Positions 1 to 64,000 of a stretch of DNA of 64,000 nt are shown one piece after another. The notes under the pieces are model-generated. The model saw only the letters and a program-made list of their open reading frames with translations. It was not told the DNA's origin and ran no database searches. Where the stretch lies: positions 32,001-96,000 of the IMG/VR virus record IMGVR_UViG_3300042402_001861. The stretch is one strand, 5' to 3'. Origin of the DNA: a virus. Both the position numbers and the translations under genes were made by a program. Positions within the stretch are counted from its first letter, which is position 1. Each line of letters opens with the position of its first letter.

Positions 1-702
1 TATCAGTTTCTTCCATTGTCGCTGCTGAAGTCAAGAACTCCAAGCGTCAAGTACCACCACACACCCACGGCAAGGAATCCCGAAACAGGCGGGATTTACA
101 TGAAGAAGGAATTCTTCAACATTCTTTCCTACTCCGTGAACTCCCGTGGCGACAAGATGCGAGAGATTGCTTCAGGCGTGTATAGCAACAACGCCGTGTC
201 GCTTGACATCATTGGCAAGCGAGCCAACATGGAGATTTATGCCTACTTCTCGCAGCGAAAGAGAATACCGACCATTTCAGAACACCCCTTGGTTCCCACT
301 CTCTCGGATGATCTTAGCCTGAACATCGGTGCGTATCAAAAGTTCTTCCCCAAGCATTCTTTCAGGTACGACGGCGTGGAAGACAATGATGAACTTGAGG
401 TTGTTTCTACCAGAAGGCAGTCACAGATGAATGCCTTTAGGACACATAGCCTGACGATTGATGTCAATGGAGATTCCAGAAGAAGAGCGGGAGAAGTTGT
501 ATCAATTGACATCCCGAGCGTGGAGAATCCAAAGAACAAGGACGATTGGTTTGATCCATTCCTCTCTGGTAAATACATGATAACGAGCATCCTACATGAG
601 ATAGGCGATGGAAGTTACAACATGAAGATGGAAGTAATGAAGGATGGCTATGACGAGAAACTTGCGGATCAGCAATCCTTTGGTGTAGACGGGACGATTT
701 GA
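1..702 (+). CDS. Baseplate hub/tail protein (gp27-like), 5'-truncated by the window edge
   Basis: Frame is open to base 1. C-terminal 'LTIDVNGDSRRRAGEVVSIDIP...FLSGKYMITSILHEI' resembles the hub-type gene that precedes gp5 in T4-like phages. Confidence 0.6.
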   Translation, partial: YQFLPLSLLKSRTPSVKYHHTPTARNPETGGIYMKKEFFNILSYSVNSRGDKMREIASGVYSNNAVSLDIIGKRANMEIYAYFSQRKRIPTISEHPLVPTLSDDLSLNIGAYQKFFPKHSFRYDGVEDNDELEVVSTRRQSQMNAFRTHSLTIDVNGDSRRRAGEVVSIDIPSVENPKNKDDWFDPFLSGKYMITSILHEIGDGSYNMKMEVMKDGYDEKLADQQSFGVDGTI

Positions 703-2495
703 ACATGATCAACGAAATGCGAGACAATCCCAATGACTACATGGGAAAGATGGACTTCGTGTGGTGGCACGGAGTCGTGGAAGATGTAAACGATCCGCTA
801 AAACTCGGGCGGGTGCGTGTGCGGGCGTATGGGTTTCATACAAACGACAAGTTGCTGATTCCGACAGAATCCCTTCCATGGGCAGCGGTGATGCAGCCAA
901 TTACAAGCGCAGCCATGAGCGGAAAAGGACAGTCTCCCACAGGATTGCTTCCCGGTTCATGGGTTGTAGGCTTCTTCCGCGATGGTCCCCATGCACAGGA
1001 TCCCATCATCATGGGAAGCATAGCCGGGTGGCCGTTTCCCGATGTCAATACGGGAAAGTACAAGGATCAAGAGATCGGTTTCAACGATCCAAGCGGCAAG
1101 TACCCGCTTGATGATTATCTTGGGGAGCAGGATACGAATCGTCTTGCAAGAGGCGTAACCGGTGCCGATCTGGACAAGACAATCGTAAAGAGCAAGTTGG
1201 ATTCAAGGATTCCCAAGGTTCCAGCAGGAATCACGGGAGAGTGGTCAGAGCCTGCTACCCCTTACGGTGCAACCTATCCCCACAATCATGTCTACGAAAG
1301 CGAATCCGGTCACCTGTTTGAGGTCGATGACACAGAAGGCAAGGAAAGGCTTCATCGTTATCACAAGAGCGGTTCGTTCGAGGAAATTCATCCTGACGGA
1401 TCAAGGGTAACAAAGATCATCGGAAATGACTACGAAATAACCATCGGATCAAAGTCAGCGATGATCAAGGGAGATGTCCTGTATACCAACGAAGGCAGGG
1501 CAAAGTTCAAGGTTGGCAAAGATTTCTATCTAGAGGTCGATGGTGATGTCAGAACCTTGGTTCATGGCAATGTCATCATGCATACCAAGGGAAGTTTTGT
1601 GCATCGGGTATCGGGCTCATATACGCTTGCAAGCGGCGGAAACATGACCTTTGTTGCCCCGAGAATTGACCTGAATCCAGAAGGACTCAATCCATCTACC
1701 GTAAGCGTTGGTGGCCTCGACAAGATTCAGAAGAGAAGGGTCGAATTCCCTGATCCCGCAAACCCTGCGGCCACAACATCCGTGCCTTCTTTGCCACCCG
1801 CTTCGCTTTCCGGTGTCGTTGCCGGAAACACAAACAAGAACAGCGTATTGCAGCAGCAGTCGGCAGGAACCATTTCACAAGGCGCTATCGCCTCGGATAC
1901 TTCGGCAGTTTCCGACACGGTGGTCACGACTTCTGCTACGGATGTTACGGACACCACGGCAACAGTCACATCCTTGGATGGCAAGGCCGCTCCTGCGGTC
2001 CCATCCGAAGTGGGTGGTGTGCAGTACCTTGGCTCAACTAACATTCAACTTCCGAGAATACCGACAGACATCGGGCAGATTGCCTTGCTTGCAGCGGCAG
2101 CCGGTGCCGCAGCCGCTGCTGCTTTCCAAGATGAATCCGATTCTCAGCAACAGGCAACCAATGAACCCGTTGCTGCGGTTGCATTGCCTCCACTTCCTCC
2201 CCCTTCTCCCGGAGTTCAGGATACACGGGTTGTCATGGGTTCGGCAGGAGGAACAGGAGCAGCGCAGGAAGCAACAGGTCTTCCCGGCCTGCCTACGGTC
2301 AGTCTCTATGCAGTTCCCGGCGAAGCGGCTACGCTACTTCAGGGCTACCCCGGTCAGACTGGAATCGGAAACACCGATCCTTCGTCCGACTTGCCAACAG
2401 TCACTCCGCTGCCGAGCGTACCCGTGCTTGCCTTCCCTGCGGAGTTCGCACAGCCAGTCATCCTTCCCGATGTGCTTGACGGAGGCGCATTCTGA
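699..2495 (+). CDS. gp5: Baseplate central spike gp5 (OB-fold plus beta-helix, no lysozyme domain) with a long low-complexity C-terminal extension
   Basis: 'FVWWHGVVEDVNDPLKLGRVRVR...LPWA' OB-fold, 'YPHNHVYESESGHLFEVDDT..ERLHRYHKSGSFEEI', then beta-helix repeats ending in 'RIDLN'. Confidence 0.92.
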   Translation: MNMINEMRDNPNDYMGKMDFVWWHGVVEDVNDPLKLGRVRVRAYGFHTNDKLLIPTESLPWAAVMQPITSAAMSGKGQSPTGLLPGSWVVGFFRDGPHAQDPIIMGSIAGWPFPDVNTGKYKDQEIGFNDPSGKYPLDDYLGEQDTNRLARGVTGADLDKTIVKSKLDSRIPKVPAGITGEWSEPATPYGATYPHNHVYESESGHLFEVDDTEGKERLHRYHKSGSFEEIHPDGSRVTKIIGNDYEITIGSKSAMIKGDVLYTNEGRAKFKVGKDFYLEVDGDVRTLVHGNVIMHTKGSFVHRVSGSYTLASGGNMTFVAPRIDLNPEGLNPSTVSVGGLDKIQKRRVEFPDPANPAATTSVPSLPPASLSGVVAGNTNKNSVLQQQSAGTISQGAIASDTSAVSDTVVTTSATDVTDTTATVTSLDGKAAPAVPSEVGGVQYLGSTNIQLPRIPTDIGQIALLAAAAGAAAAAAFQDESDSQQQATNEPVAAVALPPLPPPSPGVQDTRVVMGSAGGTGAAQEATGLPGLPTVSLYAVPGEAATLLQGYPGQTGIGNTDPSSDLPTVTPLPSVPVLAFPAEFAQPVILPDVLDGGAF

Positions 2496-3235
2496 TGACA
2501 GGGGAGTATCTGTGGCAGGGGAAGTACAAGGTAATATCGGAAGTCGATCCAAGCACCTACTACCCAAACGGGATAGTGGAGTCCTCTGAAGATGAGTCCG
2601 AAGATATTCCTTGCATTCGCATTTCATTTCCAATAGCAAACAACAACGCATTCTTCAATACAGGAAATGACCTGAATTTCGTACAGATACCGATCTATTT
2701 CGAGCAACAGGACATTACCGACGATGTATTTTGGAAATTTTCGGTTATACAAAATCCTTTGTTTGTGGGAGGGGGTGGATTTGGCTTGGGTGGATGCACG
2801 GGTGTTTCGATATCAGATCCTGGTTTCTTGATAGTGACTGGCGATTTCTCCCCCGACATGGTTCTGAATGTTGACACAGGAAAGTTGACGGGTAGGACGG
2901 GAGAACTTGATTTCTACGCCTCCTCCCTGAACATTCCCCCCGACTACGAGATAGATGAACAGAACTATGGGACAGTCGGCTCGGCATCCTACTTCAGGAA
3001 TGGAGTGGGGTTTGGAATCCCCGTTTCCGTCACCGTCCGTGCTTTCGACAAGACCGATCCATCGATCCACATAGACACAACCTTTACCTACACTCTGAGG
3101 AACAACTGGTCCTCCGATAGAGATAGTTTGATCCTAAATATCAAGAATCAATTCTATGTGGATGGCAAACCCGCCACCAATCTTGAATATTTGGAGGCGC
3201 AGAAGGCCAAGGGATTCTTCCCCGGGCCACCTTAA
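2495..3235 (+). CDS. Hypothetical baseplate-region protein
   Basis: 246-aa ORF coupled to the gp5 stop (TGATG) and lying between gp5 and PAAR. Confidence 0.7.
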   Translation: MTGEYLWQGKYKVISEVDPSTYYPNGIVESSEDESEDIPCIRISFPIANNNAFFNTGNDLNFVQIPIYFEQQDITDDVFWKFSVIQNPLFVGGGGFGLGGCTGVSISDPGFLIVTGDFSPDMVLNVDTGKLTGRTGELDFYASSLNIPPDYEIDEQNYGTVGSASYFRNGVGFGIPVSVTVRAFDKTDPSIHIDTTFTYTLRNNWSSDRDSLILNIKNQFYVDGKPATNLEYLEAQKAKGFFPGPP

Positions 3236-3244
3236 GGAACAACA

Positions 3245-3532
3245 ATGCCAGCAGCACACAGACAAGGCGACATCTGCACAGGACACGGATGCTACGGACC
3301 AAGACAGAACATTTCTTGGTCTACGAATGTCTTCGTGAACAACAAGGGCTGGCACCGTCAATTTGACAATTGGGGAACCCATTGCTGTGGTCCGTTTTGC
3401 CACAAGGCACACACCGCAGAGGGCTCTTCGATGGTTTTTGTGAATAGCCGTCAGGCAGCACGGATCGGAGATCCCCTTTCCTGTGGTTCCGCTGTCGCCA
3501 CAGGAAGCAAGAATGTCTTTTGCGGAGGATGA
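3245..3532 (+). CDS. PAAR spike-tip protein (gp5.4-like)
   Basis: 'MPAAHRQGDICTGH', 'SSMVFVNSRQAARIGDPLSCGSAVATGSKNVF' PAAR motifs; SD AAGGA upstream. Confidence 0.92.
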   Translation: MPAAHRQGDICTGHGCYGPRQNISWSTNVFVNNKGWHRQFDNWGTHCCGPFCHKAHTAEGSSMVFVNSRQAARIGDPLSCGSAVATGSKNVFCGG

Positions 3533-3535
3533 GAG

Positions 3536-4183
3536 ATGTCGTCATCTGATACAGGAAATTTCGACCTTTGGATGAATGTTGGCACCGCGATTTTCGCGAT
3601 GATCGCTGGAATGTTCACCGGGGCCGCATACCTTCGCAAGAAGATGACCTTCTGGAAGAAAGAGGAGGAAAAGGGTGCGGCAATCACCGTTGATGACATA
3701 CGCAAGTATGGTCAGGTGCAGGAACTCATTACCACTCTGCGAAACATGACCGGAGCGGACAGAACGCAGATCCTGCAATTCCACAACGGAGGAAAGTTCC
3801 TTGATGGCTCGTCCATGAAGAGAATGTCTGTTACCCACGAATCCTGCCGTCAGGGAGTTGCCTACGAGTACATGCATATGCAAGCCGTGCTTGCAACCTT
3901 GCTTTGGGAAAAGATTGAACTGGTCAAGAAGGACGATTCTCAGATTCACTTCACCAAGAATCTCACAGATTCGACTCTGAAGACCTACTGCCGAAGCAAG
4001 GGAACAGAGGCTTTCTCCATTCTTCCGATTCGCAAGGACAATATGTTGATAGGCTTCATAAACATCGACTGGCTTGATGCGGAAGAAGTTCCAAACAAAC
4101 CAATAGATTTTGCAAATGTGTTCGAGGAGTATCGCGGATACATCGAACTGCAACTCGCAAAGGACACGGCGGATGGCCACTAA
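3536..4183 (+). CDS. Membrane-anchored GAF-like protein, putative T4 T-type holin
   Basis: One N-terminal hydrophobic helix (VGTAIFAMIAGMFTGAAYL), a basic stretch, then a GAF-like domain 'ADRTQILQFHNG...AFSILPI...LIGFINIDW'. Confidence 0.5.
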   Translation: MSSSDTGNFDLWMNVGTAIFAMIAGMFTGAAYLRKKMTFWKKEEEKGAAITVDDIRKYGQVQELITTLRNMTGADRTQILQFHNGGKFLDGSSMKRMSVTHESCRQGVAYEYMHMQAVLATLLWEKIELVKKDDSQIHFTKNLTDSTLKTYCRSKGTEAFSILPIRKDNMLIGFINIDWLDAEEVPNKPIDFANVFEEYRGYIELQLAKDTADGH

Positions 4184-4580
4184 CTGGCGCAAAGACCCGA
4201 TTCTTTCCTTTTCGGATATCGATATGGATTTGACCAAGGATCCATTGACCGAAGATGTCACTTCAATAACTGGAGAAGAAGTGGTCAAGCAGTCCCTGAA
4301 GAACTTGCTTCAATTCAAAAGATATGAGAAGCCGTTTCATCCAGAGATAGAGTCGGGCATTACCGATTTGCTGTTTGAGCCTGTTTCTCCGATCATAATG
4401 ATACAGATGAAGAGAAAGATCACGGAACTGATTCAGACATACGAACGGCGGGTTCGTGCAGTACAGGTGGACATTTTCGATCTGATGGATGAAAATTCAT
4501 ATAGGATCGATGTTCAATTTCAGGTTCAGAACAAGGTTGATGTGTTTCGTGCCACGGTTATCGTGGAGAGGATCAGATGA
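4173..4580 (+). CDS. gp25: Baseplate wedge subunit gp25
   Basis: 'FSDIDMDLTKDPLT.DV...VKQSLKNLL....EKPFHPE...YERRV'. ATG 4173 is preferred to the track start at 4110. Confidence 0.92.
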   Translation: MATNWRKDPILSFSDIDMDLTKDPLTEDVTSITGEEVVKQSLKNLLQFKRYEKPFHPEIESGITDLLFEPVSPIIMIQMKRKITELIQTYERRVRAVQVDIFDLMDENSYRIDVQFQVQNKVDVFRATVIVERIR

Positions 4581-6478
4581 CAACTCCCAACTTGCCAGTA
4601 GACAATCTCGACTTTGACTCAATCAAGACAAGCCTGAAGGATTTCCTCAAGGGTCAGGACAAGTTCAAGGACTATGACTTTGAGGGTTCGGGGATGAACA
4701 TTCTCCTTGATCTTCTTGCATACAACACACACTATCAGGCGTTCTATGCAAACATGGTGGCAAACGAGACTTTCATCGACTCAGCAGTCAAGCGTCAGTC
4801 GGTGGTTTCTCTTGCCAAGCAACTTGGCTATACTCCACGGTCATATAGGGCATCTACTGCAAACATCGACATCGTTTGGACGAACCCAAGTGCAAGTTTC
4901 CGTGCTAGCGTAGCCCGAGGCGAGGTTTTCATAAATCGCGGTGACATCTTCACCGCAACCACGGGAGGCTCGGTCTTCACTTTCATTCCCGTACAGAATT
5001 ACAAGGTTGTGAATGAAGGCAACAATTGCGTGGTCAGAAACATGGAGATCAAGGAAGGTCGTTTGCAGACATTCACATATGTCGTGAATGAGGCAGACAC
5101 GGCACAGAAGTTCATAATTCTCGACACACGGGTTGATACCTCCTCCCTGCGTGTGCGTGTGACTCGTTCGCCCAAGGACACTACGGGCATTCTAGACATC
5201 TGGACATTGGTGACCGACATCAATGCAATCGATGGAAGCACGAATGCCTACTACTTGCAGGAAACAGACAAGCAGCGTTATGAAGTGCAGTTTGGTGACG
5301 GCATCGTCGGAAGAAAGCCTGCCGATGGAAATGCCATACTCCTTGAGTATTTGGTCACACGGGGACAAGAGGCCAACGGTATACAGTCTTTCAAGTACAA
5401 CGGCGCAGTAACCACCGCTGGCGTAACACCCACAGTCAGCGTGGTCACAAACGAAGAGGGAATACCGCAATCTTCCTATGGAGGCAGCGAGTTCGAGGAC
5501 ATCGAATCCATTCGCTACTATGCTCCGAGAAACTACCAAGCACAGGAAAGAACTGTCACCGCCGAGGACTACAAAACCATCCTGACGAGAGACTACACAA
5601 GCGCCGACTCCATACAGGTTTGGGGTGGAGAAGAAAGCGATCCCCCGCAGTATGGAAAAGTCTTGATTTCCATCAAACCGCAAGGTGCGACCCGTTTGTC
5701 CACCCTTGAGAAACTGTCGATTCAGAACACGATTTTGCAACGCAAGAATGTTCTTGGCATCACGCCCGAAGTCGTAGACCCCGATTATGTCTACATTGTC
5801 CTTGACCTTGCGGTTCGATACAACAGCAGCCTCACGACCTTGAGTGCAAAGGACATTGAACGCCTTGTCAACGAAAGCATAACTTCGTATGCATCGGAGA
5901 AGTTGGGGAAGTTCGGACTAAACTTCCGATTTTCAAAGTTCCTCGCATTCATTGATGGCATCAATCAGAGTATCACAAGCACAGATGCAAATTTGCGAAT
6001 TCAGAAGAGATTCGAACCGGTCATCGGAAACCCCGGCGTTTACACGATCAAGTTCAACTTTGACAATCAACTGTATCACCCAATTGACGGCTATCCTTCA
6101 ATCTTGAGCAGCACGGGATTTGGATATGTTGATCCACAGACAGGACTTGAGGTAGATGCATACATGGATGATGACGGATATGGCAACATCCGCATCTACA
6201 AGCAAGTCGGAGAGGAAAAAATCTACCTTATTAATGAGGCAGGAACCCTTGATTATTCCAACGGAACGATCAGCCTGACGAACTTCAATCCAACCTACAT
6301 CCTCCCCAAGACAAGCACAGAAATCGCCCTGACTGCGGTTCCTGTTTCCACGGATGTGTTCACACGAAGGAATCAGATCATTCTGTTCGATACAGAAAAT
6401 TCGAACATAACCGTTGTTCCTGACTCATTCCGAACCGAGAGAAACCAGACTGCAAGTTCCTTCCCATCAAATAGATAA
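4577..6478 (+). CDS. gp6: Baseplate wedge subunit gp6
   Basis: 'LDFDSIKTSLKDFLKGQDKFKDYDFEGSGMNILLDLLAYNTHY', 'SIRYYAPRNYQAQERTVTAEDY'. Confidence 0.96.
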   Translation: MTTPNLPVDNLDFDSIKTSLKDFLKGQDKFKDYDFEGSGMNILLDLLAYNTHYQAFYANMVANETFIDSAVKRQSVVSLAKQLGYTPRSYRASTANIDIVWTNPSASFRASVARGEVFINRGDIFTATTGGSVFTFIPVQNYKVVNEGNNCVVRNMEIKEGRLQTFTYVVNEADTAQKFIILDTRVDTSSLRVRVTRSPKDTTGILDIWTLVTDINAIDGSTNAYYLQETDKQRYEVQFGDGIVGRKPADGNAILLEYLVTRGQEANGIQSFKYNGAVTTAGVTPTVSVVTNEEGIPQSSYGGSEFEDIESIRYYAPRNYQAQERTVTAEDYKTILTRDYTSADSIQVWGGEESDPPQYGKVLISIKPQGATRLSTLEKLSIQNTILQRKNVLGITPEVVDPDYVYIVLDLAVRYNSSLTTLSAKDIERLVNESITSYASEKLGKFGLNFRFSKFLAFIDGINQSITSTDANLRIQKRFEPVIGNPGVYTIKFNFDNQLYHPIDGYPSILSSTGFGYVDPQTGLEVDAYMDDDGYGNIRIYKQVGEEKIYLINEAGTLDYSNGTISLTNFNPTYILPKTSTEIALTAVPVSTDVFTRRNQIILFDTENSNITVVPDSFRTERNQTASSFPSNR

Positions 6479-6484
6479 TATGCC

Positions 6485-9400
6485 ATGACCACGGGTAGCG
6501 ACAAGAGCCAGTCAGCAATCATCCAGCATAGATTGCCGGAGTTCGTTCAGACGAATCATCCGACTCTTGTTGCTTTTGTGCAGGCATACTATGAATGGCT
6601 GGAATCGCAGAAGGAATCGGGATACATGCGGACTCCTTCGGCGTTGGAGGGGGTTTCAGACATTGATGCCACTCTGGATGAATTCGTAACCGACTTCAAG
6701 AAGGAATTCCTACTTGGCTTTCCCGAGGAATTTGCGGTCAATGGCGAGAGCGATACAGTCGATGTGCGGAAGTTGATAAAGAACATCAAGGAATTCTACA
6801 GAAACAAGGGAACCGAGAAGACATACGAGTTCCTGTTTCGGGTGCTTTATGACACCGCCGTGGAATTTTACTATCCTGCAAGAGACATTCTTCGTCTGTC
6901 AGATGGAAAGTGGATTCAGAAATACTCAGTTCGCTGCTCAAACGACCTTGGAAACAAGATTTTCGAGGCAAGAGGAAAGACCATCACGCAGCGAAACAAG
7001 TCCACCAACAGCATCGTGGCCAGCGGAAGAGTGATCGATGTTGTCACATATCAAATCGGCAACCGTGAAATATCGGAACTGTTCCTCACCAACATCAACG
7101 GAGCATTCGTTTCCAATACCAAGGCAGGAAATGAGATTTATGGGGGAATAGAATTCACAGACAATGATTCCGTGCAAAGAACGGAACCAAGAATCTATCC
7201 CGTCCTGAAGTCCATACAAGTGACCGCAGCAGGAACCGGCTATCGAAAGGGAGAAAGAATACTCTTTTCTGCATCCGGAGACAGCGGAGTCGGTGCATCT
7301 GCCACAATCACGGAAGTCGATTCGATGGGTGGCATCGTTCGCACAAGAATCGATAACTTTGGAATAGGCTATGAGAATGTCCCGTCATACTCCATAGAAA
7401 CGGCGTTTGGTGAGAATGCATCATTGACTATATCCGTTGGCTCAACTTGCACCTACCCCGGCTACTACTCGGGAAGCGATGGAAAGTTGAGTTCAAGCAA
7501 GGTGATGCAGGACAACCATTACTATCAGAACTTTTCCTATGTCCTCCTCTCGGAAGTGGTAATCGACCGTTACAAGGAAATCCTACGACGAATCATCCAT
7601 CCGGTGGGCATGGGAATGTTCGGAAAGGTGCTGCTCACCCGATGCTCGGCACAGTCACCACAGACAGATGCATTGGGAAGCAAGACTGAGGTTCCCGTCA
7701 TCGGTAATTATGCCCCGTACACGATATACACAAACACGGACCTGAGCGAACTGTTTTACGATGATCGTCCCATGCCGTACTATCCTTCTCTGCATGAATC
7801 CGTAATACTTGCGGCCACAGGAAACCCTGCTGGCATCACCAACCACCATGCCGTGGATTTCAACCCAAAGAACATTCCCGGCCTGAAGGTCTGGCTCAAC
7901 GGCAAGCAACTGACCGCTGCCGGTGCCACGGTTTCTGCATGGGCAGACTTCAGCGGCAACGGATATACCGCAACGGCCTTGGCAACCAACATGTTGCCTT
8001 CGATCTCTCCAATGGGTGGATTGTATCTAACAGGCTCATCCGGCACATTCGGCTCCGTAATTACCACCCCCGCATTGGGAACCATGAACGACCGAACAAT
8101 GTTCGTCGCATTCACCCCATTCCCCGTGTCGGATTCCGTGACCCGCCAAAGAAACTCAATGGTGGCAGGTCTACAAAGATCGGCACATGTGGGCAATACA
8201 GGTTCAGCAACGGGACAATGCTATCAGAATCATACTATTTGCATAGATTATCGGCGCAACAACATAGACGGCATTGGAGACACACAGCCAAGGATCGCCT
8301 CATACTATGGATTTGGTAATTTTGCAAGCAGCAGTTCGCAGTATGGAACCGATGGAGATGAATCTGGTGATTATATCCTGATGGAGAATGATACTGTAGC
8401 AGATCGAAAAATCCTTGCATTGAATTATGGATCGGTGATCTACAAGGAACTTCTTGACCTAGAGTCCGTTACCGCTTCCAATCAAAATACGACAATCGCT
8501 TGTTCAGTACTGGCAGACGGATATCCGACCAAGAGCATTCAGGTTTATAGCAGCAATGATGAAGTCATAAGCACAGAAAAGAAAAGCAACAATGACTTGT
8601 CACCTAGCGCCAGTTACTATCGCTATCATCTGATGGCTGAATATGTTGTTCCTGTAGAAGGTGAAGGATCATATGCATTTTCCATGGAGCAAGCGACCGA
8701 TTATTCATCGGCAGTTGCAGCATGGCGTTCCGTGATGACGAAAAATGATGGTCTTGTCGTTCCGACTTCCGAAACGCTTGATGAGGTAAACAACATCATA
8801 GCGGAATGGACTTGGGCGACAATGACGGATCAATTTCTTGGTTCTGACAACTACACATTGCACAAGACAACAGCAAAAGACCTAAAGCCAGGTGATGTTG
8901 TCAGAATTTGGATGAGTCCTTCCTACAATTCCGGACTTAAGCCACTAAACTCTTCCTTGGATATAACCAAGTCGATGAAGTTTAAGAATTTCACGGTTTC
9001 CCGTGTTTTCGGTCAAGGAGAGAACATTCTCACCGTCGATGGGCAGAAGATCGGTTCTGCTCTTGGCAATCTTGACGGCATTACGGCAGGACAAAGACTT
9101 GTCCTTGGCTTGGGTCAGAACTACTTCAACGGCGTTGTCCATGAAGTGCTTGTCTATGACCGTGCCTTGGCTCCCCGCGAGCGAGAGACAGTAGAAGCAT
9201 ACCTCCACTACAGGTGGAAGGACAAGATAATTACCGCAACGGGACATTCCTGGAATCTCTCGGTATCAGGACTCACCAACGGATACGGAATCTATCCTGC
9301 ATTGGCAACGAACGGCGGAATCACCGCAAACTCAACCACGGGAAGTTCCAACATTGGTTATCCGTTCTTTGAAATCAACATGCACCCCAACATTTCCCTT

Positions 9401-10045
9401 GCCGAGCAAGACACCTATGCGGTGAGAATCCTCTCGTCGCAGGCGAGTGATTTCCTTGGAGGGGGCACAGGATCAACCGGCTACTGGCCGGAATGGGCAG
9501 AGGGTTCGACGGCAAACCGACAGAATTGGGCAATAGGTCTGTCTGCACAGGGCAGTCGCCATGCGATTCTGCAATACAACACATCCTCGGAGTTCAGGAA
9601 GATCAGCGCAGACGCATTCTTTGACATGAAGGCGGGGCGACAGTTCGACTGCAAGGACGAATATGTCATCGAACCGGAGTATCCCAAGGTTCTTCTTGAC
9701 TACAGCGATGAATTTTCAAATTCTTCGTTTGAAGACCCGATCTATTCGAACGGCAACATCATCTTCCACTTCAACACCGAGAATGCCGAAAATCTTGAGT
9801 ATTGGACTACGGACATGCTTGAGATAGTGGTCAATGATGGCCGAGGAGAATACCTCTATCGTCCCGACAATCTTACAACCAAGACGATTTCTGGGTTCGT
9901 ATCTGATGGATTTGATGCCAAGCAGTACACGGTCACGGTCAGGCTTCTTGATTTCTATGGCAAGGCGATTCCGGGTTCGGAAAATTCCGTGTCGTTCTGG
10001 TTCAAGTACCTGAATACGGCTGGTGCCTACGACACCTTGCCATAA
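6485..10045 (+). CDS. gp7: Baseplate wedge initiator gp7-like protein with an inserted LamG/ConA-like region
   Basis: 'KLIKNIKEFYRNKGTEKTYEFLFRVLY', 'QDNHYYQNFSYV...YKEILRRIIHPVGMGMFG'; LamG-like 'FNGVVHEVLVYDRAL'. Confidence 0.8.
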   Translation: MTTGSDKSQSAIIQHRLPEFVQTNHPTLVAFVQAYYEWLESQKESGYMRTPSALEGVSDIDATLDEFVTDFKKEFLLGFPEEFAVNGESDTVDVRKLIKNIKEFYRNKGTEKTYEFLFRVLYDTAVEFYYPARDILRLSDGKWIQKYSVRCSNDLGNKIFEARGKTITQRNKSTNSIVASGRVIDVVTYQIGNREISELFLTNINGAFVSNTKAGNEIYGGIEFTDNDSVQRTEPRIYPVLKSIQVTAAGTGYRKGERILFSASGDSGVGASATITEVDSMGGIVRTRIDNFGIGYENVPSYSIETAFGENASLTISVGSTCTYPGYYSGSDGKLSSSKVMQDNHYYQNFSYVLLSEVVIDRYKEILRRIIHPVGMGMFGKVLLTRCSAQSPQTDALGSKTEVPVIGNYAPYTIYTNTDLSELFYDDRPMPYYPSLHESVILAATGNPAGITNHHAVDFNPKNIPGLKVWLNGKQLTAAGATVSAWADFSGNGYTATALATNMLPSISPMGGLYLTGSSGTFGSVITTPALGTMNDRTMFVAFTPFPVSDSVTRQRNSMVAGLQRSAHVGNTGSATGQCYQNHTICIDYRRNNIDGIGDTQPRIASYYGFGNFASSSSQYGTDGDESGDYILMENDTVADRKILALNYGSVIYKELLDLESVTASNQNTTIACSVLADGYPTKSIQVYSSNDEVISTEKKSNNDLSPSASYYRYHLMAEYVVPVEGEGSYAFSMEQATDYSSAVAAWRSVMTKNDGLVVPTSETLDEVNNIIAEWTWATMTDQFLGSDNYTLHKTTAKDLKPGDVVRIWMSPSYNSGLKPLNSSLDITKSMKFKNFTVSRVFGQGENILTVDGQKIGSALGNLDGITAGQRLVLGLGQNYFNGVVHEVLVYDRALAPRERETVEAYLHYRWKDKIITATGHSWNLSVSGLTNGYGIYPALATNGGITANSTTGSSNIGYPFFEINMHPNISLAEQDTYAVRILSSQASDFLGGGTGSTGYWPEWAEGSTANRQNWAIGLSAQGSRHAILQYNTSSEFRKISADAFFDMKAGRQFDCKDEYVIEPEYPKVLLDYSDEFSNSSFEDPIYSNGNIIFHFNTENAENLEYWTTDMLEIVVNDGRGEYLYRPDNLTTKTISGFVSDGFDAKQYTVTVRLLDFYGKAIPGSENSVSFWFKYLNTAGAYDTLP

Positions 10046-10051
10046 GAACCA

Positions 10052-10058
10052 ATAAATA
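10052..10058 (+). promoter_or_regulatory. T4-type late promoter box
   Basis: ATAAATA 22 nt upstream of the gp8 ATG. Confidence 0.7.
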
Positions 10059-10080
10059 AGGCAGCGAGGAAACACCTAGA

Positions 10081-12432
10081 ATGGCCAATGTCTGCGACAA
10101 GTTTCGCCAGAATTTCAAGCAAACCTTCATAGAACAGGTTGCACATATGTTCAGCAACTTGTCGATGGACAAGTGGTTTCTTTCAATCGGCAAGCCTCTG
10201 CCGTGGGTTTCCGAATCCGGCACGGAAGATGGCTTCCCCCCTGCTGCATCCGATACAGAAGCAACCGAAGTTGATTTCTGGAGCAACATCATAGCACACA
10301 AGAGAATCACGGAAGAGGATGTTTCCATCGTGGTTCCTCGCTATGACTGGACCTTGGGAACCGTCTATGATCCCTTCAGAAACGATGTTGATCTGTTCAA
10401 TGTGGATGATCCTTCGATTTTCTATGTGCTGGTGGACGAGGAACGAGTCTACAAGTGCATCGACAACAACTACGGTGCGCCATCCACGATTGCGCCCACG
10501 CACACAGACACGGACATCAAGAAGTTGTCTGACGGATATCGATGGAAGTATATGTATTCCATCCCTGAAACCAAGAGAAAGTTCTTGACCAAGGGAGGAC
10601 TGCGGCAGGATGGCGTGATTCGACCGGGATACATGCCTGTGGAAAAGTTGGAAATGCTCGGCATGGAAGACGAGAGATACTTGCAGTTTGCCGTGCAGAA
10701 CGCTGCTGTCGATGGGGAAGTCGTGTTCATCTACTTCCTTCCTGAGTATCGCGACTATGTGATTTCGGATGGTTGCGTTTTCTCCTCTACTTCAAATCTA
10801 GTCACATCGGATGTCTTTGTAGGTGGCACGACCGCCCACATCTATTCGGGCGATCTTGTTCCCGTTTCAAACTTCTACAACGACATGGTTATCTCCATCG
10901 ATGGAGGCAACGGGCAGGGACAGAGGAGAGTAATATCTTCTTACACACCAAGCGGTGCTAACTCGGCGTTGATCAGCGTAACAAATCCATTCACGGTGAG
11001 TCTTTCTGGCTCGGTTTCTCAGTTTTCAATAGTCCCAAACATCTATCTTGAGGGAAGCCATGAATCCGGCTCAAGAGACAATACCCTCAATCCCTTGATG
11101 CAGTATGCGGATGTTTCCGTAAGATTCTCCACCACCACAACAGGACAATCAAGATATGTCGATTCGTTTGAAATGGTGGACACCGGACAGAAGTACAACA
11201 CGGCTACTTTCAAGGTAGTCAAGGGTCTTACATTCGCTTCAAACACTCCATCGGCTCTTGTTACTTCTTTCGAGAATATCGCTGAACCAATCATCTCGCC
11301 CCAAGGAGGACACGGTTCTAATCCTGTGGCTGAACTTGGCGGAAGAGCCTTGATGATAAACAAGAAGTACAGCGGCAGCGAAGGCGGAAAACTCACGACG
11401 CAGAACGAATTCCGTCAATTTGGAATCATCAAGAATCCCCTCCTATCGAATCCATACTATCGCATAAGCACCGTGCAGCAGGGAACTCCTGGTGCGTTCG
11501 TGGTCGGCGCAACGGCATATCAGGCCGCAACAGGTGGATACGAAGAGGCATCGGGCAAGGTAGTTTCGTGGTATGTCGGACTCACCGGATACACGGGAAC
11601 ATCCGAACTTGTGGTGACTAATGTTTCGGGAATGTTTGAGGCTGGTGCCTTTATCGGTTCTTCTACTGGTTCGGCTTCGATTTCCGTGTTTGATGTGATG
11701 GAAAGAACGATTGCCGGTACAGAAGGCAGGGATTTACTTGTACTTACCCTTGCACCTTCAACCGACACCCGTTTCTCTTCTATCGTTGATGAGTTCCCAA
11801 GAGGACTCAATGCTGTCGCCGTTGGCAACCAAGACGAGAATGTGATGTTCAGCGGTTCAAAGGGAATGATCTATCGTTGGCAGCCTTCCTCGGGAATGAA
11901 CAATAGCGGAAGGCTATTTCTGGAGCATTCACACGGCGATTTCATGGAAAACGAACTTGTAGGAGTCCGTGATCGTTACATGACCCTGTATTCGGGGCTG
12001 ACCGGCATCGGAAAGATCATCGAAAAGACGACTGTGGCGGAGGACTTTGCCGAAATCTACGACCAGACCCACAAGTTGGTCATGAACGCCGCCGCTGGCG
12101 ACACATTCTCAGATTCCTCCTTCGTGCTTGACAGCACGGTGGAAGGATTTGACGGGGCTACGGCTGTCTCCACCGGTTATGTCGTGAACTGGATACCTTC
12201 GGGAGCAACGGGAGAATTGTCCGTAATTTCCGTGGTCGGTGACTTCGTTGCCGGTGAAACCATCAAGTACACCAATGCGGAAGGAAACACGGCAAATGCC
12301 TTGGTAGATATCTTGGTTTCTGAAGTTGACCTTGTTTACAGGTCTGGCCAAGTCCAATACATACAGAATATGAGGCCCATTGTCCGTTCAGAAGAGCAGG
12401 AGGAAGAGATCAAACTCGTCATAGAGATTTGA
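10081..12432 (+). CDS. gp8: Baseplate wedge subunit gp8 (extended)
   Basis: 'PRYDWTLGTVYD', 'YVLVDEERVYKCIDNN...DGYRWKYMYSIP', C-terminal 'YIQNMRPIVRSEEQEEEIKLVIE'. Confidence 0.9.
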   Translation: MANVCDKFRQNFKQTFIEQVAHMFSNLSMDKWFLSIGKPLPWVSESGTEDGFPPAASDTEATEVDFWSNIIAHKRITEEDVSIVVPRYDWTLGTVYDPFRNDVDLFNVDDPSIFYVLVDEERVYKCIDNNYGAPSTIAPTHTDTDIKKLSDGYRWKYMYSIPETKRKFLTKGGLRQDGVIRPGYMPVEKLEMLGMEDERYLQFAVQNAAVDGEVVFIYFLPEYRDYVISDGCVFSSTSNLVTSDVFVGGTTAHIYSGDLVPVSNFYNDMVISIDGGNGQGQRRVISSYTPSGANSALISVTNPFTVSLSGSVSQFSIVPNIYLEGSHESGSRDNTLNPLMQYADVSVRFSTTTTGQSRYVDSFEMVDTGQKYNTATFKVVKGLTFASNTPSALVTSFENIAEPIISPQGGHGSNPVAELGGRALMINKKYSGSEGGKLTTQNEFRQFGIIKNPLLSNPYYRISTVQQGTPGAFVVGATAYQAATGGYEEASGKVVSWYVGLTGYTGTSELVVTNVSGMFEAGAFIGSSTGSASISVFDVMERTIAGTEGRDLLVLTLAPSTDTRFSSIVDEFPRGLNAVAVGNQDENVMFSGSKGMIYRWQPSSGMNNSGRLFLEHSHGDFMENELVGVRDRYMTLYSGLTGIGKIIEKTTVAEDFAEIYDQTHKLVMNAAAGDTFSDSSFVLDSTVEGFDGATAVSTGYVVNWIPSGATGELSVISVVGDFVAGETIKYTNAEGNTANALVDILVSEVDLVYRSGQVQYIQNMRPIVRSEEQEEEIKLVIEI

Positions 12433-12444
12433 TCGGAGGAAGCA

Positions 12445-15400
12445 ATGTCATACGATCCCGAACTATTTAACGCAGACCCATACTACGACGATTACAGCGA
12501 GTCGAAGAAGTTTCTTCGTGTCATGTTCAAGCCTGGGTATGCGCTTCAGGCAAGGGAAGTAACCCAACTACAGACAATCCTCCAAAATCAAATTGAACGG
12601 TTCGGCAACCACATTTTCGAGAACGGATCGGTCGTTCTTGACGGTCAAGTCACGGAAAACATCCTTAGATTCGGAAGAATCACGGGTCTAAGCGGCACCT
12701 CCACCGTTACCGACTTGGTTGGTGCCGTGGTGGGCAACACAGGCAGCGCACAGGCACGGATCGTCCATGCGGAATCTGGCTTGTCTTCGTCCACGGTGGA
12801 CGGCTACAATGTTGTATTCTTTGAGTATCTTGGCGGCGGGACCGGTTTTACCGCTGGAATGTTCGTTTCCGGCACGGCAGGAACCACTCCCGTGTCCTTC
12901 TCCCTGAGTGGCAATGCAACTGTCGGTGCAATAGGTGAAGCCACCGTGGTTTCTGTTGATTCGGGCGTTCGCTATGTCGATGGATACTTTGTTCTGCATG
13001 ATGCACAGATGATTGGTGCTTGCAGCACCACGGGTGCATCCGGTTCTCAGTATCGTGTCTACAGCAATCCGACCACACGCATAGGTTTTGTGTCCAACAA
13101 GTCGTTCGTCAATGCCAACGAAGACACTACACTCAACGATCCGGCCTTTGGTTACTACAACTATGCGGCACCGGGTGCCGACCGCTTCAAGATCGATCTT
13201 GAACTTGCACAGTACGCCTTCAATCCAACCGATGTAACCACGACTTCCAACTTTGCACGGGAAGACTTCATTGAATTCATCCGCATCGTGGATGGAGAGA
13301 CTGTCAAGAAGGAACTGTATCCTTCATATGCAGCCATAGAGGATACGCTTGCTCGTCGCACATACGACGAAAGCGGAAACTACACGGTAGACCCGTTTGA
13401 CCTCACCCTGACCTACCGTGGTGTCACGGGCGGAGCAACCGGAAATACCCTCACCGCAGAACTTGGTCCCGGCAAGGCTTACATCTTTGGCTACGAATTT
13501 GAAACTCAAGGCGTGACACCGATCACCCTTGCTCGCCCAAGAACCACGAAGAGTTACACCAATCAGACGATGATTGGCTCAATCGGGCCTTCCATCCTTG
13601 TTTCTCCCGGACTTACCACCGCTTCTTTGACGGGGTTCAATCTCACGAATCAGTCTCTGATGTATCTGTCGGACGGCGCATCGGGTGCGACCTTCAACAA
13701 CATCGGTACTGCCCGCATCCGAAGCCTCAAGTACGAATCGACCAATCTGTACCGAGCATATCTGTATGACATTTCCCTTACTGGTTCATACACGATGGCA
13801 AACGCAACCCGCTTGTTTGTTGCGGAAAACGCAAGACAGGGAGGAGCAACATCGCAGCCTGCTTTCAACATCCAATGGCAAGGAGCAACAGGAACTCTCT
13901 CCAATGTCGTGGATACGGGAATGCTGTTCCTTGTTCCCAAGGGCGACCGAGTTGAGGGAATCGATGGTGTTAACTATGCAACTTCAAACTTTGTTGCATT
14001 GAACCTGAATGGATCGGGGTTTGGCTCTTATACCACCCCTAGCGCAAACATCGACTTGCCCAGCGTTGGCAGTCAAATCGTAAATCCTACGGCTGAGTTC
14101 TTCGTTCTTTCTGTTTCGGGTGCTGCTGTCGGATTTACGGGACAGATCGAGAATGCAAACAAGTTCTCGCTCACGGCATCCTCCGCTGCCAACCAAAAGG
14201 TATATGTCTTCTTCACTACAGACATTGATTCTGCTTCCGTTCGCAGAAACAAGACACGGGTTACCGAGACTTTTGGGTTGACATCGGCTTCATTGCAGAC
14301 AGATCCAAAGACAGGAAAGAGATTCTTCTACTTCGTGGGCACGACCGGCCCATACAACGATGTGGTTTCGGTGATTTCCATCACGGGATCGTTGAGTGGA
14401 TCGTCGCAGCAGATTTCCAATCTTCTTACGCTCGACAATGGGCAGCGTGATGATTACTACGATTGGGCAAGATTGCTTGTTTCTGACAACACGACAGTCA
14501 GCAGCACGGCGGGACCAAACACTATCACCGGACCCTATCAGGTCACGGTCACTCGCTACACGCACAGCGGCGACCTTGGGCCATTCACGGTGGATTCCTA
14601 CAGCGGCGAATACAAGGATATTCCCTCGTACACAAGTCCGACAACCGGTAGAACATATCGCTTGTCGGATGTCCTTGACTTCCGCCCGACAAAGACAACC
14701 GATGGTTCGCTCACGGGACAGTACCTTGTTCCTTCCGAGACAGCCGCAAACGACAGGAAGATCGACTATACGCACTATCTGCCAAGAACTGACAAGATTG
14801 TCCTGAACCGCGACCGTTCCTTCAAGGTTCTCACGGGCATTCCCGCAATAGATCCCGTTGCTCCTGCCGATGATGCGGATGCAATGACGCTTTATTCCAT
14901 CACGATGAATGGCTACACCGTTGACAACACCGATGTGCAGATCAAGCGAGTGGAAAACAAGCGGTACACCATGCAGGACATCGCTGAACTTGAGAACCGC
15001 ATCGACAATGTTGAATATTACACCAACCTCAGCCTGATAGAGCAGCAAGCCAAGAGTTCTCCGTTCCTTGATTCTGATGGCATTGAGATGCCCAAGAAGG
15101 GAATTCTTGCCGATGGATTCCGTGGACACTCCATCGGTGATGTACTTGACCCGATGTATGCTGCATCGGTGGATTTTGAGAACGGTGAGATGCGTCCTGC
15201 CTTCAGAAACCGTGTTTTCCGCATGAACTCATCGTCCAATGCAGTCAATGTCACGGGTTCTGCCGATGGAATCTTCACACTCGACTACACCACGACACCG
15301 CTCATCAATCAGCCTTTGGCAACGACAAGCATCGTAGTCAACCCATCGGGCGTATTCAACTACCTAGGCTTCGTCCGTTCCACGCCTTCAAGCGACTTCT

Positions 15401-17346
15401 GGATGGATGACATTAACTCTCCTGTTGTCCGCATCAACACCGAAGGAGAGAATGATTCGTGGGCATACGGAATTGCATCTGGCACGGGCCCGGGAGAGGC
15501 GAAGGGCTTTGGAAGCCAATGGAACGATTGGGAATCCAACTGGTCGGGAATCGAAAGAAATGATTATGTCGCTCCTGACATAACCGTTGCCAATCGCAGC
15601 ATCTTCGTGACTTCCTCGGGAAGCAGGCTCTCTGCTCCTGCTTCAAGAAGTTCTATCCTTCCCGACTCAATCGTGGATACGGTTGGCAGCCTACAAGTTC
15701 GCAAGGACATTCAGCCATACGCAAGAAGCATTGCCGTCACCTTGAATGCCAAGAATCTCCGTCCCAACACATACATGAACTTGTTCATGGATGGAGTTTC
15801 CCTAAGCACGGGAGCAACTTCGGATGCCTCGGGTTCGCTGTCCCTGACATTCACTATTCCTGCTGCAAGTTACGCAACGGGCAAGCGGCAGATTCGCCTT
15901 ACCGACAGCGCAACAAACACCCTGTCCGAGACAACGACTGCCGCAGACTACATCCTGCCAATCGAAGGGACATGGGGAACATTCAAGGATGGCGTAGTTT
16001 CAACAAGAAGCGTACAGACTCGTCGCGAAACCGTTCGTTCTGAAAGAATCGTCACGAATGTATTCGGCAAGAACCTACAGCGTTCGGAATCAACCAAGTT
16101 GCTTGGCTATACCGATCCCCTGTCGCAGAGTTTCTATGTCGATCCGACCATCTACCCTTCGGGAATCTTCCTGAAGAAGGTAACCCTGTACTTCAAGTCC
16201 AAGGATTCCAACAACAATTCACCGATCACGCTTACCTTGCGTCCGGTCATCAACGGGTATCCTCATCCTTCGAAGTTCGTGCCGCTGTCGGATGTCACGA
16301 TCCTCTCGTCGGCAATCACGACTTCCACGATTGCTGCCACGGGAACGGATTTTGAATTCACAAGCCCGATCTATCTGCCGCCGGGAGAACACGCCTTCTC
16401 GCTGACAACTCCAAGCAACAACTTTGAAATCTATAGTTCGGAGATCGGGCAGTCGGTGATCAAGCAGACCACCACGGAAGCCACAAGACGGGCAACCAAG
16501 CAGCCCTATGCAAGGAGCCTGTTCAAGAACCAGACTTCCACGGGATTGCAGAAGAGCGAGGTTCAGGATGTCAAGTTCCTGCTGCACCTTTGCAGTTTCA
16601 AGAACACGCAGCCGACGAGAACCGTCACCATACAGAATGCTGCCTCCACATATTACGGTGCATCATTCGACATCGATGTGATTCGCTACAACTTCCCCGT
16701 GGTGACTCCCGCAGGGACAAGCATGATTGTTAAGGAAACGGGAATCGTCGCAGATTCGCAGTCAACTATCAATCTCAATCAGAACATCATCTCGGTCAAG
16801 TCCACCCCGCCGAATGTTTCGGGAAGTTCGCAGTTCACGCAGTTGGACATCACCTTGGATTCCGATGATGAATTCGTGTCTCCTGTGTTTGACATCGACC
16901 GTGCAAGCGCATACTTTGTTGAAAACAAGATCAACAATGTTGTTCTCAACACCGCCGGGGAAACAGGTGCCACCAACCTTTCTGTGGCTGCGGCAAACAG
17001 GACGGCTTCTCGCTTCATCACCAAGCGGGTCGTACTTGAACCCGGCATGGAGGCAACCAACCTTCGTGTGGAGATGCTTGGTTCCTATCCCGCAGAGACA
17101 AATTTCAAGGTCTATGCAAGGATGTCTCCCGAGAACGGAACAGGATTGCCTTTCGATCTCCGTGAATATGTGGAAATGACAGCATCCTCTTCCTATGCCA
17201 ACACAGCCGTGGATTCGTTCCAGGAAATGGCTTACACCTTGACGAATCAGACTCCGTTCCGTGTGTTTGCCGTCAAGATCGTCATGACTTCATCGGACGG
17301 CAGAATCGTCCCAAGATTCAAGAATTTGAGAATCACCGCAGCATGA
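12445..17346 (+). CDS. Large virion structural protein, VrlC/DUF4815-like
   Basis: 'PYYDDY...FKPGYALQAREVTQLQTILQNQIERFGNH', 'APGADRFKIDL', 'LARRTYDESGNYTV', 'DPLSQSFYV'. Confidence 0.85.
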   Translation: MSYDPELFNADPYYDDYSESKKFLRVMFKPGYALQAREVTQLQTILQNQIERFGNHIFENGSVVLDGQVTENILRFGRITGLSGTSTVTDLVGAVVGNTGSAQARIVHAESGLSSSTVDGYNVVFFEYLGGGTGFTAGMFVSGTAGTTPVSFSLSGNATVGAIGEATVVSVDSGVRYVDGYFVLHDAQMIGACSTTGASGSQYRVYSNPTTRIGFVSNKSFVNANEDTTLNDPAFGYYNYAAPGADRFKIDLELAQYAFNPTDVTTTSNFAREDFIEFIRIVDGETVKKELYPSYAAIEDTLARRTYDESGNYTVDPFDLTLTYRGVTGGATGNTLTAELGPGKAYIFGYEFETQGVTPITLARPRTTKSYTNQTMIGSIGPSILVSPGLTTASLTGFNLTNQSLMYLSDGASGATFNNIGTARIRSLKYESTNLYRAYLYDISLTGSYTMANATRLFVAENARQGGATSQPAFNIQWQGATGTLSNVVDTGMLFLVPKGDRVEGIDGVNYATSNFVALNLNGSGFGSYTTPSANIDLPSVGSQIVNPTAEFFVLSVSGAAVGFTGQIENANKFSLTASSAANQKVYVFFTTDIDSASVRRNKTRVTETFGLTSASLQTDPKTGKRFFYFVGTTGPYNDVVSVISITGSLSGSSQQISNLLTLDNGQRDDYYDWARLLVSDNTTVSSTAGPNTITGPYQVTVTRYTHSGDLGPFTVDSYSGEYKDIPSYTSPTTGRTYRLSDVLDFRPTKTTDGSLTGQYLVPSETAANDRKIDYTHYLPRTDKIVLNRDRSFKVLTGIPAIDPVAPADDADAMTLYSITMNGYTVDNTDVQIKRVENKRYTMQDIAELENRIDNVEYYTNLSLIEQQAKSSPFLDSDGIEMPKKGILADGFRGHSIGDVLDPMYAASVDFENGEMRPAFRNRVFRMNSSSNAVNVTGSADGIFTLDYTTTPLINQPLATTSIVVNPSGVFNYLGFVRSTPSSDFWMDDINSPVVRINTEGENDSWAYGIASGTGPGEAKGFGSQWNDWESNWSGIERNDYVAPDITVANRSIFVTSSGSRLSAPASRSSILPDSIVDTVGSLQVRKDIQPYARSIAVTLNAKNLRPNTYMNLFMDGVSLSTGATSDASGSLSLTFTIPAASYATGKRQIRLTDSATNTLSETTTAADYILPIEGTWGTFKDGVVSTRSVQTRRETVRSERIVTNVFGKNLQRSESTKLLGYTDPLSQSFYVDPTIYPSGIFLKKVTLYFKSKDSNNNSPITLTLRPVINGYPHPSKFVPLSDVTILSSAITTSTIAATGTDFEFTSPIYLPPGEHAFSLTTPSNNFEIYSSEIGQSVIKQTTTEATRRATKQPYARSLFKNQTSTGLQKSEVQDVKFLLHLCSFKNTQPTRTVTIQNAASTYYGASFDIDVIRYNFPVVTPAGTSMIVKETGIVADSQSTINLNQNIISVKSTPPNVSGSSQFTQLDITLDSDDEFVSPVFDIDRASAYFVENKINNVVLNTAGETGATNLSVAAANRTASRFITKRVVLEPGMEATNLRVEMLGSYPAETNFKVYARMSPENGTGLPFDLREYVEMTASSSYANTAVDSFQEMAYTLTNQTPFRVFAVKIVMTSSDGRIVPRFKNLRITAA

Positions 17347-17543
17347 GGCAACTTCGCGTAAAGGGTGAAACCGGCTTGGTACGGGATGTTCAGTCCCGTG
17401 CCTTGCTGTTTACGGATCCAAAGGCGGTAGATGCCTATCGGAAGAAGAAAGCACAGAACGAAGAAATAAATACGCTGAAGAAAGAGGTCGCGGAATTGAA
17501 GAACCTTGTCCAACGCCTCATTGAACGGCAGGAGAACCCATAA
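17343..17543 (+). CDS. Small coiled-coil protein
   Basis: 66 aa, coupled to both neighbours; 'GLVRDVQSRALLFTD...INTLKKEVAELKNL'. Confidence 0.75.
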   Translation: MRQLRVKGETGLVRDVQSRALLFTDPKAVDAYRKKKAQNEEINTLKKEVAELKNLVQRLIERQENP

Positions 17544-20521
17544 TGTCGCTTACCGGCAACATCGTAAATGTAGAAAAGATACAACTGACCGACACTTTTC
17601 AGACTTGGTTTGAGAAGACCAACGAACTGATCGATGCGGTCAACCCCATAAACATCTACGATCTTGATGCCGGAAACGGCACAAATGTCACTTATGGCTT
17701 GTCGGGAACCGAATACAACGGCGTAAAGTCCGTAAATGTCGAAGCCGGATTTGGCGTTGCCGTTGGGGCAGGAATCACGCAGGCATGGAGTGGATTGGTA
17801 TCTCTTGATCTTTCAAGTATCAGCGGCAATTCCTTCACCCTGACAGGAAACGAAGCCTTTACCTTGACAGGTGCTGCTCCAAGAGCATCCGAAGTCAATA
17901 TCGATGACTATTACACGATTCTTGATGCTTCGGATACCACACAGAGCGCACAGGGAACGACAAAGCGGGTAAAGGCAAAGCATATGCTTCCCCGCGATGT
18001 CTACATCCCAACGATGAATTTCTGGGGCGACTTGATCGTAAAGGGAAACTTCAATGCCGTAGGTGCTGCAAGCACATCGGTAGGAAACCTTTCGGTTAAC
18101 TCTCAGTATCTTTACCTTGCAACCACAGGTGCCATCACAGGTGGCGCATATGCAAGCGATGTTGCATTGAACCAAGCCGGAATCATAGTGGCAATGACAG
18201 GGGGTGCCCCAATCAAGAGCATTCTTTGGAACCACAATAGCGGAAACCCATACTGGGCCTTTGGCAGCACATACGGGGCAAATGATCCAGACTATTCTTT
18301 GGTAAATTCCAAGTTCATTGCCAGAAACTTTGTAAGTGGCGACACAAACAACAACAACACATTTGTCTTTGAAGCCGCAGGATCGACTTCCACGAGAATC
18401 TGGCTGACCGAACTTTCATCGAATCCATACTTCGGCATCGTCAAGACATCGGCTTCGAGCAATGTGAATTTCAATGTCTACAATGGTGCAGGCGTGACAT
18501 CGATTGCACACTTCATTGCTGGTGCAACATCTGTGTATCCAGGCGTTACCGCAAATGTGTTCGTGCAGAACGCAAATGTGGACATGCTTGATGGCGCACA
18601 TGCAGTCACGGGCGCAAGCGCATGGACGATTCCTGTTGGTGATGCTTTGGGTCAGATGCACCCTGATCGCCACAATGCAGGACAGATTCGCCGTAGATTC
18701 ACGCAAGTCGGTCACGGGCTGACAACGGGCGAGGCAGTCACGATTGTACCGACAGGATATGTGACCGCAGGCTCTCTCACTAGCGCAAATGCAGGAAGTG
18801 CCCTATTTGAGGCTATCGGCATCGTTGATCGGGTAATCAGCGCCAATGAAGTCTCGGTGACCATGAAGGGGTACATCGAACTTTCGGCCAATCGCCTGAA
18901 AGGAATCGGTTCTCCTGCAACGGGCCAATATTACATTCTTGATTGGGTGCAGCCGGGTGGATTGACCACAAACATGGCTGTTCCCACAAGCAAAGTATAT
19001 CAGCCCGTCTTCCTTGCTTTGACTCCCACTACAGGAATCGTCTATGGCAACGAAGGCGATACTGTCTTTGCGACTACTACGGATCAAGTTTACCTTAAGA
19101 GCCTTGTTCCAATCGGATCTGTACAGTCGTATGCAGGAAATGTTGCAGGACTGACGATGGGTCTGTCGGGTGGATCACTCTCGGTCAGCGATGTTTCTTA
19201 CAACGAGAACTGGCTCCCCTGCGATGGTCGGGCTATTTCCGCAACCGGAGCCTCGGGGTTTGTTGACCTGTTCCAACTGCTTGGCTACACCTACTCTGTC
19301 CGTGGAACGATGGTCAGTTCCAACGGAGAAGCAAGATTCAGAATTCGTACCGACCGCGATACTCGCAACCTTTCGACCCTATCGCTTGGTTCGGGAACTA
19401 CAAGGATCATACAGCGTTCGGGTGCAAGCGCCGGAACTCAATTGAACTTTGCATATTCTTCCTTTACGGCGGATTCAAGTACGGTCACCATCGTTGGCAC
19501 GGGTCTTACCACCGAAAGCGCACAGATTGCAAGCGGAACCCTTGTGGACATCGTTACGCCCAAGGTTGACAACATATTCTTCGTTCCCGACCTTCGTGGA
19601 CGAACTCCATTCGGTGAACTGTCTGCTCTTGGTGTTGCAAGAGGAGAGAATTTCAACCTTGGTCTTACGGGTGCCACCGGAGCAAGTGCTTCTGGTCAAG
19701 GTGGCCTGTTCACAAACTACATCATCCGTGCAAGACGGGAATCGGATGCCCTGATCCTCACAGGCCACAACCACGATTCGCGATATCTTCGCAAGGATGT
19801 CAGCGATTCTGTAACCCCCGGCATCAGCACCATTCTTGCAAACACCATCGTCAGCGGTTCTCTGAATGCTGCCTCTGGTCTAGTGGTGACAGGTGGAGCA
19901 AGAATCGCCGGAGGCATCACCTCAAGCAACAACATAAACATCCTTGGTGCCAATGGATTGTTGTTCAACGATTCCGACAACAGCAACTGGCTGCAACTCA
20001 AGGCTCCTTCCGTCGTTGCAGGAAATGTGACTTGGACATTGCCAAGCACCGATGGCACGGCAGGATTTGTGTTGCAGACAAACGCATCAGGAACCTTGTC
20101 TTGGAAGGAAACACTTGCAGGCTCGGACATGCAAGTTCAATACAACCAGAATGGGGTCATTGGCGCAACTGGTAATCTTCTGTTCCACTACAACGGAGCA
20201 GGCGGATACAGCGCAGGAACATTGGGTGTAAGCGGCGGTGCCTATGTCCTTGGCAACATGGGAATCGGGATAACGGGCCAGAACATAGGCGGCAGGATCC
20301 TGCAAGGCTCGGGAGCAAACACCGCAAGAGGCAAACTTGAGGTTGTCGGTGACATTCGAATTCCTTCGGGCGGATTCTTCGTCAACTCAAACATCACGAT
20401 TCCTTCCGGCCTGACTGCCACGATTGCCAATGGCGAAAATGCCTTGATGGCAGGCACATTGACGGTCGAATCGGGTGCAACCCTGCTCGTTCAGACCGGC
20501 GGGACAATCATAGTTCTGTGA
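17543..20521 (+). CDS. Tail fibre protein with tail-collar domain
   Basis: N-terminal 'LTDTFQTWFEKTNELI'; collar motifs 'VPIGSVQSYAG', 'WLPCDGRAIS', 'FFVPDLRGRTPFG'. Confidence 0.8.
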   Translation: MSLTGNIVNVEKIQLTDTFQTWFEKTNELIDAVNPINIYDLDAGNGTNVTYGLSGTEYNGVKSVNVEAGFGVAVGAGITQAWSGLVSLDLSSISGNSFTLTGNEAFTLTGAAPRASEVNIDDYYTILDASDTTQSAQGTTKRVKAKHMLPRDVYIPTMNFWGDLIVKGNFNAVGAASTSVGNLSVNSQYLYLATTGAITGGAYASDVALNQAGIIVAMTGGAPIKSILWNHNSGNPYWAFGSTYGANDPDYSLVNSKFIARNFVSGDTNNNNTFVFEAAGSTSTRIWLTELSSNPYFGIVKTSASSNVNFNVYNGAGVTSIAHFIAGATSVYPGVTANVFVQNANVDMLDGAHAVTGASAWTIPVGDALGQMHPDRHNAGQIRRRFTQVGHGLTTGEAVTIVPTGYVTAGSLTSANAGSALFEAIGIVDRVISANEVSVTMKGYIELSANRLKGIGSPATGQYYILDWVQPGGLTTNMAVPTSKVYQPVFLALTPTTGIVYGNEGDTVFATTTDQVYLKSLVPIGSVQSYAGNVAGLTMGLSGGSLSVSDVSYNENWLPCDGRAISATGASGFVDLFQLLGYTYSVRGTMVSSNGEARFRIRTDRDTRNLSTLSLGSGTTRIIQRSGASAGTQLNFAYSSFTADSSTVTIVGTGLTTESAQIASGTLVDIVTPKVDNIFFVPDLRGRTPFGELSALGVARGENFNLGLTGATGASASGQGGLFTNYIIRARRESDALILTGHNHDSRYLRKDVSDSVTPGISTILANTIVSGSLNAASGLVVTGGARIAGGITSSNNINILGANGLLFNDSDNSNWLQLKAPSVVAGNVTWTLPSTDGTAGFVLQTNASGTLSWKETLAGSDMQVQYNQNGVIGATGNLLFHYNGAGGYSAGTLGVSGGAYVLGNMGIGITGQNIGGRILQGSGANTARGKLEVVGDIRIPSGGFFVNSNITIPSGLTATIANGENALMAGTLTVESGATLLVQTGGTIIVL

Positions 20522-20522
20522 A

Positions 20523-20529
20523 ATAAATA
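20523..20529 (+). promoter_or_regulatory. T4-type late promoter box
   Basis: ATAAATA immediately before GAGG and ATG 20539. Confidence 0.65.
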
Positions 20530-20538
20530 GAGGATGCC

Positions 20539-21138
20539 ATGGGAAACATAAAAGCCGATTCAATTCTGCCGACAAACAATGGAAACAATCTGATCCTGCG
20601 GACAGGGGTTGGTGATGTGGAGCGAGTGCGAATCAGTCCTTCTGGTGACATTACGGTGAATGGAAGTTTCTCGACAAGCGTTACAGGCAACATCAATGTT
20701 GTTGGCAATGTCGAAGTAACTGGAAACATGAATTTCGTTGGGGGAGCAACCTTTAGTGGCAAAATCACTACTGCAAGCACCACCGATTCTGATTCATCTG
20801 TGACATTAACAACCAAAGGGTATCTTAACGGATTTGCGCCAAAAGTATTCTGCACAATAAACGCATCAGGAACAGTTGTTACTCAAAAAACAATAACTGG
20901 GGAAACTATAACTTGTTCTAAAGGTGGAGCAGGAGTTTTTAACATAACAGTTCCTTCTGGAATATTTGCAGATGCAAACTACACAGTTCTTACTACTATT
21001 TCGTCTGATGGCAGAACAGGTTTGTTTTGTCCTGTTGTTACTGCCAGAACAGCAACTACCTTGACTGTAAGATGTATAACATCAAGTGCTGGGGTAGAAG
21101 ACCCTACATTAATAAATGTTGCAATCTTTGACATATAA
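20539..21138 (+). CDS. Small fibre/adhesin-like protein (cassette 1)
   Basis: Beta-rich N-terminus 'ERVRISPSGDITVNG', block 'FSGKITTASTTDSDSSVTLTTKGY', variable C-terminal domain. Confidence 0.7.
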   Translation: MGNIKADSILPTNNGNNLILRTGVGDVERVRISPSGDITVNGSFSTSVTGNINVVGNVEVTGNMNFVGGATFSGKITTASTTDSDSSVTLTTKGYLNGFAPKVFCTINASGTVVTQKTITGETITCSKGGAGVFNITVPSGIFADANYTVLTTISSDGRTGLFCPVVTARTATTLTVRCITSSAGVEDPTLINVAIFDI

Positions 21139-21184
21139 TAGAGGTAACCTACTTGTGTATACAAATGAGTAAAAGAACTTCCCT

Positions 21185-21700
21185 ATGAGCAAAATAAAGA
21201 CAGACATCATCGAACCGGTCGGATCAACGATATCCATCAGCGGCAATGCCAGCATTTCAAATGGTGTGTCTGTTACCGGAAATGGATCATTCAGCGGCAA
21301 GATCACAACTGCAAGCACTACGGGTTCGGATTCATCCACGACATTGACCACCAAGGGGTATGTTGATTCGATCTTCAATCCTCAAGGCGGGGGTCTTTCT
21401 GCCAGTTACACAAAACTTGGAAATATTTACATCCAATATGGACTTGCTGCGCTGGTGGAATTGACTCTTGATACTACCAACAACCATTATGGTCGTGTTG
21501 CATTTGGTCTTACATTTGCATCAGCACCATATTCGATCCAAGTTACTCCAAGATTTAGTGCATACAATGCTCAAGGGGATATCATGGGTCAAGCGGCTTC
21601 TCCGGGAACAACAGGATTTACATTGGTAATAAATGGTGCATCAACTGGGACACTAACGAACTTAGCGGGTGCATATTGGTTTGCGGTAGGACCAGCATAA
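21185..21700 (+). CDS. Small fibre/adhesin-like protein (cassette 2), gp53/H-type-lectin-like C-terminus
   Basis: Shares 'FSGKITTASTTGSDSSTTLTTKGY' with cassette 1; C-terminal 'YTKLGNIYIQYG...FGLTFASAPYSIQVT...AYWFAVG'. Confidence 0.7.
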   Translation: MSKIKTDIIEPVGSTISISGNASISNGVSVTGNGSFSGKITTASTTGSDSSTTLTTKGYVDSIFNPQGGGLSASYTKLGNIYIQYGLAALVELTLDTTNNHYGRVAFGLTFASAPYSIQVTPRFSAYNAQGDIMGQAASPGTTGFTLVINGASTGTLTNLAGAYWFAVGPA

Positions 21701-21728
21701 ATTTGACAACACTAGTTAAAAAACAACT

Positions 21729-21899
21729 ATGAGTAAAATAAAGACAGACATCATCGAACCGGTCGGATCAACGATATCCATCAGCGGCAATGCCAGCCTA
21801 GTATCGGGCACTATTTCTGCAAACGGATATCGCCCGTTGGTACAAATATTCAGATTCGTCGGTGATGGTTATGCTAGTTCCGCCCTGCAAGATATCTAA
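21729..21899 (+). pseudogene. Truncated duplicate of the cassette 2 5' end (56-aa ORF, not in the track)
   Basis: Translates MSKIKTDIIEPVGSTISISGNASLVSG...QDI*. The first 23 codons match 21185-21253 apart from one synonymous change. Confidence 0.7.
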
Positions 21900-21955
21900 A
21901 ACACACATACCCAACTGGCAACAACCGTAAATCTGCACCATAGCGAAAGAAACCA

Positions 21956-22456
21956 ATGAGTACCATCAGAGCAACCAACATCCAACCACAGAGCGACAGC
22001 GATCCTCTTGTCTTTTCCACCAATGCGACGGAGAAGTTGCGTATTCCTTCCACCGGTGCAATTAGTCTCACGGGCGGTGCTACCCTAAGTGGAGGCTTGA
22101 GTGTCACGGGAAATGTGTCCACAAGCGGCAATCTGACTTTGGGAAGTGCAACTCTTTCCACTCCTAGCGGAAATGCACCACTATATGGGGCACGGGCTTG
22201 GGGACAAATTTCTCATACCTCTACTCAATATGGTCAAAATTTTACTGCAACTGTGTCTTCTGGCGTTTATACAGTAACCTTAACAACACCGATGCAAGAC
22301 ACCAATTATGGTGTAATTGCAACCGCTATTGGTACTATACAAACCTGTGCAACAATAGTAAACATAACTAGCGCAAGCCAATTTACAATTAGAGTATTTG
22401 GCGGAACTGATAATTTGAGAACAGATAAAAGTGTTATGTTTGCTGTATTTGCGTAA
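21956..22456 (+). CDS. Small fibre/adhesin-like protein (cassette 3)
   Basis: 'LVFSTNATEKLRIPSTG' N-terminus like cassette 1; C-terminal 'ARAWGQI...SSGVYTVTLTTPMQDTNYGVIAT'. Confidence 0.7.
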   Translation: MSTIRATNIQPQSDSDPLVFSTNATEKLRIPSTGAISLTGGATLSGGLSVTGNVSTSGNLTLGSATLSTPSGNAPLYGARAWGQISHTSTQYGQNFTATVSSGVYTVTLTTPMQDTNYGVIATAIGTIQTCATIVNITSASQFTIRVFGGTDNLRTDKSVMFAVFA

Positions 22457-22499
22457 AATCCATGCTTTAGACAAGCAGTAAATTTATCCATAACACCCA

Positions 22500-22838
22500 A
22501 TGGCAACAACCGTAAATCACGACATGGATCAAGGAACGAACTTTGCGTTCACGATACTCGCAAAGGATGGAAACAACATTCCCATCGATCTCTCGTCGGG
22601 CTATACGGCACACGCACAGATGCGGAAATACTACAGTTCCTCGTCCTATGTGACCCTTACGGCATCAATCACAGGAACAACAGGCAACATCACGGTTTCC
22701 CTTGGTCCGACAGCAACCGCAGCCATCAAGGACGGAACATGGTTCTACGATGTCGAACTTCATTCCAACAACGGATCAACCGTACAGAGAGTCGTTCAGG
22801 GAATGATCACAGTATATCCTGAAGTAACAAAGTTGTAA
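22500..22838 (+). CDS. Small virion structural protein (BppU-like Ig fold)
   Basis: 'MDQGTNFAFTI...PIDLSSGYTAHAQMRKYYSS...ITVSLGPTATAAIK.G.WFYDVEL...RVVQGMITVYPEVT', a type often seen in T4-like cyanophages. Confidence 0.7.
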   Translation: MATTVNHDMDQGTNFAFTILAKDGNNIPIDLSSGYTAHAQMRKYYSSSSYVTLTASITGTTGNITVSLGPTATAAIKDGTWFYDVELHSNNGSTVQRVVQGMITVYPEVTKL

Positions 22839-22856
22839 CAAACACAGCCCTTTATC

Positions 22857-24413
22857 ATGGCATCCATAGCGGGACCAAGAATAATAGAAGATGGCCTGAT
22901 ACTTCATCTTGATGCGGCAAATCCAAGAAGTTACCGTGGCCCTACGGCATTCAATGCTATAAACAGCGCCGTGAATTCATTCCCGATGACTGGGAATTCT
23001 TGGGACACATTTCAAGTAAACCAGTACAACAGCAATCAATATTTCTCCATAGGTGGGGTGCAAGATATCACAAACAACATTGTGACGATGACCGGGCCGC
23101 ATCCTCTGCGTACATATGATGCAGTCCGTCCACAGACTAGCGGCGGGGGAGTCACGGCAGGGATCGATTACTTCGTCAAAAAGATAAGCGCAACAGCCTT
23201 CAGTCTTCATACTTACAGCAATGTGCAGAATGGAACATTGGGGTTTTCGGTTCTTGATCCCATATCAAACGACCAACGACAATCACTCACGGCAACAAAC
23301 TTTCCGACGATGTGGTGGGGAGCGCCACACCTTCCCAACTCCGACACAATCAAGACCATACTTCCAAGAGGATTCGATCTTGAAGGAAGAGTGCATGATT
23401 GTGTTCGCATCAACTGGTTCCGTCCCGATGGAGTCGGCTGCTATCTGACAAGAGGAGGAATGGCATATGGCGTAACCCCTGTCCTAGATGCGGGAACCAC
23501 ATATACATGGTCTTTCTATCACAAGGCAGGAAATGAAAGAAGTCTAGGTCAGACAGGGCAATTCCAGATATATTTCAGCAGCAATGCAACATCAAGATTT
23601 GCTAGTTTCGTGCCCGGAGCGCAATGGAATCGTCTTTCGTTTTCTGCCCAAACTCCAGGAATAACATCATCTACCATCCTGATGTATTGGTTCACAAGCA
23701 CGGGAATATCGATAACATCAGGACTTGCCTACGACATAGCGGAAATACAGGTAGAAAAGAGACTAGATTCTACTCCATTTCTTCCAACAACAAGAGGAAG
23801 CACGGCGGGTTCGGGAGGCGGATTCAATGATCTTACGCCAAGCAACAATCAACTTGAGGTAGTGAATGGAAGCGGGTACACGGCACAGACCGGCGGTGGA
23901 ATTGTCCTTGATGGAATTGATGACTACATCATCACCACGGAAGCAAAGGGTCTTCCTTTAGGGAACAGCAGCAGAACTATTTCGATATGGACAAAGTTTT
24001 CTACACTCAAGAACAATTTTGTGCAACTTGGTAGCGCACCAGATCAAAGGTACATATTTGAATGTGCTGACTTTTCTGGCACGGTATATCTGTTTACCGA
24101 TGGGGTAAATGGAGGAAACAATATAGTCATCAGCGGTTCGGAGATTCCTGCATTGAATGTGTGGAACAATCTTGTTTTCTCGAATAGTGGACAAAATTGG
24201 AAATACTACATCAACGGCTCGTTGGTTAAGTCGGGAACATTCCCGATAACTCTGAATACCGGAGGCAACAAGATATTGGTGGGTGAACGGGACGATATCT
24301 CATATGACAACATGAACGGAACGATTTCGATGGTGTCAATATACAACAGGGCGTTGTCTGATGGGGAAGTCAAGCAGAACTTCAATGCATCAAGAAAGAG
24401 GTTTGGAATCTGA
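22857..24413 (+). CDS. LamG/concanavalin-A-like domain protein 1
   Basis: 'RIIEDGLILHLDAANPRSY' ... 'YNRALSDGEVKQNFNASRKRFGI'. Confidence 0.85.
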   Translation: MASIAGPRIIEDGLILHLDAANPRSYRGPTAFNAINSAVNSFPMTGNSWDTFQVNQYNSNQYFSIGGVQDITNNIVTMTGPHPLRTYDAVRPQTSGGGVTAGIDYFVKKISATAFSLHTYSNVQNGTLGFSVLDPISNDQRQSLTATNFPTMWWGAPHLPNSDTIKTILPRGFDLEGRVHDCVRINWFRPDGVGCYLTRGGMAYGVTPVLDAGTTYTWSFYHKAGNERSLGQTGQFQIYFSSNATSRFASFVPGAQWNRLSFSAQTPGITSSTILMYWFTSTGISITSGLAYDIAEIQVEKRLDSTPFLPTTRGSTAGSGGGFNDLTPSNNQLEVVNGSGYTAQTGGGIVLDGIDDYIITTEAKGLPLGNSSRTISIWTKFSTLKNNFVQLGSAPDQRYIFECADFSGTVYLFTDGVNGGNNIVISGSEIPALNVWNNLVFSNSGQNWKYYINGSLVKSGTFPITLNTGGNKILVGERDDISYDNMNGTISMVSIYNRALSDGEVKQNFNASRKRFGI

Positions 24414-25156
24414 TGGCTCTTTCGCATGGCCCAAGACCAATCACCGATGGACTTGTTGTCTCCCTAGATGCAGCAAATCCAAAGTCATATCCCGGCGCTG
24501 GCTCAACTTGGTATGACATCAGCGGAAACGGAAACAACGCAACCTTGAATTCCGCTGCTTTCAATGTGACCGGAAACTATTTCGAGAACTCTGGGGCGAC
24601 ATCAAATTTTTTCCATCTAATCATATCAAACAGCACGACATTGCAAAATGCATTCGAAAGTCGTTATGGTGGTTGGACAATTGAGGAAACAATCTGGACC
24701 AACAGCGTTACATATCCTGAAGCCGATGCAGGAACCGTCGTGTCCTCAAACGCATATGGAGTGGGAGCAACAGGATTCGATTGGAACCACGGAATAGGGT
24801 TGACGGGATTTAGGTTTGGCATGGGAGTGGGCAATTCCGCAACCTATAGTGTAACCAATGACATAACAATTCCATCTCCATATGATCGGGCAAACATATG
24901 GAGAGTGAGATGCATGGTATGGGATCGATATCTCAACCAGAACAGATTGTACATAGACGGAAATTTGATTGGTTCGGGTTCATCGATTGCCGTTCAAGGC
25001 TTGTCCGTCTATGACGGAGGAGGAATGTCGATAGGAACCTTGTATGGATGGAAGCACTATGGCAGGCGAGCAACATTCAAGGTTTACAACCGCGTACTGA
25101 CATCCACCGAAATAAAGCAGAACTACAGAGCCTTGGGAAGGCGGTTTGTTCAGTAA
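24413..25156 (+). CDS. LamG-like domain protein 2
   Basis: 'PITDGLVVSLDAANPKSYPG' ... 'VYNRVLTSTEIKQNY'. Confidence 0.85.
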   Translation: MALSHGPRPITDGLVVSLDAANPKSYPGAGSTWYDISGNGNNATLNSAAFNVTGNYFENSGATSNFFHLIISNSTTLQNAFESRYGGWTIEETIWTNSVTYPEADAGTVVSSNAYGVGATGFDWNHGIGLTGFRFGMGVGNSATYSVTNDITIPSPYDRANIWRVRCMVWDRYLNQNRLYIDGNLIGSGSSIAVQGLSVYDGGGMSIGTLYGWKHYGRRATFKVYNRVLTSTEIKQNYRALGRRFVQ

Positions 25157-25872
25157 TGGGAATTGCGTACAACACTAGGATAGTGACCAATGGATTAATT
25201 CTGTGCTTGGATGCTGCAAACAGAAAAAGTTATCCCGGCAGCGGGACAACTTGGTTTGACTTGAGTACAAATTCTCTTGCTGGTAATTTTGTCAATGGTG
25301 TTGCATTTGACCCTGCAAATGGAGGCAGTATTGCCTTCGATGGAGCCAATGAGGCAGTTACATTCCCAATGTCAACATTACGGCCTACTAGTCAAATAAC
25401 GCAGGAATGTTGGTTTTCGATATCTCAAAATCAATTTCAGGTATTCATTGGCGCTCAGAGAGGAAGTAGTTTTGACAATTCTTATGTACTTTGGTTAAAT
25501 GGTGCAAATGTATTGGCGGCAGGGATCAATCCTGGAGGTCCAGAAGGGAGCATAAATTTAAACTATCAAACCATAAATTTTACGCTTTCGACAAATAGAT
25601 ACTATCATTTTGTACACACTTACAATGGTTCTACTCAGCAAATCTATATGAATGGAGAAAGTGTTTTTTCTTGGGCGACTACTGGTTCTTTGGTTTATGA
25701 CAACTTGAACACTTTGCTTGCAATAGGAAATGACTGGGGTAGCGGATACGATCAGGGTCTTAACTCTGGTTGTAGGGGGAATCTACCTATAGTTAGGATA
25801 TACAACAGGGCATTGACTCTTTCGGAAATCCGACAAAACTTCAACGGCGTTAGACGAAGGTTTGGCATCTAG
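25156..25872 (+). CDS. LamG-like domain protein 3
   Basis: ATG 25156 overlaps the previous stop (TAATG); 'RIVTNGLILCLDAANRKSYPG' ... 'IYNRALTLSEIRQNFN'. Confidence 0.85.
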   Translation: MGIAYNTRIVTNGLILCLDAANRKSYPGSGTTWFDLSTNSLAGNFVNGVAFDPANGGSIAFDGANEAVTFPMSTLRPTSQITQECWFSISQNQFQVFIGAQRGSSFDNSYVLWLNGANVLAAGINPGGPEGSINLNYQTINFTLSTNRYYHFVHTYNGSTQQIYMNGESVFSWATTGSLVYDNLNTLLAIGNDWGSGYDQGLNSGCRGNLPIVRIYNRALTLSEIRQNFNGVRRRFGI

Positions 25873-25923
25873 TGGACTTGAAAAGAAATTCAGCAACATT
25901 TATAGCATGAGTCAACATCATTG

Positions 25924-25930
25924 CTAAATA
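25924..25930 (+). promoter_or_regulatory. T4-type late promoter box
   Basis: CTAAATA, then GGAG SD and ATG 25960. Confidence 0.7.
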
Positions 25931-25959
25931 CACCTGACCGTTAAACATGGAGATTCAAA

Positions 25960-27153
25960 ATGACGATCACGATTGAGCAGACCACACCTTCCGCCGTAGT
26001 TTCCGCCACGGCTCCCGCAACCACCAACAAGAAGACGAAGACTGTCACGCTGTGCATGATCGTGAAGAACGAAGCACGGGTGATTGAGCGTTGCCTTGCT
26101 TCGGTGCTTCCCATCATCGACCATTGGGTCATCGTGGACACGGGTTCCACGGACGGAACGCAGGAGAAGATCCTGAAGTTCTTTGAGAATGTCGGCATCC
26201 CCGGCGAACTGTACGAGCGTCCGTGGAAGAACTTCGGGCATAACCGCAGCGAGGCACTTCAACTGGCCAAGGACAAGGCCGATTATTCCTACATGATTGA
26301 TGCCGACGAGGTTCTTGTCTTTGAACCCGGCTTTGATCCCGACAAGTTCAAGGAAACACTCAACGCCGACCTGTACAACATCTTTGCACTCTACGGCGGG
26401 ACTCGCTATCACCGTCCGCAGATGACGAGCAACAAGAAGAACTTCTACTACCGTGGCGTACTTCATGAGTATGTCGATTGCCATGATCCAATCGAAACCC
26501 GAGACTTTGCCCGTGGCTTCATGAACACCCCTATTCAGGACGGCAATCGCTCAAGCATGGAGAAGAAGTACGAGCGAGATGCAGAGGTTTTCGAGGAAGC
26601 ACTCAAGGGTGAGGTCGATCCCAAGGACTTCAACCGCTATCACTTCTATCTTGCACAGTCCTATCGCGACTCGCAGCAATGGGAGAAGGCTCTTGCTGCC
26701 TACATGAAGCGGGCGGAACTTGGCGGATGGAACGAGGAAGTATTCTACTCGCTCTATCAGGCAGGACGCATCATGGAAGTTCTGAACAAGAACATCGATG
26801 ACATCATCAAGGTGTACTTCAATGCCTATCAGGCGGCTCCCTATCGTGCAGAGAGCCTTTGGGCCGCTGCCCGTCTTTGCCGCATGAACATCCGTTTCGA
26901 TCAGGCATATACCTTCGCAAAGCAGGGACTCAAGTGCCGTTGCCCCGAAGGTGCCCTGTTCATCGGTGCCCCGATCTACGAGTGGATGTTGCTTGACGAG
27001 TTCGCCATCGCCGCTTACTGGACAGGTCATTTCAAGGAGTCTCGAATGGCTTCGATTCAGTTGCTCAACAGCAACAAGTTCCCTCCCGATCAGAAGGAGA
27101 GAATCGAGATGAACCTCAAGTTTGCAACCGAAGAACTGATGAACGGAGGCTGA
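25960..27153 (+). CDS. Glycosyltransferase family 2 with C-terminal TPR-like repeats
   Basis: 'TLCMIVKNEARVIERCLASV...IVDTGSTDGT', 'IDADE' DxD motif, 'YRGVLHE', helical 'FYLAQSYRD...ALAAYMKR' repeats. Confidence 0.9.
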   Translation: MTITIEQTTPSAVVSATAPATTNKKTKTVTLCMIVKNEARVIERCLASVLPIIDHWVIVDTGSTDGTQEKILKFFENVGIPGELYERPWKNFGHNRSEALQLAKDKADYSYMIDADEVLVFEPGFDPDKFKETLNADLYNIFALYGGTRYHRPQMTSNKKNFYYRGVLHEYVDCHDPIETRDFARGFMNTPIQDGNRSSMEKKYERDAEVFEEALKGEVDPKDFNRYHFYLAQSYRDSQQWEKALAAYMKRAELGGWNEEVFYSLYQAGRIMEVLNKNIDDIIKVYFNAYQAAPYRAESLWAAARLCRMNIRFDQAYTFAKQGLKCRCPEGALFIGAPIYEWMLLDEFAIAAYWTGHFKESRMASIQLLNSNKFPPDQKERIEMNLKFATEELMNGG

Positions 27154-27154
27154 T

Positions 27155-27943
27155 TTGCCTTCCTTTCCCGGTCATTTGATCGGCTCCTCCACCAAGGAAA
27201 CCAACTCCATTCGGTCAACGGTTTCCTTGGGCAAGCCCGCACCTTTCGCTTCCGGCATAGTGGTCTGTGTCGGAAGCGATGGTGTTTTGCGGCCATATGG
27301 CAGGAGAAAGAGCAGCGACCCCATTCTCGGAGTGGTAGAAAGGATTCATCCGCCCATGAACACGGAAGTTGATGTTGTGCATCATGGAATCGTGCATCTT
27401 GCTTTTATTGAAAATGGCAAGACTTATTATCTTCAGGATGATGGTTCCTTGGCAACCAAAGGACATCTTCCTCTTATTCGCGGCATCGGTGAGGGCAAAG
27501 GAATGTTCTCCATTCCACATGAGGGCGTGGGTGCGGGAGTTCCCACGGGAACCATGATGCAAATATGGTCTGATGTCGTTCCCTTGGGATGGCTTGAGTG
27601 CAATGGTTCCTTGGTGTCTGCCAAGCACTATCCTGCATTGTTTGACAGCACAAGAAGTCTCCGTGGAAGCATTCGTCTTTCCGTGATTACTGGTTCACAT
27701 TCCATGCTTTCGCTTTCCTATAACGGGTCCATCCCCGAAGGAACAATTCTGACCATCCCCTTGCATGGAACCGTGCAAGTCCTGTCCTGCAAGGATGGAA
27801 TGATTGTAGTCACATCGGAGAAGGAATTCTCTTGGCTGTCCTGTGCGCCAAACGCCAAGCATGAATTGGTATGCAACGATCCTAACCTGTTCTTCCTGCC
27901 AATACGGTCGGAACCACCGTACAAGTGGATTGTTAAAACCTGA
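27155..27943 (+). CDS. Tail-collar domain protein
   Basis: 'VPTGTMMQIWSDVVPLGWLECNGSLVSAKHYPALF'. Confidence 0.7.
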   Translation: MPSFPGHLIGSSTKETNSIRSTVSLGKPAPFASGIVVCVGSDGVLRPYGRRKSSDPILGVVERIHPPMNTEVDVVHHGIVHLAFIENGKTYYLQDDGSLATKGHLPLIRGIGEGKGMFSIPHEGVGAGVPTGTMMQIWSDVVPLGWLECNGSLVSAKHYPALFDSTRSLRGSIRLSVITGSHSMLSLSYNGSIPEGTILTIPLHGTVQVLSCKDGMIVVTSEKEFSWLSCAPNAKHELVCNDPNLFFLPIRSEPPYKWIVKT

Positions 27944-27960
27944 CCCATCGATTTCAAAGT

Positions 27961-27967
27961 CTAAATA
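27961..27967 (+). promoter_or_regulatory. T4-type late promoter box
   Basis: CTAAATA, then GGAGG and ATG 27984. Confidence 0.75.
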
Positions 27968-27983
27968 GCATCGGAGGATTCCG

Positions 27984-28802
27984 ATGGCTGTAGTAAACAC
28001 TAGGCAGAAACTTGTGGATTATTGCCTGCGCCAACTTGGTTCGCCGGTCGTTCAGATCAATGTTGATGACGAGCAGATCGATGACCGTGTGGACGATGCC
28101 ATGCGCTTCATGTCGGAATACCATTTTGATAAAGTTGAAAGAGTCTACCTGAAGTACAAGTTGACTCAGGCAGACATCGACCGCAAGTACCTGTTGCTCG
28201 AAAGCGACAACACCGAGAGCCTTTCCGCCGATGATCGTTTGCAGACAATCACCGAGGAAGGGCAGTCCGGCACCGTTCCCATCGACAACCTGATTACGAG
28301 CGTCACCCGAATTTTCCATATCTCGCAGCAGACCATCGACATGTTCGATGTTCGCTATCAGTATGCCCTGAACGATCTTTATACATTCGGAACCATCGAT
28401 CTTGTGCAGTATGACATAACGCAGCAATACCTGTCCTTGCTGCGAATGTTCCTGTCTCCCGACAAGCAAGTGGAGTTCAGCCGTGTTACCAATCGTCTTG
28501 AAATTCACATGGATTGGAAGATCGTCAAGCCGGGTGGATATCTGATCATAGAATGCTATCGAATCCTTGACCCCCGTGTATACCCCGAGATATACGAAGA
28601 TCGTATGCTCAAGAAATACCTGACATCTCTAATCAAGAGACAATGGGGCATCAACATGAGCAAGTACAGCGGAATCAAGTTGCCCGGTGATGTCACCCTT
28701 CGTGGCGTTGACATCGTGAACGAGGCACAGAAGGAAGTGGACGAAATCGAAAAGGAAATCATAGCGAAGTACGAACTTCCTGTTGATTTCATGATGGGAT
28801 GA
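27984..28802 (+). CDS. gp13: Neck protein gp13
   Basis: 'TRQKLVDYCLRQLGSPVVQINVDDEQIDDRVDDA', 'LIKRQWGINMSKYSGIKLPG'. Confidence 0.95.
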   Translation: MAVVNTRQKLVDYCLRQLGSPVVQINVDDEQIDDRVDDAMRFMSEYHFDKVERVYLKYKLTQADIDRKYLLLESDNTESLSADDRLQTITEEGQSGTVPIDNLITSVTRIFHISQQTIDMFDVRYQYALNDLYTFGTIDLVQYDITQQYLSLLRMFLSPDKQVEFSRVTNRLEIHMDWKIVKPGGYLIIECYRILDPRVYPEIYEDRMLKKYLTSLIKRQWGINMSKYSGIKLPGDVTLRGVDIVNEAQKEVDEIEKEIIAKYELPVDFMMG

Positions 28803-28803
28803 C

Positions 28804-29676
28804 ATGGCACTAAATCCATACTTCAACAAGTTCAACAATCTTCCTGAGCAAAACCTCATCGAAGACTTGACTATTGAGGCCATCAAGATACATGGCATCG
28901 AGATGTACTACATCCCGAGAACCATGTTGCACAAGGACGATTTGTTTGGCGAAGCGCCGTATTCACGCTTCGCATCATTCAAGATGATAGAGATGTACAT
29001 GGATACGACAACCGCCTTTGAAGGCGGAGACACCTTTACGAAATTTGGCTTTGAAGTGAGAGACAGCGTGAAGTTCACGGTTTCCCGCAAGAGGTTCAAG
29101 CGGGAGACAGGGATGGCTAGACCCATGGAGGGTGATTTGCTTTTTCTGCCCTTGAACAGAGGTCTGTTTGAGATCAAGTTTGTAGAGCATGAGAACCCAT
29201 TCTATCAACTAGGCAAACTTCTTTCGTACCAGATGACTTGTGAATTGTTCCAATACAGCGAGGAGAAGATGAACACCGGAATCCCGGCAATCGATGCAGT
29301 CGAAGAAGTCGCCTTCAAACTTCAACTCACACTAGGAGCAACAGGTGGAACAGGAACTTTTACAAAAGGCGATCTCGTTTACCAGCCTGCGAGTGGGACG
29401 ACTTCGGGAGTCTTTTCGACGGCGGCTGCAAAAGCAACCGTATATGCTTGGAGTGCGTCAGAACCGACAAACCTTGTTCTTGTGGATCCGGTTGGCGGCT
29501 GGAGTCTCACAGGAACAAATCGATTTGTAACCAAGTCGGACAACACAGCATACTACAGAATGGTTGTTGGGGACGAGAAGTTCGGAGAACTCATCGACCA
29601 TACCAACGAGGCCATTCAGGACGAGGCCGACACCTTCGTCAATTTCAGCGAGAAGCATCCTTTCGGAGAGCCATAA
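28804..29676 (+). CDS. gp14: Neck protein gp14
   Basis: 'EQNLIEDLTIEAIKIHG.EMYYIPR', 'RPMEGDLLFLP...LFEIKFVEHENPFYQLGK'. Confidence 0.95.
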   Translation: MALNPYFNKFNNLPEQNLIEDLTIEAIKIHGIEMYYIPRTMLHKDDLFGEAPYSRFASFKMIEMYMDTTTAFEGGDTFTKFGFEVRDSVKFTVSRKRFKRETGMARPMEGDLLFLPLNRGLFEIKFVEHENPFYQLGKLLSYQMTCELFQYSEEKMNTGIPAIDAVEEVAFKLQLTLGATGGTGTFTKGDLVYQPASGTTSGVFSTAAAKATVYAWSASEPTNLVLVDPVGGWSLTGTNRFVTKSDNTAYYRMVVGDEKFGELIDHTNEAIQDEADTFVNFSEKHPFGEP

Positions 29677-29679
29677 GCA

Positions 29680-30459
29680 ATGTTCAGGTATTTCTACCAT
29701 GGAACCATCCGAAAGGCAGTAGTTACCTTCGCGAATCTGTTCAACAATATGTACATCGCAAGGTACGACGAAAACAATGTCGAAGTGGAACGAATCAAGG
29801 TTCCCATTGCCTACGGCCCAAGACAGAAGTTCATTCGTCGCCTTGAGCGCATCGGCACGGACTTCGACCAAGCCAAGGTGAAGTTGGAAAACTACCTGCC
29901 TCGTCTTGCATTTGAGATGCAGAACATCACTTTCGATCCATCCCGAAAGTTGTCTGCCATGAACCAAACAGTAATCTACAATTCGGCAACGAATGCCTTG
30001 CGTAGATACGAAAGAGTTCCATACAACCTAGAACTGTCTTTGAGCATCCTTGCCAAGAACACCGAGGATGCATTGCAGATTTTTGAGCAGATCATCCCGT
30101 ATTTCCAACCCGAATACACGGTGACGGTTGACATGAATCAAACCGACAAGGCGGTATCTGTTCCTGTCGTATTCAAGAACGCCGTGCTTTCGGAAGGAGA
30201 TGACGGAAGTTACGGAGACTATGGTACGAGAAAGGTCACCATCATGACCCTATCGTTCACCATGAAACTGTATCTCTATGGCCCAATCAGCACACAGGGA
30301 ATCATCACATCCTCGCAAGTCAACATGTCAAGTACGGGACTTACCTCGGGGTTCGGTCCATCGGGTTCAGGTACATCTGTGGTTTCCAATGCTGTCACGG
30401 GAGGGGCTACGGGCTGTGGTGCAACAGGCACCGTCAGCAGCAGCACGAATACATACTAA
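29680..30459 (+). CDS. gp15: Tail sheath stabiliser/terminator gp15
   Basis: 'YFYHGTIRKAVVTFANLFNN', 'KVPIAYGPRQKF', 'QIFEQIIPYFQP'. Confidence 0.95.
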   Translation: MFRYFYHGTIRKAVVTFANLFNNMYIARYDENNVEVERIKVPIAYGPRQKFIRRLERIGTDFDQAKVKLENYLPRLAFEMQNITFDPSRKLSAMNQTVIYNSATNALRRYERVPYNLELSLSILAKNTEDALQIFEQIIPYFQPEYTVTVDMNQTDKAVSVPVVFKNAVLSEGDDGSYGDYGTRKVTIMTLSFTMKLYLYGPISTQGIITSSQVNMSSTGLTSGFGPSGSGTSVVSNAVTGGATGCGATGTVSSSTNTY

Positions 30460-30478
30460 TCAAGGGATTTTATGAATC

Positions 30479-30940
30479 ATGAGTGATGTTGATGATAATC
30501 TATCCAATGCATTGAACTTGCCCGAACCAATCAAGGAAACACAAATTGTTCCTCCCGTGGTTGGACCCAAGGAAATAGAGGCACGGGTGGTAAAGCCCGA
30601 TGCCGAGCGTGACTATGCCGAAGTCAGGCAGAATCTCAAGCGCATCATCGAGAAATCCGAAGAGGCCGTAGAGAACATCCTTGAGGTTGCCGTTGAAAGT
30701 CAGAATCCAAGGGCATATGAGGTGGTGGCACAATTGCTTGCGGCATCACTTGAAGCCAACAACAAGTTGATGCATCTGCATCGGCAAATCAAAGACATCA
30801 ACAAGGAAGAACCGGGCAAGACCACGAATGTGACCAACAACAGCATTTTCGTCGGAAACACGGCAGACTTGCAGAAGATGATTCGCAACCTGAATTCCCC
30901 AAAGCAGTTGGAAGAGAAGAAGCCCGACGATGCCTCGTAA
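30479..30940 (+). CDS. gp16: Terminase small subunit gp16
   Basis: 'DYAEVRQNL', 'SQNPRAYEVVAQL', 'TNNSIFVGNTADLQKMI'. Confidence 0.93.
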   Translation: MSDVDDNLSNALNLPEPIKETQIVPPVVGPKEIEARVVKPDAERDYAEVRQNLKRIIEKSEEAVENILEVAVESQNPRAYEVVAQLLAASLEANNKLMHLHRQIKDINKEEPGKTTNVTNNSIFVGNTADLQKMIRNLNSPKQLEEKKPDDAS

Positions 30941-32624
30941 GCAAGGAAACACTTACCTTGGCAACCCCCTTCTCAAGGGGCCGAATGTACAGGTACAGTA
31001 CACCAAGCAGCAACTTGAGGAGTTTGTCCGCTGCTCCAAGGATCCGGTCTATTTCCTTGAACACTACATGAAGATCGTGACCATCGACTCTGGTCCGATG
31101 CTTTTCAAGATGTATGAGTTTCAGCGGCAGATCATCAGGGAAATCCATTCCAATCGTTTTGTGATTTCCAAGATTCCCCGACAGAGCGGAAAGTCCACCG
31201 TGATGTTGGGATACATTCTGTACAGCATTCTGTTCACTCCCAACTACAAGGTGGCAATCCTTGCCAACAAGTTGAAGACCGCTGGTGAATTGCTGAACCG
31301 TCTGAAGTTTGCGTATGAGAATCTTCCCAAGTGGTTGCAGCAGGGTGTAATTGAATGGAACAAATTGAGCATCACCTTGGAGAACGGGTCGAAGGTCGTG
31401 TCTTCTGCAACGAGCGCATCTGCCGTCCGTGGAGACAGTTTCAACTTCCTGCTGCTTGACGAGTTTGCCTTCGTTCCTCCGAACATTGCCGAAGAGTTCT
31501 TTTCGTCGGTGTATCCAACCATCTCGTCGGGAAAGACATCCAAGGTGGTCATTGTTTCCACGCCATGCGGCATGAATATGTTCTACAAGTTGTGGAAGGA
31601 TGCCATTGCCAAGCGAAACGAATACATTGCCGTTGAGGCGCATTGGTATCAGGTTCCCGGTCGTGACGAGAAGTGGAAGGAAAGCACAAAGAAGAGCCTT
31701 TCCTCTGAAAGACAATGGCTTCAGGAATATGAATGCGAATTCCTTGGCTCTGAAGACACCCTCATCAAGCCTGCGAAGATATCGTCATTGGCATACGAGA
31801 AGCCAATCTTTCAAAATGAGGAAGGGCTTGTTGTTTATGAAGCACCCATCAAGGATCACATCTATGCAATGTGCGTTGATACTGCCCGTGGGCAGGGTCA
31901 GGACTACCATGCCCTCACCGTGGTTGATGCGACAAATATTCCCTACAAGGTAGTTGCCAAGTTCAGGAACAACACCATGCCCGTCATGGTATTTCCCAAT
32001 CTTATTGAAGTTGTGGGTAATCGATATAACGAAGCATACGCCCTCATCGAATTGAACGACACCGGACAACAGGTTTCCGACATTCTGAGAGAAGAACAGG
32101 AATATGAAAATCTCATAACCATCACAGTCAAGGGAAAGAAGGGACAGAAAGCAGGCGAAGGATTCGGTGCAGGAAGGGTGCAGTACGGCATCAAGATGTC
32201 CATACAGACAAAGAAGACGGGATGCCTTGTCCTCAAGGAGATGATCGAAGGAGATAAGATCATCCTCAACGACTTTGACATCATTGCCGAACTTTCCACC
32301 TATATCGCCAAGGGTGCCGCTTACGAGGCAAGTTCGGGCTACAACGATGACCTGATATCTACCCTTGTTATGTTTGGTTGGTTGACTACGCAGCCATATT
32401 TTAAGGATTTGGTGAATACCGACATACGCCGCAAACTGTTTGAAGACAAACTCAAAAAGTTAGAAGATGACCTCGTTCCGTTTGGCTTCTTGGAGATGGG
32501 AATGGACGATGATCGTAGCGAGGACGAGATCGAATTGTCCCGAGAACTTTCACCAAAGCAGAAGCGATTGCAGGAGAATGACCCGTTCATGGACGAGGAC
32601 ATCATTCCAAGGGGTAACTGGTAG
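30930..32624 (+). CDS. gp17: Terminase large subunit gp17
   Basis: 'YLGNPLLK', Walker A 'PRQSGKST', Walker B 'FLLLDEFAF', 'QEYECEFLGS', nuclease 'YNDDL'. Confidence 0.98.
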   Translation: MPRKQGNTYLGNPLLKGPNVQVQYTKQQLEEFVRCSKDPVYFLEHYMKIVTIDSGPMLFKMYEFQRQIIREIHSNRFVISKIPRQSGKSTVMLGYILYSILFTPNYKVAILANKLKTAGELLNRLKFAYENLPKWLQQGVIEWNKLSITLENGSKVVSSATSASAVRGDSFNFLLLDEFAFVPPNIAEEFFSSVYPTISSGKTSKVVIVSTPCGMNMFYKLWKDAIAKRNEYIAVEAHWYQVPGRDEKWKESTKKSLSSERQWLQEYECEFLGSEDTLIKPAKISSLAYEKPIFQNEEGLVVYEAPIKDHIYAMCVDTARGQGQDYHALTVVDATNIPYKVVAKFRNNTMPVMVFPNLIEVVGNRYNEAYALIELNDTGQQVSDILREEQEYENLITITVKGKKGQKAGEGFGAGRVQYGIKMSIQTKKTGCLVLKEMIEGDKIILNDFDIIAELSTYIAKGAAYEASSGYNDDLISTLVMFGWLTTQPYFKDLVNTDIRRKLFEDKLKKLEDDLVPFGFLEMGMDDDRSEDEIELSRELSPKQKRLQENDPFMDEDIIPRGNW

Positions 32625-32629
32625 AAATG

Positions 32630-32636
32630 CTAAATA
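32630..32636 (+). promoter_or_regulatory. T4-type late promoter box
   Basis: CTAAATA upstream of gp18. Confidence 0.75.
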
Positions 32637-32678
32637 CCTCCGTTCGCATCTTTTCAATAATCACAGGAGACAGCGCAC

Positions 32679-34457
32679 ATGGCATTTCAACTTAGCCCCG
32701 GTGTGTCAATCACAGAGAGAGACTTGACCACAATCATCCCTGCCGTTGCGACTACGAATGCAGGCTTTGCAGGTTACTTCCGGTGGGGTCCAGCCGATCA
32801 GCGAGTGGTTGTGAGTGATGTTTCCAACCTCGTCCAACTCTACGGAACGCCCGACGACAACAACTTCAAGCATTGGTTCAGCGCCGCCAACTTCCTTGGC
32901 TACGGCAACAACCTTCAGATCGTTCGTGCCTGCCACACCGGTGCGGCCAACGCAAGCCAGACTACGGGTGCTGCTTATCTTCCCAACAACGAGTCCGACT
33001 TTGCTGGTACTTCTACAGCCATCTACGGAATGTTTGCTGCCCGTTATCCGGGTCAACTTGGAAACAGCCTTGCCGTGGAAATCTGTGGAGCCGATGCTGG
33101 CGTGACTTCGTTCAATACTTGGACTTACTCGTCTGAGTTTGACGGTAAGCCCTCTACCTCGTTCTTTGCAGAAAATTCGCTTGGTCTGACTCAGGCCAAC
33201 GATGAATTCCACATGGTGGTTCTTGACCGCCTCGGTCGCTTCACGGGAGCCGTGAATACGGTTCTTGAGCGTTTCGCCGGTCTTTCGATTGATCCTGCCG
33301 CAGTTGCACAGGATGGAACCTCGATGTACTTCAAGGCAAAGATCAACAATGAATCAAAGTATCTTGTTGCTCTTGGGTCGATCACCACTCTTGATGGCAC
33401 AGCCTTCAAGATTAATGGTGTGACTGGTTCGGGTGTGACTGGCTGGAGTGGTTCAGGCACATGGGCCTACAATTCGACCGACTACACCTCCAACCGTTAT
33501 GACACGGGTTCGGGTGCAGGAGCCACCGGTGGCGTGTTCCGTGTAGAGTTCCAGGGTGGTACGGGAGAATGGGATTCGACCGGCAACCGACTCTTCACCG
33601 AAGGCTACGGATATCAGTTGTTTGCTGATGCCGATACTTCCAATGTCTCCCTGCTCATCGGTGGGCCTCTCACCGCCAGCACGGTAAACAGCCTAGTAAC
33701 GATTGCCAATGACCGCAAGGACTGCGTTGCCTTCGTATCTCCCGAGATCAACAATGCCTCGGTATCCGAAGCATCAAAGTTGGCAGCAGCCAAGACTTTC
33801 CGTGATGCTGTAGGAAACTCCTCCTACACGGTCATCGACACGGGCTACAAGTATCAGTACGATTCTTACAATGATACCTACCGCTATGTCCCGCTGAACG
33901 GAGACATCGCCGGTCTGTGCGTCCGTACCGACCTGACCAATGATCCTTGGTACAGCCCCGCCGGATTCAACCGTGGCGTGATTCGCAACACGATTCGTCT
34001 TGCTTATAACCCAAACAAGACCCACCGTGACGAACTTTATAGTTACGGCATCAACCCCGTGATTACCCTGCCCGGTGAGGGAACCCTTCTGTACGGCGAC
34101 AAGACCGCACAGACCAAGCCCTCGGCATTTGACCGCATCAATGTCCGTCGTCTGTTCATCGTCCTTGAGAAGGCCATCGCAACGGCTGCCAAGTACAGCC
34201 TATTCGAATTCAACGATGCCTTCACACGGTCGCAGTTCCGTTCGATGATCGAGCCGTTCCTCCGTGATGTTCAGAGCCGCCGTGGCATCACCGATTTCTT
34301 GGTGAAGTGCGACGAGTCCAACAACACTTCGGAGGTCATCGACAGCAACCGCTTCGTCGCTGACATCTTCGTCAAGCCTGCCCGTAGCATCAACTTCATC
34401 CAACTCAATTTCATCGCCACTAAGACCGGAGTATCGTTCACCGAAGTAGGTGGATGA
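32679..34457 (+). CDS. gp18: Tail sheath protein gp18
   Basis: 'MAFQLSPGVSITERDLT', 'WYSPAGFNRG', 'FDRINVRRLF'. Confidence 0.98.
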   Translation: MAFQLSPGVSITERDLTTIIPAVATTNAGFAGYFRWGPADQRVVVSDVSNLVQLYGTPDDNNFKHWFSAANFLGYGNNLQIVRACHTGAANASQTTGAAYLPNNESDFAGTSTAIYGMFAARYPGQLGNSLAVEICGADAGVTSFNTWTYSSEFDGKPSTSFFAENSLGLTQANDEFHMVVLDRLGRFTGAVNTVLERFAGLSIDPAAVAQDGTSMYFKAKINNESKYLVALGSITTLDGTAFKINGVTGSGVTGWSGSGTWAYNSTDYTSNRYDTGSGAGATGGVFRVEFQGGTGEWDSTGNRLFTEGYGYQLFADADTSNVSLLIGGPLTASTVNSLVTIANDRKDCVAFVSPEINNASVSEASKLAAAKTFRDAVGNSSYTVIDTGYKYQYDSYNDTYRYVPLNGDIAGLCVRTDLTNDPWYSPAGFNRGVIRNTIRLAYNPNKTHRDELYSYGINPVITLPGEGTLLYGDKTAQTKPSAFDRINVRRLFIVLEKAIATAAKYSLFEFNDAFTRSQFRSMIEPFLRDVQSRRGITDFLVKCDESNNTSEVIDSNRFVADIFVKPARSINFIQLNFIATKTGVSFTEVGG

Positions 34458-34463
34458 TAACCG

Positions 34464-34470
34464 ATAAATA
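34464..34470 (+). promoter_or_regulatory. T4-type late promoter box
   Basis: ATAAATA, then AGGAG and ATG 34490. Confidence 0.75.
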
Positions 34471-34489
34471 AGGCAAAGGAGACACATCG

Positions 34490-35122
34490 ATGGCATATAG
34501 CCAATTCAGCCTAGACGCTTTCCGAGCGAACCTTATCAATGGTGGAGCGAGAGACAACCTTTATCTCGTCACGGGTTCATTCCCAAATGGCGGAAGCCGT
34601 TCGATCAATGCTGCGGCAGGAATTGCAGGAGCAATCTTCGGAACTGCTGCTGCCGGTGCCGTGTCTGCGGTTGGTGGGTTGGTAAACAATGGAAATGCAA
34701 ACGGTCAGATCACCTTCCTGACGAAGGGTGCCAAGATTCCGGCTGCCAAGATGTCCGAGGGGACAGCCAACTTCATGGGTCGTACCCTGAAGTTCCCGGC
34801 TGACAGGACTTTCGACAACTGGACAATCAATGTCTACAACGATGGTTCCTACAACCTTCGCAAGGCATTCGAGTCTTGGTCGAACCTGATCAACACCTAT
34901 GCAAGCAATGTTGGTCCCAACAACTTCAATTCCTTCTTGATGGACTGGTCCGTACAGCCCCTCACTCGCGAAGGAAACGCAATCTGCACCTACAAGTTCA
35001 TCGGCTGCTATCCTGCAACCGTTGGAGAAGTGAACCTGTCCTTCGAAGCAAAGAATTCGATTTCGGAGTTCCAAGTCGATCTGTCGTATCAATACTACGA
35101 ACTAGTCGGAACAACCACCTGA
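34490..35122 (+). CDS. gp19: Tail tube protein gp19 with a Gly/Ala-rich insertion
   Basis: 'GGARDNLY', 'FMGRTLKFPADRTFDNWTINVYND', 'ISEFQVDLSYQY'. Confidence 0.95.
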   Translation: MAYSQFSLDAFRANLINGGARDNLYLVTGSFPNGGSRSINAAAGIAGAIFGTAAAGAVSAVGGLVNNGNANGQITFLTKGAKIPAAKMSEGTANFMGRTLKFPADRTFDNWTINVYNDGSYNLRKAFESWSNLINTYASNVGPNNFNSFLMDWSVQPLTREGNAICTYKFIGCYPATVGEVNLSFEAKNSISEFQVDLSYQYYELVGTTT

Positions 35123-35151
35123 TAGTCAGGCAACAAGGAGAGATTTAAACT

Positions 35152-36651
35152 ATGGAGTTGTTTGGCTTCAAACTTGAACGGTCACCGAAGCAGAAGAGCG
35201 ATTTCAAGGCACTAAAGTCATTCGTAGTCCCAACTACGGATGACGGTGCCATTCCGGTGGAGGCTGGTGGCTTCTACGGGCAATATGTCGATCTTGACGG
35301 TTCTGTACGCAATGACTTTGAACTGGTTGCCAAGTATCGCGAAATGTCCATGGACCCGATCTGCGAGATCGCCGTCGATGACATCGTGAACGAGGCCATT
35401 GTGACCGAGCCGGGAAAGATGCCGATCAAGTTGGCATTCATAAACGACAAGACCATTTCGCCAAAAATCAAGAATAAGATTGAGGAAGAATTCAAGAATC
35501 TTCTTCGGTTGATGTCCTTTGATACAAAGGGGTATGAAGTCTTTCGCCGTTGGTATGTTGATGGAAAGATTTACTTTCACATCATCGTTGACGAGGAGAA
35601 GCCAGAGAAGGGAATCCTTGAACTTCGCTATGTTGATCCCCTGAACATTCAGAAGATCCGTGAGTTCAAGAAGGAAACCCGTCCTGATGGAACCAAGTTA
35701 ATCACGGGATTCCGCGATTTCTACCTCTACAACAAGGACAATCCCCGTGTGGGATCGGCGCAAGGTATCAAGATCAGCGACGATGCAATCGCATTCTGCT
35801 CTTCTGGTCTGTTTGACAGCCGCTATCGTCGCACCGTGGGATTCATGCATAAGGCAATCAAGCCCCTGAATCAGTTGCGAATGATGGAAGATGCCGTAGT
35901 CATCTATCGCATCTCCCGGGCACCTGAGCGCAGGATTTTCTACATCGATGTCGGAAACCTTCCCAAGACAAAGGCTGAAGCCTATGTCAAGGACATCATG
36001 AACCGATATCGCAACAAGTTGGTCTATGACGCAACCACAGGCGAGATTCGCGATGACAAGAAGTTCCTCTCCATGCTTGAGGACTATTGGCTTCCTCGTC
36101 GCGAAGGCAGCAAGGGAACCGAGATCAGCACCCTATCGGGAGCGCAGAACCTCGGTGAACTTGCAGATATCGTGTATTTCCAGAAGAAACTCTACCGTGC
36201 TTTGAATGTGCCCGTGAGTCGCTTGGAACAGGACAGGGGAATTGCCCTTGGTCGTTCGTCGGAAATAAACCGCGATGAACTCAAGTTTTCAAAGTTCGTG
36301 ACCCGTCTACGCAGCAAGTTCAACGAACTGATTTATGACTTGCTCCGAAAGCAGTTGCTGCTCAAGAATGTCATCACGCAGGACGAATGGCCGAACATCA
36401 AGGAGATCATGTTCCTTGACTACCTTAAGGATTCATACTATGTGGAGGCCAAGAACGCCGAACTCCGCAAGCAACGCAACGGCGAACTGAACGATGTTGA
36501 AAAATACATAGGTAAGTATTATTCTCACTATTGGGTCCGCACTCAGGTGCTTGGCATGACCGAAGGCGAGATTGCGGAAATGGACAAGCAGATGGCTCAA
36601 GAGAGGGACAGCGGGCTTTATACCCTGTCCAACGAACCAGGAATTGTATAA
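35152..36651 (+). CDS. gp20: Portal protein gp20
   Basis: 'RRWYVDGKIYFH', 'LNQLRMMEDAVVIYRISRAPERRIFYIDVGNLP', 'EDYWLPRREG'. Confidence 0.98.
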   Translation: MELFGFKLERSPKQKSDFKALKSFVVPTTDDGAIPVEAGGFYGQYVDLDGSVRNDFELVAKYREMSMDPICEIAVDDIVNEAIVTEPGKMPIKLAFINDKTISPKIKNKIEEEFKNLLRLMSFDTKGYEVFRRWYVDGKIYFHIIVDEEKPEKGILELRYVDPLNIQKIREFKKETRPDGTKLITGFRDFYLYNKDNPRVGSAQGIKISDDAIAFCSSGLFDSRYRRTVGFMHKAIKPLNQLRMMEDAVVIYRISRAPERRIFYIDVGNLPKTKAEAYVKDIMNRYRNKLVYDATTGEIRDDKKFLSMLEDYWLPRREGSKGTEISTLSGAQNLGELADIVYFQKKLYRALNVPVSRLEQDRGIALGRSSEINRDELKFSKFVTRLRSKFNELIYDLLRKQLLLKNVITQDEWPNIKEIMFLDYLKDSYYVEAKNAELRKQRNGELNDVEKYIGKYYSHYWVRTQVLGMTEGEIAEMDKQMAQERDSGLYTLSNEPGIV

Positions 36652-36660
36652 GGAACGCAA

Positions 36661-37779
36661 ATGGAAATCAATCATCTTTCAAACGCTCTTGATTCGGTCA
36701 ACGAAAAGGATGCTGTTTCCTTCAAGTCCGCCCTTTCTCAGCATTTGAACAACCGTCTTTTCACCGCATTGCAGGCAAGAAAGGCTGAAGTTGCCAAGGA
36801 GATGATTGGTGAAAAGTCCGTTGTTTCTGAAGCCAATGTAATCGCTCCTTCTGCTCCCCCTACACAAGGATTTGCAAAGAAGCCCGATGCATTCAAGGTC
36901 GATCCCGCCAAGGCAAAAATCGAAATGCAGAAAGCAAAGTCGATGGTCGTGGCCAATAAGGCAAAGATGGCGGCGGTCGATGTCAAGAAGAATGTCCTTG
37001 GTCCCAAGGAACTTGAAACCATGCAGAAGCAGATCGCTGCTGTTGCTGACAATAGCGTTGACATCGGATCGCTAAAGCCTGTTCCCGGCGGCTTTGAAGT
37101 AAAGAAGGCTGCTGACGGAGGGCTTGATCCAAATCAGGAAAAGGAATACCTGATGAAGACCTTCAATCACAACGGGAAAGTTGTCGAATTGAAGCAAGTC
37201 GGCCTTGGGTTCTCCCGTCCGATCCGTGCATACATCGACGGTGTTCGTTGGAATTTCTTCCCGAGCATGGGCAAGGCCATGGAAATGACTAAGGAATACA
37301 TCGAGATGGAAAGTGGCGCTGCAAAGAAGGAAGAGGTGCAGCAAGATGGGCAATTGGCCGAGAAGGTCGATCTTGACGGCAGAACGAAGATTGTTCGTGA
37401 TACCGTTGCGAGAATCGAACAGTATCGCAAGTTGCGTTCGGAGAAGACAAAGCCTGCTGTGGAAAACAAGGAAAACAAGTTTGCCGGAATCTATGATGAC
37501 GGCAGCGGTAAGGGAGCCTTCATTCCGCAACCAATCGACACGGGCAAGCAACATCCGTTCTTCAGAAAGACCGTGACCGAAGGTGTTCTTGACGAATTCA
37601 AGTCGATGTTTAAGAAGGAAAACATCACGGTTCGCGAGGGCGACAAGGAAGAGTACGAGCGTTTCTTCAAGGTAGCCATGAAGAAGTTTGGAATCTCAAG
37701 CCCCACCGATCTCAAGACCCCCGAGCAAAAGAAGAAGTTCTTCGATTATGTCAAGAAGAACTACAAGGGAAACGATTGA
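36661..37779 (+). CDS. Prohead core protein, gp67-like N-terminus with additional modules
   Basis: Follows the portal gene; 'FKSALSQHLNNRLFTALQARKAEVAKEM'; acidic cleavage-like linkers; C-terminal 'YERFFKVAMKKFGISSP...KFFDYVKKNYK'. Confidence 0.65.
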   Translation: MEINHLSNALDSVNEKDAVSFKSALSQHLNNRLFTALQARKAEVAKEMIGEKSVVSEANVIAPSAPPTQGFAKKPDAFKVDPAKAKIEMQKAKSMVVANKAKMAAVDVKKNVLGPKELETMQKQIAAVADNSVDIGSLKPVPGGFEVKKAADGGLDPNQEKEYLMKTFNHNGKVVELKQVGLGFSRPIRAYIDGVRWNFFPSMGKAMEMTKEYIEMESGAAKKEEVQQDGQLAEKVDLDGRTKIVRDTVARIEQYRKLRSEKTKPAVENKENKFAGIYDDGSGKGAFIPQPIDTGKQHPFFRKTVTEGVLDEFKSMFKKENITVREGDKEEYERFFKVAMKKFGISSPTDLKTPEQKKKFFDYVKKNYKGND

Positions 37780-38225
37780 TGCCCAAGTCAGTATTCAACT
37801 TCAATAGCAAGGAAGTCCTTGATGAGGCAATCGGCTATCTCTTGCCGAGAATGCCGGGTGGCCTGAAAACTACCACGGTAGATGGTGTGAAGTTGTGTGT
37901 TGAGGCGAGAGATTCCGGTCATATGGATGAGTTTCGCGAGGAACTGAACAATTTCAAGGAACTTCGCAGACTTGACAAGTTGACCGCAAAGGTGATTTCG
38001 ACCCTTGCTTCAATCGTCAAGGAGAACAAGAACCACACTCTTCGACTGATGAACGGAGACTTGGTTCGTCTTTCTCCCGACAATGCAAGAAAGATCGTTT
38101 CAATTCATGACCAACTTGACCATCGGGAGAATCAGGCTGCTCTTCGCATGATGGTCATCGAAAGCAAGAAATCGCATGAGGCAGCAATTCAGTTCTGCCT
38201 AGAAAAGACCAAGGAGACTGAATAA
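37779..38225 (+). CDS. Prohead-region hypothetical protein (gp68-like position)
   Basis: Coupled ORF (TGATG) between gp20 and gp21. Confidence 0.6.
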   Translation: MPKSVFNFNSKEVLDEAIGYLLPRMPGGLKTTTVDGVKLCVEARDSGHMDEFREELNNFKELRRLDKLTAKVISTLASIVKENKNHTLRLMNGDLVRLSPDNARKIVSIHDQLDHRENQAALRMMVIESKKSHEAAIQFCLEKTKETE

Positions 38226-38611
38226 TGGCCAACTCATTCAACTACATCGTGAAGACCAAGAATCGTTGCGTGGTTTCCGTCATTGGAGATACCGCCGGTG
38301 GAATAACATTTGGAATCAGCGGTCCAGCGTTCACCCAACCCGGCGGTTATCCCGACTTCAACGATCCAAACATCACCAATTCCTCTGCCTGCCTGTCGAG
38401 AATCCACTATGGACTCAGCGGTTCTTCCTGCCTGTTGCAGTTCTTGGGCGGAACTCCCGGCAACGCATATGTCCTGACACCGGGAACCACGGAAGTCAAC
38501 TTTGATCGTATGACGGTTCCAAACAACGCAGTAACGCCAAACGGAATCTTCTCGGTCAATGTCCCTGCGTCCACCGTTGTGACGGCTTATTTGGAATTCA
38601 CAGCCTTCTAA
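38225..38611 (+). CDS. Hypothetical virion protein
   Basis: 128-aa coupled ORF (TAATG) before gp21. Confidence 0.65.
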   Translation: MANSFNYIVKTKNRCVVSVIGDTAGGITFGISGPAFTQPGGYPDFNDPNITNSSACLSRIHYGLSGSSCLLQFLGGTPGNAYVLTPGTTEVNFDRMTVPNNAVTPNGIFSVNVPASTVVTAYLEFTAF

Positions 38612-38632
38612 ACAAACGGAGCATACCAACAA

Positions 38633-39280
38633 ATGAAACTGTTCTGCGACCTAAACGAAAGCATCGAAGTCCTGACCGAGGAGACTGCTCCCGGACAGAA
38701 GAACTATTACATCGAAGGCGTGTTCCTGCAAGGGGACATCACCAACCGCAACAAGCGCCGCTATCCGATTGAAACCTTGATGAAGGAAGTAAAGCGGTAC
38801 AACGAGCAGTTTGTCAAGCAGAAGCGGGCTTTCGGTGAGTTGGGCCACCCCGAGGGTCCGACCATCAATCTTGAGAGAGTCAGCCACATGATCACCGAAC
38901 TTCGCTGTGAAGGCAAGAACTTCATGGGCAAGGCCAAGATCATGGACACCCCATACGGCAAGATTGTAAAAAACCTCATTGATGAGGGTGCAAAGTTGGG
39001 TGTTTCTAGCCGTGGAATGGGTTCCCTAGAAGAGCGCAATGGAGTCAATGTCGTAAAGGATGACTTCCAACTTGCAACAGCAGCAGACATCGTTGCCGAT
39101 CCATCGGCTCCCGAGGCATTTGTCCGTGGGATCATGGAAGGCAAGGAATGGGTATGGGAAAGCGGACGGTTGGTCGAAAAGGACATAGTACAGATCAAGA
39201 AGGACATTTTGAAAACCAACTCCCGCAAGTTGGAAGAAGCCAAGATAAACGCATTCAATAAGTTCCTCCGGGGACTTTAA
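38633..39280 (+). CDS. gp21: Prohead protease gp21
   Basis: 'YIEGVFLQGDITNRNKRRYP', 'GELGHPEGPTINLERVSH', 'GVSSRGMGS', 'ADIVADPSAPEAFV'. Confidence 0.98.
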   Translation: MKLFCDLNESIEVLTEETAPGQKNYYIEGVFLQGDITNRNKRRYPIETLMKEVKRYNEQFVKQKRAFGELGHPEGPTINLERVSHMITELRCEGKNFMGKAKIMDTPYGKIVKNLIDEGAKLGVSSRGMGSLEERNGVNVVKDDFQLATAADIVADPSAPEAFVRGIMEGKEWVWESGRLVEKDIVQIKKDILKTNSRKLEEAKINAFNKFLRGL

Positions 39281-39286
39281 CCAAAG

Positions 39287-39294
39287 TATAAATA
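39287..39294 (+). promoter_or_regulatory. T4 late promoter (perfect TATAAATA)
   Basis: TATAAATA upstream of the gp22 SD AAGGAG. Confidence 0.85.
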
Positions 39295-39326
39295 ACAAGC
39301 ACCCTCACTAATCAAGGAGAGAGTTC

Positions 39327-40454
39327 ATGGACTCATTCAAGAACAACGAAGTAGAGGAAATCCTCGAAGAGGAAATCCTCGAAACCGAAGAGCAGACCGA
39401 CGAGGCCACCAACGAGGCTGACGAAGCCATCGAAGAGGCCACAGATTCCGCATCCAAGCAGAAGTCCAATGTGGCTGCTGCCAAGCAAATGGGTCAGGGT
39501 GCTGCCGTTGGTGCTGCTTCCCTCCCCAAGGAGTCCCCCAAGTACAAGGGACTCTACAAGGACGGCACAGGCAAGGGTGCAATCATCCCTGAGCCAATCG
39601 ACACCGATGATGTCGAGGGTGATGCCGATGTTGCTTCCAACGAGAAGCAAATGAAGAATGTGGACAAGAAGCGTATGGCCAAGGAAGATGTTGCCGTACA
39701 CATGGATGCCATGTTCAACGGCGAAGAACTCAGCGAAGAGTTCAAGACCAAGGCTTCCACAATCTTCGAAACCGCCGTCAACGAGCGCATCGAAGCCATT
39801 GCCGAGGAACTTGAGACTGAATTCGAGACTCGTCTTCTGTCCGCACAGGAGCAGATCAAGAACGAGTTGACCGAGCAGTTGGATTCCTACCTCTCCTATG
39901 TAATCGAAGAGTGGATGGAAGAGAACCGCCTCGCCGTGGAGAAGGGCATTCGCAACGAAGTCACCGAGCAGTTCATCGAAGGTCTTCGTTCGCTCTTCCT
40001 ACAGCACAACATCGAAGTTCCTGCTTCCAAGGTTGATCTTGTCGATGAGATGGCCGAGAAGGTCGAAGAACTCACCGGCAAACTCAACGAAGAAATTCAG
40101 AAGAATGTCGAGATGTCCAAGACTGTCGGTCAGTTGCGCCGCAGCGACATCCTTGACGAACAATGCGATGGTCTTGCCGATACGCAGAAGGAGCGTTTCA
40201 AGAAGTTGGCCGAGGGCGTAGCCTTCGAAAGCGAAGATGATTACCGCAGCAAGTTGGAAATCATCCGCGAGTCCTACTTCGGCGTTGGCTCGACCGAGAC
40301 AGACTCGGAGGGCGGCGAAGAGACAGTTGCTGAGGCTTCGGATGAAGTTGGCGACAGCATCGACGGTGATGATGTTGCTGCCGAGCCAAAGGAAACCATC
40401 AGCGAGTCGATGAGTGTGTACGCAAAGGCACTCTCGCGACTCAATCGTAAGTGA
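39327..40454 (+). CDS. gp22: Prohead scaffold protein gp22
   Basis: Acidic; 'LSEEFKTKASTIFETAV', 'LDSYLSYVIEEWMEENRLAVEKGIR', 'YRSKLEIIRESYF'. Confidence 0.95.
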   Translation: MDSFKNNEVEEILEEEILETEEQTDEATNEADEAIEEATDSASKQKSNVAAAKQMGQGAAVGAASLPKESPKYKGLYKDGTGKGAIIPEPIDTDDVEGDADVASNEKQMKNVDKKRMAKEDVAVHMDAMFNGEELSEEFKTKASTIFETAVNERIEAIAEELETEFETRLLSAQEQIKNELTEQLDSYLSYVIEEWMEENRLAVEKGIRNEVTEQFIEGLRSLFLQHNIEVPASKVDLVDEMAEKVEELTGKLNEEIQKNVEMSKTVGQLRRSDILDEQCDGLADTQKERFKKLAEGVAFESEDDYRSKLEIIRESYFGVGSTETDSEGGEETVAEASDEVGDSIDGDDVAAEPKETISESMSVYAKALSRLNRK

Positions 40455-40471
40455 TCAAAAACAGTTGATTT

Positions 40472-40478
40472 CTAAATA
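40472..40478 (+). promoter_or_regulatory. T4-type late promoter box
   Basis: CTAAATA upstream of gp23. Confidence 0.75.
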
Positions 40479-40539
40479 ATGAGTCAGTAAATTCAGTTAG
40501 CACTTTCAATCAAAAATTAACCTGTCACAGGAGACAAAA

Positions 40540-41910
40540 ATGGACTTGACAATTTCCGAAGCACTACAGAAGAAGTGGAAGGCCATCGTTGAACACGCTG
40601 ACCTCCCTGAGATCAAGGATTCGTGGCGCAAGACCGTCACGACTCAACTCCTTGAGAATCAGGAGCAGTACCTCAAGGAAGCCGCTCCCACCAACCTCTC
40701 TAACAACCTCCCCGGCGATTCGACCGGCAATGTGGCTAAGTGGGATCCGATCCTCATCAGCCTCGTTCGCCGTGCAATGCCGAACCTGATCGCCTATGAC
40801 ATCTGCGGCGTTCAGCCGATGAGCGGCCCGACTGGGCTTATCTTCGCCCTCCGCAGCCGTTACAACAGCCAGACTGGTGCCGAGGCTCTGTTCCAAGAGG
40901 CCGACACTCGCTTTGGTGGTTCGGGTGGCACACCGTCCTACACCGGCGCTGGTTACACCGGTGGCCTCACGCAGGGTCCGGGCGTTGATCCCTTCTTCGG
41001 TGCTGCTGATGCCTCGCTGGCTGATGGCGTTGCCGATTCGTCGGCTGTCAGCCGTGCCATGACCACCCTCATGGGTGAGGCTCTTGGTGATGCTGCTAAC
41101 AATGCCTTCGCTCAGATGGCATTCAGCATCGAGAAGACCACGGTAACTGCCAAGACTCGTGCCCTGAAGGCCGAGTACACGATGGAACTCGCCCAAGACC
41201 TGAAGGCTATTCACGGTCTTGATGCCGAGACAGAACTCGCCAACATTCTTTCGAGCGAGATTCTGGCTGAGATCAACCGCGAGGTTGTTCGCACCATCTA
41301 CCGTAACGCCAAGTTGGGCGCTAAGGCTGGCACGACACAGACCCGTGGAGTGTTCGATCTCAATGTCGATTCCAACGGTCGTTGGTCGGTTGAGAAGTTC
41401 AAGGGTCTGCTGTTCCAGATTGAGCGTGAGTGCAACCAGATCGCCAAGGAAACTCGTCGTGGCAAGGGCAACTTCGTCCTCTGCTCGTCGGATGTTGCTT
41501 CGGCTCTGGCCATGTCGGGCGTTCTTGACTATGCTCCGGCTCTCAGCACCAACCTTCAGGTGGACGATACGGGCAACACCTTCGCCGGTGTTCTCAACGG
41601 TCGCCTCCGTGTTTACATCGATCCGTATTACTCATCGACACTCGCTTCGGACTTCTTCTGTGTCGGCTATAAGGGTTCCAGCCCATACGATGCTGGTATG
41701 TTCTACTGCCCCTATGTGCCGCTACAGATGGTCCGTGCAGTCGGTGAGCAGTCTTTCCAGCCGAAGATCGGCTTCAAGACTCGCTACGGCATGGTCAACA
41801 ACCCCTTCATCATTGGCAACGACAACTCGCCAATCGCTGATGTGGACAATGCCAACGCTGCTCGTAGCAACCAGTACTACCGTATCGTCAAGGTCAACAA
41901 CCTCTTCTGA
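40540..41910 (+). CDS. gp23: Major capsid protein gp23
   Basis: 'WDPILISLVRRAMPNLIAYDICGVQPMSGPTGLIFA', 'ALKAEYTMELAQDLKAIHGLDAE', 'FQPKIGFKTRYG'. Confidence 0.99.
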   Translation: MDLTISEALQKKWKAIVEHADLPEIKDSWRKTVTTQLLENQEQYLKEAAPTNLSNNLPGDSTGNVAKWDPILISLVRRAMPNLIAYDICGVQPMSGPTGLIFALRSRYNSQTGAEALFQEADTRFGGSGGTPSYTGAGYTGGLTQGPGVDPFFGAADASLADGVADSSAVSRAMTTLMGEALGDAANNAFAQMAFSIEKTTVTAKTRALKAEYTMELAQDLKAIHGLDAETELANILSSEILAEINREVVRTIYRNAKLGAKAGTTQTRGVFDLNVDSNGRWSVEKFKGLLFQIERECNQIAKETRRGKGNFVLCSSDVASALAMSGVLDYAPALSTNLQVDDTGNTFAGVLNGRLRVYIDPYYSSTLASDFFCVGYKGSSPYDAGMFYCPYVPLQMVRAVGEQSFQPKIGFKTRYGMVNNPFIIGNDNSPIADVDNANAARSNQYYRIVKVNNLF

Positions 41911-41950
41911 TACAAGTACGGTACGACAAGTTACCCCCACACTTGGAATG

Positions 41951-41980
41951 GGAGCGGAGAAATCCGCTCCTGTTCTTTTT
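41951..41980 (+). terminator. Rho-independent terminator after gp23
   Basis: GGAGCGGA-GAAA-TCCGCTCC followed by TGTTCTTTTT. Confidence 0.85.
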
Positions 41981-41982
41981 CA

Positions 41983-41989
41983 CTAAATA
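41983..41989 (+). promoter_or_regulatory. T4-type late promoter box
   Basis: CTAAATA right after the terminator, then GGAGG and ATG 42003. Confidence 0.8.
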
Positions 41990-42002
41990 GTTCGGAGGTT
42001 CC

Positions 42003-42551
42003 ATGCACTACGAAATACCCGATGAAGGTCCGTTGGGTGCTGCTTGTTCCACTCCGACGAATACCAATCTAACCGCTCCGACGAACTACAAGTTCAGCAT
42101 CAAGCGGATACCAAACATGGTGTACTTCTGCACGGGTGTATCGTTGCCGGGTTGGTCTAATCCCACGATCAATGTGCCAACAGGCTTTCCTGGTGGCAGG
42201 AATACCCTGAAGGCAAAGAGCGAATCTATCAGTCACGGGGATGCAACCTTTCGCTTTCTCGTCAACGAAGACTATTCAAACTATGACGAGGTGGCCAAGT
42301 GGTTCCGTCAATGCGTTGGACTCAATGACTACAGCCAAGTTGCATGGCGAAACTGGATGTCCGAGGAAGGATATCTGCTTGTGTTGAGCAATCGCAAGAA
42401 TCCCGTCTTCCGCATCACCTTCCGTGGACTCTTCCCCACAGGAATAAGTGACCTGAATTACAAGGCAAACGAAACCGAGAATACACCATTGGTTGCAACG
42501 GTGACCATGAACTTCACCTATTACACCTACGAATCTCTACTCAATCCATGA
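42003..42551 (+). CDS. Tail completion protein gp3-like, paralogue A
   Basis: 'NYKFSIKRIPNMVYFCTGVSLPG', 'FLVNEDYSNY', 'ITFRGLFPTGIS...ATVTMNFTYY'. Confidence 0.85.
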   Translation: MHYEIPDEGPLGAACSTPTNTNLTAPTNYKFSIKRIPNMVYFCTGVSLPGWSNPTINVPTGFPGGRNTLKAKSESISHGDATFRFLVNEDYSNYDEVAKWFRQCVGLNDYSQVAWRNWMSEEGYLLVLSNRKNPVFRITFRGLFPTGISDLNYKANETENTPLVATVTMNFTYYTYESLLNP

Positions 42552-43120
42552 GCATACTTGACGAAAAGGGTCTGACAGGCAAGGATTACGGAATCGCAGA
42601 TCGTGATTCTTTCGGTGCTGCATGTTCCACGCCGCTGAACACGAACACAACGATCCCGACAAATTTTCTGTTCATGTGTCGGAAGATACCGTCCTTTACC
42701 TACTTCATTCAGGACTTTTCCCTGCCCGAAACAAGCAAGGAATCTATTGCGTCTGACTTCATGTTCGGACCTTCCGTGAAGTTCCCCAATGCCACTATTG
42801 GTTATGGCACCCTAACAATCAAGTTTATCATTAATGAGGATTTCTCAAACTATCACTCCATAGTCAAGTGGATGCTTGAGAATACTGGTTACACGGAATT
42901 CGTTGCTGACCAGAAGTACAACGAAGGAGCGAACGAGGAAGGAACTCTGATTCTCCTATCCAACAAGAAGAATCCGATTCGAAGAATCAATTTCGAAGGT
43001 CTGATTCCAACAGAACTCTCTGGCATAGACTTTGCTAGCGATGTCACCGATATCAACACGCTGACCGCAACATTGAAATTTGCCGTGTCGGCATTCAGCA
43101 TCAAGACCGTTTCTCCTTGA
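42548..43120 (+). CDS. Tail completion protein gp3-like, paralogue B
   Basis: 'NFLFMCRKIPSFTYFIQDFSLP', 'FIINEDFSNY', 'INFEGLIPTELSGIDF'. Confidence 0.85.
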   Translation: MSILDEKGLTGKDYGIADRDSFGAACSTPLNTNTTIPTNFLFMCRKIPSFTYFIQDFSLPETSKESIASDFMFGPSVKFPNATIGYGTLTIKFIINEDFSNYHSIVKWMLENTGYTEFVADQKYNEGANEEGTLILLSNKKNPIRRINFEGLIPTELSGIDFASDVTDINTLTATLKFAVSAFSIKTVSP

Positions 43121-43144
43121 CTTTGTTGTGTGGGGTGTTATACT
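43117..43144 (+). promoter_or_regulatory. Sigma70-like promoter for uvsY
   Basis: TTGACT-N16-TATACT with TGn extended -10; ATG 9 nt downstream; no SD. Confidence 0.7.
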
Positions 43145-43153
43145 GTTCTCACC

Positions 43154-43591
43154 ATGAACTTTGAGAAGATCAAGGAGATGGCCGAAAAAGACTTGGCCAT
43201 CGATGACACGGAACTTGGCAATGAGTCAACTCGCATTCCGCAACTTCACAATAAGTATCTCGTCATCTTCCATGATGAGAGACTTGTCCTTCGCAAGGCA
43301 CAGTCCGACTACAGGACATTGAGGAAGGACAAGTGGGAGTACTATACGGGAAAGATGTCTCAGGAACGACTGACAGAACTCGGGTGGCAGCCGTTTCAGT
43401 CGCGGATACTACGAAACGATCTGGATGTCTACATGGACTCCGATCCCGATCTGTCTGCCCTGCGGGTGAAGATAGAATATCAGGAGGAGAAGGTGGATTA
43501 TCTGGAGTCCGTGCTGAAGGGAATATCACAGAGACATTGGGTGATTCGCAATTCAATCGAATGGCGAAAGTTCACCAACGGCATCGTCTGA
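43154..43591 (+). CDS. uvsY: Recombination mediator UvsY
   Basis: 'EKDLAIDDTELGNESTRIPQLHNKY', 'KWEYYTGK', 'IRNSIEWRKFTNG'. Confidence 0.93.
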   Translation: MNFEKIKEMAEKDLAIDDTELGNESTRIPQLHNKYLVIFHDERLVLRKAQSDYRTLRKDKWEYYTGKMSQERLTELGWQPFQSRILRNDLDVYMDSDPDLSALRVKIEYQEEKVDYLESVLKGISQRHWVIRNSIEWRKFTNGIV

Positions 43592-43611
43592 ATCAACCTG
43601 GTTTGGGCACC

Positions 43612-43618
43612 CTAAATA
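43612..43618 (+). promoter_or_regulatory. T4-type late promoter box
   Basis: CTAAATA 5 nt before uvsW ATG 43624. Confidence 0.65.
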
Positions 43619-43623
43619 ATGGG

Positions 43624-45150
43624 ATGCCTGAAGTAATCGTTCATCGGCACAATACTGTTCATGTTCGTCTGTCATGCGAACCTGCGATAGCCCGTGAGAT
43701 TCAGGAGTACTTCACCTTCGAAGTACCCAATGCACGGTTCACCCCTGCTTTCCGCAATCGACATTGGGACGGCAAGATACGGATGTTCCACCCAAGGAAC
43801 GGACTGCTGTATGTTGGTCTGTTGGATTACCTTGCACAGTTCTGCGAGGAACGCAAGTATCACCTGACGGTTGACCGCAAGTTGATAAACCCCGTGGAGC
43901 CCTGCACACGGGAGGAATGCGTCAGCAAGATCATCAAGAACTTGAATCTGTCCGCACAAGGACAATCGATTGATCCACATGAACATCAAGTGGATGCGAT
44001 TCACCATGCACTCAACAGCAATCGATGCCTGCTGCTTTCTCCGACTGCAAGCGGAAAGAGCCTCATCATCTATGTCTTGTCTCGATTTTATTCGCAGTTG
44101 CTTGCGGCTAGGGAGCAGCGAGTACTGATCGTGGTTCCGAGCATTTCGCTCGTCACTCAGTTGTTCAATGACTTCAAGGACTATGCCACGAACGATCCAA
44201 ACGGATGGACGGCAGAGGATCATTGCCACAAGGTCTACGGTGGCGAGGAGAAGGACGATCCGACAAAGCAGATCGTCATCACGACATGGCAGTCTATTTA
44301 CAAGTTGCCCAAGGACTACTTCGATCAGTTTGGTGCCGTGGTCGGGGACGAAGCACATTTGTTCAAGGCCGCAAGCCTGACGAGCATCATGTCCAAGTTG
44401 GTCGATTGCCCTTATCGCATCGCATTGACGGGAACTCTTGACGGTACGCAGACACACAAGTTGGCAATTGAAGGGCTGTTTGGTCCCGTGAAGCAAGTCA
44501 CCACGACCAAGGAATTGATCGACAAGAAACTTCTTTCCAACCTTGAGATCGACTGCATCCTCCTGACCTATCCCGATGAAGTCTGCAAGACAATCGCGGG
44601 AATACAGTATCAGGAAGAGATCGAATGGATAGTCTGCTGCGAGGCACGGAACAAGTTGATTTCCAAGTTGGCAAATTCGACCAAGGGCAACACGCTTGTG
44701 CTTTTCCAATTTGTCGAGAAACACGGCAAGCCACTTCATGCATTGATTTCATCCGAGGCAGGGGACACACGCAAGGTCTTCTATGTGTCGGGCGAAACCG
44801 AGGGCGAGGTTCGCGAAGACATTCGGCAGATTACCGAGAACGAGGACAATGCAATCATCGTAGCATCGTATGGAACATTCAGCACGGGAATCAACATTCG
44901 CTCGCTCAAGAACATCATCTTCGCTTCCCCGTCAAAGAGCCGAATCCGTGTGTTGCAAAGCATCGGCAGACAGTTGAGAAAGTCAAGCCGCAAGGACAAG
45001 GCAAGGCTCTATGACATTGCAGATGACTTGCATTGGAAGTCAAGGAAAAATCACACCCTGAAGCATTTCATCGAAAGGGTGAAAATCTACAACGAAGAAT
45101 CCTTCGAATACAAGATGGTAAAGATACCCATCAAGGGAGCAACCACATGA
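43624..45150 (+). CDS. uvsW: SF2 DNA helicase UvsW
   Basis: 'WDGKIRMF', 'LSPTASGKS', 'VGDEAH', 'LTGTL', 'ASYGTFSTGINI', 'LQSIGRQLR'. ATG 43624 is preferred to the track start. Confidence 0.97.
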   Translation: MPEVIVHRHNTVHVRLSCEPAIAREIQEYFTFEVPNARFTPAFRNRHWDGKIRMFHPRNGLLYVGLLDYLAQFCEERKYHLTVDRKLINPVEPCTREECVSKIIKNLNLSAQGQSIDPHEHQVDAIHHALNSNRCLLLSPTASGKSLIIYVLSRFYSQLLAAREQRVLIVVPSISLVTQLFNDFKDYATNDPNGWTAEDHCHKVYGGEEKDDPTKQIVITTWQSIYKLPKDYFDQFGAVVGDEAHLFKAASLTSIMSKLVDCPYRIALTGTLDGTQTHKLAIEGLFGPVKQVTTTKELIDKKLLSNLEIDCILLTYPDEVCKTIAGIQYQEEIEWIVCCEARNKLISKLANSTKGNTLVLFQFVEKHGKPLHALISSEAGDTRKVFYVSGETEGEVREDIRQITENEDNAIIVASYGTFSTGINIRSLKNIIFASPSKSRIRVLQSIGRQLRKSSRKDKARLYDIADDLHWKSRKNHTLKHFIERVKIYNEESFEYKMVKIPIKGATT

Positions 45151-45698
45151 TCGAATTCTCAAAGGAAAGACCGGTCGAAACGAAATTGGTTCGCCTGCGC
45201 TCAGGGGAGACATTGATATGTTGCTTGCAGGAATTTGAGACAGGTTATGTCGTGGAGAAGCCTATGTCCGTCACATCCGTGCCGCTTATGGACAAGCAGG
45301 GCATGGTTCAGAAGGTAGGTGTATACCTCAAGGATTGGATCGATTACACGGACGATACATACTTTGTCATCACGAAGGACATTGTTCTTGTCTTGGCAAA
45401 TCCTGACAAGAAGATGGTTGAGGATTACATTGAGGCAAAGATCAAGTCTGACATACAACGCTCAGAGATAGAACTTGCCGAGACAATGCAGGAATATCTT
45501 CAACAAATGGGGTCAATCGATCAGTCTAAGTTGCAGGAAGAGCGTGACATGGGGGACGAAAGCGACTACACTCCCCCACAGCAGGAAGAACAGACAGAAC
45601 AGGACAATGATGATCAAGAGGAACAGGATGAAGAGGAAGATGATGGGGATGACGGGACTCCACCGTGGTGGAACAACAATCCCCGTGTCAAATTCTGA
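45147..45698 (+). CDS. Sm-like fold hypothetical protein with acidic tail
   Basis: 'KLVRLRSGETLIC', 'LKDWIDYTDD..F.I.KDIVL'; conserved position between uvsW and gp55. Confidence 0.7.
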   Translation: MIEFSKERPVETKLVRLRSGETLICCLQEFETGYVVEKPMSVTSVPLMDKQGMVQKVGVYLKDWIDYTDDTYFVITKDIVLVLANPDKKMVEDYIEAKIKSDIQRSEIELAETMQEYLQQMGSIDQSKLQEERDMGDESDYTPPQQEEQTEQDNDDQEEQDEEEDDGDDGTPPWWNNNPRVKF

Positions 45699-45756
45699 CC
45701 TAACAGTTCCGTACTGGATAAACCAATAGAACCATTCATTTCATCCCGGACACCGG

Positions 45757-45763
45757 TATTTAG
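45757..45763 (-). promoter_or_regulatory. Late promoter box oriented antisense, upstream of gp55
   Basis: TATTTAG on + is CTAAATA on -; points back into the 45147 gene. Confidence 0.4.
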
Positions 45764-45840
45764 TACCTAGACCACGACAGCACCAATAATTATTCTGGTT
45801 TCATGCGAATTTCTTTTCTGAAAAAGTGAGAGTAAAAACA

Positions 45841-46416
45841 ATGGGTAAGAAGGCAAGTCATTACATAGACAACAAGCGATTCCTGAAGGAAATAACCGAT
45901 CACCGAAAGGCCGTCAGGAGAGCCAATCGTGCAGGAGAGAAGCCGCCGGGAGTAACCGATTACATCGGGCAATGCTTCCTTGACATCGCCAACAATCTTG
46001 CAAAGAAGCCCAACTTTGCAAATTACAGTTTCAAGGAAGAGATGGTCGGGGATGCCGTGGAGAACTGCATCATGTATGCGACCAACTTCGATCCCAAGAA
46101 ATCAAAGAATCCGTTCGCCTTCTTCACGCAGATAACCTTCTATGCCTTCCTTCGTCGCATAAGCAAGGAGAAGAAGCAACTCTACATCAAGTTGAAGTGC
46201 TTTGAGGACAATGACCCATCGGGCAAGTTCCGTAATTGGATGGATGAAGGCAAGATTCCCGAGAGCAGCGATGAAGTTGCCGAGATCATCGGACTTTCAG
46301 AAACAGACATGAACAACTTCAAGAACGAGAAGGAAAAGAAGTTGAAGAAGAAGAGCCGCAAGAAGAAAGACGCTGCTGGTGCCAAGAATGTCCTTGACGA
46401 CTTCATGGATGAGTGA
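45841..46416 (+). CDS. gp55: Late-transcription sigma factor gp55
   Basis: 'HYIDNKRFL', 'YIGQCFLDIANNLAKKPNFANYSFKEEMVGDAVENC', 'KNPFAFFTQI'. Confidence 0.97.
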   Translation: MGKKASHYIDNKRFLKEITDHRKAVRRANRAGEKPPGVTDYIGQCFLDIANNLAKKPNFANYSFKEEMVGDAVENCIMYATNFDPKKSKNPFAFFTQITFYAFLRRISKEKKQLYIKLKCFEDNDPSGKFRNWMDEGKIPESSDEVAEIIGLSETDMNNFKNEKEKKLKKKSRKKKDAAGAKNVLDDFMDE

Positions 46417-46430
46417 TAGACTCTGACTCA

Positions 46431-47477
46431 ATGCGTATCGCCATCGTTACGGATACACACTTCGGAGCAAGATCGGATTCACCGATCTTCCTTCATCATT
46501 TCTTCAAATTCGTTGAAGAGGTGTTCTTTCCGTATCTTGAAAAGAACAAGATTGACACGGTTCTTCACTTGGGCGACTTGCTTGATCGCCGCAAGTTCGT
46601 GAACTTTGCAACTCTGAATGAGGTACGCAAGCGGTTCATGGAACCGTTGGTGAGCAAGCATCGGGTGTATGCCATTCCCGGCAACCACGATGTGTACTTC
46701 AAGAACACGAACCAAGTAAACTCGCTGCGTGAATTGTTCCATGATGACTTGGGAGATGGACTGATCGAACATCCACGAATCATCGATTTCGCTGGCTGTC
46801 GCATCGGATTCGTGCCTTGGATCACCAAGGACAACACCGACGAATGCATGAAGTTCATCAAGGACGCTGCCGATGCAAAGGTGCCGTTCCTGATGGGTCA
46901 CTTCGAACTCAACGGATACGAAGTCATGCGTGGCGTGAAGTTTGAGGAAGGCATGGATCCCGATACCCTGAAGGATTTTGAAGCGGTCTTCAGCGGACAC
47001 TTCCACCAAAAGCACAGCAAGGGCAATGTGCATTACTTGGGTACGCCCTATCAGATCACATTTGCAGATTTGAACGAGCCAAAGGGCTTCCATGTCCTTG
47101 ATACAGACAAGCACACCATTGAATACATAAAGAACCCGCTGACGATTTTCACTCAGTTGGTCTATGATGACGATAAGACCGATTACACAAACCTCAACCT
47201 CGACAAGTACAAGCACACATTCGTCCGCATCGTTGTCAAGTCCAAGACAAATCCCGTTATGTTCGATGCCCTGATTGACAGACTGACGGACTGCGGCGTG
47301 TATGGAGCGACGGTAATTGAGGACAAGGAATTGGGAATCACCTTGACCGAACAGGTCGATGTCGCTCAGGACACATTGTCCCTGATCAACAACGAGATCG
47401 ACCAGTTGAAGGTCAAGAATCCCGGCAAACTCAAGGGCATTCTGAAAGAATTGTATCTTGAATCACTCTACTCTTAA
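46431..47477 (+). CDS. gp47: Recombination endonuclease gp47 (Mre11/SbcD-like)
   Basis: 'IVTDTHFGAR', 'LHLGDLLDRR', 'PGNHDVY', 'FSGHFH'. Confidence 0.97.
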   Translation: MRIAIVTDTHFGARSDSPIFLHHFFKFVEEVFFPYLEKNKIDTVLHLGDLLDRRKFVNFATLNEVRKRFMEPLVSKHRVYAIPGNHDVYFKNTNQVNSLRELFHDDLGDGLIEHPRIIDFAGCRIGFVPWITKDNTDECMKFIKDAADAKVPFLMGHFELNGYEVMRGVKFEEGMDPDTLKDFEAVFSGHFHQKHSKGNVHYLGTPYQITFADLNEPKGFHVLDTDKHTIEYIKNPLTIFTQLVYDDDKTDYTNLNLDKYKHTFVRIVVKSKTNPVMFDALIDRLTDCGVYGATVIEDKELGITLTEQVDVAQDTLSLINNEIDQLKVKNPGKLKGILKELYLESLYS

Positions 47478-47487
47478 GGAGATCAGT

Positions 47488-47802
47488 ATGGCACTTCCCG
47501 TGAAGATTTTCGGTTTGCAGACAGGAGAACAGGTTCTTGGCCAGATTGTTGCCGAGAACATGGATAACGGCACTTGCACGATCAAGAACCCTGCGGTTCT
47601 TGTTCCTGCCGGACAGGGCAAGTTGGCCCTTGTTCCTTGGCTTCCCTACGCAGAGTACGAGGATGGCGTGAGCGTCCGTGGCGTACTCTTCAGCGTGGTT
47701 CCCACCGATGGGCTGCTCAAGGAGTACACCACAGGCTTCGTGAGTGGGTTGGTGGTTCCTTCGAACAAGATCGAAACACCGACATTGAAGATCACACAAT
47801 AA
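47488..47802 (+). CDS. Sm-like fold hypothetical protein
   Basis: AAGGAG SD; 'LQTGEQVLG...IKNPAVL...LALVPWLPYA...LLKEY..GFVSGLVVP'. Confidence 0.75.
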   Translation: MALPVKIFGLQTGEQVLGQIVAENMDNGTCTIKNPAVLVPAGQGKLALVPWLPYAEYEDGVSVRGVLFSVVPTDGLLKEYTTGFVSGLVVPSNKIETPTLKITQ

Positions 47803-47820
47803 CAAAGAAAGGAGGCTCCA

Positions 47821-47943
47821 ATGGAATTCATTCAGAACGCCCTTGGGACTTTCTTCTACACGGTAGTCGTGTTCATCGCTGGTGCGGTGATCGGCGTTCC
47901 GATGTGGAAGTGGCTGTCCCCGAAGATGCCTTGGAACAAGTAA
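47821..47943 (+). CDS. 40-aa single-pass membrane peptide (not in the ORF track)
   Basis: AAAGGAGG SD; MEFIQNALGTFFYTVVVFIAGAVIGVPMWKWLSPKMPWNK*. Confidence 0.75.
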   Translation: MEFIQNALGTFFYTVVVFIAGAVIGVPMWKWLSPKMPWNK

Positions 47944-47983
47944 TCCAAGGATTCGTGATGCTGTCCGGTAGGGAGTATTTACC

Positions 47984-49711
47984 ATGATTAGATTTGAAAA
48001 ACTCCGATGGAAGAATTTGCTCTCTACCGGACAGTATTTCACGGAAATCGACCTGACAAAGGCCAACACGACATTGATTTGTGGAGAGAACGGCGCAGGG
48101 AAATCCACGATGCTGGATGCCCTGTGCTTCGTTCTTTTTGGAAAGCCTTATCGCAACATCAACCTTCCGCAGTTGGTCAACAGCATCAATCAGAAGGATT
48201 CCGTGGTGGAGATTGAATTCACCATCGGCAAGGATTCCTACAAGGTGATCCGTGGTCAGGCACCGAAGTTGTTTGAAGTACACAAGAACGGCAAGTTGAT
48301 AGATCAGGAAGCAAAGAGCAAGGACTATCAACGAATGTTCGAAGAGCAGATTCTTCGAATGAACTACAAGTCGTTCTGTCAGGTTGTCATCCTTGGTTCG
48401 GCCAACTATGTTCCGTTCATGCGGCTTGTGGCTGCGGAGCGACGATCCATCGTTGAGACTATCCTTGACATCAACATCTTCAGCACGATGAATGTGATCC
48501 TCAAGGGAAAGGTTTCGCAGAACCGAGAGGAACTTGTCGAACTTGAGGGCAAGATTGCCGTCCTGAAGGAGCGTATCTCCTTGCAGAAGAAGTACATGGA
48601 GGAGAAGACCAAGGACGAGAAGGACATCGTTGAGAAGTATCAGACCGAGATCAACGAGGCATTGGAGCGAATCGAAACTATCAAGAAAGAACTTTCCGAT
48701 CATCAGCAGCATCTGTCAGAATACCTTGAGAAGATCGATGACAAGCCCCTGATCGAAAGCAACAAGGCGAACCTTGATTCGTTGCAGAAGCAGTTGACAA
48801 CAAAGATCAAGAGCCTGAACACAAGCATCGACTTCTACGAAAAGAACGACACTTGTCCAACCTGTACGCAGTCCATCGGGAGCGATTTCAAGGAATCCGC
48901 CAAGAGCGGACTTGCATCGAAGAAGAGGGAAGTGGAGACTGCCATGGAAGAGATTGGCAAGCAGATGACCAAGGTGGCAGAACGGATGGAGGAATTGCGG
49001 GAAACCGTCCTTGCAATGAAGGAGATTGAGTCGGACATCAATGACTGCAAGAATGAACTGTCCATGCAGAAGAAGTTCATCGACAAGACCAAGCAGAAAC
49101 TTGAGGAAGCCAAGGCTCCCAAGACCGATGATTCGAAGGAAAAGGAGGAGTTTGCCAAGAGCATTGCCGATGAGGCAGAACTTGTATCCTCACGCAACGA
49201 GTTGGTGGACACTCAGTACTACTATGGCGTGGCTTCAACCCTCCTGAAGGACTCGGGCATCAAGAGCAGGATCATCAAGCATTACATTCCCGTCATCAAC
49301 AAGGTAATCAATCAGTACCTGACGCAGATGGGCCTGTTCGTGAATTTCAATCTTGACGAGGAGTTCAACGAAACGATCCTGTCTCGCCATCGCGATACCT
49401 TCACCTATGCATCCTTCAGCGAGGGAGAGAAGAAGAAGATCGATCTTGCCTTGCTGTTTGCATGGAGGGCAATTGCACAGATGAAGAATTCGGTGTCAAC
49501 AAACCTGTTGATCCTTGACGAGGTGCTTGACGGAAGTCTTGATGATGCAGCCTCCGAGTCCTTCCTTGACTTGCTGAAGGGATTGGACAACGACACGAAT
49601 GTGTTCGTGATAAGCCACAAGCCCAAGGAACTACTTGAGTCCAAGTTCAGCAGGCTACTTACCTTCGTCAAGCGAAACAACTTCAGCAGTATCGCAAGCA
49701 CGAAGGCTTGA
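47984..49711 (+). CDS. gp46: Recombination ATPase gp46 (Rad50/SbcC-like)
   Basis: Walker A 'GENGAGKST', zinc hook 'CPTC', 'SFSEGEK', 'LILDEVLDGSLD', 'ISH'. Confidence 0.97.
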   Translation: MIRFEKLRWKNLLSTGQYFTEIDLTKANTTLICGENGAGKSTMLDALCFVLFGKPYRNINLPQLVNSINQKDSVVEIEFTIGKDSYKVIRGQAPKLFEVHKNGKLIDQEAKSKDYQRMFEEQILRMNYKSFCQVVILGSANYVPFMRLVAAERRSIVETILDINIFSTMNVILKGKVSQNREELVELEGKIAVLKERISLQKKYMEEKTKDEKDIVEKYQTEINEALERIETIKKELSDHQQHLSEYLEKIDDKPLIESNKANLDSLQKQLTTKIKSLNTSIDFYEKNDTCPTCTQSIGSDFKESAKSGLASKKREVETAMEEIGKQMTKVAERMEELRETVLAMKEIESDINDCKNELSMQKKFIDKTKQKLEEAKAPKTDDSKEKEEFAKSIADEAELVSSRNELVDTQYYYGVASTLLKDSGIKSRIIKHYIPVINKVINQYLTQMGLFVNFNLDEEFNETILSRHRDTFTYASFSEGEKKKIDLALLFAWRAIAQMKNSVSTNLLILDEVLDGSLDDAASESFLDLLKGLDNDTNVFVISHKPKELLESKFSRLLTFVKRNNFSSIASTKA

Positions 49712-49714
49712 TCG

Positions 49715-52189
49715 TCAGTCCGACAACTTGACAGTAATCATGTACTGCTTCTTGGGTGATACCTTGAGCATTGCCGCTGCCTTCTGTTGTGCAGCGAAAG
49801 AAGTTGGAGCCTGAACCGAAATCTTCTTTCCCGAATAGAATGCGATGTAATTGTACATCTTCTCTTCGGTGACTTTGGTTTCTTCCTTCTTTGAAGATTT
49901 GCCTACCTTTTGTCCCTTACCGATCTTCTTCAACATCTTTTCTCTTTTGGCATCTGCACGAAGACCGGCTTGAACCTTGGCCTGAGCCTCGCGGGAAGTC
50001 TCAAATCCGCCACCCCAACTTCCTGCCTCGTCAAGTTCTACTTCTTCCTTCTTGATCTTCGAACCATACTTCTTGCCGAAGGAAATCATGTCCATTGCGG
50101 CGGCAAGATTGTCCTTGGCATCCTGAAGGCTCATGCCATTTTCCCTCAGTTTCTTGGGATCGTTGATGATCGACTTGAGCCAAACGACGGAATTCTTTAA
50201 TTGCTTTTCTGTCGGCTGTGCAAATCCCTCGGCTACGACCATCTGATTGTCGTTGATTGCCTTGGCGATCTTCTTGCCGGAGATGCGTCCCGATGGCTTC
50301 TTGCCGGGTGCGCTCAGGCGATACATCGGCTCACCCATGTAGGAAGTGTCATACATCAGGGTGTAGACGGGACCAACCTCTAGGTTTGCAAATGCCACGG
50401 GTCGGTTCAACTTGATCATACGGACACCCTTGAGGACTGCCTTGTAGTCCTCAACCACTTCGACTTCTTCATTCTCCTCAACGCTTTCGCCAAAGAAAGT
50501 CTCAAAGTGATCGTTGACGAGATTGGCGGTGTTGAACCCCATGAACCTCTTCTCAACCCCGTGCTTGTTGAGAATGGCAGTAACGGATGCAAGACGCATG
50601 ACTCCTTGAGCAACACCACCACCCTTCTGCTGCTTCATCAGAGACTTGAGTTCTGCAATTGCAGCCTTGGGAATCGAATACATGAAGTTTTCGATTGCTC
50701 TCTTGGTTGCACTCTCAGAAACTTCGACTTCTTCTTTCTTGAGCATCTTGGTTGGATTCGCCTTGAAGAGTTCTGATGCTTTGAACTGTTTTTGTTTATT
50801 GTCGGGAAGCACAAGAGTGAACAATCCACCTACCACATTCTTGGATGCGGTATAACCAATCAGTTGCCCTCTCTTGTTCATTCCAGGAATCCATAGCATC
50901 TCGCCCTTCTTGAATGGCTTTGGGAATGAATCCTTTGCTTCTGCCACTTCGACTTCTTCCTTGTGAACCTTCTGCTTCGGAACTGTGATACTTGCAGGCT
51001 CACCGACATCAACCACATAGCCACCGCCATGTTGCTGTGCCTTGCCTGTGCCGCCATCATCGAAGCGAACAATCTTGCCGCTGACCATCTTGCCCTTGTG
51101 GGGAACCTTTACCTTGTCGCCTGCCTTGAACTGTTCGGTAACCTCAACATCAACCTCAAAGCCCTCTGCCTTCACATACTTGATATGCCTTGTGATATCC
51201 CATTTTTCAACTACAGGCTTTCCACCTTCGCCTTCGTCTGTGACAATGTAGCAAACGGTTCCCTTGACATTCGCTGCCCGCCAGTCTCCCTTGCTCGTAT
51301 AATCCTTTCGAGAAACACAAACTTCGTGAGGATAGCCATGACTCTTGCCCCATGAGTCCTGCGAGATGCGATATTCAAATGCTTGCTTGCCCGTCTTCTC
51401 GTAGAATCTGCCAAGGACTTTTTCATCGGGATGTGCGTATGCTTCATCGACTTCTTCCTTCACGGGATTGCCTGTCATCGCATGTTTACGAGCAGCCCGT
51501 TCGGTTCGATAAATCTTCACAACCTTGCCGTCCTTGGTGACTACTGCCTTGCCCTTGGGGTGGTGAAGATTGGTGCGAAGTCCGTTGTCCTTTGCCTCTT
51601 CGATCTCACCGTCTTCGATGATTTCCTCTTCCTCTACCTCTTCCTTCTTGCCCTGCTTCTTTGCAAGGATCTTTGCCTTCACCCCTTGATTTACTTGCTT
51701 GAGTTGGTCGGGAGTCAACTTTGTCTTTTCGGTCAGGGTCTGCTCACGCATTTCCCAAGCCTCTTCGACGGTTTCGATGATGACCCATCCGCTCTTGATG
51801 TAACTCTGCACATCCTTAGCGGCAATGACATCAAGGTCTTGGTCATCCTTGCCCCACATGATTCGGCTTCCCGGCATCCCCTGCTTCTTCTTGCGAAGTC
51901 CGCTGAACTGCTTGACGAAGAACATCGGAACCTTGTAGTGCATCAGACGGGCAACCGTGGGGTTCACGGTCTTGGTCTGTCCCGGCGTGGCTACAGCCAC
52001 GGCTTCACGCATGATCTCCATCCCACGGGAGTCCTTGATAATCTGTGCAATGGCTGCATCGTCAGCACACTCAACGATGACCATTCCGTTGGCGCTGCCG
52101 ATTACCTTACCGGCGGCCTGCTTGCGGATCGTGTTTGCGGCAAAGTTAGCGAGGGAAAAGGTCGGAAACTTGAAAGTCAAACGATGCAT
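49715..52189 (-). CDS. Modular putative internal-head polyprotein
   Basis: 824 aa; about 11 Lys-rich segments separated by acidic linkers ending (V/I/L)-x-E; late box and AGGAG SD upstream. Confidence 0.7.
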   Translation of the reverse strand: MHRLTFKFPTFSLANFAANTIRKQAAGKVIGSANGMVIVECADDAAIAQIIKDSRGMEIMREAVAVATPGQTKTVNPTVARLMHYKVPMFFVKQFSGLRKKKQGMPGSRIMWGKDDQDLDVIAAKDVQSYIKSGWVIIETVEEAWEMREQTLTEKTKLTPDQLKQVNQGVKAKILAKKQGKKEEVEEEEIIEDGEIEEAKDNGLRTNLHHPKGKAVVTKDGKVVKIYRTERAARKHAMTGNPVKEEVDEAYAHPDEKVLGRFYEKTGKQAFEYRISQDSWGKSHGYPHEVCVSRKDYTSKGDWRAANVKGTVCYIVTDEGEGGKPVVEKWDITRHIKYVKAEGFEVDVEVTEQFKAGDKVKVPHKGKMVSGKIVRFDDGGTGKAQQHGGGYVVDVGEPASITVPKQKVHKEEVEVAEAKDSFPKPFKKGEMLWIPGMNKRGQLIGYTASKNVVGGLFTLVLPDNKQKQFKASELFKANPTKMLKKEEVEVSESATKRAIENFMYSIPKAAIAELKSLMKQQKGGGVAQGVMRLASVTAILNKHGVEKRFMGFNTANLVNDHFETFFGESVEENEEVEVVEDYKAVLKGVRMIKLNRPVAFANLEVGPVYTLMYDTSYMGEPMYRLSAPGKKPSGRISGKKIAKAINDNQMVVAEGFAQPTEKQLKNSVVWLKSIINDPKKLRENGMSLQDAKDNLAAAMDMISFGKKYGSKIKKEEVELDEAGSWGGGFETSREAQAKVQAGLRADAKREKMLKKIGKGQKVGKSSKKEETKVTEEKMYNYIAFYSGKKISVQAPTSFAAQQKAAAMLKVSPKKQYMITVKLSD

Positions 52190-52222
52190 AGGATCTCCTA
52201 TAGGGATGTAAAGACGCTCCCA

Positions 52223-52229
52223 TATTTAG
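52223..52229 (-). promoter_or_regulatory. T4-type late promoter box
   Basis: CTAAATA on -, 33 nt upstream of ATG 52189. Confidence 0.7.
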
Positions 52230-52242
52230 GAAATCCAGCGGA

Positions 52243-52686
52243 TTACTTAAGCCACTTCTTGTGCGTCAGCAGCATGAAGTCGATGACCTGTTGGGGGGTC
52301 TTCTCCACACACTCCAACTTGTGGACATTCTCCGACAGCACCCTGTCCTGCTCTATTTCTCGTTCAATTTTTTCAATTTCTTCCTTGGACGGGGGTGTCC
52401 AAGTATGAAGAACAACCGGAGTGTTTTTCAGTTCGCTCATGGAAGGCTCAAGTCCGTTCTTGGGTATGCAGTCCCAATCAAGAATGGGCTTGGACAGCCC
52501 CATGAGCATCAGATAGACATCCCGCATCAATTCTATTACCGTTTCCCCCATTGGCTGCACGGGCTCCTCGGTGACAGCCTGTATTCGGTTCTTGTTGTCG
52601 TAGAAGACTTCGTGAATGCCGTAGGAATAATACTTCTTGCCGTTGAAGGTGGTTGTCTTACGGACGATTCTGTAATCCCAACTCAT
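52243..52686 (-). CDS. Hypothetical protein
   Basis: 'MSWDYRIVRK...YGIHEVFYD'; GGAGG SD before ATG 52686; CTAAATA at 52722-52728. Confidence 0.7.
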   Translation of the reverse strand: MSWDYRIVRKTTTFNGKKYYSYGIHEVFYDNKNRIQAVTEEPVQPMGETVIELMRDVYLMLMGLSKPILDWDCIPKNGLEPSMSELKNTPVVLHTWTPPSKEEIEKIEREIEQDRVLSENVHKLECVEKTPQQVIDFMLLTHKKWLK

Positions 52687-52741
52687 CCGTTCCTCCCTTC
52701 TCCTACGGGACAAGACAAGATTATTTAGAAGAGTCCGAATC

Positions 52742-53338
52742 CTAGATGCGATCCGCGAGAACATCATATACCCTTCTTGGGATCTTCCTGTGTGCCTGCG
52801 CTCGGAAGTTTGCAGGCATCTTGGAAATCACTTTGTTACTGTGCATCAGGTCGGTTTCGAATGGCCAGAACTTGCGGTACTCCCGCATGAAGTAGTGGGC
52901 ATAGATGTAGCAGTTGGCCATCCGTGTGTATCTGTCAACATTCACGGGAAGGTTGTATTTCTTGATCAGGCGGATTGTACGCATCTCGCAATCCCGCTCC
53001 ATCTCACGAACGACTTCGAATGCAAGATCGATCTTCTTGTTTGGGTATTGCTTGCCGTTGAACCAATCATCGATGATTGCGTTGGACTTGTCGCTGCGTC
53101 GATAGACAGGTGACTTTTCGATCCATTGAAGGAAGTGGCAGTATTCGTGTAGCAAAGTTTCAAACCACAGTATGGATCTTCGTCCCACACGAATCTCCCC
53201 ATCACCGTCGTTGAAGTAACCCGATGTTCTGTATCCCCCGCAATTGACTTCCTTGCCTCGTCCCAAGACAAGGATGCAACCATGCTCTCGTAGATGCTCT
53301 CTGACATGACGCACAAACTTCCGTTGCGCTGCAAGCAT
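52742..53338 (-). CDS. Putative zincin-like metallopeptidase (HExxH)
   Basis: 'FETLLHEYCHFLQW' followed by 'MERDCE'; AAGGAG SD. Confidence 0.55.
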   Translation of the reverse strand: MLAAQRKFVRHVREHLREHGCILVLGRGKEVNCGGYRTSGYFNDGDGEIRVGRRSILWFETLLHEYCHFLQWIEKSPVYRRSDKSNAIIDDWFNGKQYPNKKIDLAFEVVREMERDCEMRTIRLIKKYNLPVNVDRYTRMANCYIYAHYFMREYRKFWPFETDLMHSNKVISKMPANFRAQAHRKIPRRVYDVLADRI

Positions 53339-53363
53339 GGATATCTCCTTTCCTTGTAAAGAG

Positions 53364-53687
53364 TTACGCTAGCGTAGCATAGTCCTTTCCATCGGTCAAG
53401 AGCATGATCTTATGTCCAATAACTGTACGAATGTACTCTTTATGTTCATCAGATAGATTATCGGGCAAACGATACATGGCCGTTTTTAAAGAATCGTAGT
53501 GGCTTTTTGTCTTTTGGCAGGAGCAGGCATTTGGGTCCAGATAATTACGCATGGCCCCCATCCAAGAATCCAAGGCATGGATCCTACCCTTCGCCAGAAG
53601 GGCTTTCTTGCCCACCAGAATGCCATACAGGGCTTCCGGCGTTTCGGCGGTCTTGGGAGGCGGTTCAGCCACCCGAACGCTCTCCAA
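53364..53687 (-). CDS. Hypothetical protein
   Basis: 107-aa ORF overlapping the end of the upstream membrane gene; start uncertain. Confidence 0.5.
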   Translation of the reverse strand: MESVRVAEPPPKTAETPEALYGILVGKKALLAKGRIHALDSWMGAMRNYLDPNACSCQKTKSHYDSLKTAMYRLPDNLSDEHKEYIRTVIGHKIMLLTDGKDYATLA

Positions 53688-54048
53688 GCCATCTATTGGC
53701 GATTGTAAACAGCCGATAACACAGAATACCCCCTAGGTAAGTTATCGGTACTTCCTGCCATTTTGAGAATGCGAAGGATGCCGCGACCGACAGGGCGACT
53801 CCGATGCAGTACGGGCAAGTTGCCCATCGGACCAGAAATGCGTCATGGTGCTGCCGTAGGTACTGTCCATAGGACAGGAACAGGTAGTTGCCGTCGAATT
53901 CTTGCAGGAAGCAGTACTTGGAATACTCCTTAAGCCGAGAAATGAAATTTGGAATCCGCAGAACCTTGAAGTATTCATAGACTGAACTCGTTTCGAACAG
54001 GACAAATAACGCCATCGCCACCCACAGCATTGCAAAGATGGTTTCCAT
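53665..54048 (-). CDS. Membrane protein with CPxC motif (DUF1360-like)
   Basis: Hydrophobic segments flanking 'ATCPYCIGVALSV'; AAGGAG SD. Confidence 0.55.
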   Translation of the reverse strand: METIFAMLWVAMALFVLFETSSVYEYFKVLRIPNFISRLKEYSKYCFLQEFDGNYLFLSYGQYLRQHHDAFLVRWATCPYCIGVALSVAASFAFSKWQEVPITYLGGILCYRLFTIANRWLGERSGG

Positions 54049-54050
54049 GT

Positions 54051-55112
54051 TTACTCCTTCGGTGCGGCCTGAATGCCGTACTTGCTACGAGCAGTATCGC
54101 CTTCGTGATCGTTGTAGATTTTCTCAAAGTCACGCACAACAGAACTTGGTGGGACATTCTGTGCGATCAACTTTTGAATCGAATCGATGTCGCTTCCAAG
54201 GTAATGTGCCAACGACTTCCGTAGGCTGTCATCGGAAACCGGGGAGGACACACCGGCATTCTTGATCTTGAGTCCTACGAAACTCTTGATGACTCGCTGA
54301 GGAATCGTTGGACGAGGGATGTTCTTTCCCTTGGCATCCTTGACATCGATGCCAATCATGCTCGTAACAAGTGTCTTGCCGTCAAGAGGCTTGCCGTTCT
54401 TGTCGGAATAGAACACTTGTCCTTGACCGCCGCCAAGCACAAGATGGACTTCACCGTTGAGATTTGGAGGATATGCACCCTTGGCGACTTCACCCATGGT
54501 CTTGCCGACACCTTCGTGTGTCAGAAGCAGAATGTGGTCTGGAACACGGCGTGGGCGGTTGTCGTTGTTGACCATTGCCACTCGCCAGTTGGTGAGAACC
54601 CAGATGATGTGCAGATTGTTCTTTTGGTAGCCTGCGGAAATTAGGGTATCGGTGAGATTCTTGATCTCTTCGACATTCTTGAGGGTACGGTCAAAGATGA
54701 TGTTTGGCAACTGACCACCGTAAGCCTTTACCCCGATCTTCTGCTTGGCGTTGGCAATGATATGCGGAAGGAGCATGGTGGCAATGTGCTTCTGCTCAAT
54801 CGGCCAGTCCTTCAAGGCAAGGTGAATCTTTGAGACATCCTCGGGATTCCTGAAGTTGATGTCCTTGAACTGCACGAACTTGCTTTCCTTACCGGCAGCA
54901 AAGTGCAACTTTCCGATCTTTACGACCGCTTCCTTGAACGCATCGGGATCAACGACCTTGTAGTCGAATCCGTTCATCAGATTGGAGATTGCGTAACCCT
55001 TGCCACTACCGGCACCGCCTGCCATGAATACCACTTGACCGCTTCTTGCCCCGTTGTTGGGCATGATCAACTTTTCCTCAAGATAGTCTTTGAGTCCTTG
55101 AAACTCTTTCAT
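54051..55112 (-). CDS. P-loop kinase/ATPase (zeta-toxin/AAA_33-like)
   Basis: 'VVFMAGGAGSGKG' Walker A, 'VVDPDAFK', 'NIIFDRT', 'NDNRPRRVP'. Confidence 0.75.
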   Translation of the reverse strand: MKEFQGLKDYLEEKLIMPNNGARSGQVVFMAGGAGSGKGYAISNLMNGFDYKVVDPDAFKEAVVKIGKLHFAAGKESKFVQFKDINFRNPEDVSKIHLALKDWPIEQKHIATMLLPHIIANAKQKIGVKAYGGQLPNIIFDRTLKNVEEIKNLTDTLISAGYQKNNLHIIWVLTNWRVAMVNNDNRPRRVPDHILLLTHEGVGKTMGEVAKGAYPPNLNGEVHLVLGGGQGQVFYSDKNGKPLDGKTLVTSMIGIDVKDAKGKNIPRPTIPQRVIKSFVGLKIKNAGVSSPVSDDSLRKSLAHYLGSDIDSIQKLIAQNVPPSSVVRDFEKIYNDHEGDTARSKYGIQAAPKE

Positions 55113-55130
55113 GGCATCTCCTTGTTGGGG

Positions 55131-55137
55131 TATTTAT
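55131..55137 (-). promoter_or_regulatory. T4-type late promoter box
   Basis: ATAAATA on -, then AAGGAG and ATG 55112. Confidence 0.75.
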
Positions 55138-55141
55138 TCCA

Positions 55142-55172
55142 ATAGAAAACCCCCGAGTCGCATATCGGGGGT
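55142..55172 (-). terminator. Rho-independent terminator
   Basis: ACCCCCGA / TCGGGGGT stem (55149-55172) followed on - by TTTTCTATT. Confidence 0.8.
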
Positions 55173-55218
55173 GTCGCACCGAGGAAACGGTTGGAGGGAG
55201 AGGGGTGCTTCGACCGCC

Positions 55219-55629
55219 TCAAGCCTCCGTATTATCTATTGATTTTGAAGATTCGGCGGTTTCGATGTCCTTGGCGTACTTCTCAAACGCTTCCTCGCAT
55301 TGTTCGCGAGTGAGGAAAGGCCCGAAGAAATCCGTTGAGGCTTCGTTCCAGAAAATCCACCCCATGTGAACGGGGGAATAATCAACCGGATCGTTCTTAC
55401 GCAACTTGATCACGCTTGCCTTGGGGTTGTTGTAACGCTCGTTGGCAACCTTCTGATAGGTGCTGATCCACTCGCAAACCTCAAAGTCTGCGGGGAAGTG
55501 CTTGAGCAGATTCCGTGCCCGTTGCCGAATTGGCTTTGGAACCTTCGGAGACTTCTCGGGGTCCATCAAGTCCTTCAGGAAATTGCGAGTGTTCATGAGC
55601 GAAATGTAGTTTTCGTAAGGCAGCGTCAT
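55219..55629 (-). CDS. Hypothetical protein
   Basis: 'MTLPYENYISLMNTRNFLKDLMDPEKSPKVPKPIRQRARNLLKHFP'; GGAGG SD. Confidence 0.75.
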   Translation of the reverse strand: MTLPYENYISLMNTRNFLKDLMDPEKSPKVPKPIRQRARNLLKHFPADFEVCEWISTYQKVANERYNNPKASVIKLRKNDPVDYSPVHMGWIFWNEASTDFFGPFLTREQCEEAFEKYAKDIETAESSKSIDNTEA

Positions 55630-55630
55630 G

Positions 55631-55909
55631 TCAACCTCCGTATTGGTCAGGAATCATTTCATCTGCAAGCAAGGCAACCGACAATTCTCTAATCACCTTG
55701 TATGCCCAAGTTCGCCGTTCTTCCTTCATGGAATCGGGCAACCTTTCATACGGCACGAAATTCTTTTTCATTTCCTGTGCCTCGTCTTGGTTGATCTTGC
55801 CCGAATCGATGAGATTGGAGACTATCGACAGCCAATGGGCGTGTTCGATTTCCGCCATCCGTTCGATGAACTTCGGATCATTGATCGTCTGTATTGGGCT
55901 TTGCTTCAT
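55631..55909 (-). CDS. Hypothetical protein with RyR-repeat-like motif
   Basis: 'MAEIEHAHW...FVPYERLPDSMKEERR'. Confidence 0.6.
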   Translation of the reverse strand: MKQSPIQTINDPKFIERMAEIEHAHWLSIVSNLIDSGKINQDEAQEMKKNFVPYERLPDSMKEERRTWAYKVIRELSVALLADEMIPDQYGG

Positions 55910-56168
55910 TTGGCTTTTCCTTCGCCACGCTCACAGCGAGGACTTGTTGCAGTTTGCTGAGAGTGTTCTTGAGAAAGTCCCGACTTGGAATCACGCCGGG
56001 GCGAGGATACACGGCAGAATCAAGAACCATCTTGAGTCGATTGAGCAATGCTTCCTTGCTTTGAAGCCTTTCCTCAAGTTCGCGATAGCGAATGCGATCA
56101 GCCTCGGTTGGCTTTCCTTGCCATCCGAGCATCATGTCCCCAATTCGATTTCTGATCGTTCTCTTCAT
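55878..56168 (-). CDS. Hypothetical protein
   Basis: 96-aa ORF co-oriented with its neighbours. Confidence 0.6.
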   Translation of the reverse strand: MKRTIRNRIGDMMLGWQGKPTEADRIRYRELEERLQSKEALLNRLKMVLDSAVYPRPGVIPSRDFLKNTLSKLQQVLAVSVAKEKPNEAKPNTDDQ

Positions 56169-56202
56169 GGCGAATCCCCATCCTACACATTATGTAGGTT
56201 GT

Positions 56203-56655
56203 CTAACGGGAATGCCTCTTCCGTGCTGCAAAGAATACTGCAATGCCAAGGACAGCAAGGGCACCCGGCGCAGGAACATCAGGCGGTTCACAATCTGCGC
56301 CATTGGCTAGCGTCGAAGCAGCCATGCAGACGCTTTCGACCCGATCATGGATAACAGGAATGAACATCTCCTGATCCACTCCCTGAACGGTCATCACAAG
56401 CCGTCCTTCATTGTAGATTTTGTGAATCCAGAATCCTTGGAAAGATCCCATGAAGTGCTTGTTTGGCACGACAGGATAGTTTGCCACCGTGTTGCCGTAA
56501 ATCGACGGTGCGATGGGTTCTGTGATCGTGAACTGCGTGTCAAACACCAATCGGTCGGTGAAGGTGACTTCTTGGTAGATTGCGCCTTGATACTCAGACC
56601 GCGAGAAGGTCTGGCCGTTTGTCATGTACAGGGTTGATGTATTGCTGATAGCCAT
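56203..56655 (-). CDS. PEP-CTERM-like (VPAPG variant) sorting-signal protein
   Basis: C-terminus 'DVPAPGALAVLGIAVFFAARKRHSR': motif, transmembrane helix, basic tail. Start at ATG 56655 lies just after the promoter. Confidence 0.8.
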   Translation of the reverse strand: MAISNTSTLYMTNGQTFSRSEYQGAIYQEVTFTDRLVFDTQFTITEPIAPSIYGNTVANYPVVPNKHFMGSFQGFWIHKIYNEGRLVMTVQGVDQEMFIPVIHDRVESVCMAASTLANGADCEPPDVPAPGALAVLGIAVFFAARKRHSR

Positions 56656-56662
56656 TTGGATC

Positions 56663-56691
56663 AGTATAGGCACGAACGCAATTCAGGTCAA
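56663..56691 (-). promoter_or_regulatory. Sigma70-like promoter giving a leaderless start
   Basis: TTGACC-N17-TATACT, 7 nt, ATG. Confidence 0.8.
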
Positions 56692-57068
56692 GTGTTTGCT
56701 TGCGTGAATTTGGCGATTCCGCTGCCCGTGGTGTAGTAGATGTTGTCAAACACTTCCATGCACCAAGGCAGACACTTGGGACATGGGCGACTCAGCCTTT
56801 CATTGCCGAACCGATTGAACCTGAAATTCCAAAGTTCAATGCCTTCCCTGTCTTCGCACTTTCTAAATGCATCAAGTTCAGAGTGCAGTTCATCGAAAAG
56901 GTAGCCGTACTTCTTTGCCATTGGATGGGTCTTCATCAGGTTTGTCCCAACGGAGATCACCCGTCCTCTCTTGAGGATGATGCTGCAATGGCGCTTCGGC
57001 CTGTCAATGTGCAGGCAGAGTTCCTTTGCAAGGCTGTAGATGTTGCACGGACAGTCGATGTTCTTCAT
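56688..57068 (-). CDS. Cytidine/dCMP deaminase-fold protein
   Basis: 'HCSIILKRGRVISVGTN', 'LHSE', 'SRPCPKC' zinc motifs. Confidence 0.8.
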   Translation of the reverse strand: MKNIDCPCNIYSLAKELCLHIDRPKRHCSIILKRGRVISVGTNLMKTHPMAKKYGYLFDELHSELDAFRKCEDREGIELWNFRFNRFGNERLSRPCPKCLPWCMEVFDNIYYTTGSGIAKFTQANT

Positions 57069-57475
57069 GCCGTCAGGGCATACGAAGTGCTGTAATTATT
57101 TTCGAGATTTCCGTTGGTCAACGACAAATCCGACTGCTGCTTCTTGATCAAGACTTTCCCGTCTTCATCAAGAACGGGAACAAGCCCATCCTTGATGTAT
57201 TCGTCCCACAATCGCCTCGCTTCTTCCCGAGTCACGGTGAGCATGGTTGTCTTTCCAATCATGCTTGTGCCGTCAGGAAGTCTCCGAATGAACACAGTCA
57301 TGTGATCGGTGGATTCCGGCTTCTTGAGCGAAACGCCATCACGGAACACTTCTGCAAAAGCAAACTCAACGGTGTGTGGCAGGCTTGCGGTGTCGAAGCC
57401 AACCGGTGCCGTCAGCGTGTAGTAGAAAGTGATGACACAGAAACCGTTTGCGGGTTGGTTGTTGAATTCGCCCAT
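57065..57475 (-). CDS. Hypothetical protein
   Basis: 136-aa ORF coupled to the deaminase (ATGA overlap). Confidence 0.65.
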   Translation of the reverse strand: MGEFNNQPANGFCVITFYYTLTAPVGFDTASLPHTVEFAFAEVFRDGVSLKKPESTDHMTVFIRRLPDGTSMIGKTTMLTVTREEARRLWDEYIKDGLVPVLDEDGKVLIKKQQSDLSLTNGNLENNYSTSYALTA

Positions 57476-57693
57476 TCCCGCATCTTATCAGATGTCTTCT
57501 TGTGTGTCAAGCGAGAATTTTCACGCTGCTTGGCTTTGTAAAGACCTTCTGTCATGCCACAATGCTTTCCGATCCCATAACCTCGCTTATACCCGAAACT
57601 GTAAAGCCAGATTTGCGATGCGGTCAGTAGGGTTGCGAGGGAGATTCCAAAAAAGACTGTTTCGATTACTTCCAATGCTTTGATGTTTACCAT
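57412..57693 (-). CDS. Small membrane protein
   Basis: 'VFFGISLATLLTASQIWLYSFGYKRGYGIG'; ATG 57693 lies 5 nt after a CATACT box. Confidence 0.55.
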   Translation of the reverse strand: MVNIKALEVIETVFFGISLATLLTASQIWLYSFGYKRGYGIGKHCGMTEGLYKAKQRENSRLTHKKTSDKMREWANSTTNPQTVSVSSLSTTR

Positions 57694-57745
57694 AGGACAG
57701 TATGTTGCCCTTCGCAACTTTTGAACCAAACCTGAATGTTTGAAA

Positions 57746-58045
57746 TCAGGATCGGCGCTTGACCGTCTTCTTGGCGATCTTCTTCGTCTTGGTCTTCAAC
57801 TGTGTGATGACCTCGGCTTCCTTCCGTGCCTTTCGCTTGTTGATGTACTCAATGATGATGGACGGCTCAAGCAGGCCAAAGAGGGTAAAGAATGCCCCAA
57901 ACAGCATATATTCCTTGCCGTGGTTGCTGCCGAGCGAGAACCAACACATTGCCATCAGTCCGCAACCAAACCCAAACCAACGGGTAAAGATCATGTCACC
58001 GATGTTATACGAATTGTCGCCAATCTTTTCCTTGATGAGTCTCAT
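57746..58045 (-). CDS. Two-helix membrane protein with basic tail
   Basis: GGAGG SD before ATG 58045; two hydrophobic segments; Lys-rich end. Confidence 0.65.
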   Translation of the reverse strand: MRLIKEKIGDNSYNIGDMIFTRWFGFGCGLMAMCWFSLGSNHGKEYMLFGAFFTLFGLLEPSIIIEYINKRKARKEAEVITQLKTKTKKIAKKTVKRRS

Positions 58046-58344
58046 TGTGAAGCCTCCATTGCTTCTTCTAGGGTGCATCGAACCATGAAGCCGGGTGTGC
58101 CTTCGCCCATCCATGCTCCAACTACATTGTGTTCCATCCATTCGATGGCTTCTTCCTCTGTGGGAATGCCTTGAGCCAAGAGTATACCAACACACTTCTG
58201 ATAGTCATAGACAAATATCGCCGGTTTTCCGACTCTTCGAATGACTCCGATGAATGCCTTCTCAAAGCCATCGGCCTTGAGTGTTTCATTCAGGTTGGGC
58301 TTGACTTCATCCCAAGTCTTCTTGGGCTTCGCTGTCTCGCTCAT
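58042..58344 (-). CDS. Conserved-type phage hypothetical protein
   Basis: 'KADGFEKAFIG...VYDYQKCVGIL...EEAIEWMEHNVVGAWMGEGTP'. Confidence 0.75.
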   Translation of the reverse strand: MSETAKPKKTWDEVKPNLNETLKADGFEKAFIGVIRRVGKPAIFVYDYQKCVGILLAQGIPTEEEAIEWMEHNVVGAWMGEGTPGFMVRCTLEEAMEASQ

Positions 58345-58972
58345 AGTCGCTTTCCTTCAACTTTCTCTGGATCTTCTTGGCCCAGATTTCCATGATTGAC
58401 AAAGGATACTCAATCGACTCAAACTTGAAGCCTCGGGCGGTGGGAGAATTGCGTCCCTTGACCAACTGCGTGTAGATGCCGTCCAACTTCATCGGGCTGA
58501 ATTCACCGATTGGTGCAACGACATTCATACCTGGCCATGCATCTGCCCGTGTGCCGATTAGGACTGCATCCTTGCGATTGGGATCCTTGAATAGGACGCA
58601 ATCCTGCCCAAACTTCTGTCCCATGCGCTTGGCGAATCCCTTCACGGCTCCTACCTGTGCAGGGCTGTTGTCCCTGCCGATGACCATGAAGGATTCCTCG
58701 GTGACCTTTACCTTCTTGTCGCCGTAATCTTCCTCGTATCGTCCGAGCATCTTGACGAACCCGAACCCCGCAGAGCGAATGTCATTTTCCAACTTTGCAT
58801 TGTTGGAACGATTGGTCTGCAAGGAGATAAGTTCTCCTGTCTGCTTGTCCTTGAATCGGAACGCAGTAAGCAGGGCAAACGGGCGATCCTTGATATGCGA
58901 AGCAACTCGCGAAAGCGAGATTTCGTTGAGTGGCTGACGGTCGAATCTGTCGTTTGTATCGTCATCATGCAT
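58307..58972 (-). CDS. Hypothetical protein (T4-like 'LNE-SLSRV' family)
   Basis: 'LNEISLSRV...FALLTAFR...LENDIRSAGFGFVKMLGRYEE...EESFMV...KFGQDCVLF'. Confidence 0.7.
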   Translation of the reverse strand: MHDDDTNDRFDRQPLNEISLSRVASHIKDRPFALLTAFRFKDKQTGELISLQTNRSNNAKLENDIRSAGFGFVKMLGRYEEDYGDKKVKVTEESFMVIGRDNSPAQVGAVKGFAKRMGQKFGQDCVLFKDPNRKDAVLIGTRADAWPGMNVVAPIGEFSPMKLDGIYTQLVKGRNSPTARGFKFESIEYPLSIMEIWAKKIQRKLKESDYERDSEAQEDLG

Positions 58973-59153
58973 CGCTTGCGCTCCCGTTTGAATCCTGATT
59001 TCTTGAGTTCTCCAACTGTATGTAGAGTCTCTTGATTTCCTCAAACGCCTTGGAAGAAGTGAACTTCCCTTCCTTCTCCAATTGCAAAATCCATGCTGTC
59101 TTTCTCGCAAACTCTCCGATGTTCGCATGGACAATGAAATCTTCAATAAGCAT
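58965..59153 (-). CDS. Hypothetical protein
   Basis: 62 aa; AAGGA SD; 'EGKFTSSKAFEEIKRLY.QL'. Confidence 0.65.
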   Translation of the reverse strand: MLIEDFIVHANIGEFARKTAWILQLEKEGKFTSSKAFEEIKRLYIQLENSRNQDSNGSASDA

Positions 59154-59181
59154 GAAAGTCCTTTCTTTGGTGACTAGTGAG

Positions 59182-59520
59182 TGGAGATGAGGGGAGTCGA
59201 ACCCCTGTGTTGAAATGACCTACGCAACGGCACCTACATGAATAGTCCCTGTCTGTTGTACTTGCCTTGGGCAGGGACACCCTTGGCAAGTTTTTCGCCG
59301 TTCATCTTATGAACCAAAGCACGGCGAAGGCTTTGTGTTCAAGTCCCGATGTCTTCGAATCGTACCCTATCGGGGTCAGTCACGATTCGTTCGCCGCTTA
59401 AGCAGCGAGGGCAAGTCTGCGGTTGGCAGTTCTTGTTTTGATTGCATTTTTACGAAGCCTAGCAATCTTCTTCGTCATGCTCCGTTGTTTTGCTCATCCA
59501 ATCGAAACCTATTCATCCCC
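59182..59520 (-). ncRNA. ssrA: tmRNA (SsrA), one-piece
   Basis: 5' GGGGATG pairs with 3' CATCTCC-A including the G3:U70 Ala determinant; T-arm AGGGG-TTCGACT-CCCCT; tag frame 59398-59427 reads GCC AAC CGC AGA CTT GCC CTC GCT GCT TAA = ANRRLALAA*; CCA not encoded. Confidence 0.95.
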
Positions 59521-59525
59521 AAAAA

Positions 59526-59635
59526 GGTTAGGAGGGATTTTCACCCTCTTTCCTGCTTCATCGGTCAATTGAGTAGACCGTTTTACGCAGGCGAGTCTCT
59601 TGTCAAGACCGTGTGTTCATACCACACCGCTAACC
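59526..59635 (-). ncRNA. Candidate structured tRNA-like ncRNA
   Basis: Nested helices GGTTAG/CTAACC, GTGTG/CACAC, CCTGC/GCAGG enclosing CGGTC/GACCG, and GAGGG-TGAAAAT-CCCTC; no ORF; ends 5 nt before ssrA. Confidence 0.55.
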
Positions 59636-59652
59636 AAACGAATCCAAGTGAA

Positions 59653-59847
59653 TTACTTGGCAACAGCAGTCGTGACGATTTGCCAAGCGGCGGTCAGCCC
59701 CTCGGCCACAAAGTTCACGCCCTGCCAAGCGAACGGCAGCAGAGCAAGCGTGATCATGAGGCTGCGGGTAACGCCGACCTTCGAAAGAAGGCACGACAAC
59801 TTGTCACAACCACCTGTGACCGGGCAACTGTTCTTAACCTTATCCAT
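59653..59847 (-). CDS. Small membrane protein with Cys-rich N-terminus
   Basis: AAGGAG SD; 'MDKVKNSCPVTGGCDKLSC...SLMITLALLPFAWQGV'. Confidence 0.75.
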   Translation of the reverse strand: MDKVKNSCPVTGGCDKLSCLLSKVGVTRSLMITLALLPFAWQGVNFVAEGLTAAWQIVTTAVAK

Positions 59848-60004
59848 TTGAATTCTCCTTTCTGGAATGGTTAATATCTCTGGTCTTCCTGACCTTGGTA
59901 CGCCTCGGCTTCTTCTTGCCGAACACAGCGTCCCAATTCTTAGACCACATCCTGTAGTCTACGGGGCGATATGAATCGCCCTTACCGGCTTCTCCGTTGA
60001 GCAT
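59840..60004 (-). CDS. 54-aa basic protein (not in the ORF track)
   Basis: MLNGEAGKGDSYRPVDYRMWSKNWDAVFGKKKPRR...; coupled to both neighbours; GKG..RP..NWD.(I/V)F pattern familiar from aquatic phages. Confidence 0.75.
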   Translation of the reverse strand: MLNGEAGKGDSYRPVDYRMWSKNWDAVFGKKKPRRTKVRKTRDINHSRKENSNG

Positions 60005-60345
60005 CAGAAATCGACCTTCTCGCGGAAGGCAGAAACCTTGAACCGAACGGAGGATAGTTTTTCCTTAGTCATCGGATCTTCCGAGTCTTCCATGAAAATC
60101 TCAGACACGAAACGACCATCCCCGACGATGCCGTACATCATCAGGTCATCACCGATTGCCACCATCGGACCACCCTCAAAGTCCGCATAGATGAGTCGCT
60201 TGTCGTTGCTTCCGCCACGCATGAAGCGACTGTGGCCTTCGATCTTGTATTCGTTCTCCGACAACTTCCATACGGTTCTGCGATCACCGTATCGGGAGTT
60301 GAATGAGGAAACGATCCAAGGAAGGATGGTATCGGTGTTGCTCAT
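60004..60345 (-). CDS. Hypothetical protein
   Basis: 'FNSRYGDRRTVWKL...YADFEGGPMVAIGD'; ATG 60345 follows the promoter. Confidence 0.75.
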   Translation of the reverse strand: MSNTDTILPWIVSSFNSRYGDRRTVWKLSENEYKIEGHSRFMRGGSNDKRLIYADFEGGPMVAIGDDLMMYGIVGDGRFVSEIFMEDSEDPMTKEKLSSVRFKVSAFREKVDF

Positions 60346-60355
60346 ATGGTCTATG

Positions 60356-60384
60356 AGTATACCCCCACCTACCAATCAGGTCAA
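60356..60384 (-). promoter_or_regulatory. Sigma70-like promoter
   Basis: TTGACC-N17-TATACT; ATG 10 nt downstream; no SD. Confidence 0.8.
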
Positions 60385-60740
60385 GCCAACCTCAACAGAT
60401 ACTTGGTCTGATTGAGGACGGCAACCATCTCGTCGCGAATATTCAAAAGATCGCTATCGCCTTCTTTGAGAATCAAGGGAAGATCATTCATCAGATAGGC
60501 AATGTAAGAATCGATCACGGACATGGCATTCGTGTCCTTATAATTCACAGCAGACATTTGAAAATTTGTCTTGGCGAGGGTGTTGCCGTACTTACCCGAA
60601 TGCACCTCAACGAATTGATCCATTAGACCGTCAAGGGCATCGTAAGCCTTGCCGAAAGCCTTGTGTTCGGCATAGGACTTGGTTTGCCAATGAAGAATCT
60701 TGAGTTGAGACTGAATGGTCAGAAAGGTATTGATGTGCAT
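60381..60740 (-). CDS. Ferritin/Dps-like four-helix protein (DUF5856-like)
   Basis: 'LKILHWQTKSYAEHKAFGKAYDALDGLMDQFVEV', 'LLNIRDEMVAVLNQTKYLL'; CTAAATA at 60760-60766. Confidence 0.8.
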   Translation of the reverse strand: MHINTFLTIQSQLKILHWQTKSYAEHKAFGKAYDALDGLMDQFVEVHSGKYGNTLAKTNFQMSAVNYKDTNAMSVIDSYIAYLMNDLPLILKEGDSDLLNIRDEMVAVLNQTKYLLRLA

Positions 60741-60793
60741 GGAATTTCTCCTGAACTTATATTTAGCACTTGTCCACGGTCCAAGTCTAGATT

Positions 60794-61027
60794 TTAGAAA
60801 TCAGGATTTGAATTTTCAGAGAGGAAGGTGCGGCTTTCGTTCATCTGCCGTTTCTTGGCATCTTCAAGAATTTTGGTGTTGGCCTCGGTGTAACCGTGGT
60901 TGTACTCGCTCCAATATGGATCGGCATTGTTGAGTGCGCTTTCAAAGAATCGACTGGCTCGCCCCATCAGGCGATCTGTCCATCCGTCACGGAAGCCCTT
61001 TCCCGGTATGTAATCGTTAGATTGCAT
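60794..61027 (-). CDS. Hypothetical protein
   Basis: GAGGAG SD; 'YIPGKGFRDGWTDRLMG...YWSEYNHGY'. Confidence 0.7.
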   Translation of the reverse strand: MQSNDYIPGKGFRDGWTDRLMGRASRFFESALNNADPYWSEYNHGYTEANTKILEDAKKRQMNESRTFLSENSNPDF

Positions 61028-61036
61028 TTCTTCTCC

Positions 61037-62050
61037 TCAATAGATGACCGAGCCGCAAGAGATCATGGCCAAGTCGCTGTTGTACATGACCTGTGCCAAC
61101 TTTCTCATGTCATATTCAGGAACCCATCCAAGTTCTTTTCGAGCCTTGGATGAATCCCCAAGTAGATATGGAACTTCGTTGGGACGCATCAGGCGAGGAT
61201 CGACGACCACATAGTCATGCCAATCCCCAAGCCCTGCATGGGTGAATACTTCATGCAAGAAGTCCTCAACTCGGTATGTCTCGCCCGTGGCAACCACATA
61301 GTCGCTTGGATTGTCCTGCTGCAACATCAGCCACATGGCCTTCACATAGTCCATGGCATGACCCCAATCTCGCTTGGCATCAAGATTTCCTAGACGCAAC
61401 TTGTCCTGCATTCCCTTGGCGATCCTTGCAGCAGCCATCGTGATCTTTCGGGTCACGAATGTCTCGCCTCGCCGTGGGCTTTCGTGGTTGAACAGGATGC
61501 CGCAGGAAGCGTGGATTCCATAAGCCTCGCGATAGACACGGACCATGTTGTGTGCATACAACTTGGCAACCGCATAGGGAGACACGGGCATCATCCTGCT
61601 GTTTTCGTTGTAACCCTTTGGTCCGAAATCCGTGCTGTCTCCGTACATTTCCGAAGACGATGCCTGATACATCTTTGTCATCGGGGAGATGGAACGAATT
61701 GCATTGAGGATGTTCTGTGTGCCTTGGCAGATTCCGTTGGTTGTGTAGTCGGGAATCTCAAAGGAAACCGCAACATGGGACTGCGCCGCAAGATTGTAGA
61801 TTTCGTCAACTTCCTCGGTCATGAGCAGATGGTTCATGAACGATGCGTCCTGAAGGTCATAGTACTTCAGGACGAAGTTTGGATGTGCAATGAGATGGTC
61901 AATGCGACCCGTGCTGATGGTCGAAGTCCTGCGCTTCAATCCAATGACACGATAGCCCTTGGAGAGGAGCAGTTCGCCAAGATAGGAACCGTCCTGTCCG
62001 TTGACCCCCGTTATTACGGCAGTCTTCTGTAGATTAGAATCTTCCTGCAT
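61037..62050 (-). CDS. gmd: GDP-mannose 4,6-dehydratase
   Basis: 'AVITGVNGQDGSYL', 'IYNLAAQSHVAVSF', 'YQASSSEMYG', 'SPYAVAK', 'GILFNHESPRRGETFVTRKIT', 'GNLDAKRDWGHA.DYV'. Confidence 0.96.
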   Translation of the reverse strand: MQEDSNLQKTAVITGVNGQDGSYLGELLLSKGYRVIGLKRRTSTISTGRIDHLIAHPNFVLKYYDLQDASFMNHLLMTEEVDEIYNLAAQSHVAVSFEIPDYTTNGICQGTQNILNAIRSISPMTKMYQASSSEMYGDSTDFGPKGYNENSRMMPVSPYAVAKLYAHNMVRVYREAYGIHASCGILFNHESPRRGETFVTRKITMAAARIAKGMQDKLRLGNLDAKRDWGHAMDYVKAMWLMLQQDNPSDYVVATGETYRVEDFLHEVFTHAGLGDWHDYVVVDPRLMRPNEVPYLLGDSSKARKELGWVPEYDMRKLAQVMYNSDLAMISCGSVIY

Positions 62051-62065
62051 GATGTACCTTTCATT

Positions 62066-62596
62066 TCAATAACCCAATGTCTTGAGTTTCTTCAAAGTAT
62101 CTTCGGTGCTGGTGTGAAGAATCCCGATTCCACCGGCAGCCTCCCACTCACGGATGTTCTGTGCAAAGTCATCAATCAGGATGTTTGGAATCCCGTTGGT
62201 CTTTGCGTAGTCTTTCTTCTGTGCCCGAAGCACAAGGTGAATCTTGCTCGGCTTGGGACTCATGTTGGCGTTGATCCAAGTCATCTTGTCTTCCTTGGAT
62301 GTCGGTTGCCAAGTCCTCGTATGTGCCGACAGAATGTGTGCGCCGTGCTTTGAGATGTATGCCCACAGACGCTTGCCATCGGACTTCCAAGGCAAATGTG
62401 CGAAAAGCCTTGGATGTTCCTTGTCGAAGATGGCCTTGTGGGTTTCAAGCCATTTCTCAAAATCAGCATTGTTCTTGAAGCAGGGGATTCCCTTGAGTTT
62501 GCACATTCCCCCGATGATGTCAACCAACACACCGTCCATGTCGCAATGGATAATGCCCTGCGGCTTCTCGTTGATGTGTTGGTGAAAGTCTCTCAT
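62066..62596 (-). CDS. HAD-family 5'(3')-deoxyribonucleotidase-like protein
   Basis: 'IIHCDMDGVLVD' motif I, 'HILSA', 'K..W', 'ILIDDFAQNIREWEAAGGIGILH'; AGAGG SD before ATG 62596. Confidence 0.85.
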   Translation of the reverse strand: MRDFHQHINEKPQGIIHCDMDGVLVDIIGGMCKLKGIPCFKNNADFEKWLETHKAIFDKEHPRLFAHLPWKSDGKRLWAYISKHGAHILSAHTRTWQPTSKEDKMTWINANMSPKPSKIHLVLRAQKKDYAKTNGIPNILIDDFAQNIREWEAAGGIGILHTSTEDTLKKLKTLGY

Positions 62597-62600
62597 CCTC

Positions 62601-62900
62601 TTATGTAGTCGGTGGCTCATTGGGCTTGGAACGCTCGTCCTTGATGAATTCCACGCCATCGACCTTGGTGAAGGTGAGGGCATAATCCACGGCTCTCTTC
62701 CAGAGTTCGTGGTCTACTTCCTTCACATACTCGCTGAACTTGAACGAAAATTCTATGAGAGCCTTGCGGACAAGGATGTCGTCTTCGTCTTCCTCGTCTT
62801 CAGGAAATTCTTCAACATCATCTTCATCTTCTTCGTCATCTCCATAAGAGGCGGCTTCTTCCTGCGGGTCGTATTCTTCTTCGTTGTCTTCAAAGTCCAT
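62601..62900 (-). CDS. Acidic hypothetical protein
   Basis: Asp/Glu-rich N-half, then 'FSEYVKEVDHELWKRAVDYA'. Confidence 0.7.
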   Translation of the reverse strand: MDFEDNEEEYDPQEEAASYGDDEEDEDDVEEFPEDEEDEDDILVRKALIEFSFKFSEYVKEVDHELWKRAVDYALTFTKVDGVEFIKDERSKPNEPPTT

Positions 62901-62907
62901 CGTTGAA

Positions 62908-62978
62908 TTCTCCCGCTAGGATTCGAACCTAGACAAGCAGGACCAAAACCTGCTGTGCTACCGTTACACTACAGGAGA
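62908..62978 (-). tRNA. tRNA-Gln(TTG)
   Basis: Acceptor TCTCCTG/CGGGAGA (U1-A72), anticodon arm GCAGG-TTTTGGT-CCTGC, T-loop GGTTCGAATCC; no CCA. Confidence 0.93.
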
Positions 62979-63037
62979 GCATTTATGCTGCCCTGCGTTG
63001 GTGATGGTTGTTCATGTGACTCATTGCGACTCAAGAA

Positions 63038-63044
63038 TATTTAG
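63038..63044 (-). promoter_or_regulatory. Late promoter box in the tRNA-Lys/tRNA-Gln spacer
   Basis: CTAAATA on -, 3 nt after the tRNA-Lys discriminator base. Confidence 0.55.
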
Positions 63045-63047
63045 GAA

Positions 63048-63120
63048 TGCTCTCGGCGGGACTTGAACCCACAACCAATTGATTAAAAGTCAACTGCGCT
63101 ACCGATTGCGCTACGAGAGC
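63048..63120 (-). tRNA. tRNA-Lys(TTT)
   Basis: Acceptor GCTCTCG/CGAGAGC, anticodon loop CTTTTAA, T-loop GGTTCAAGTCC; no CCA. Confidence 0.95.
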
Positions 63121-63124
63121 GTAG

Positions 63125-63197
63125 CGTCCCTGACTGGATTCGAACCAGTAGCCTACTGCTTAGAAGGCAGTTGCACTATCCATTATGCTACAGGGAC
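63125..63197 (-). tRNA. tRNA-Arg(TCT)
   Basis: Acceptor GTCCCTG/CAGGGAC, anticodon arm ACTGC-CTTCTAA-GCAGT, T-loop GGTTCGAATCC; no CCA. Confidence 0.95.
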
Positions 63198-63210
63198 ATT
63201 TCTCTCCCCG

Positions 63211-63489
63211 TCATTTGCTTTCAACAATCTCACGCACCGTTTCAAACTTGATGATCGAATCGATGCGGAACGAACGCCAAGCGGACTTGTCCGTGTCCCA
63301 TGCCACGATATGGTCGTTGCTTTCTGTGAGCCCACGATTCTTCTTCGTGGACGAAGAGGGTTCCTTCGGTGGCGGAAGGATTGATTCATGAAGCGTACAA
63401 GTCATGTCACGCTCCGTGCCGTCAACCTTCTTGAACTTGACTGAGCAGATTCCGATCTTCAGATTGTCGATGATTTCTTGCTTGTTCAT
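63211..63489 (-). CDS. WYL_2/DUF2693-like SH3 beta-barrel protein
   Basis: 'ICSVKFKKVDGTERDMTCTL', 'VAWDTDKSAWRSFRIDSI'. Confidence 0.8.
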   Translation of the reverse strand: MNKQEIIDNLKIGICSVKFKKVDGTERDMTCTLHESILPPPKEPSSSTKKNRGLTESNDHIVAWDTDKSAWRSFRIDSIIKFETVREIVESK

Positions 63490-63493
63490 GGTG

Positions 63494-63607
63494 TTACTTC
63501 TTTGGCTGCTTTGGCTTCTTCGGTGCCGCTGCCTTCTTTGGTGCCTTCGTCTTCTTCGGTGCTACTGCCTTCTTTGGCCCTACGGGTTTCTTTGGCTTAA
63601 TTGCCAT
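63494..63607 (-). CDS. 37-aa histone-H1-like Lys/Ala/Pro peptide
   Basis: GGAG SD, then MAIKPKKPVGPKKAVAPKKTKAPKKAAAPKKPKQPKK*. Confidence 0.75.
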   Translation of the reverse strand: MAIKPKKPVGPKKAVAPKKTKAPKKAAAPKKPKQPKK

Positions 63608-64000
63608 CTCCAAACAACCTCCACTTTCGGCTGAAAGTCTTCCACTTCGTGATGTCATCATCCTGCGACTTGATCTCGTCCTTGGGATGATACACACCGT
63701 TGTCCCACTCGGGTGCTTCCTGCTGTTCGTCCTCGTATTGCTTGAGTTCTTCCTCAAATTCATCAAGGACTTCGTGGATCATCTTGGCCTTGAACTGCAA
63801 AATCACGCAGTCTCGCTCATCGGCGTTCTTGGCCTGAAGCAATTCTGCAATGATGTCGATTGGCACCGCCACATTCTTGGCCTTGCATAGAGTGCCGAAC
63901 ATATCGATGATGCACAGATAAGCGGAGATGCGCTCGTTCTGACGGTCGATCAGAACCCGCTGCTTGTCCACGATGCTCTTCAGCAGGGTGTTGGAATTGT
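63597..64000 (-). CDS. Hypothetical protein, 5'-truncated by the window edge
   Basis: Frame stays open to the right edge (…NSNTLLKSIVDKQRVL…). Confidence 0.65.
   Translation of the reverse strand, partial: NSNTLLKSIVDKQRVLIDRQNERISAYLCIIDMFGTLCKAKNVAVPIDIIAELLQAKNADERDCVILQFKAKMIHEVLDEFEEELKQYEDEQQEAPEWDNGVYHPKDEIKSQDDDITKWKTFSRKWRLFGDGN

Follow-up and report, generated by a model that had tools for sequence, protein, structure and literature searches.

We report that the 824-aa open reading frame ORF824 encodes, in a single chain, independent modules joined by sites of the prohead-protease type, a description that has passed every test we ran. Because the short peptide between its modules matches the rule by which the phage's own head protease cuts, ORF824, which has late expression signals, is probably a polyprotein that is loaded into the capsid and cut apart there by the prohead protease; the evidence throughout is comparative sequence evidence. 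The source is a phage that we take to be an uncultured relative of T4 from a lake, with a genome of 177 kb, and the window analysed is a 64,000-nt stretch of it, to which all positions refer. The gene, its signals and the presumed processing enzyme are as follows.

38633..39280, plus strand, gp21-type prohead protease, presumed processing enzyme (Pfam Peptidase_S77, E 2.5e-36)
49715..52189, minus strand, 824-aa polyprotein ORF, stop codon included (sequence read)
52195..52199, minus strand, Shine-Dalgarno AGGAG, 5 nt before the ATG at 52189 (sequence read)
52223..52229, minus strand, late-promoter-like box CTAAATA, 33 nt 5' of the ATG (sequence read)

ORF824 has an ATG start, lies exactly where the first-pass annotation had placed it, and is the sole ORF in the whole 177-kb genome with five [ILVM]E[ILVM]xE motifs. 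The late box and Shine-Dalgarno sequence that had been claimed for it are both found before the ATG. Late genes of the same phage, among them those for the tail tube, sheath, gp22 and gp23, have an [AC]TAAATA box 20-70 nt upstream, and L005 and L008, which are syntenic orthologues, have the box too; a scan of 49500-52900 gave no sigma-70-like promoter. These signals favour a late head protein. Transcript data consist of two 151-nt metatranscriptome contigs, both mapping to aa 493-580, which hint only weakly at transcription and do not suffice to assert it. ORF824 is encoded some 8 kb past gp23, on the other strand and convergent with gp46, and this position outside the head cluster counts against loading in the head.

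All ten acidic linker endings quoted by the first-pass annotation are present (10/10), at residues 154, 198, 249, 352, 417, 492, 580, 654, 721 and 775. The linkers end in [V/I/L]-x-Glu, mostly as KEEVEVxE followed by Ala. We compared their frequency with 2000 shuffles of the ORF824 protein: E[ILVM]xE was observed 10 times (1.4 +/- 1.2 in shuffles) and EE[ILV][ED][ILV]xE four times (0.00 in shuffles), and in no shuffle (0 of 2000) was either figure reached. Across 241 family proteins there are 241 occurrences of the linker motif as against 29 +/- 8 in shuffles, in a search where P1 Glu and P3 V/L/I were fixed by pattern definition and P2 was free. This strong departure from randomness, in ORF824 and in its family, favours cleavage in the head. 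Ala occupies P1' in 43% of the family sites; P3 is mostly Val, where the T4 rule has Leu or Ile, and this counts the other way. In the AlphaFold model all ten linkers lie in blocks of pLDDT <45 that are flanked by confidently folded blocks, while [ILV]xE motifs within folded domains sit in blocks of pLDDT >80. ORF824 is thus predicted to have ten accessible, disordered aliphatic-x-Glu boundary sites, as expected of T4-type internal proteins. One further motif, MVIVE40, was considered as a linker or propeptide cut site and rejected because it is buried in a confident beta-strand of a folded domain.

The linkers divide the protein into the segments listed here, where a slash marks the candidate cut.

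51728..52189, minus strand, aa 1-154, two sub-modules (1-65 and about 75-144), ends QTLTE/K (pLDDT 80-95)
51596..51727, minus strand, aa 155-198, one helix then a long acidic linker, ends GEIEE/A (sequence and model)
51443..51595, minus strand, aa 199-249, small basic module, pI 9.9, ends EEVDE/A (sequence)
51134..51442, minus strand, aa 250-352, all-beta module, phrog_23785, ends VEVTE/Q (PHROG E 6.8e-10)
50939..51133, minus strand, aa 353-417, SH3-like beta-barrel, ends VEVAE/A (pLDDT 80-88)
50714..50938, minus strand, aa 418-492, second beta-barrel-like module, pI 9.7, ends VEVSE/S (sequence and model)
50450..50713, minus strand, aa 493-580, helical module, ends VEVVE/D (sequence and model)
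50228..50449, minus strand, aa 581-654, basic module, pI 9.8, ends MVVAE/G (sequence)
50027..50227, minus strand, aa 655-721, helical module, ends VELDE/A (pLDDT 88-96; phrog_3137 weak)
49865..50026, minus strand, aa 722-775, basic helical segment, pI 10.1, ends TKVTE/E (sequence and model)
49718..49864, minus strand, aa 776-824, C-terminal basic module, pI 9.9 (phrog_19202, E 1.5e-3)

The modules, 5-13 kDa in size, form independent folded blocks in the model, and aa 250-352 when folded alone gave pLDDT 79 with a disordered linker tail; separate folding of the segments is therefore borne out, and this arrangement of disordered linkers between folded blocks favours release of the modules in the head. 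The only DNA repeat within the gene is a 27-nt linker-coding unit in six copies, so that the modules are mutually unrelated, as had been proposed. Other earlier descriptions need adjusting. The N-terminal segment had been treated as a single unit and is really two sub-modules, the first with ferredoxin-like beta-alpha-beta-beta-alpha-beta order in the model; the aa 1-154 domain starts about 45 of 240 relatives, and its sub-modules are also internal in other proteins. The two KOW/SH3 barrels hold at the level of fold only, through barrels in the model and weak tandem Tudor/KOW matches over both of them when the full model was searched against the PDB with Foldseek (E about 5e-3). The segments had been called Lys-rich; seven of 11 are basic and four are neutral or acidic, counting the acidic tail. 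Finally, the likeness of the last module to stand-alone phage proteins is weak (the phrog_19202 match above, and N4-like matches at E 0.3), while its counterpart in P0236 is internal, after ETEVTE/A.

None of the modules matched a known anti-defence or effector family by Pfam, PHROG, Foldseek, PDB sequence or VIA-align, and the lack of a module with recognised function counts against injected cargo. Pfam gave ORF824 only a sub-threshold L21e match and no LPD or signature effector domain, and neither Pfam nor PHROG found a peptidase domain in the 824 aa. A PDB sequence search with ORF824 gave no match, BFVD structure matches of its model had very low TM, and ESM Atlas returned no usable lead for residues 1-154 and 250-352. 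Against solved folds, aa 250-352 had no Foldseek match at E<0.1 and a best VIA-align Z of 3.2.

The capsid-targeting leader (CTS) of T4 is MKTYQEFIAE (PMC8442874), with residues 4 and 7 serving targeting and residues 8 and 10 processing; gp21 of T4 cuts after L/I-x-E, and its first characterised site was a Glu-Ala bond in gp22 (PMC9026906). A CTS of the T4 type spans about ten N-terminal residues, with an aromatic residue at 4, a hydrophobic one at 7 and [L/I]-x-E at 8-10. The phage encodes a gp21-type protease, as expected where T4-type internal proteins are made, and its genome has about ten other genes with an N-terminal T4-CTS-like leader (MKSFxxxI[ST]E type); the presence of both in one genome favours loading and processing in the head. 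ORF824 has no N-terminal CTS itself: its start, MHRLTFKFP..., is strand 1 of a folded domain (pLDDT about 90), and there is no Glu before residue 40. A missing CTS and confidently folded residues 1-65 count against head loading.

Over 290 relatives (homologous long ORFs) were found, each with some of the modules only, at 55-94% identity and in permuted order, and the breakpoints between relatives coincide with linkers. Near-identical genes (95-100% identical elsewhere) differ by swaps of whole modules; in the near-identical relative P0003, aa 199-249 is replaced by unrelated sequence and aa 418-492 is swapped as well. P0004 has an extra 80-aa module inserted at the aa 722-775 linker, and module content also varies between syntenic orthologues. 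The first-pass annotation had proposed an expandable cassette, and comparison among siblings agrees: modules are shuffled, dropped, swapped and added at linkers. It had also named in advance what should count against its reading; of the outcomes that sequence can address, namely segments folding as one interdependent structure, or invariant module order with no stand-alone homologues, we found neither.

Many relatives start with CTS-like leaders ending in [ILV]-x-E (MMNEFQRRILAE/A, MWQHWQRIIKE/E, MKSFKELMAE/R, MKTFKNYLKE/E), and the modules that such relatives have in common with ORF824 are up to 94% identical. Stand-alone homologues also exist, with T4-like capsid-targeting leaders. A 63-aa gene in L036 reads MNYKKYLVE/ and then the SH3-like module, which is the architecture of a T4 internal protein, and one stand-alone CTS gene of ORF824's own genome is an internal module of the L052 polyprotein, after VNISE/ (E 1e-24). 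Leaders ending in the linker motif, and genes made of a leader and a single module, argue for cargo of the head. So does the most widespread module, the SH3-like aa 353-417, which an alignment-based search found at 65 viral loci: [ILV]-x-E precedes it in 14/14 different contexts, whether a leader or another module lies upstream. Further support for head loading comes from L058/L062, a distant 229-kb lineage in which three similar polyproteins (linker ESVNE/A) lie within the head module and adjoin the protease, scaffold and major capsid genes.

Cultured phages have little of this family. When the whole protein was compared by tblastn with 50,697 records of cultured phages, there was no match at E 1e-5, and at E 1 only the phiM12 group was hit, via aa 250-352, whose homologue in these Sinorhizobium phages is a stand-alone 93-aa protein. 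The SH3-like and last modules, searched singly against cultured phages, gave nothing or E of at least 0.3, and a related-locus search with the whole ORF824 protein gave no confirmed locus. Gene 312 of phiM12, the single homologue from cultured phages, lies among small early-type genes and not structural genes, which counts against a role in the head.

In the mechanism we propose, the ORF824 polyprotein would become part of the prohead core during assembly, every linker would be cut by the gp21-type serine protease of the phage, and the released small proteins would remain in the head with the DNA, like T4 IPI-III, and pass with it into the next host. As a polyprotein, a changeable set of cargo could be supplied in equal numbers by one promoter and one loading event. 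The structural half of the first-pass annotation (an ORF with late-type signals, independent modules, protease-type sites) is upheld; an anti-defence or takeover role for the modules is a guess based on the example of IPI and Alt.

A possible objection is that the protein is never cut. ORF824 may be a 'beads on a string' polyvalent protein that acts whole, in the late cytoplasm or delivered intact, with the linkers as flexible spacers and in-frame recombination joints. We think this unlikely, although several points fit it: the 27-nt unit is the only repeat in the gene and could persist for recombination alone, recombination alone could explain module swaps at linkers, the polyvalent-protein domain LPD29 occurs in the relatives P0027, P0030, P0058 and P0099, ORF824 lacks a CTS, and N4 vRNAP is a polyvalent protein packaged unprocessed (PMC5512222). 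However, spacers or joints need neither Glu at P1 nor an aliphatic residue at P3 across differing linker DNA and consensus, and recombination microhomology alone would not demand a shared [ILV]-x-E core; this core is kept where the linker consensus differs, as in ESVNE/A of L058 and QETVEE/T of P0252, which favours cutting by the head protease. Nor would an uncleaved protein give any reason for leaders to have this motif at their end, immediately ahead of the same modules, and ORF824 contains no embedded peptidase or known effector domain.

Cutting in the prohead might, on the other hand, serve assembly. As an accessory of the core or scaffold like T4 gp22, gp67 and gp68, ORF824 would yield pieces that are expelled or used for assembly or DNA charge neutralisation, and not injected effectors. 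It is true that gp21 cuts T4 core proteins into multiple fragments (PMC9026906), that the L058 polyproteins flank protease and scaffold genes, and that the modules are mostly basic. This alternative is nevertheless improbable given that assembly proteins are conserved, whereas the module content of ORF824 is hypervariable even between near-identical genomes and syntenic orthologues. The modules are compact folded domains and occur as stand-alone leader-bearing genes, as T4 internal proteins do; a separate conserved scaffold gene is present at 39327-40454, and ORF824 is not, like scaffold and core genes, a conserved gene inside the head-morphogenesis cluster. We give very little credence to a cytoplasmic polyprotein cut outside the capsid by another protease, or to an artefactual fusion of neighbouring small genes through assembly or sequencing error, even though the missing CTS and the location outside the head cluster would suit them. 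No other protease or peptidase domain is found in ORF824, it is established for T4 that enzymes of the gp21 type work only within the assembled prohead (PMC9026906), and over 290 homologous ORFs are long as well. The same uninterrupted stretch recurs in lake-water metagenome runs from many studies, of which 19 contain at least half of ORF824's sampled words and at least 6 contain at least 97% of them; an assembly artefact was rejected on this ground.

We regard the ORF824 system, read as processed head cargo, as a variant both of T4's internal-protein system and of the so-called "polyvalent proteins"; we found no published description of such polyproteins. With T4 IPI, IPII, IPIII and Alt, which have a CTS and are processed by gp21 (PMC9026906, PMC8442874), it shares a gp21-type protease, an aliphatic-x-Glu core often followed by Ala, late expression signals, content that is hypervariable among related phages, and CTS leaders (here in relatives and in other genes of the genome); its products would likewise be small and mostly basic. 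It differs in having about 11 chained units with internal sites, where T4 has one protein with one 10-19-aa leader, in having a folded domain at its start in place of a CTS, and in its mostly Val P3. Polyvalent proteins, encoded by phages or conjugative elements, combine 2-15 unrelated domains in a single chain, in mosaic architectures (Iyer, Burroughs, Anand, de Souza, Aravind 2017, PMC5512222), and their proposed delivery with DNA and release of domains by proteolysis (PMC5512222) resemble what we propose. ORF824 has the many unrelated domains (about 11), the mosaicism and the rapid reshuffling, and some of its relatives have LPD29. Unlike polyvalent proteins of that description, ORF824 has no embedded zincin (MPTase) or other peptidase, its processing would occur in trans, with the prohead protease acting on a recurring linker, and its modules are very small (40-100 aa), none being a known enzymatic or anti-restriction domain.

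T4 gp22, gp67 and gp68 are cut by gp21 into several fragments inside the prohead, but these are assembly proteins that are conserved, and most of their fragments are lost from the head, in contrast to the hypervariable, folded modules of ORF824. The cut motif itself differs among phages, being A-x-E in SPN3US, S/A/G-x-E in phiKZ and V-x-E in ORF824. The giant phages phiKZ, 201phi2-1 and SPN3US (gp53/gp54) also have a gp21-related protease with a 3-residue Glu motif, several sites per head protein, and cargo ejected into the host (PMC10052503, PMC5694885). There the cuts degrade a long propeptide to leave one mature protein, whereas the pieces of ORF824 would be folded, exchangeable modules.

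If our reading is true, the T4 paradigm widens from one protein with one leader to a polyprotein cassette of about ten changeable capsid proteins, with the prohead protease as the enzyme that releases the cargo. It would account for the long "hypothetical" genes that make up a large family among uncultured T4-like phages (>290 homologues, 65 viral loci), and a simple sequence rule would allow injected phage proteins to be predicted from genomes alone. Hundreds of small domains would become candidates for host takeover or anti-defence in the first minute, and a natural design would be suggested for multi-cargo T4 delivery vectors. More tentatively, and with the balance of our judgement still somewhat against it, there may be a general plug-in grammar of capsid cargo in T4-like phages of lakes and other habitats: [ILV]-x-E-flanked domains would be chained by recombination in linker DNA, loaded once, cut in the head into about ten proteins and co-injected, with the folded N-domain as a second, CTS-independent signal for head recruitment and the modules as a large untapped pool of first-minute takeover or anti-defence proteins.

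Two observations on the segments themselves may be added. Under single-linkage clustering the inter-linker segments collapse to one component, and the clustering was set aside. In metagenomes the SH3-like module has a depth of 120-250x as against 6-9x for the remaining gene, and lake-metagenome contigs diverge at 50946 and 51118-51136, which are the edges of that module.

The source record, a 177-kb and about 98% complete virus, is a T4-type myovirus. Sheath, tube and portal genes are present in the window, which also encodes gp55, gp47 and gp46 (the last only 46% identical to cyanophage gp46) and the following head genes:

38633-39280: gp21-type prohead protease (Peptidase_S77)
39327-40454, plus strand: scaffold gp22
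40540-41910: major capsid protein

ORF824, a chain of about 11 small modules joined by ten acidic linkers, lies outside this head cluster, in a stretch found in many lake-water metagenomes. As the first-pass annotation had claimed, it has its own late box and Shine-Dalgarno sequence:

49715-52189, minus strand: ORF824, 824 aa, convergent with gp46
52229-52223, minus strand: late-type box CTAAATA, upstream of ORF824
52199-52195, minus strand: AGGAG, upstream of ORF824

The motif [AC]TAAATA stands directly upstream of the genes for tail, scaffold, capsid and further late products, and we therefore read it as this phage's version of the T4-type late promoter. The window has 18 copies on the two strands together, of which at least 13 precede a gene start on their own strand by no more than about 70 nt; among these are boxes of several minus-strand small genes (52728, 55137, 60766, 63044). 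No sigma-70-like promoter was found for ORF824. The box at 55137 (ATAAATA) belongs to a 353-aa P-loop protein (54051-55112, minus strand; Zeta_toxin-like, phrog_5268), homologues of which also lie near polyprotein genes in the related viral loci L003, L006, L007 and L009.

Architecture and mosaicism are the parts of this account that were directly observed. A search of 5.8 billion proteins found 168 relatives that are 450-1440 aa long, plus 127 of smaller size, every one with only part of ORF824's modules, at 55-94% identity and often in a different order. In 75-77% of cases a local alignment ended no more than 10 residues from a linker, versus 29% for random positions. The homologue P0003 is 100% identical to ORF824 at residues 485-824 and 95% at 1-185, with unrelated sequence in place of residues 199-345 and 425-484; another, P0004, has one 80-aa module instead of residues 253-484 and an additional 80 aa at linker 771/772, and is 96-100% identical elsewhere. 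Syntenic genes at two loci (L005, 1059 aa; L008, 953 aa), in the same place and convergent with gp46, keep the N-terminal domain and differ in module sets and orders. The proposed comparison among siblings thus found modules swapped, dropped and reordered, with alignment ends clustered at linkers. Lake-metagenome contigs matching the SH3-like module (residues 353-417) continue into unrelated sequence at 50946 and 51118-51136, the edges of that module, and in lake metagenome X14 its depth (50916-51197) was 120-250x versus 6-9x for the remaining gene, so this module is evidently shared among many phages that are more abundant than this one. The sole homologue in cultured phages is a gene of 93 aa in the phiM12 group of Sinorhizobium phages, whose neighbours are small early-type genes.

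All ten linker endings first named are present (residues 154, 198, 249, 352, 417, 492, 580, 654, 721 and 775). ORF824 contains ten E[ILVM]xE motifs where shuffles predict 1.4, and four EE[ILV][ED][ILV]xE where they predict 0.00. The gene's only DNA repeat is a 27-nt linker-coding unit in six copies, which upholds the view that the modules are mutually unrelated. An AlphaFold model gave confident folded blocks at residues 1-65, 90-140, 353-412, 492-567 and 659-709, and all proposed linkers fall in blocks with pLDDT <45; [ILV]xE at residues 40, 139, 397, 513 and 683 was rejected as linker sequence, being within confident folded structure. Folded separately from its own alignment, module 250-352 is a compact all-beta domain (pLDDT 79, pTM 0.66) with a disordered linker tail. 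The eleven pieces (4-13 kDa) had been described as basic, which holds for seven (pI 9-11); four are neutral or acidic, acidic tail counted. The two supposed KOW/SH3 barrels do have an SH3/Tudor/KOW-like fold, a likeness at fold level only.

T4 gp21 cleaves after Glu in L/I-x-E, and the first known site is a Glu-Ala bond (PMC9026906). Across the ORF824 family, [ILVM]E[ILVM]xE occurs 241 times versus 29 in shuffles; P2 is free, Ala occupies P1' in 43% of sites, the flanking consensus is K-E-E-V-E-[VLI]-x-E/A (slash, presumed cut), and P3 is mostly Val where the T4 rule has Leu/Ile. In an alignment of 14 different contexts, [ILV]-x-E always directly precedes the SH3-like module, be it behind a leader at the N-terminus or behind another module. 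Other lineages have different linkers with the core unchanged (ESVNE/A in L058, a 229-kb phage; QETV[EA]E in P0252). P0252 (1589 aa) has 13 copies of the near-identical linker IQETV[EA]E/[TP]D, many about 53 aa apart, and may be an array of repeated rather than unrelated modules.

Many family members start with a leader similar to the capsid targeting sequence (CTS) of T4, MKTYQEFIAE (PMC8442874), and ending in the linker motif: MMNEFQRRILAE/A, MWQHWQRIIKE/E, MYHFQRQIIEE/A, MKSFKELMAE/R and MKTFKNYLKE/E. A pattern scan of the genome that encodes ORF824 found about ten other genes with such leaders (MKSFRGHITE, MKSFIAFISE, MVNFKSYISE). Single-module genes with internal-protein architecture exist, such as a 63-aa gene in L036, MNYKKYLVE/ followed by the SH3-like module, and an 88-aa gene of the ORF824 genome (MQRFKNYISE/) matches, at 50% identity (E 1e-24), a module inside the L052 polyprotein, where VNISE/ precedes it. 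In L058 and L062, the genes for protease, scaffold and major capsid protein have three such polyproteins directly in their midst:

4709-10756 of L058: polyproteins of 499, 423 and 519 aa with ESVNE/A linkers, surrounding the prohead protease, with scaffold and major capsid genes directly downstream; their leaders include MIRLSKIVKE and MIKLNNLLNE

Further ORFs with such linkers lie outside the window in the ORF824 genome (coordinates below continue the window's numbering), and relatives have polyproteins at the syntenic positions of the first (L003, L006, L007, L009) and second (L014-L030):

86390-86860: 156-aa ORF, linker KKEGVEVTE/D
118733-121918: 1061-aa ORF, linker SLKEEVIVEE/T
122235-123152: 305-aa ORF, linkers KKEEVVDE/A

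We consider the most likely mechanism, with some confidence, to be that the gene would be transcribed late and its protein would join the prohead core, where gp21 would cleave after every linker Glu; about ten products, each with an acidic C-terminal tail, would remain beside the DNA and pass with it into the next host. In this account we infer loading, cutting and injection. An uncleaved, beads-on-a-string polyvalent protein is improbable: some relatives contain the polyvalent-protein domain LPD29 (PMC5512222), but the gp21 rule, motif excess, constant core, leaders, single-module genes and head-cluster polyproteins together make the linkers look like protease sites rather than mere spacers.

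That ORF824 is a core or scaffold accessory whose pieces are discarded is a reading we regard as quite unlikely. Cytoplasmic processing, or an artefact, is very improbable.

Several observations sit badly with the favoured reading: Val as the usual P3 residue, the location away from the head cluster, the early-type surroundings of the phiM12 homologue, and the N-terminus. ORF824 itself has no CTS there, the first 65 residues being modelled by AlphaFold as a confident beta-alpha-beta-beta-alpha-beta domain. Searching 1.8 billion representatives without a profile showed that the N-terminal domain comprises two modules, both able to sit internally in other proteins.

For the favoured packaged-cargo reading, the nearest precedent is the T4 set of IPI-III and Alt, which are targeted by a CTS and processed by gp21. 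ORF824 is alike in most inferred respects, but it lacks the defining CTS and chains many cargo units in one reading frame. By analogy with that system, its modules might act in anti-defence or takeover; none matched any functionally characterised family. The logic of multi-domain, mosaic proteins with proteolytic release is common to ORF824 and polyvalent proteins (Iyer et al. 2017, PMC5512222), but ORF824 has no peptidase embedded in it. In giant phages, head proteins are also cut at several sites, but within propeptides only (PMC10052503). Literature searches turned up no published account of tailed-phage cargo polyproteins with protease linkers.

The top structural match of the full ORF824 model, BFVD A0A8S5L6X1 (1074 aa), is named 'prohead core protein serine protease' and may combine a protease with cargo modules in one chain; the TM is very low, so we treat it as a lead only. 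Between the portal and protease genes sits a 372-aa ORF (36661-37779, plus strand) with a motif (GKGAFIPQPIDT) near-identical to one in scaffold gp22 (GKGAIIPEPIDT), internal [ILV]xE sites (VVSE/A, TVTE/G) and a CTS-like internal start (MKTFNHNGKVVE) at 37153; the ORF may encode a scaffold-related core protein.

Follow-up and report, generated by a model that had tools for sequence, protein, structure and literature searches.

A structured RNA element of 110 nt, encoded directly upstream of the tmRNA gene of a T4-like virus, belongs to a phage RNA family that is new and well supported and whose general kind is known. Stable tRNA-like RNAs without known function, such as species 1 and 2 of phage T4, were recognized in phage tRNA clusters about 50 years ago, and the element represents a second such family, unrelated to these T4 species. 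The element is probably an independent, single-copy phage gene, whose product, a stable structured RNA of ~110 nt, would be released from a tRNA/tmRNA precursor and act in trans. The covariation that supports the family is strong, and its restriction to phages provides a clean experimental handle.

Locus and fold of the element

The stretch of DNA analysed (the window, 64,000 nt) comprises bases 32001-96000 of the source record, a T4-like IMG/VR virus of 177 kb that is ~98% complete by estimate. The following features, all on the minus strand, were recognized at the locus.

59526..59635, minus strand: structured RNA element, 110 nt; supported by the MFE fold, by matches to covariance models R1 (130 bits) and R2 (123 bits) with the same coordinates, and by covariation counts
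59521..59525, minus strand: U-run of 5 nt separating the element from G1 of the tmRNA; not conserved as such, 5-11 nt of mixed sequence standing here in relatives
59179..59520, minus strand: one-piece tmRNA (ssrA), full-length; RF00023, 129.3 bits, model positions 1-374; CCA not encoded
59653..59847, minus strand: 64-aa ORF upstream of the element; no Pfam match; C-terminus and stop codon kept in the closest relatives
59644..59660, minus strand: small hairpin across the stop codon of the 64-aa ORF; resembles a weak terminator; present in only some relatives

The original prediction had described here a cloverleaf-like RNA, situated in an ORF-free gap of ~130 nt and followed by five T residues leading into ssrA. 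This description was borne out: the five T residues (59521-59525) run into a full-length ssrA gene (RF00023, 129 bits), and the stop codon of the 64-aa ORF (59653) is separated from the tmRNA by 132 nt, where the only ORFs listed are mechanical ones. No promoter-like site was found between the 64-aa ORF and the element in a scan of the window locus, and a search with the covariance model identified a single copy of the element in the genome to which the window belongs.

The three tRNA genes of the window (62908-63197, minus strand) and the tmRNA gene do not encode CCA and have spacers of 3 nt, implying that host processing is already needed for these neighbouring RNAs. Genes for a CCA-adding enzyme and for SmpB were absent from the 177-kb, ~98% complete phage genome, indicating that the phage relies on host enzymes for both; a gene for Ro60 (TROVE, PF05731) was likewise absent from it.

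Two genes directly follow the tmRNA (58310-58972 and 58968-59153, minus strand), encoding a DUF7219 protein and a 221-aa protein of the S-adenosylmethionine lyase family (PF23780, E = 7e-11); the latter, judged by this family match, may be a candidate anti-restriction SAMase. Altogether, the seven ORFs flanking the element in the window matched DUF7219, an S-AdoMet-lyase-like family or DUF5856 in Pfam, or had no match. A WYL-like protein had been put forward as a possible partner of the RNA, and no protein partner, WYL-like or other, was found to be conserved beside the element. When the ORFs located at up to 5 kb from the element at 30 loci were clustered, no family accompanied the element in all lineages, and the widespread neighbour families were either without a Pfam match or GDP-mannose dehydratases.

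The unconstrained MFE fold of the window element consists of a closing stem and four hairpins, and reproduces all the helices that had been predicted on the minus strand, at the same coordinates. Its free energy is -41.5 kcal/mol, as compared with a mean of -25.9 +/- 3.5 for 200 shuffled sequences (z = -4.44), none of which (0/200) folded as well. With the element numbered such that position i corresponds to window position 59636-i, the parts of the fold are the following.

1-6 with 105-110: P1, closing stem, 6 bp in the window
9-13 with 21-25: P2, D-like arm, 5 bp; 7-nt loop at 14-20
26: conserved G separating the D-like from the short arm
27-30 with 38-41: P3, short arm; loop at 31-37
45-49 with 80-84: P4, long arm
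50-55 and 75-79: invariant A-rich internal loop of the long arm, 6 nt and 5 nt
56-60 with 70-74: P4b, inner helix, 5 bp; variable loop at 61-69
88-92 with 100-104: P5, T-like arm, 5 bp; 7-nt loop at 93-99; abuts the 3' strand of P1

P3 was assigned 4 bp by comparison, as relatives do not keep the outer G-U pair seen in the MFE fold; its loop can be read either as 7 nt or as 5 nt closed by a U-G pair.

A phage RNA family with covarying helices and invariant loops

The first relatives were two IMG/VR contigs reached through a flanking protein, in which the element likewise precedes a tmRNA of this type. Further members came from motif scans, three on viral and one on metagenome contigs, whose matches were filtered by covariance model. 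The resulting family comprises 43 loci with 36 distinct sequences, all on contigs of uncultured phages or metagenomes; as the phages sampled are related in part, locus counts do not correspond to independent events. The 43 loci score 52-140 bits, full-length members reaching 69-140 bits under R1 and 95-129 bits under R2, and the next-best model matches are ordinary tRNAs at 24.5 bits or less. The covariance model built from the relatives places the window element at exactly 59526-59635.

A check against Rfam, as proposed with the original prediction, revealed no known family, and the element is thus novel to Rfam 15: a scan of the window at the gathering score assigned it to none, and at E<=10 neither the element of the window nor that of the divergent member L039 matched any family, the tRNA model RF00005 (family threshold of 29 bits) included. 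The sole Rfam overlap on the element consisted of a local T-arm match to tmRNA and of a sub-threshold match to the permuted-tmRNA model, which aligns the last hairpin with the tRNA T-arm. Likewise, no family covered the element at the loci of 13 relatives at the Rfam gathering score. Two pattern scans of prokaryote genomes (185,579 species genomes) detected no copy. BLAST searches of 50,697 deposited phage genomes, with three members and their flanks as queries, never matched the element, the matches falling only on the flanking tRNA-Tyr or on the T-arm of the phiCbK tmRNA. The family thus appears to be confined to uncultured phages, as far as these searches go. No description of the element was found in the literature consulted, the catalogue of 10,006 candidate viral structured RNAs (PMC10690425) aside. 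A covariance model of the family would fill a recurrent "empty gap" beside phage tmRNA and tRNA genes in genome annotation.

Comparison of the homologues, which had been proposed as a check of the RNA, revealed clear covariation. Across the 36 distinct sequences, 98.1% of 1078 alignment cells are standard pairs, against 80% in column shuffles and 30-42% when the pairing partners were slid by 1-3 columns. Double-sided changes occur in 20 of the 30 base pairs, with at least one in every helix, and the covariation score is 0.52, compared with 0.19 for shuffles. The family alignment was fitted to the model and hence somewhat favours the structure, and the same compensatory changes are seen in plain MAFFT alignments. 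Frequent G-U pairs, 17 of them at a single P3 pair, fix the strand from which the RNA is read.

About 45 positions, unpaired or within helices, are invariant, and unpaired positions remain constant across clades whose stems differ. Invariant positions include the 3' half of the D-like loop, four pairs of the inner helix P4b, which never vary, and, in the T-like arm, both inner G-C pairs together with a T-loop of the pattern U, G/U, N, A, A. The loop of the short arm reads GA(N)AA closed by U-G, only the middle N being variable; this pattern may recall GNRA-like pentaloops such as that of P22 boxB. At the tip of the long arm, the loop differs among members in length and sequence, and an inserted hairpin occurs in two of them. 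Mutual information among unpaired columns revealed no loop-loop covariation, only clade-level signals. All listed members (36 distinct sequences, not independent samples) have a pyrimidine directly before the closing stem, which fits a U-rich tRNA trailer or the preference of RNase P at position -1.

These data bear on the alternative that the element is a tRNA pseudogene in decay, a mere terminator or a fold arisen by chance. Neither ARAGORN nor the tRNA model calls it, as would suit a decayed tRNA, and a U-run lies on its 3' side in the window. Compensatory changes in 20 of 30 pairs, 98% pairing over 36 distinct sequences, invariant loops and the maintenance of a single copy in many phage lineages nonetheless make this origin extremely improbable. 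An intrinsic terminator was rejected separately: the terminator scan makes no call, and L010, L013, L055, L005 and other relatives have mixed sequence in place of the U-run. Identity with a simple terminator, which had been named as grounds for abandoning the prediction, is therefore contradicted by the lack of conservation of the U-run; missing covariation and a match to a known family, named there as further grounds, do not apply either.

Positions relative to tmRNA and tRNA genes

At every locus the element lies on the same strand as the neighbouring tRNA or tmRNA genes and 2-20 nt away from them: 2-5 nt past the 3' end of the upstream tRNA-like gene and 3-20 nt ahead of the 5' end of the downstream one, where present. 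Five contexts were distinguished. In the window and four close relatives, the element stands between an ORF and a one-piece tmRNA gene. In ~20 loci it forms the spacer that parts the acceptor piece from the coding piece in a circularly permuted tmRNA gene (ARAGORN, RF04321). In a third group it occurs between ordinary tRNA genes (Val|Pro, Arg|Gln or Tyr|Pro); the contigs of the Arg|Gln group, which are up to 100 kb long and incomplete, contain no tmRNA of either form, and the contigs with the element that are free of tmRNA are one of 100 kb and three others. The fourth context places it after tRNA-Tyr and directly upstream of a whole two-piece tmRNA gene. In the fifth, represented by L060 and L057, an intact element (105 bits) stands beside a tmRNA remnant.

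The remnant in L060 (2650-2870), and likewise that in L057, resembles a decayed two-piece tmRNA in which the T-arm and 3' strand of the acceptor piece persist and are followed by the element; of the coding piece only ~25 nt of the 5' end are left, in which the first two acceptor pairs are disrupted, and beyond these nucleotides lie an intrinsic terminator and then a protein gene. In L065 (529-916, minus strand), the spacer of a permuted tmRNA is shared by the element (738-850) and a tRNA-Pro with a high score (656-729). A tmRNA database paper (PMC11915505) notes one permuted tmRNA whose spacer contains a tRNA-Ala, the only case of a tRNA in a spacer in the literature consulted.

The element is located directly 5' of the tmRNA 5' end, in a one-piece gene or as spacer, in ~30 of the 43 loci, and a tmRNA is found within 1 kb of it at most loci, so a role linked to tmRNA may exist. 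The element nevertheless lies outside the mature tmRNA: the RF00023 match covers 59179-59520, and in permuted genes the element falls within the unmodelled insert that separates acceptor and coding pieces. The co-transcription with tmRNA that had been proposed is in agreement with the element abutting the tmRNA with no promoter-like site between them; the association is, on the other hand, not specific to tmRNA, as the element also occurs between tRNAs, in split tmRNAs and beside a decayed tmRNA.

Alignment of the window (59170-59640) with L066 (8585-8889) related the two arrangements. The last 34 nt of the window tmRNA, comprising the T-arm and the 3' strand of the acceptor, align to L066 directly upstream of its element, and the window element plus the first 23 nt of the tmRNA align contiguously onward. 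The element/one-piece form and the acceptor/element/coding form are thus circular permutations around the same gene. Tandem duplication of either tmRNA form contains the other, and subsequent loss would then give the switch, as is expected from the arrangement. In one-piece and two-piece tmRNA genes alike, the junction is occupied by the element, which is the footprint expected from tandem duplication and loss, and a "tmRNA leader" is just one of its possible positions. It follows that the supposed "junk" spacer of a two-piece phage tmRNA can itself be a conserved gene.

The same positions could be explained by a module acting in cis on the maturation or folding of pre-tmRNA, which would keep the acceptor ends accessible, guide RNase P and 3' processing, and have no function after its excision. 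The ~30 loci with the element directly 5' of the tmRNA agree with such a module, as do the short, single-stranded spacers flanking the element and the 100-140-nt helix-closed spacers that the two-piece tmRNAs of phiCbK and Melnitz likewise possess. We regard it nevertheless as improbable, since the element is present between ordinary tRNAs in tmRNA-free contigs, remains intact where the coding piece of the tmRNA is deleted, and has ~45 invariant positions, far beyond the needs of a passive spacer; moreover, the phiCbK and Melnitz spacers are unrelated to it.

Close relatives of the window carry a Pistol ribozyme (RF02679, 53-61 bits) 2.6-3.3 kb downstream of the element (L002 5040-5107, L003 5028-5095 and L010 8492-8559). 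No Pistol ribozyme was found at E<=1 in the syntenic stretch of the window (55500-58400). Small ribozymes tend to cluster, and the element might in principle be a new self-cleaving ribozyme that helps to cut the RNA array, considering that it is a junction-rich, conserved phage RNA whose close relatives have Pistol nearby. This is very unlikely: the element resembles no Rfam ribozyme family, the window lacks Pistol, a 2',3'-cyclic phosphate left on the upstream tRNA would impede CCA addition, and the tRNA-like layout is a simpler account of the shape.

The reading that we prefer is, as stated above, that of an independent gene for a trans-acting RNA. The element behaves like a gene that settles at any site from which host tRNA processing would excise it. 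It would be transcribed as part of the tRNA/tmRNA precursor and released by the enzymes that mature the neighbouring RNAs. RNase P, by cutting at G1 of the tmRNA, would define the 3' side of the element, as expected from established tmRNA and tRNA maturation, and cleavage or trimming of the trailer of the upstream tRNA or, in the window, of mRNA would define its 5' side. The freed RNA would then act in trans, tentatively as a non-decoding tRNA mimic whose invariant loops might bind a host or phage factor that recognizes tRNA. Conservation of the loops despite turnover of the stems, persistence without tmRNA, and the single copy together argue for a specific fold that binds a conserved partner; a passive spacer suits these three properties less well.

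Likeness to tRNA and to other phage RNAs

The order of arms in the element is that of class II tRNAs (tRNA-Ser, tRNA-Leu and bacterial tRNA-Tyr): closing stem, 2-nt linker, D-like arm, purine, short arm, long extra arm, and a T-arm on the closing stem. In each of the 36 distinct sequences, P5 directly adjoins the 3' strand of P1, as in the stacking of the tRNA T-arm on the acceptor, and the T-loop has the exact tRNA consensus in L079 and L112. The only outside matches of the family models, all of them weak, are to tRNAs with a long arm (19-24 bits), for example T4 tRNA-Ser. ARAGORN did not call the element, while calling three tRNAs elsewhere in the window.

Several features set the element apart from tRNA. 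Its closing stem has 5-8 bp, in contrast to the 7 bp of the tRNA acceptor, with variable 3' neighbours and neither CCA nor a conserved discriminator; P3 has 4 bp and a G at the position of U33, whereas the anticodon arm has 5 bp and U33; and the extra arm, of ~40 nt with an invariant internal loop, differs from that of class II tRNAs. The element is therefore tRNA-shaped but not a decoding tRNA, and is perhaps derived from tRNA. The lack of a discriminator and of CCA, together with the 5-8-bp stem, suggests that it is possibly a poor substrate for RNase P, the CCA-adding enzyme and synthetases, and the label "mimic" may overstate what it is. Of the tRNA-mimic ncRNA originally proposed, the shape was thus upheld (arm order, stacking of the T-arm, a structured RNA); a function as a mimic is tentative.

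A more specific version of the trans-acting gene would make the element a new class of phage tRNA mimic: a decoy or inhibitor of a host tRNA-targeting defence nuclease or of a tRNA-processing or tRNA-modifying enzyme, or else a cofactor that redirects trans-translation, released by host RNase P early in infection. A decoy for anticodon nucleases had already been suggested as an example in the original prediction. Such a function is conceivable but rather unlikely. Were a decoy or cofactor role true, it would add an RNA player to the conflict between phage and host over tRNA and ribosome rescue.

YrlA is a bacterial Y RNA of ~100-120 nt, non-decoding, with a tRNA-like module bound by Ro60/Rsr, and is present in some phages. 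As an identity for the element it was rejected, there being no Rfam Y RNA match, no TROVE/Ro60 gene in the phage genome, and a different helix layout.

The intervening segment of two-piece tmRNA is another parallel. The element is exactly that segment in ~20 relatives; the window, in contrast, has a one-piece tmRNA downstream. Intervening segments elsewhere, in bacteria, phiCbK and Melnitz, are unrelated to the element in sequence, and the element exists also away from tmRNA. The tmRNA spacers of the cultured phages phiCbK and Melnitz, 100-140 nt long and closed by a helix, have no separate RNA annotated; as candidate family members, both the phiCbK spacer (L068 3027-3130) and the Melnitz spacer (L125 6077-6218) proved unrelated, and model R2 had no match in the 35-kb Melnitz region.

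A glutamine riboswitch adjoins the two-piece tmRNA of the OM43 phage Melnitz (PMC9004378), and its presence was confirmed here (RF01739, L125 6399-6447). Like the element, it is a structured RNA tightly linked to tmRNA in a T4-like aquatic phage; unlike the element, it belongs to a known aptamer class and stands 3' of the coding piece, not in a spacer or leader position. This precedent, and an intricate junction of several helices in which nucleotides of the junction and loops are invariant, would be compatible with a riboswitch-like aptamer that senses a ligand and controls read-through into, or processing of, the downstream RNA. We consider this quite improbable for the element, as no Rfam riboswitch class matches it, it has no expression platform, and the U-run after its closing stem is not conserved; in addition, a regulated ORF never lies downstream, the place being taken by tRNA, tmRNA, terminator or plain spacer.

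The nearest counterparts of the independent gene that we favour are the T4 stable RNAs of species 1 and 2 (rnaC and rnaD), which are excised by tRNA-processing enzymes and have no known function. Homology with them was rejected: on the T4 locus L034, models R1 and R2 matched only tRNA-Ser (19.8 and 22 bits) and not 1409-1672, and rnaC and rnaD have another helix layout and lack the invariant motifs of the family. In the annotation of AF158101, the small rnaC and rnaD measure 119-139 nt and close a T4-type phage tRNA cluster, in the same orientation as the cluster and only a few nt from a tRNA. The element shares this position, on the same strand and within a few nt of a tRNA-like gene, and T4 rnaC, like the element, ends in a tRNA-type T-arm and a closing stem.
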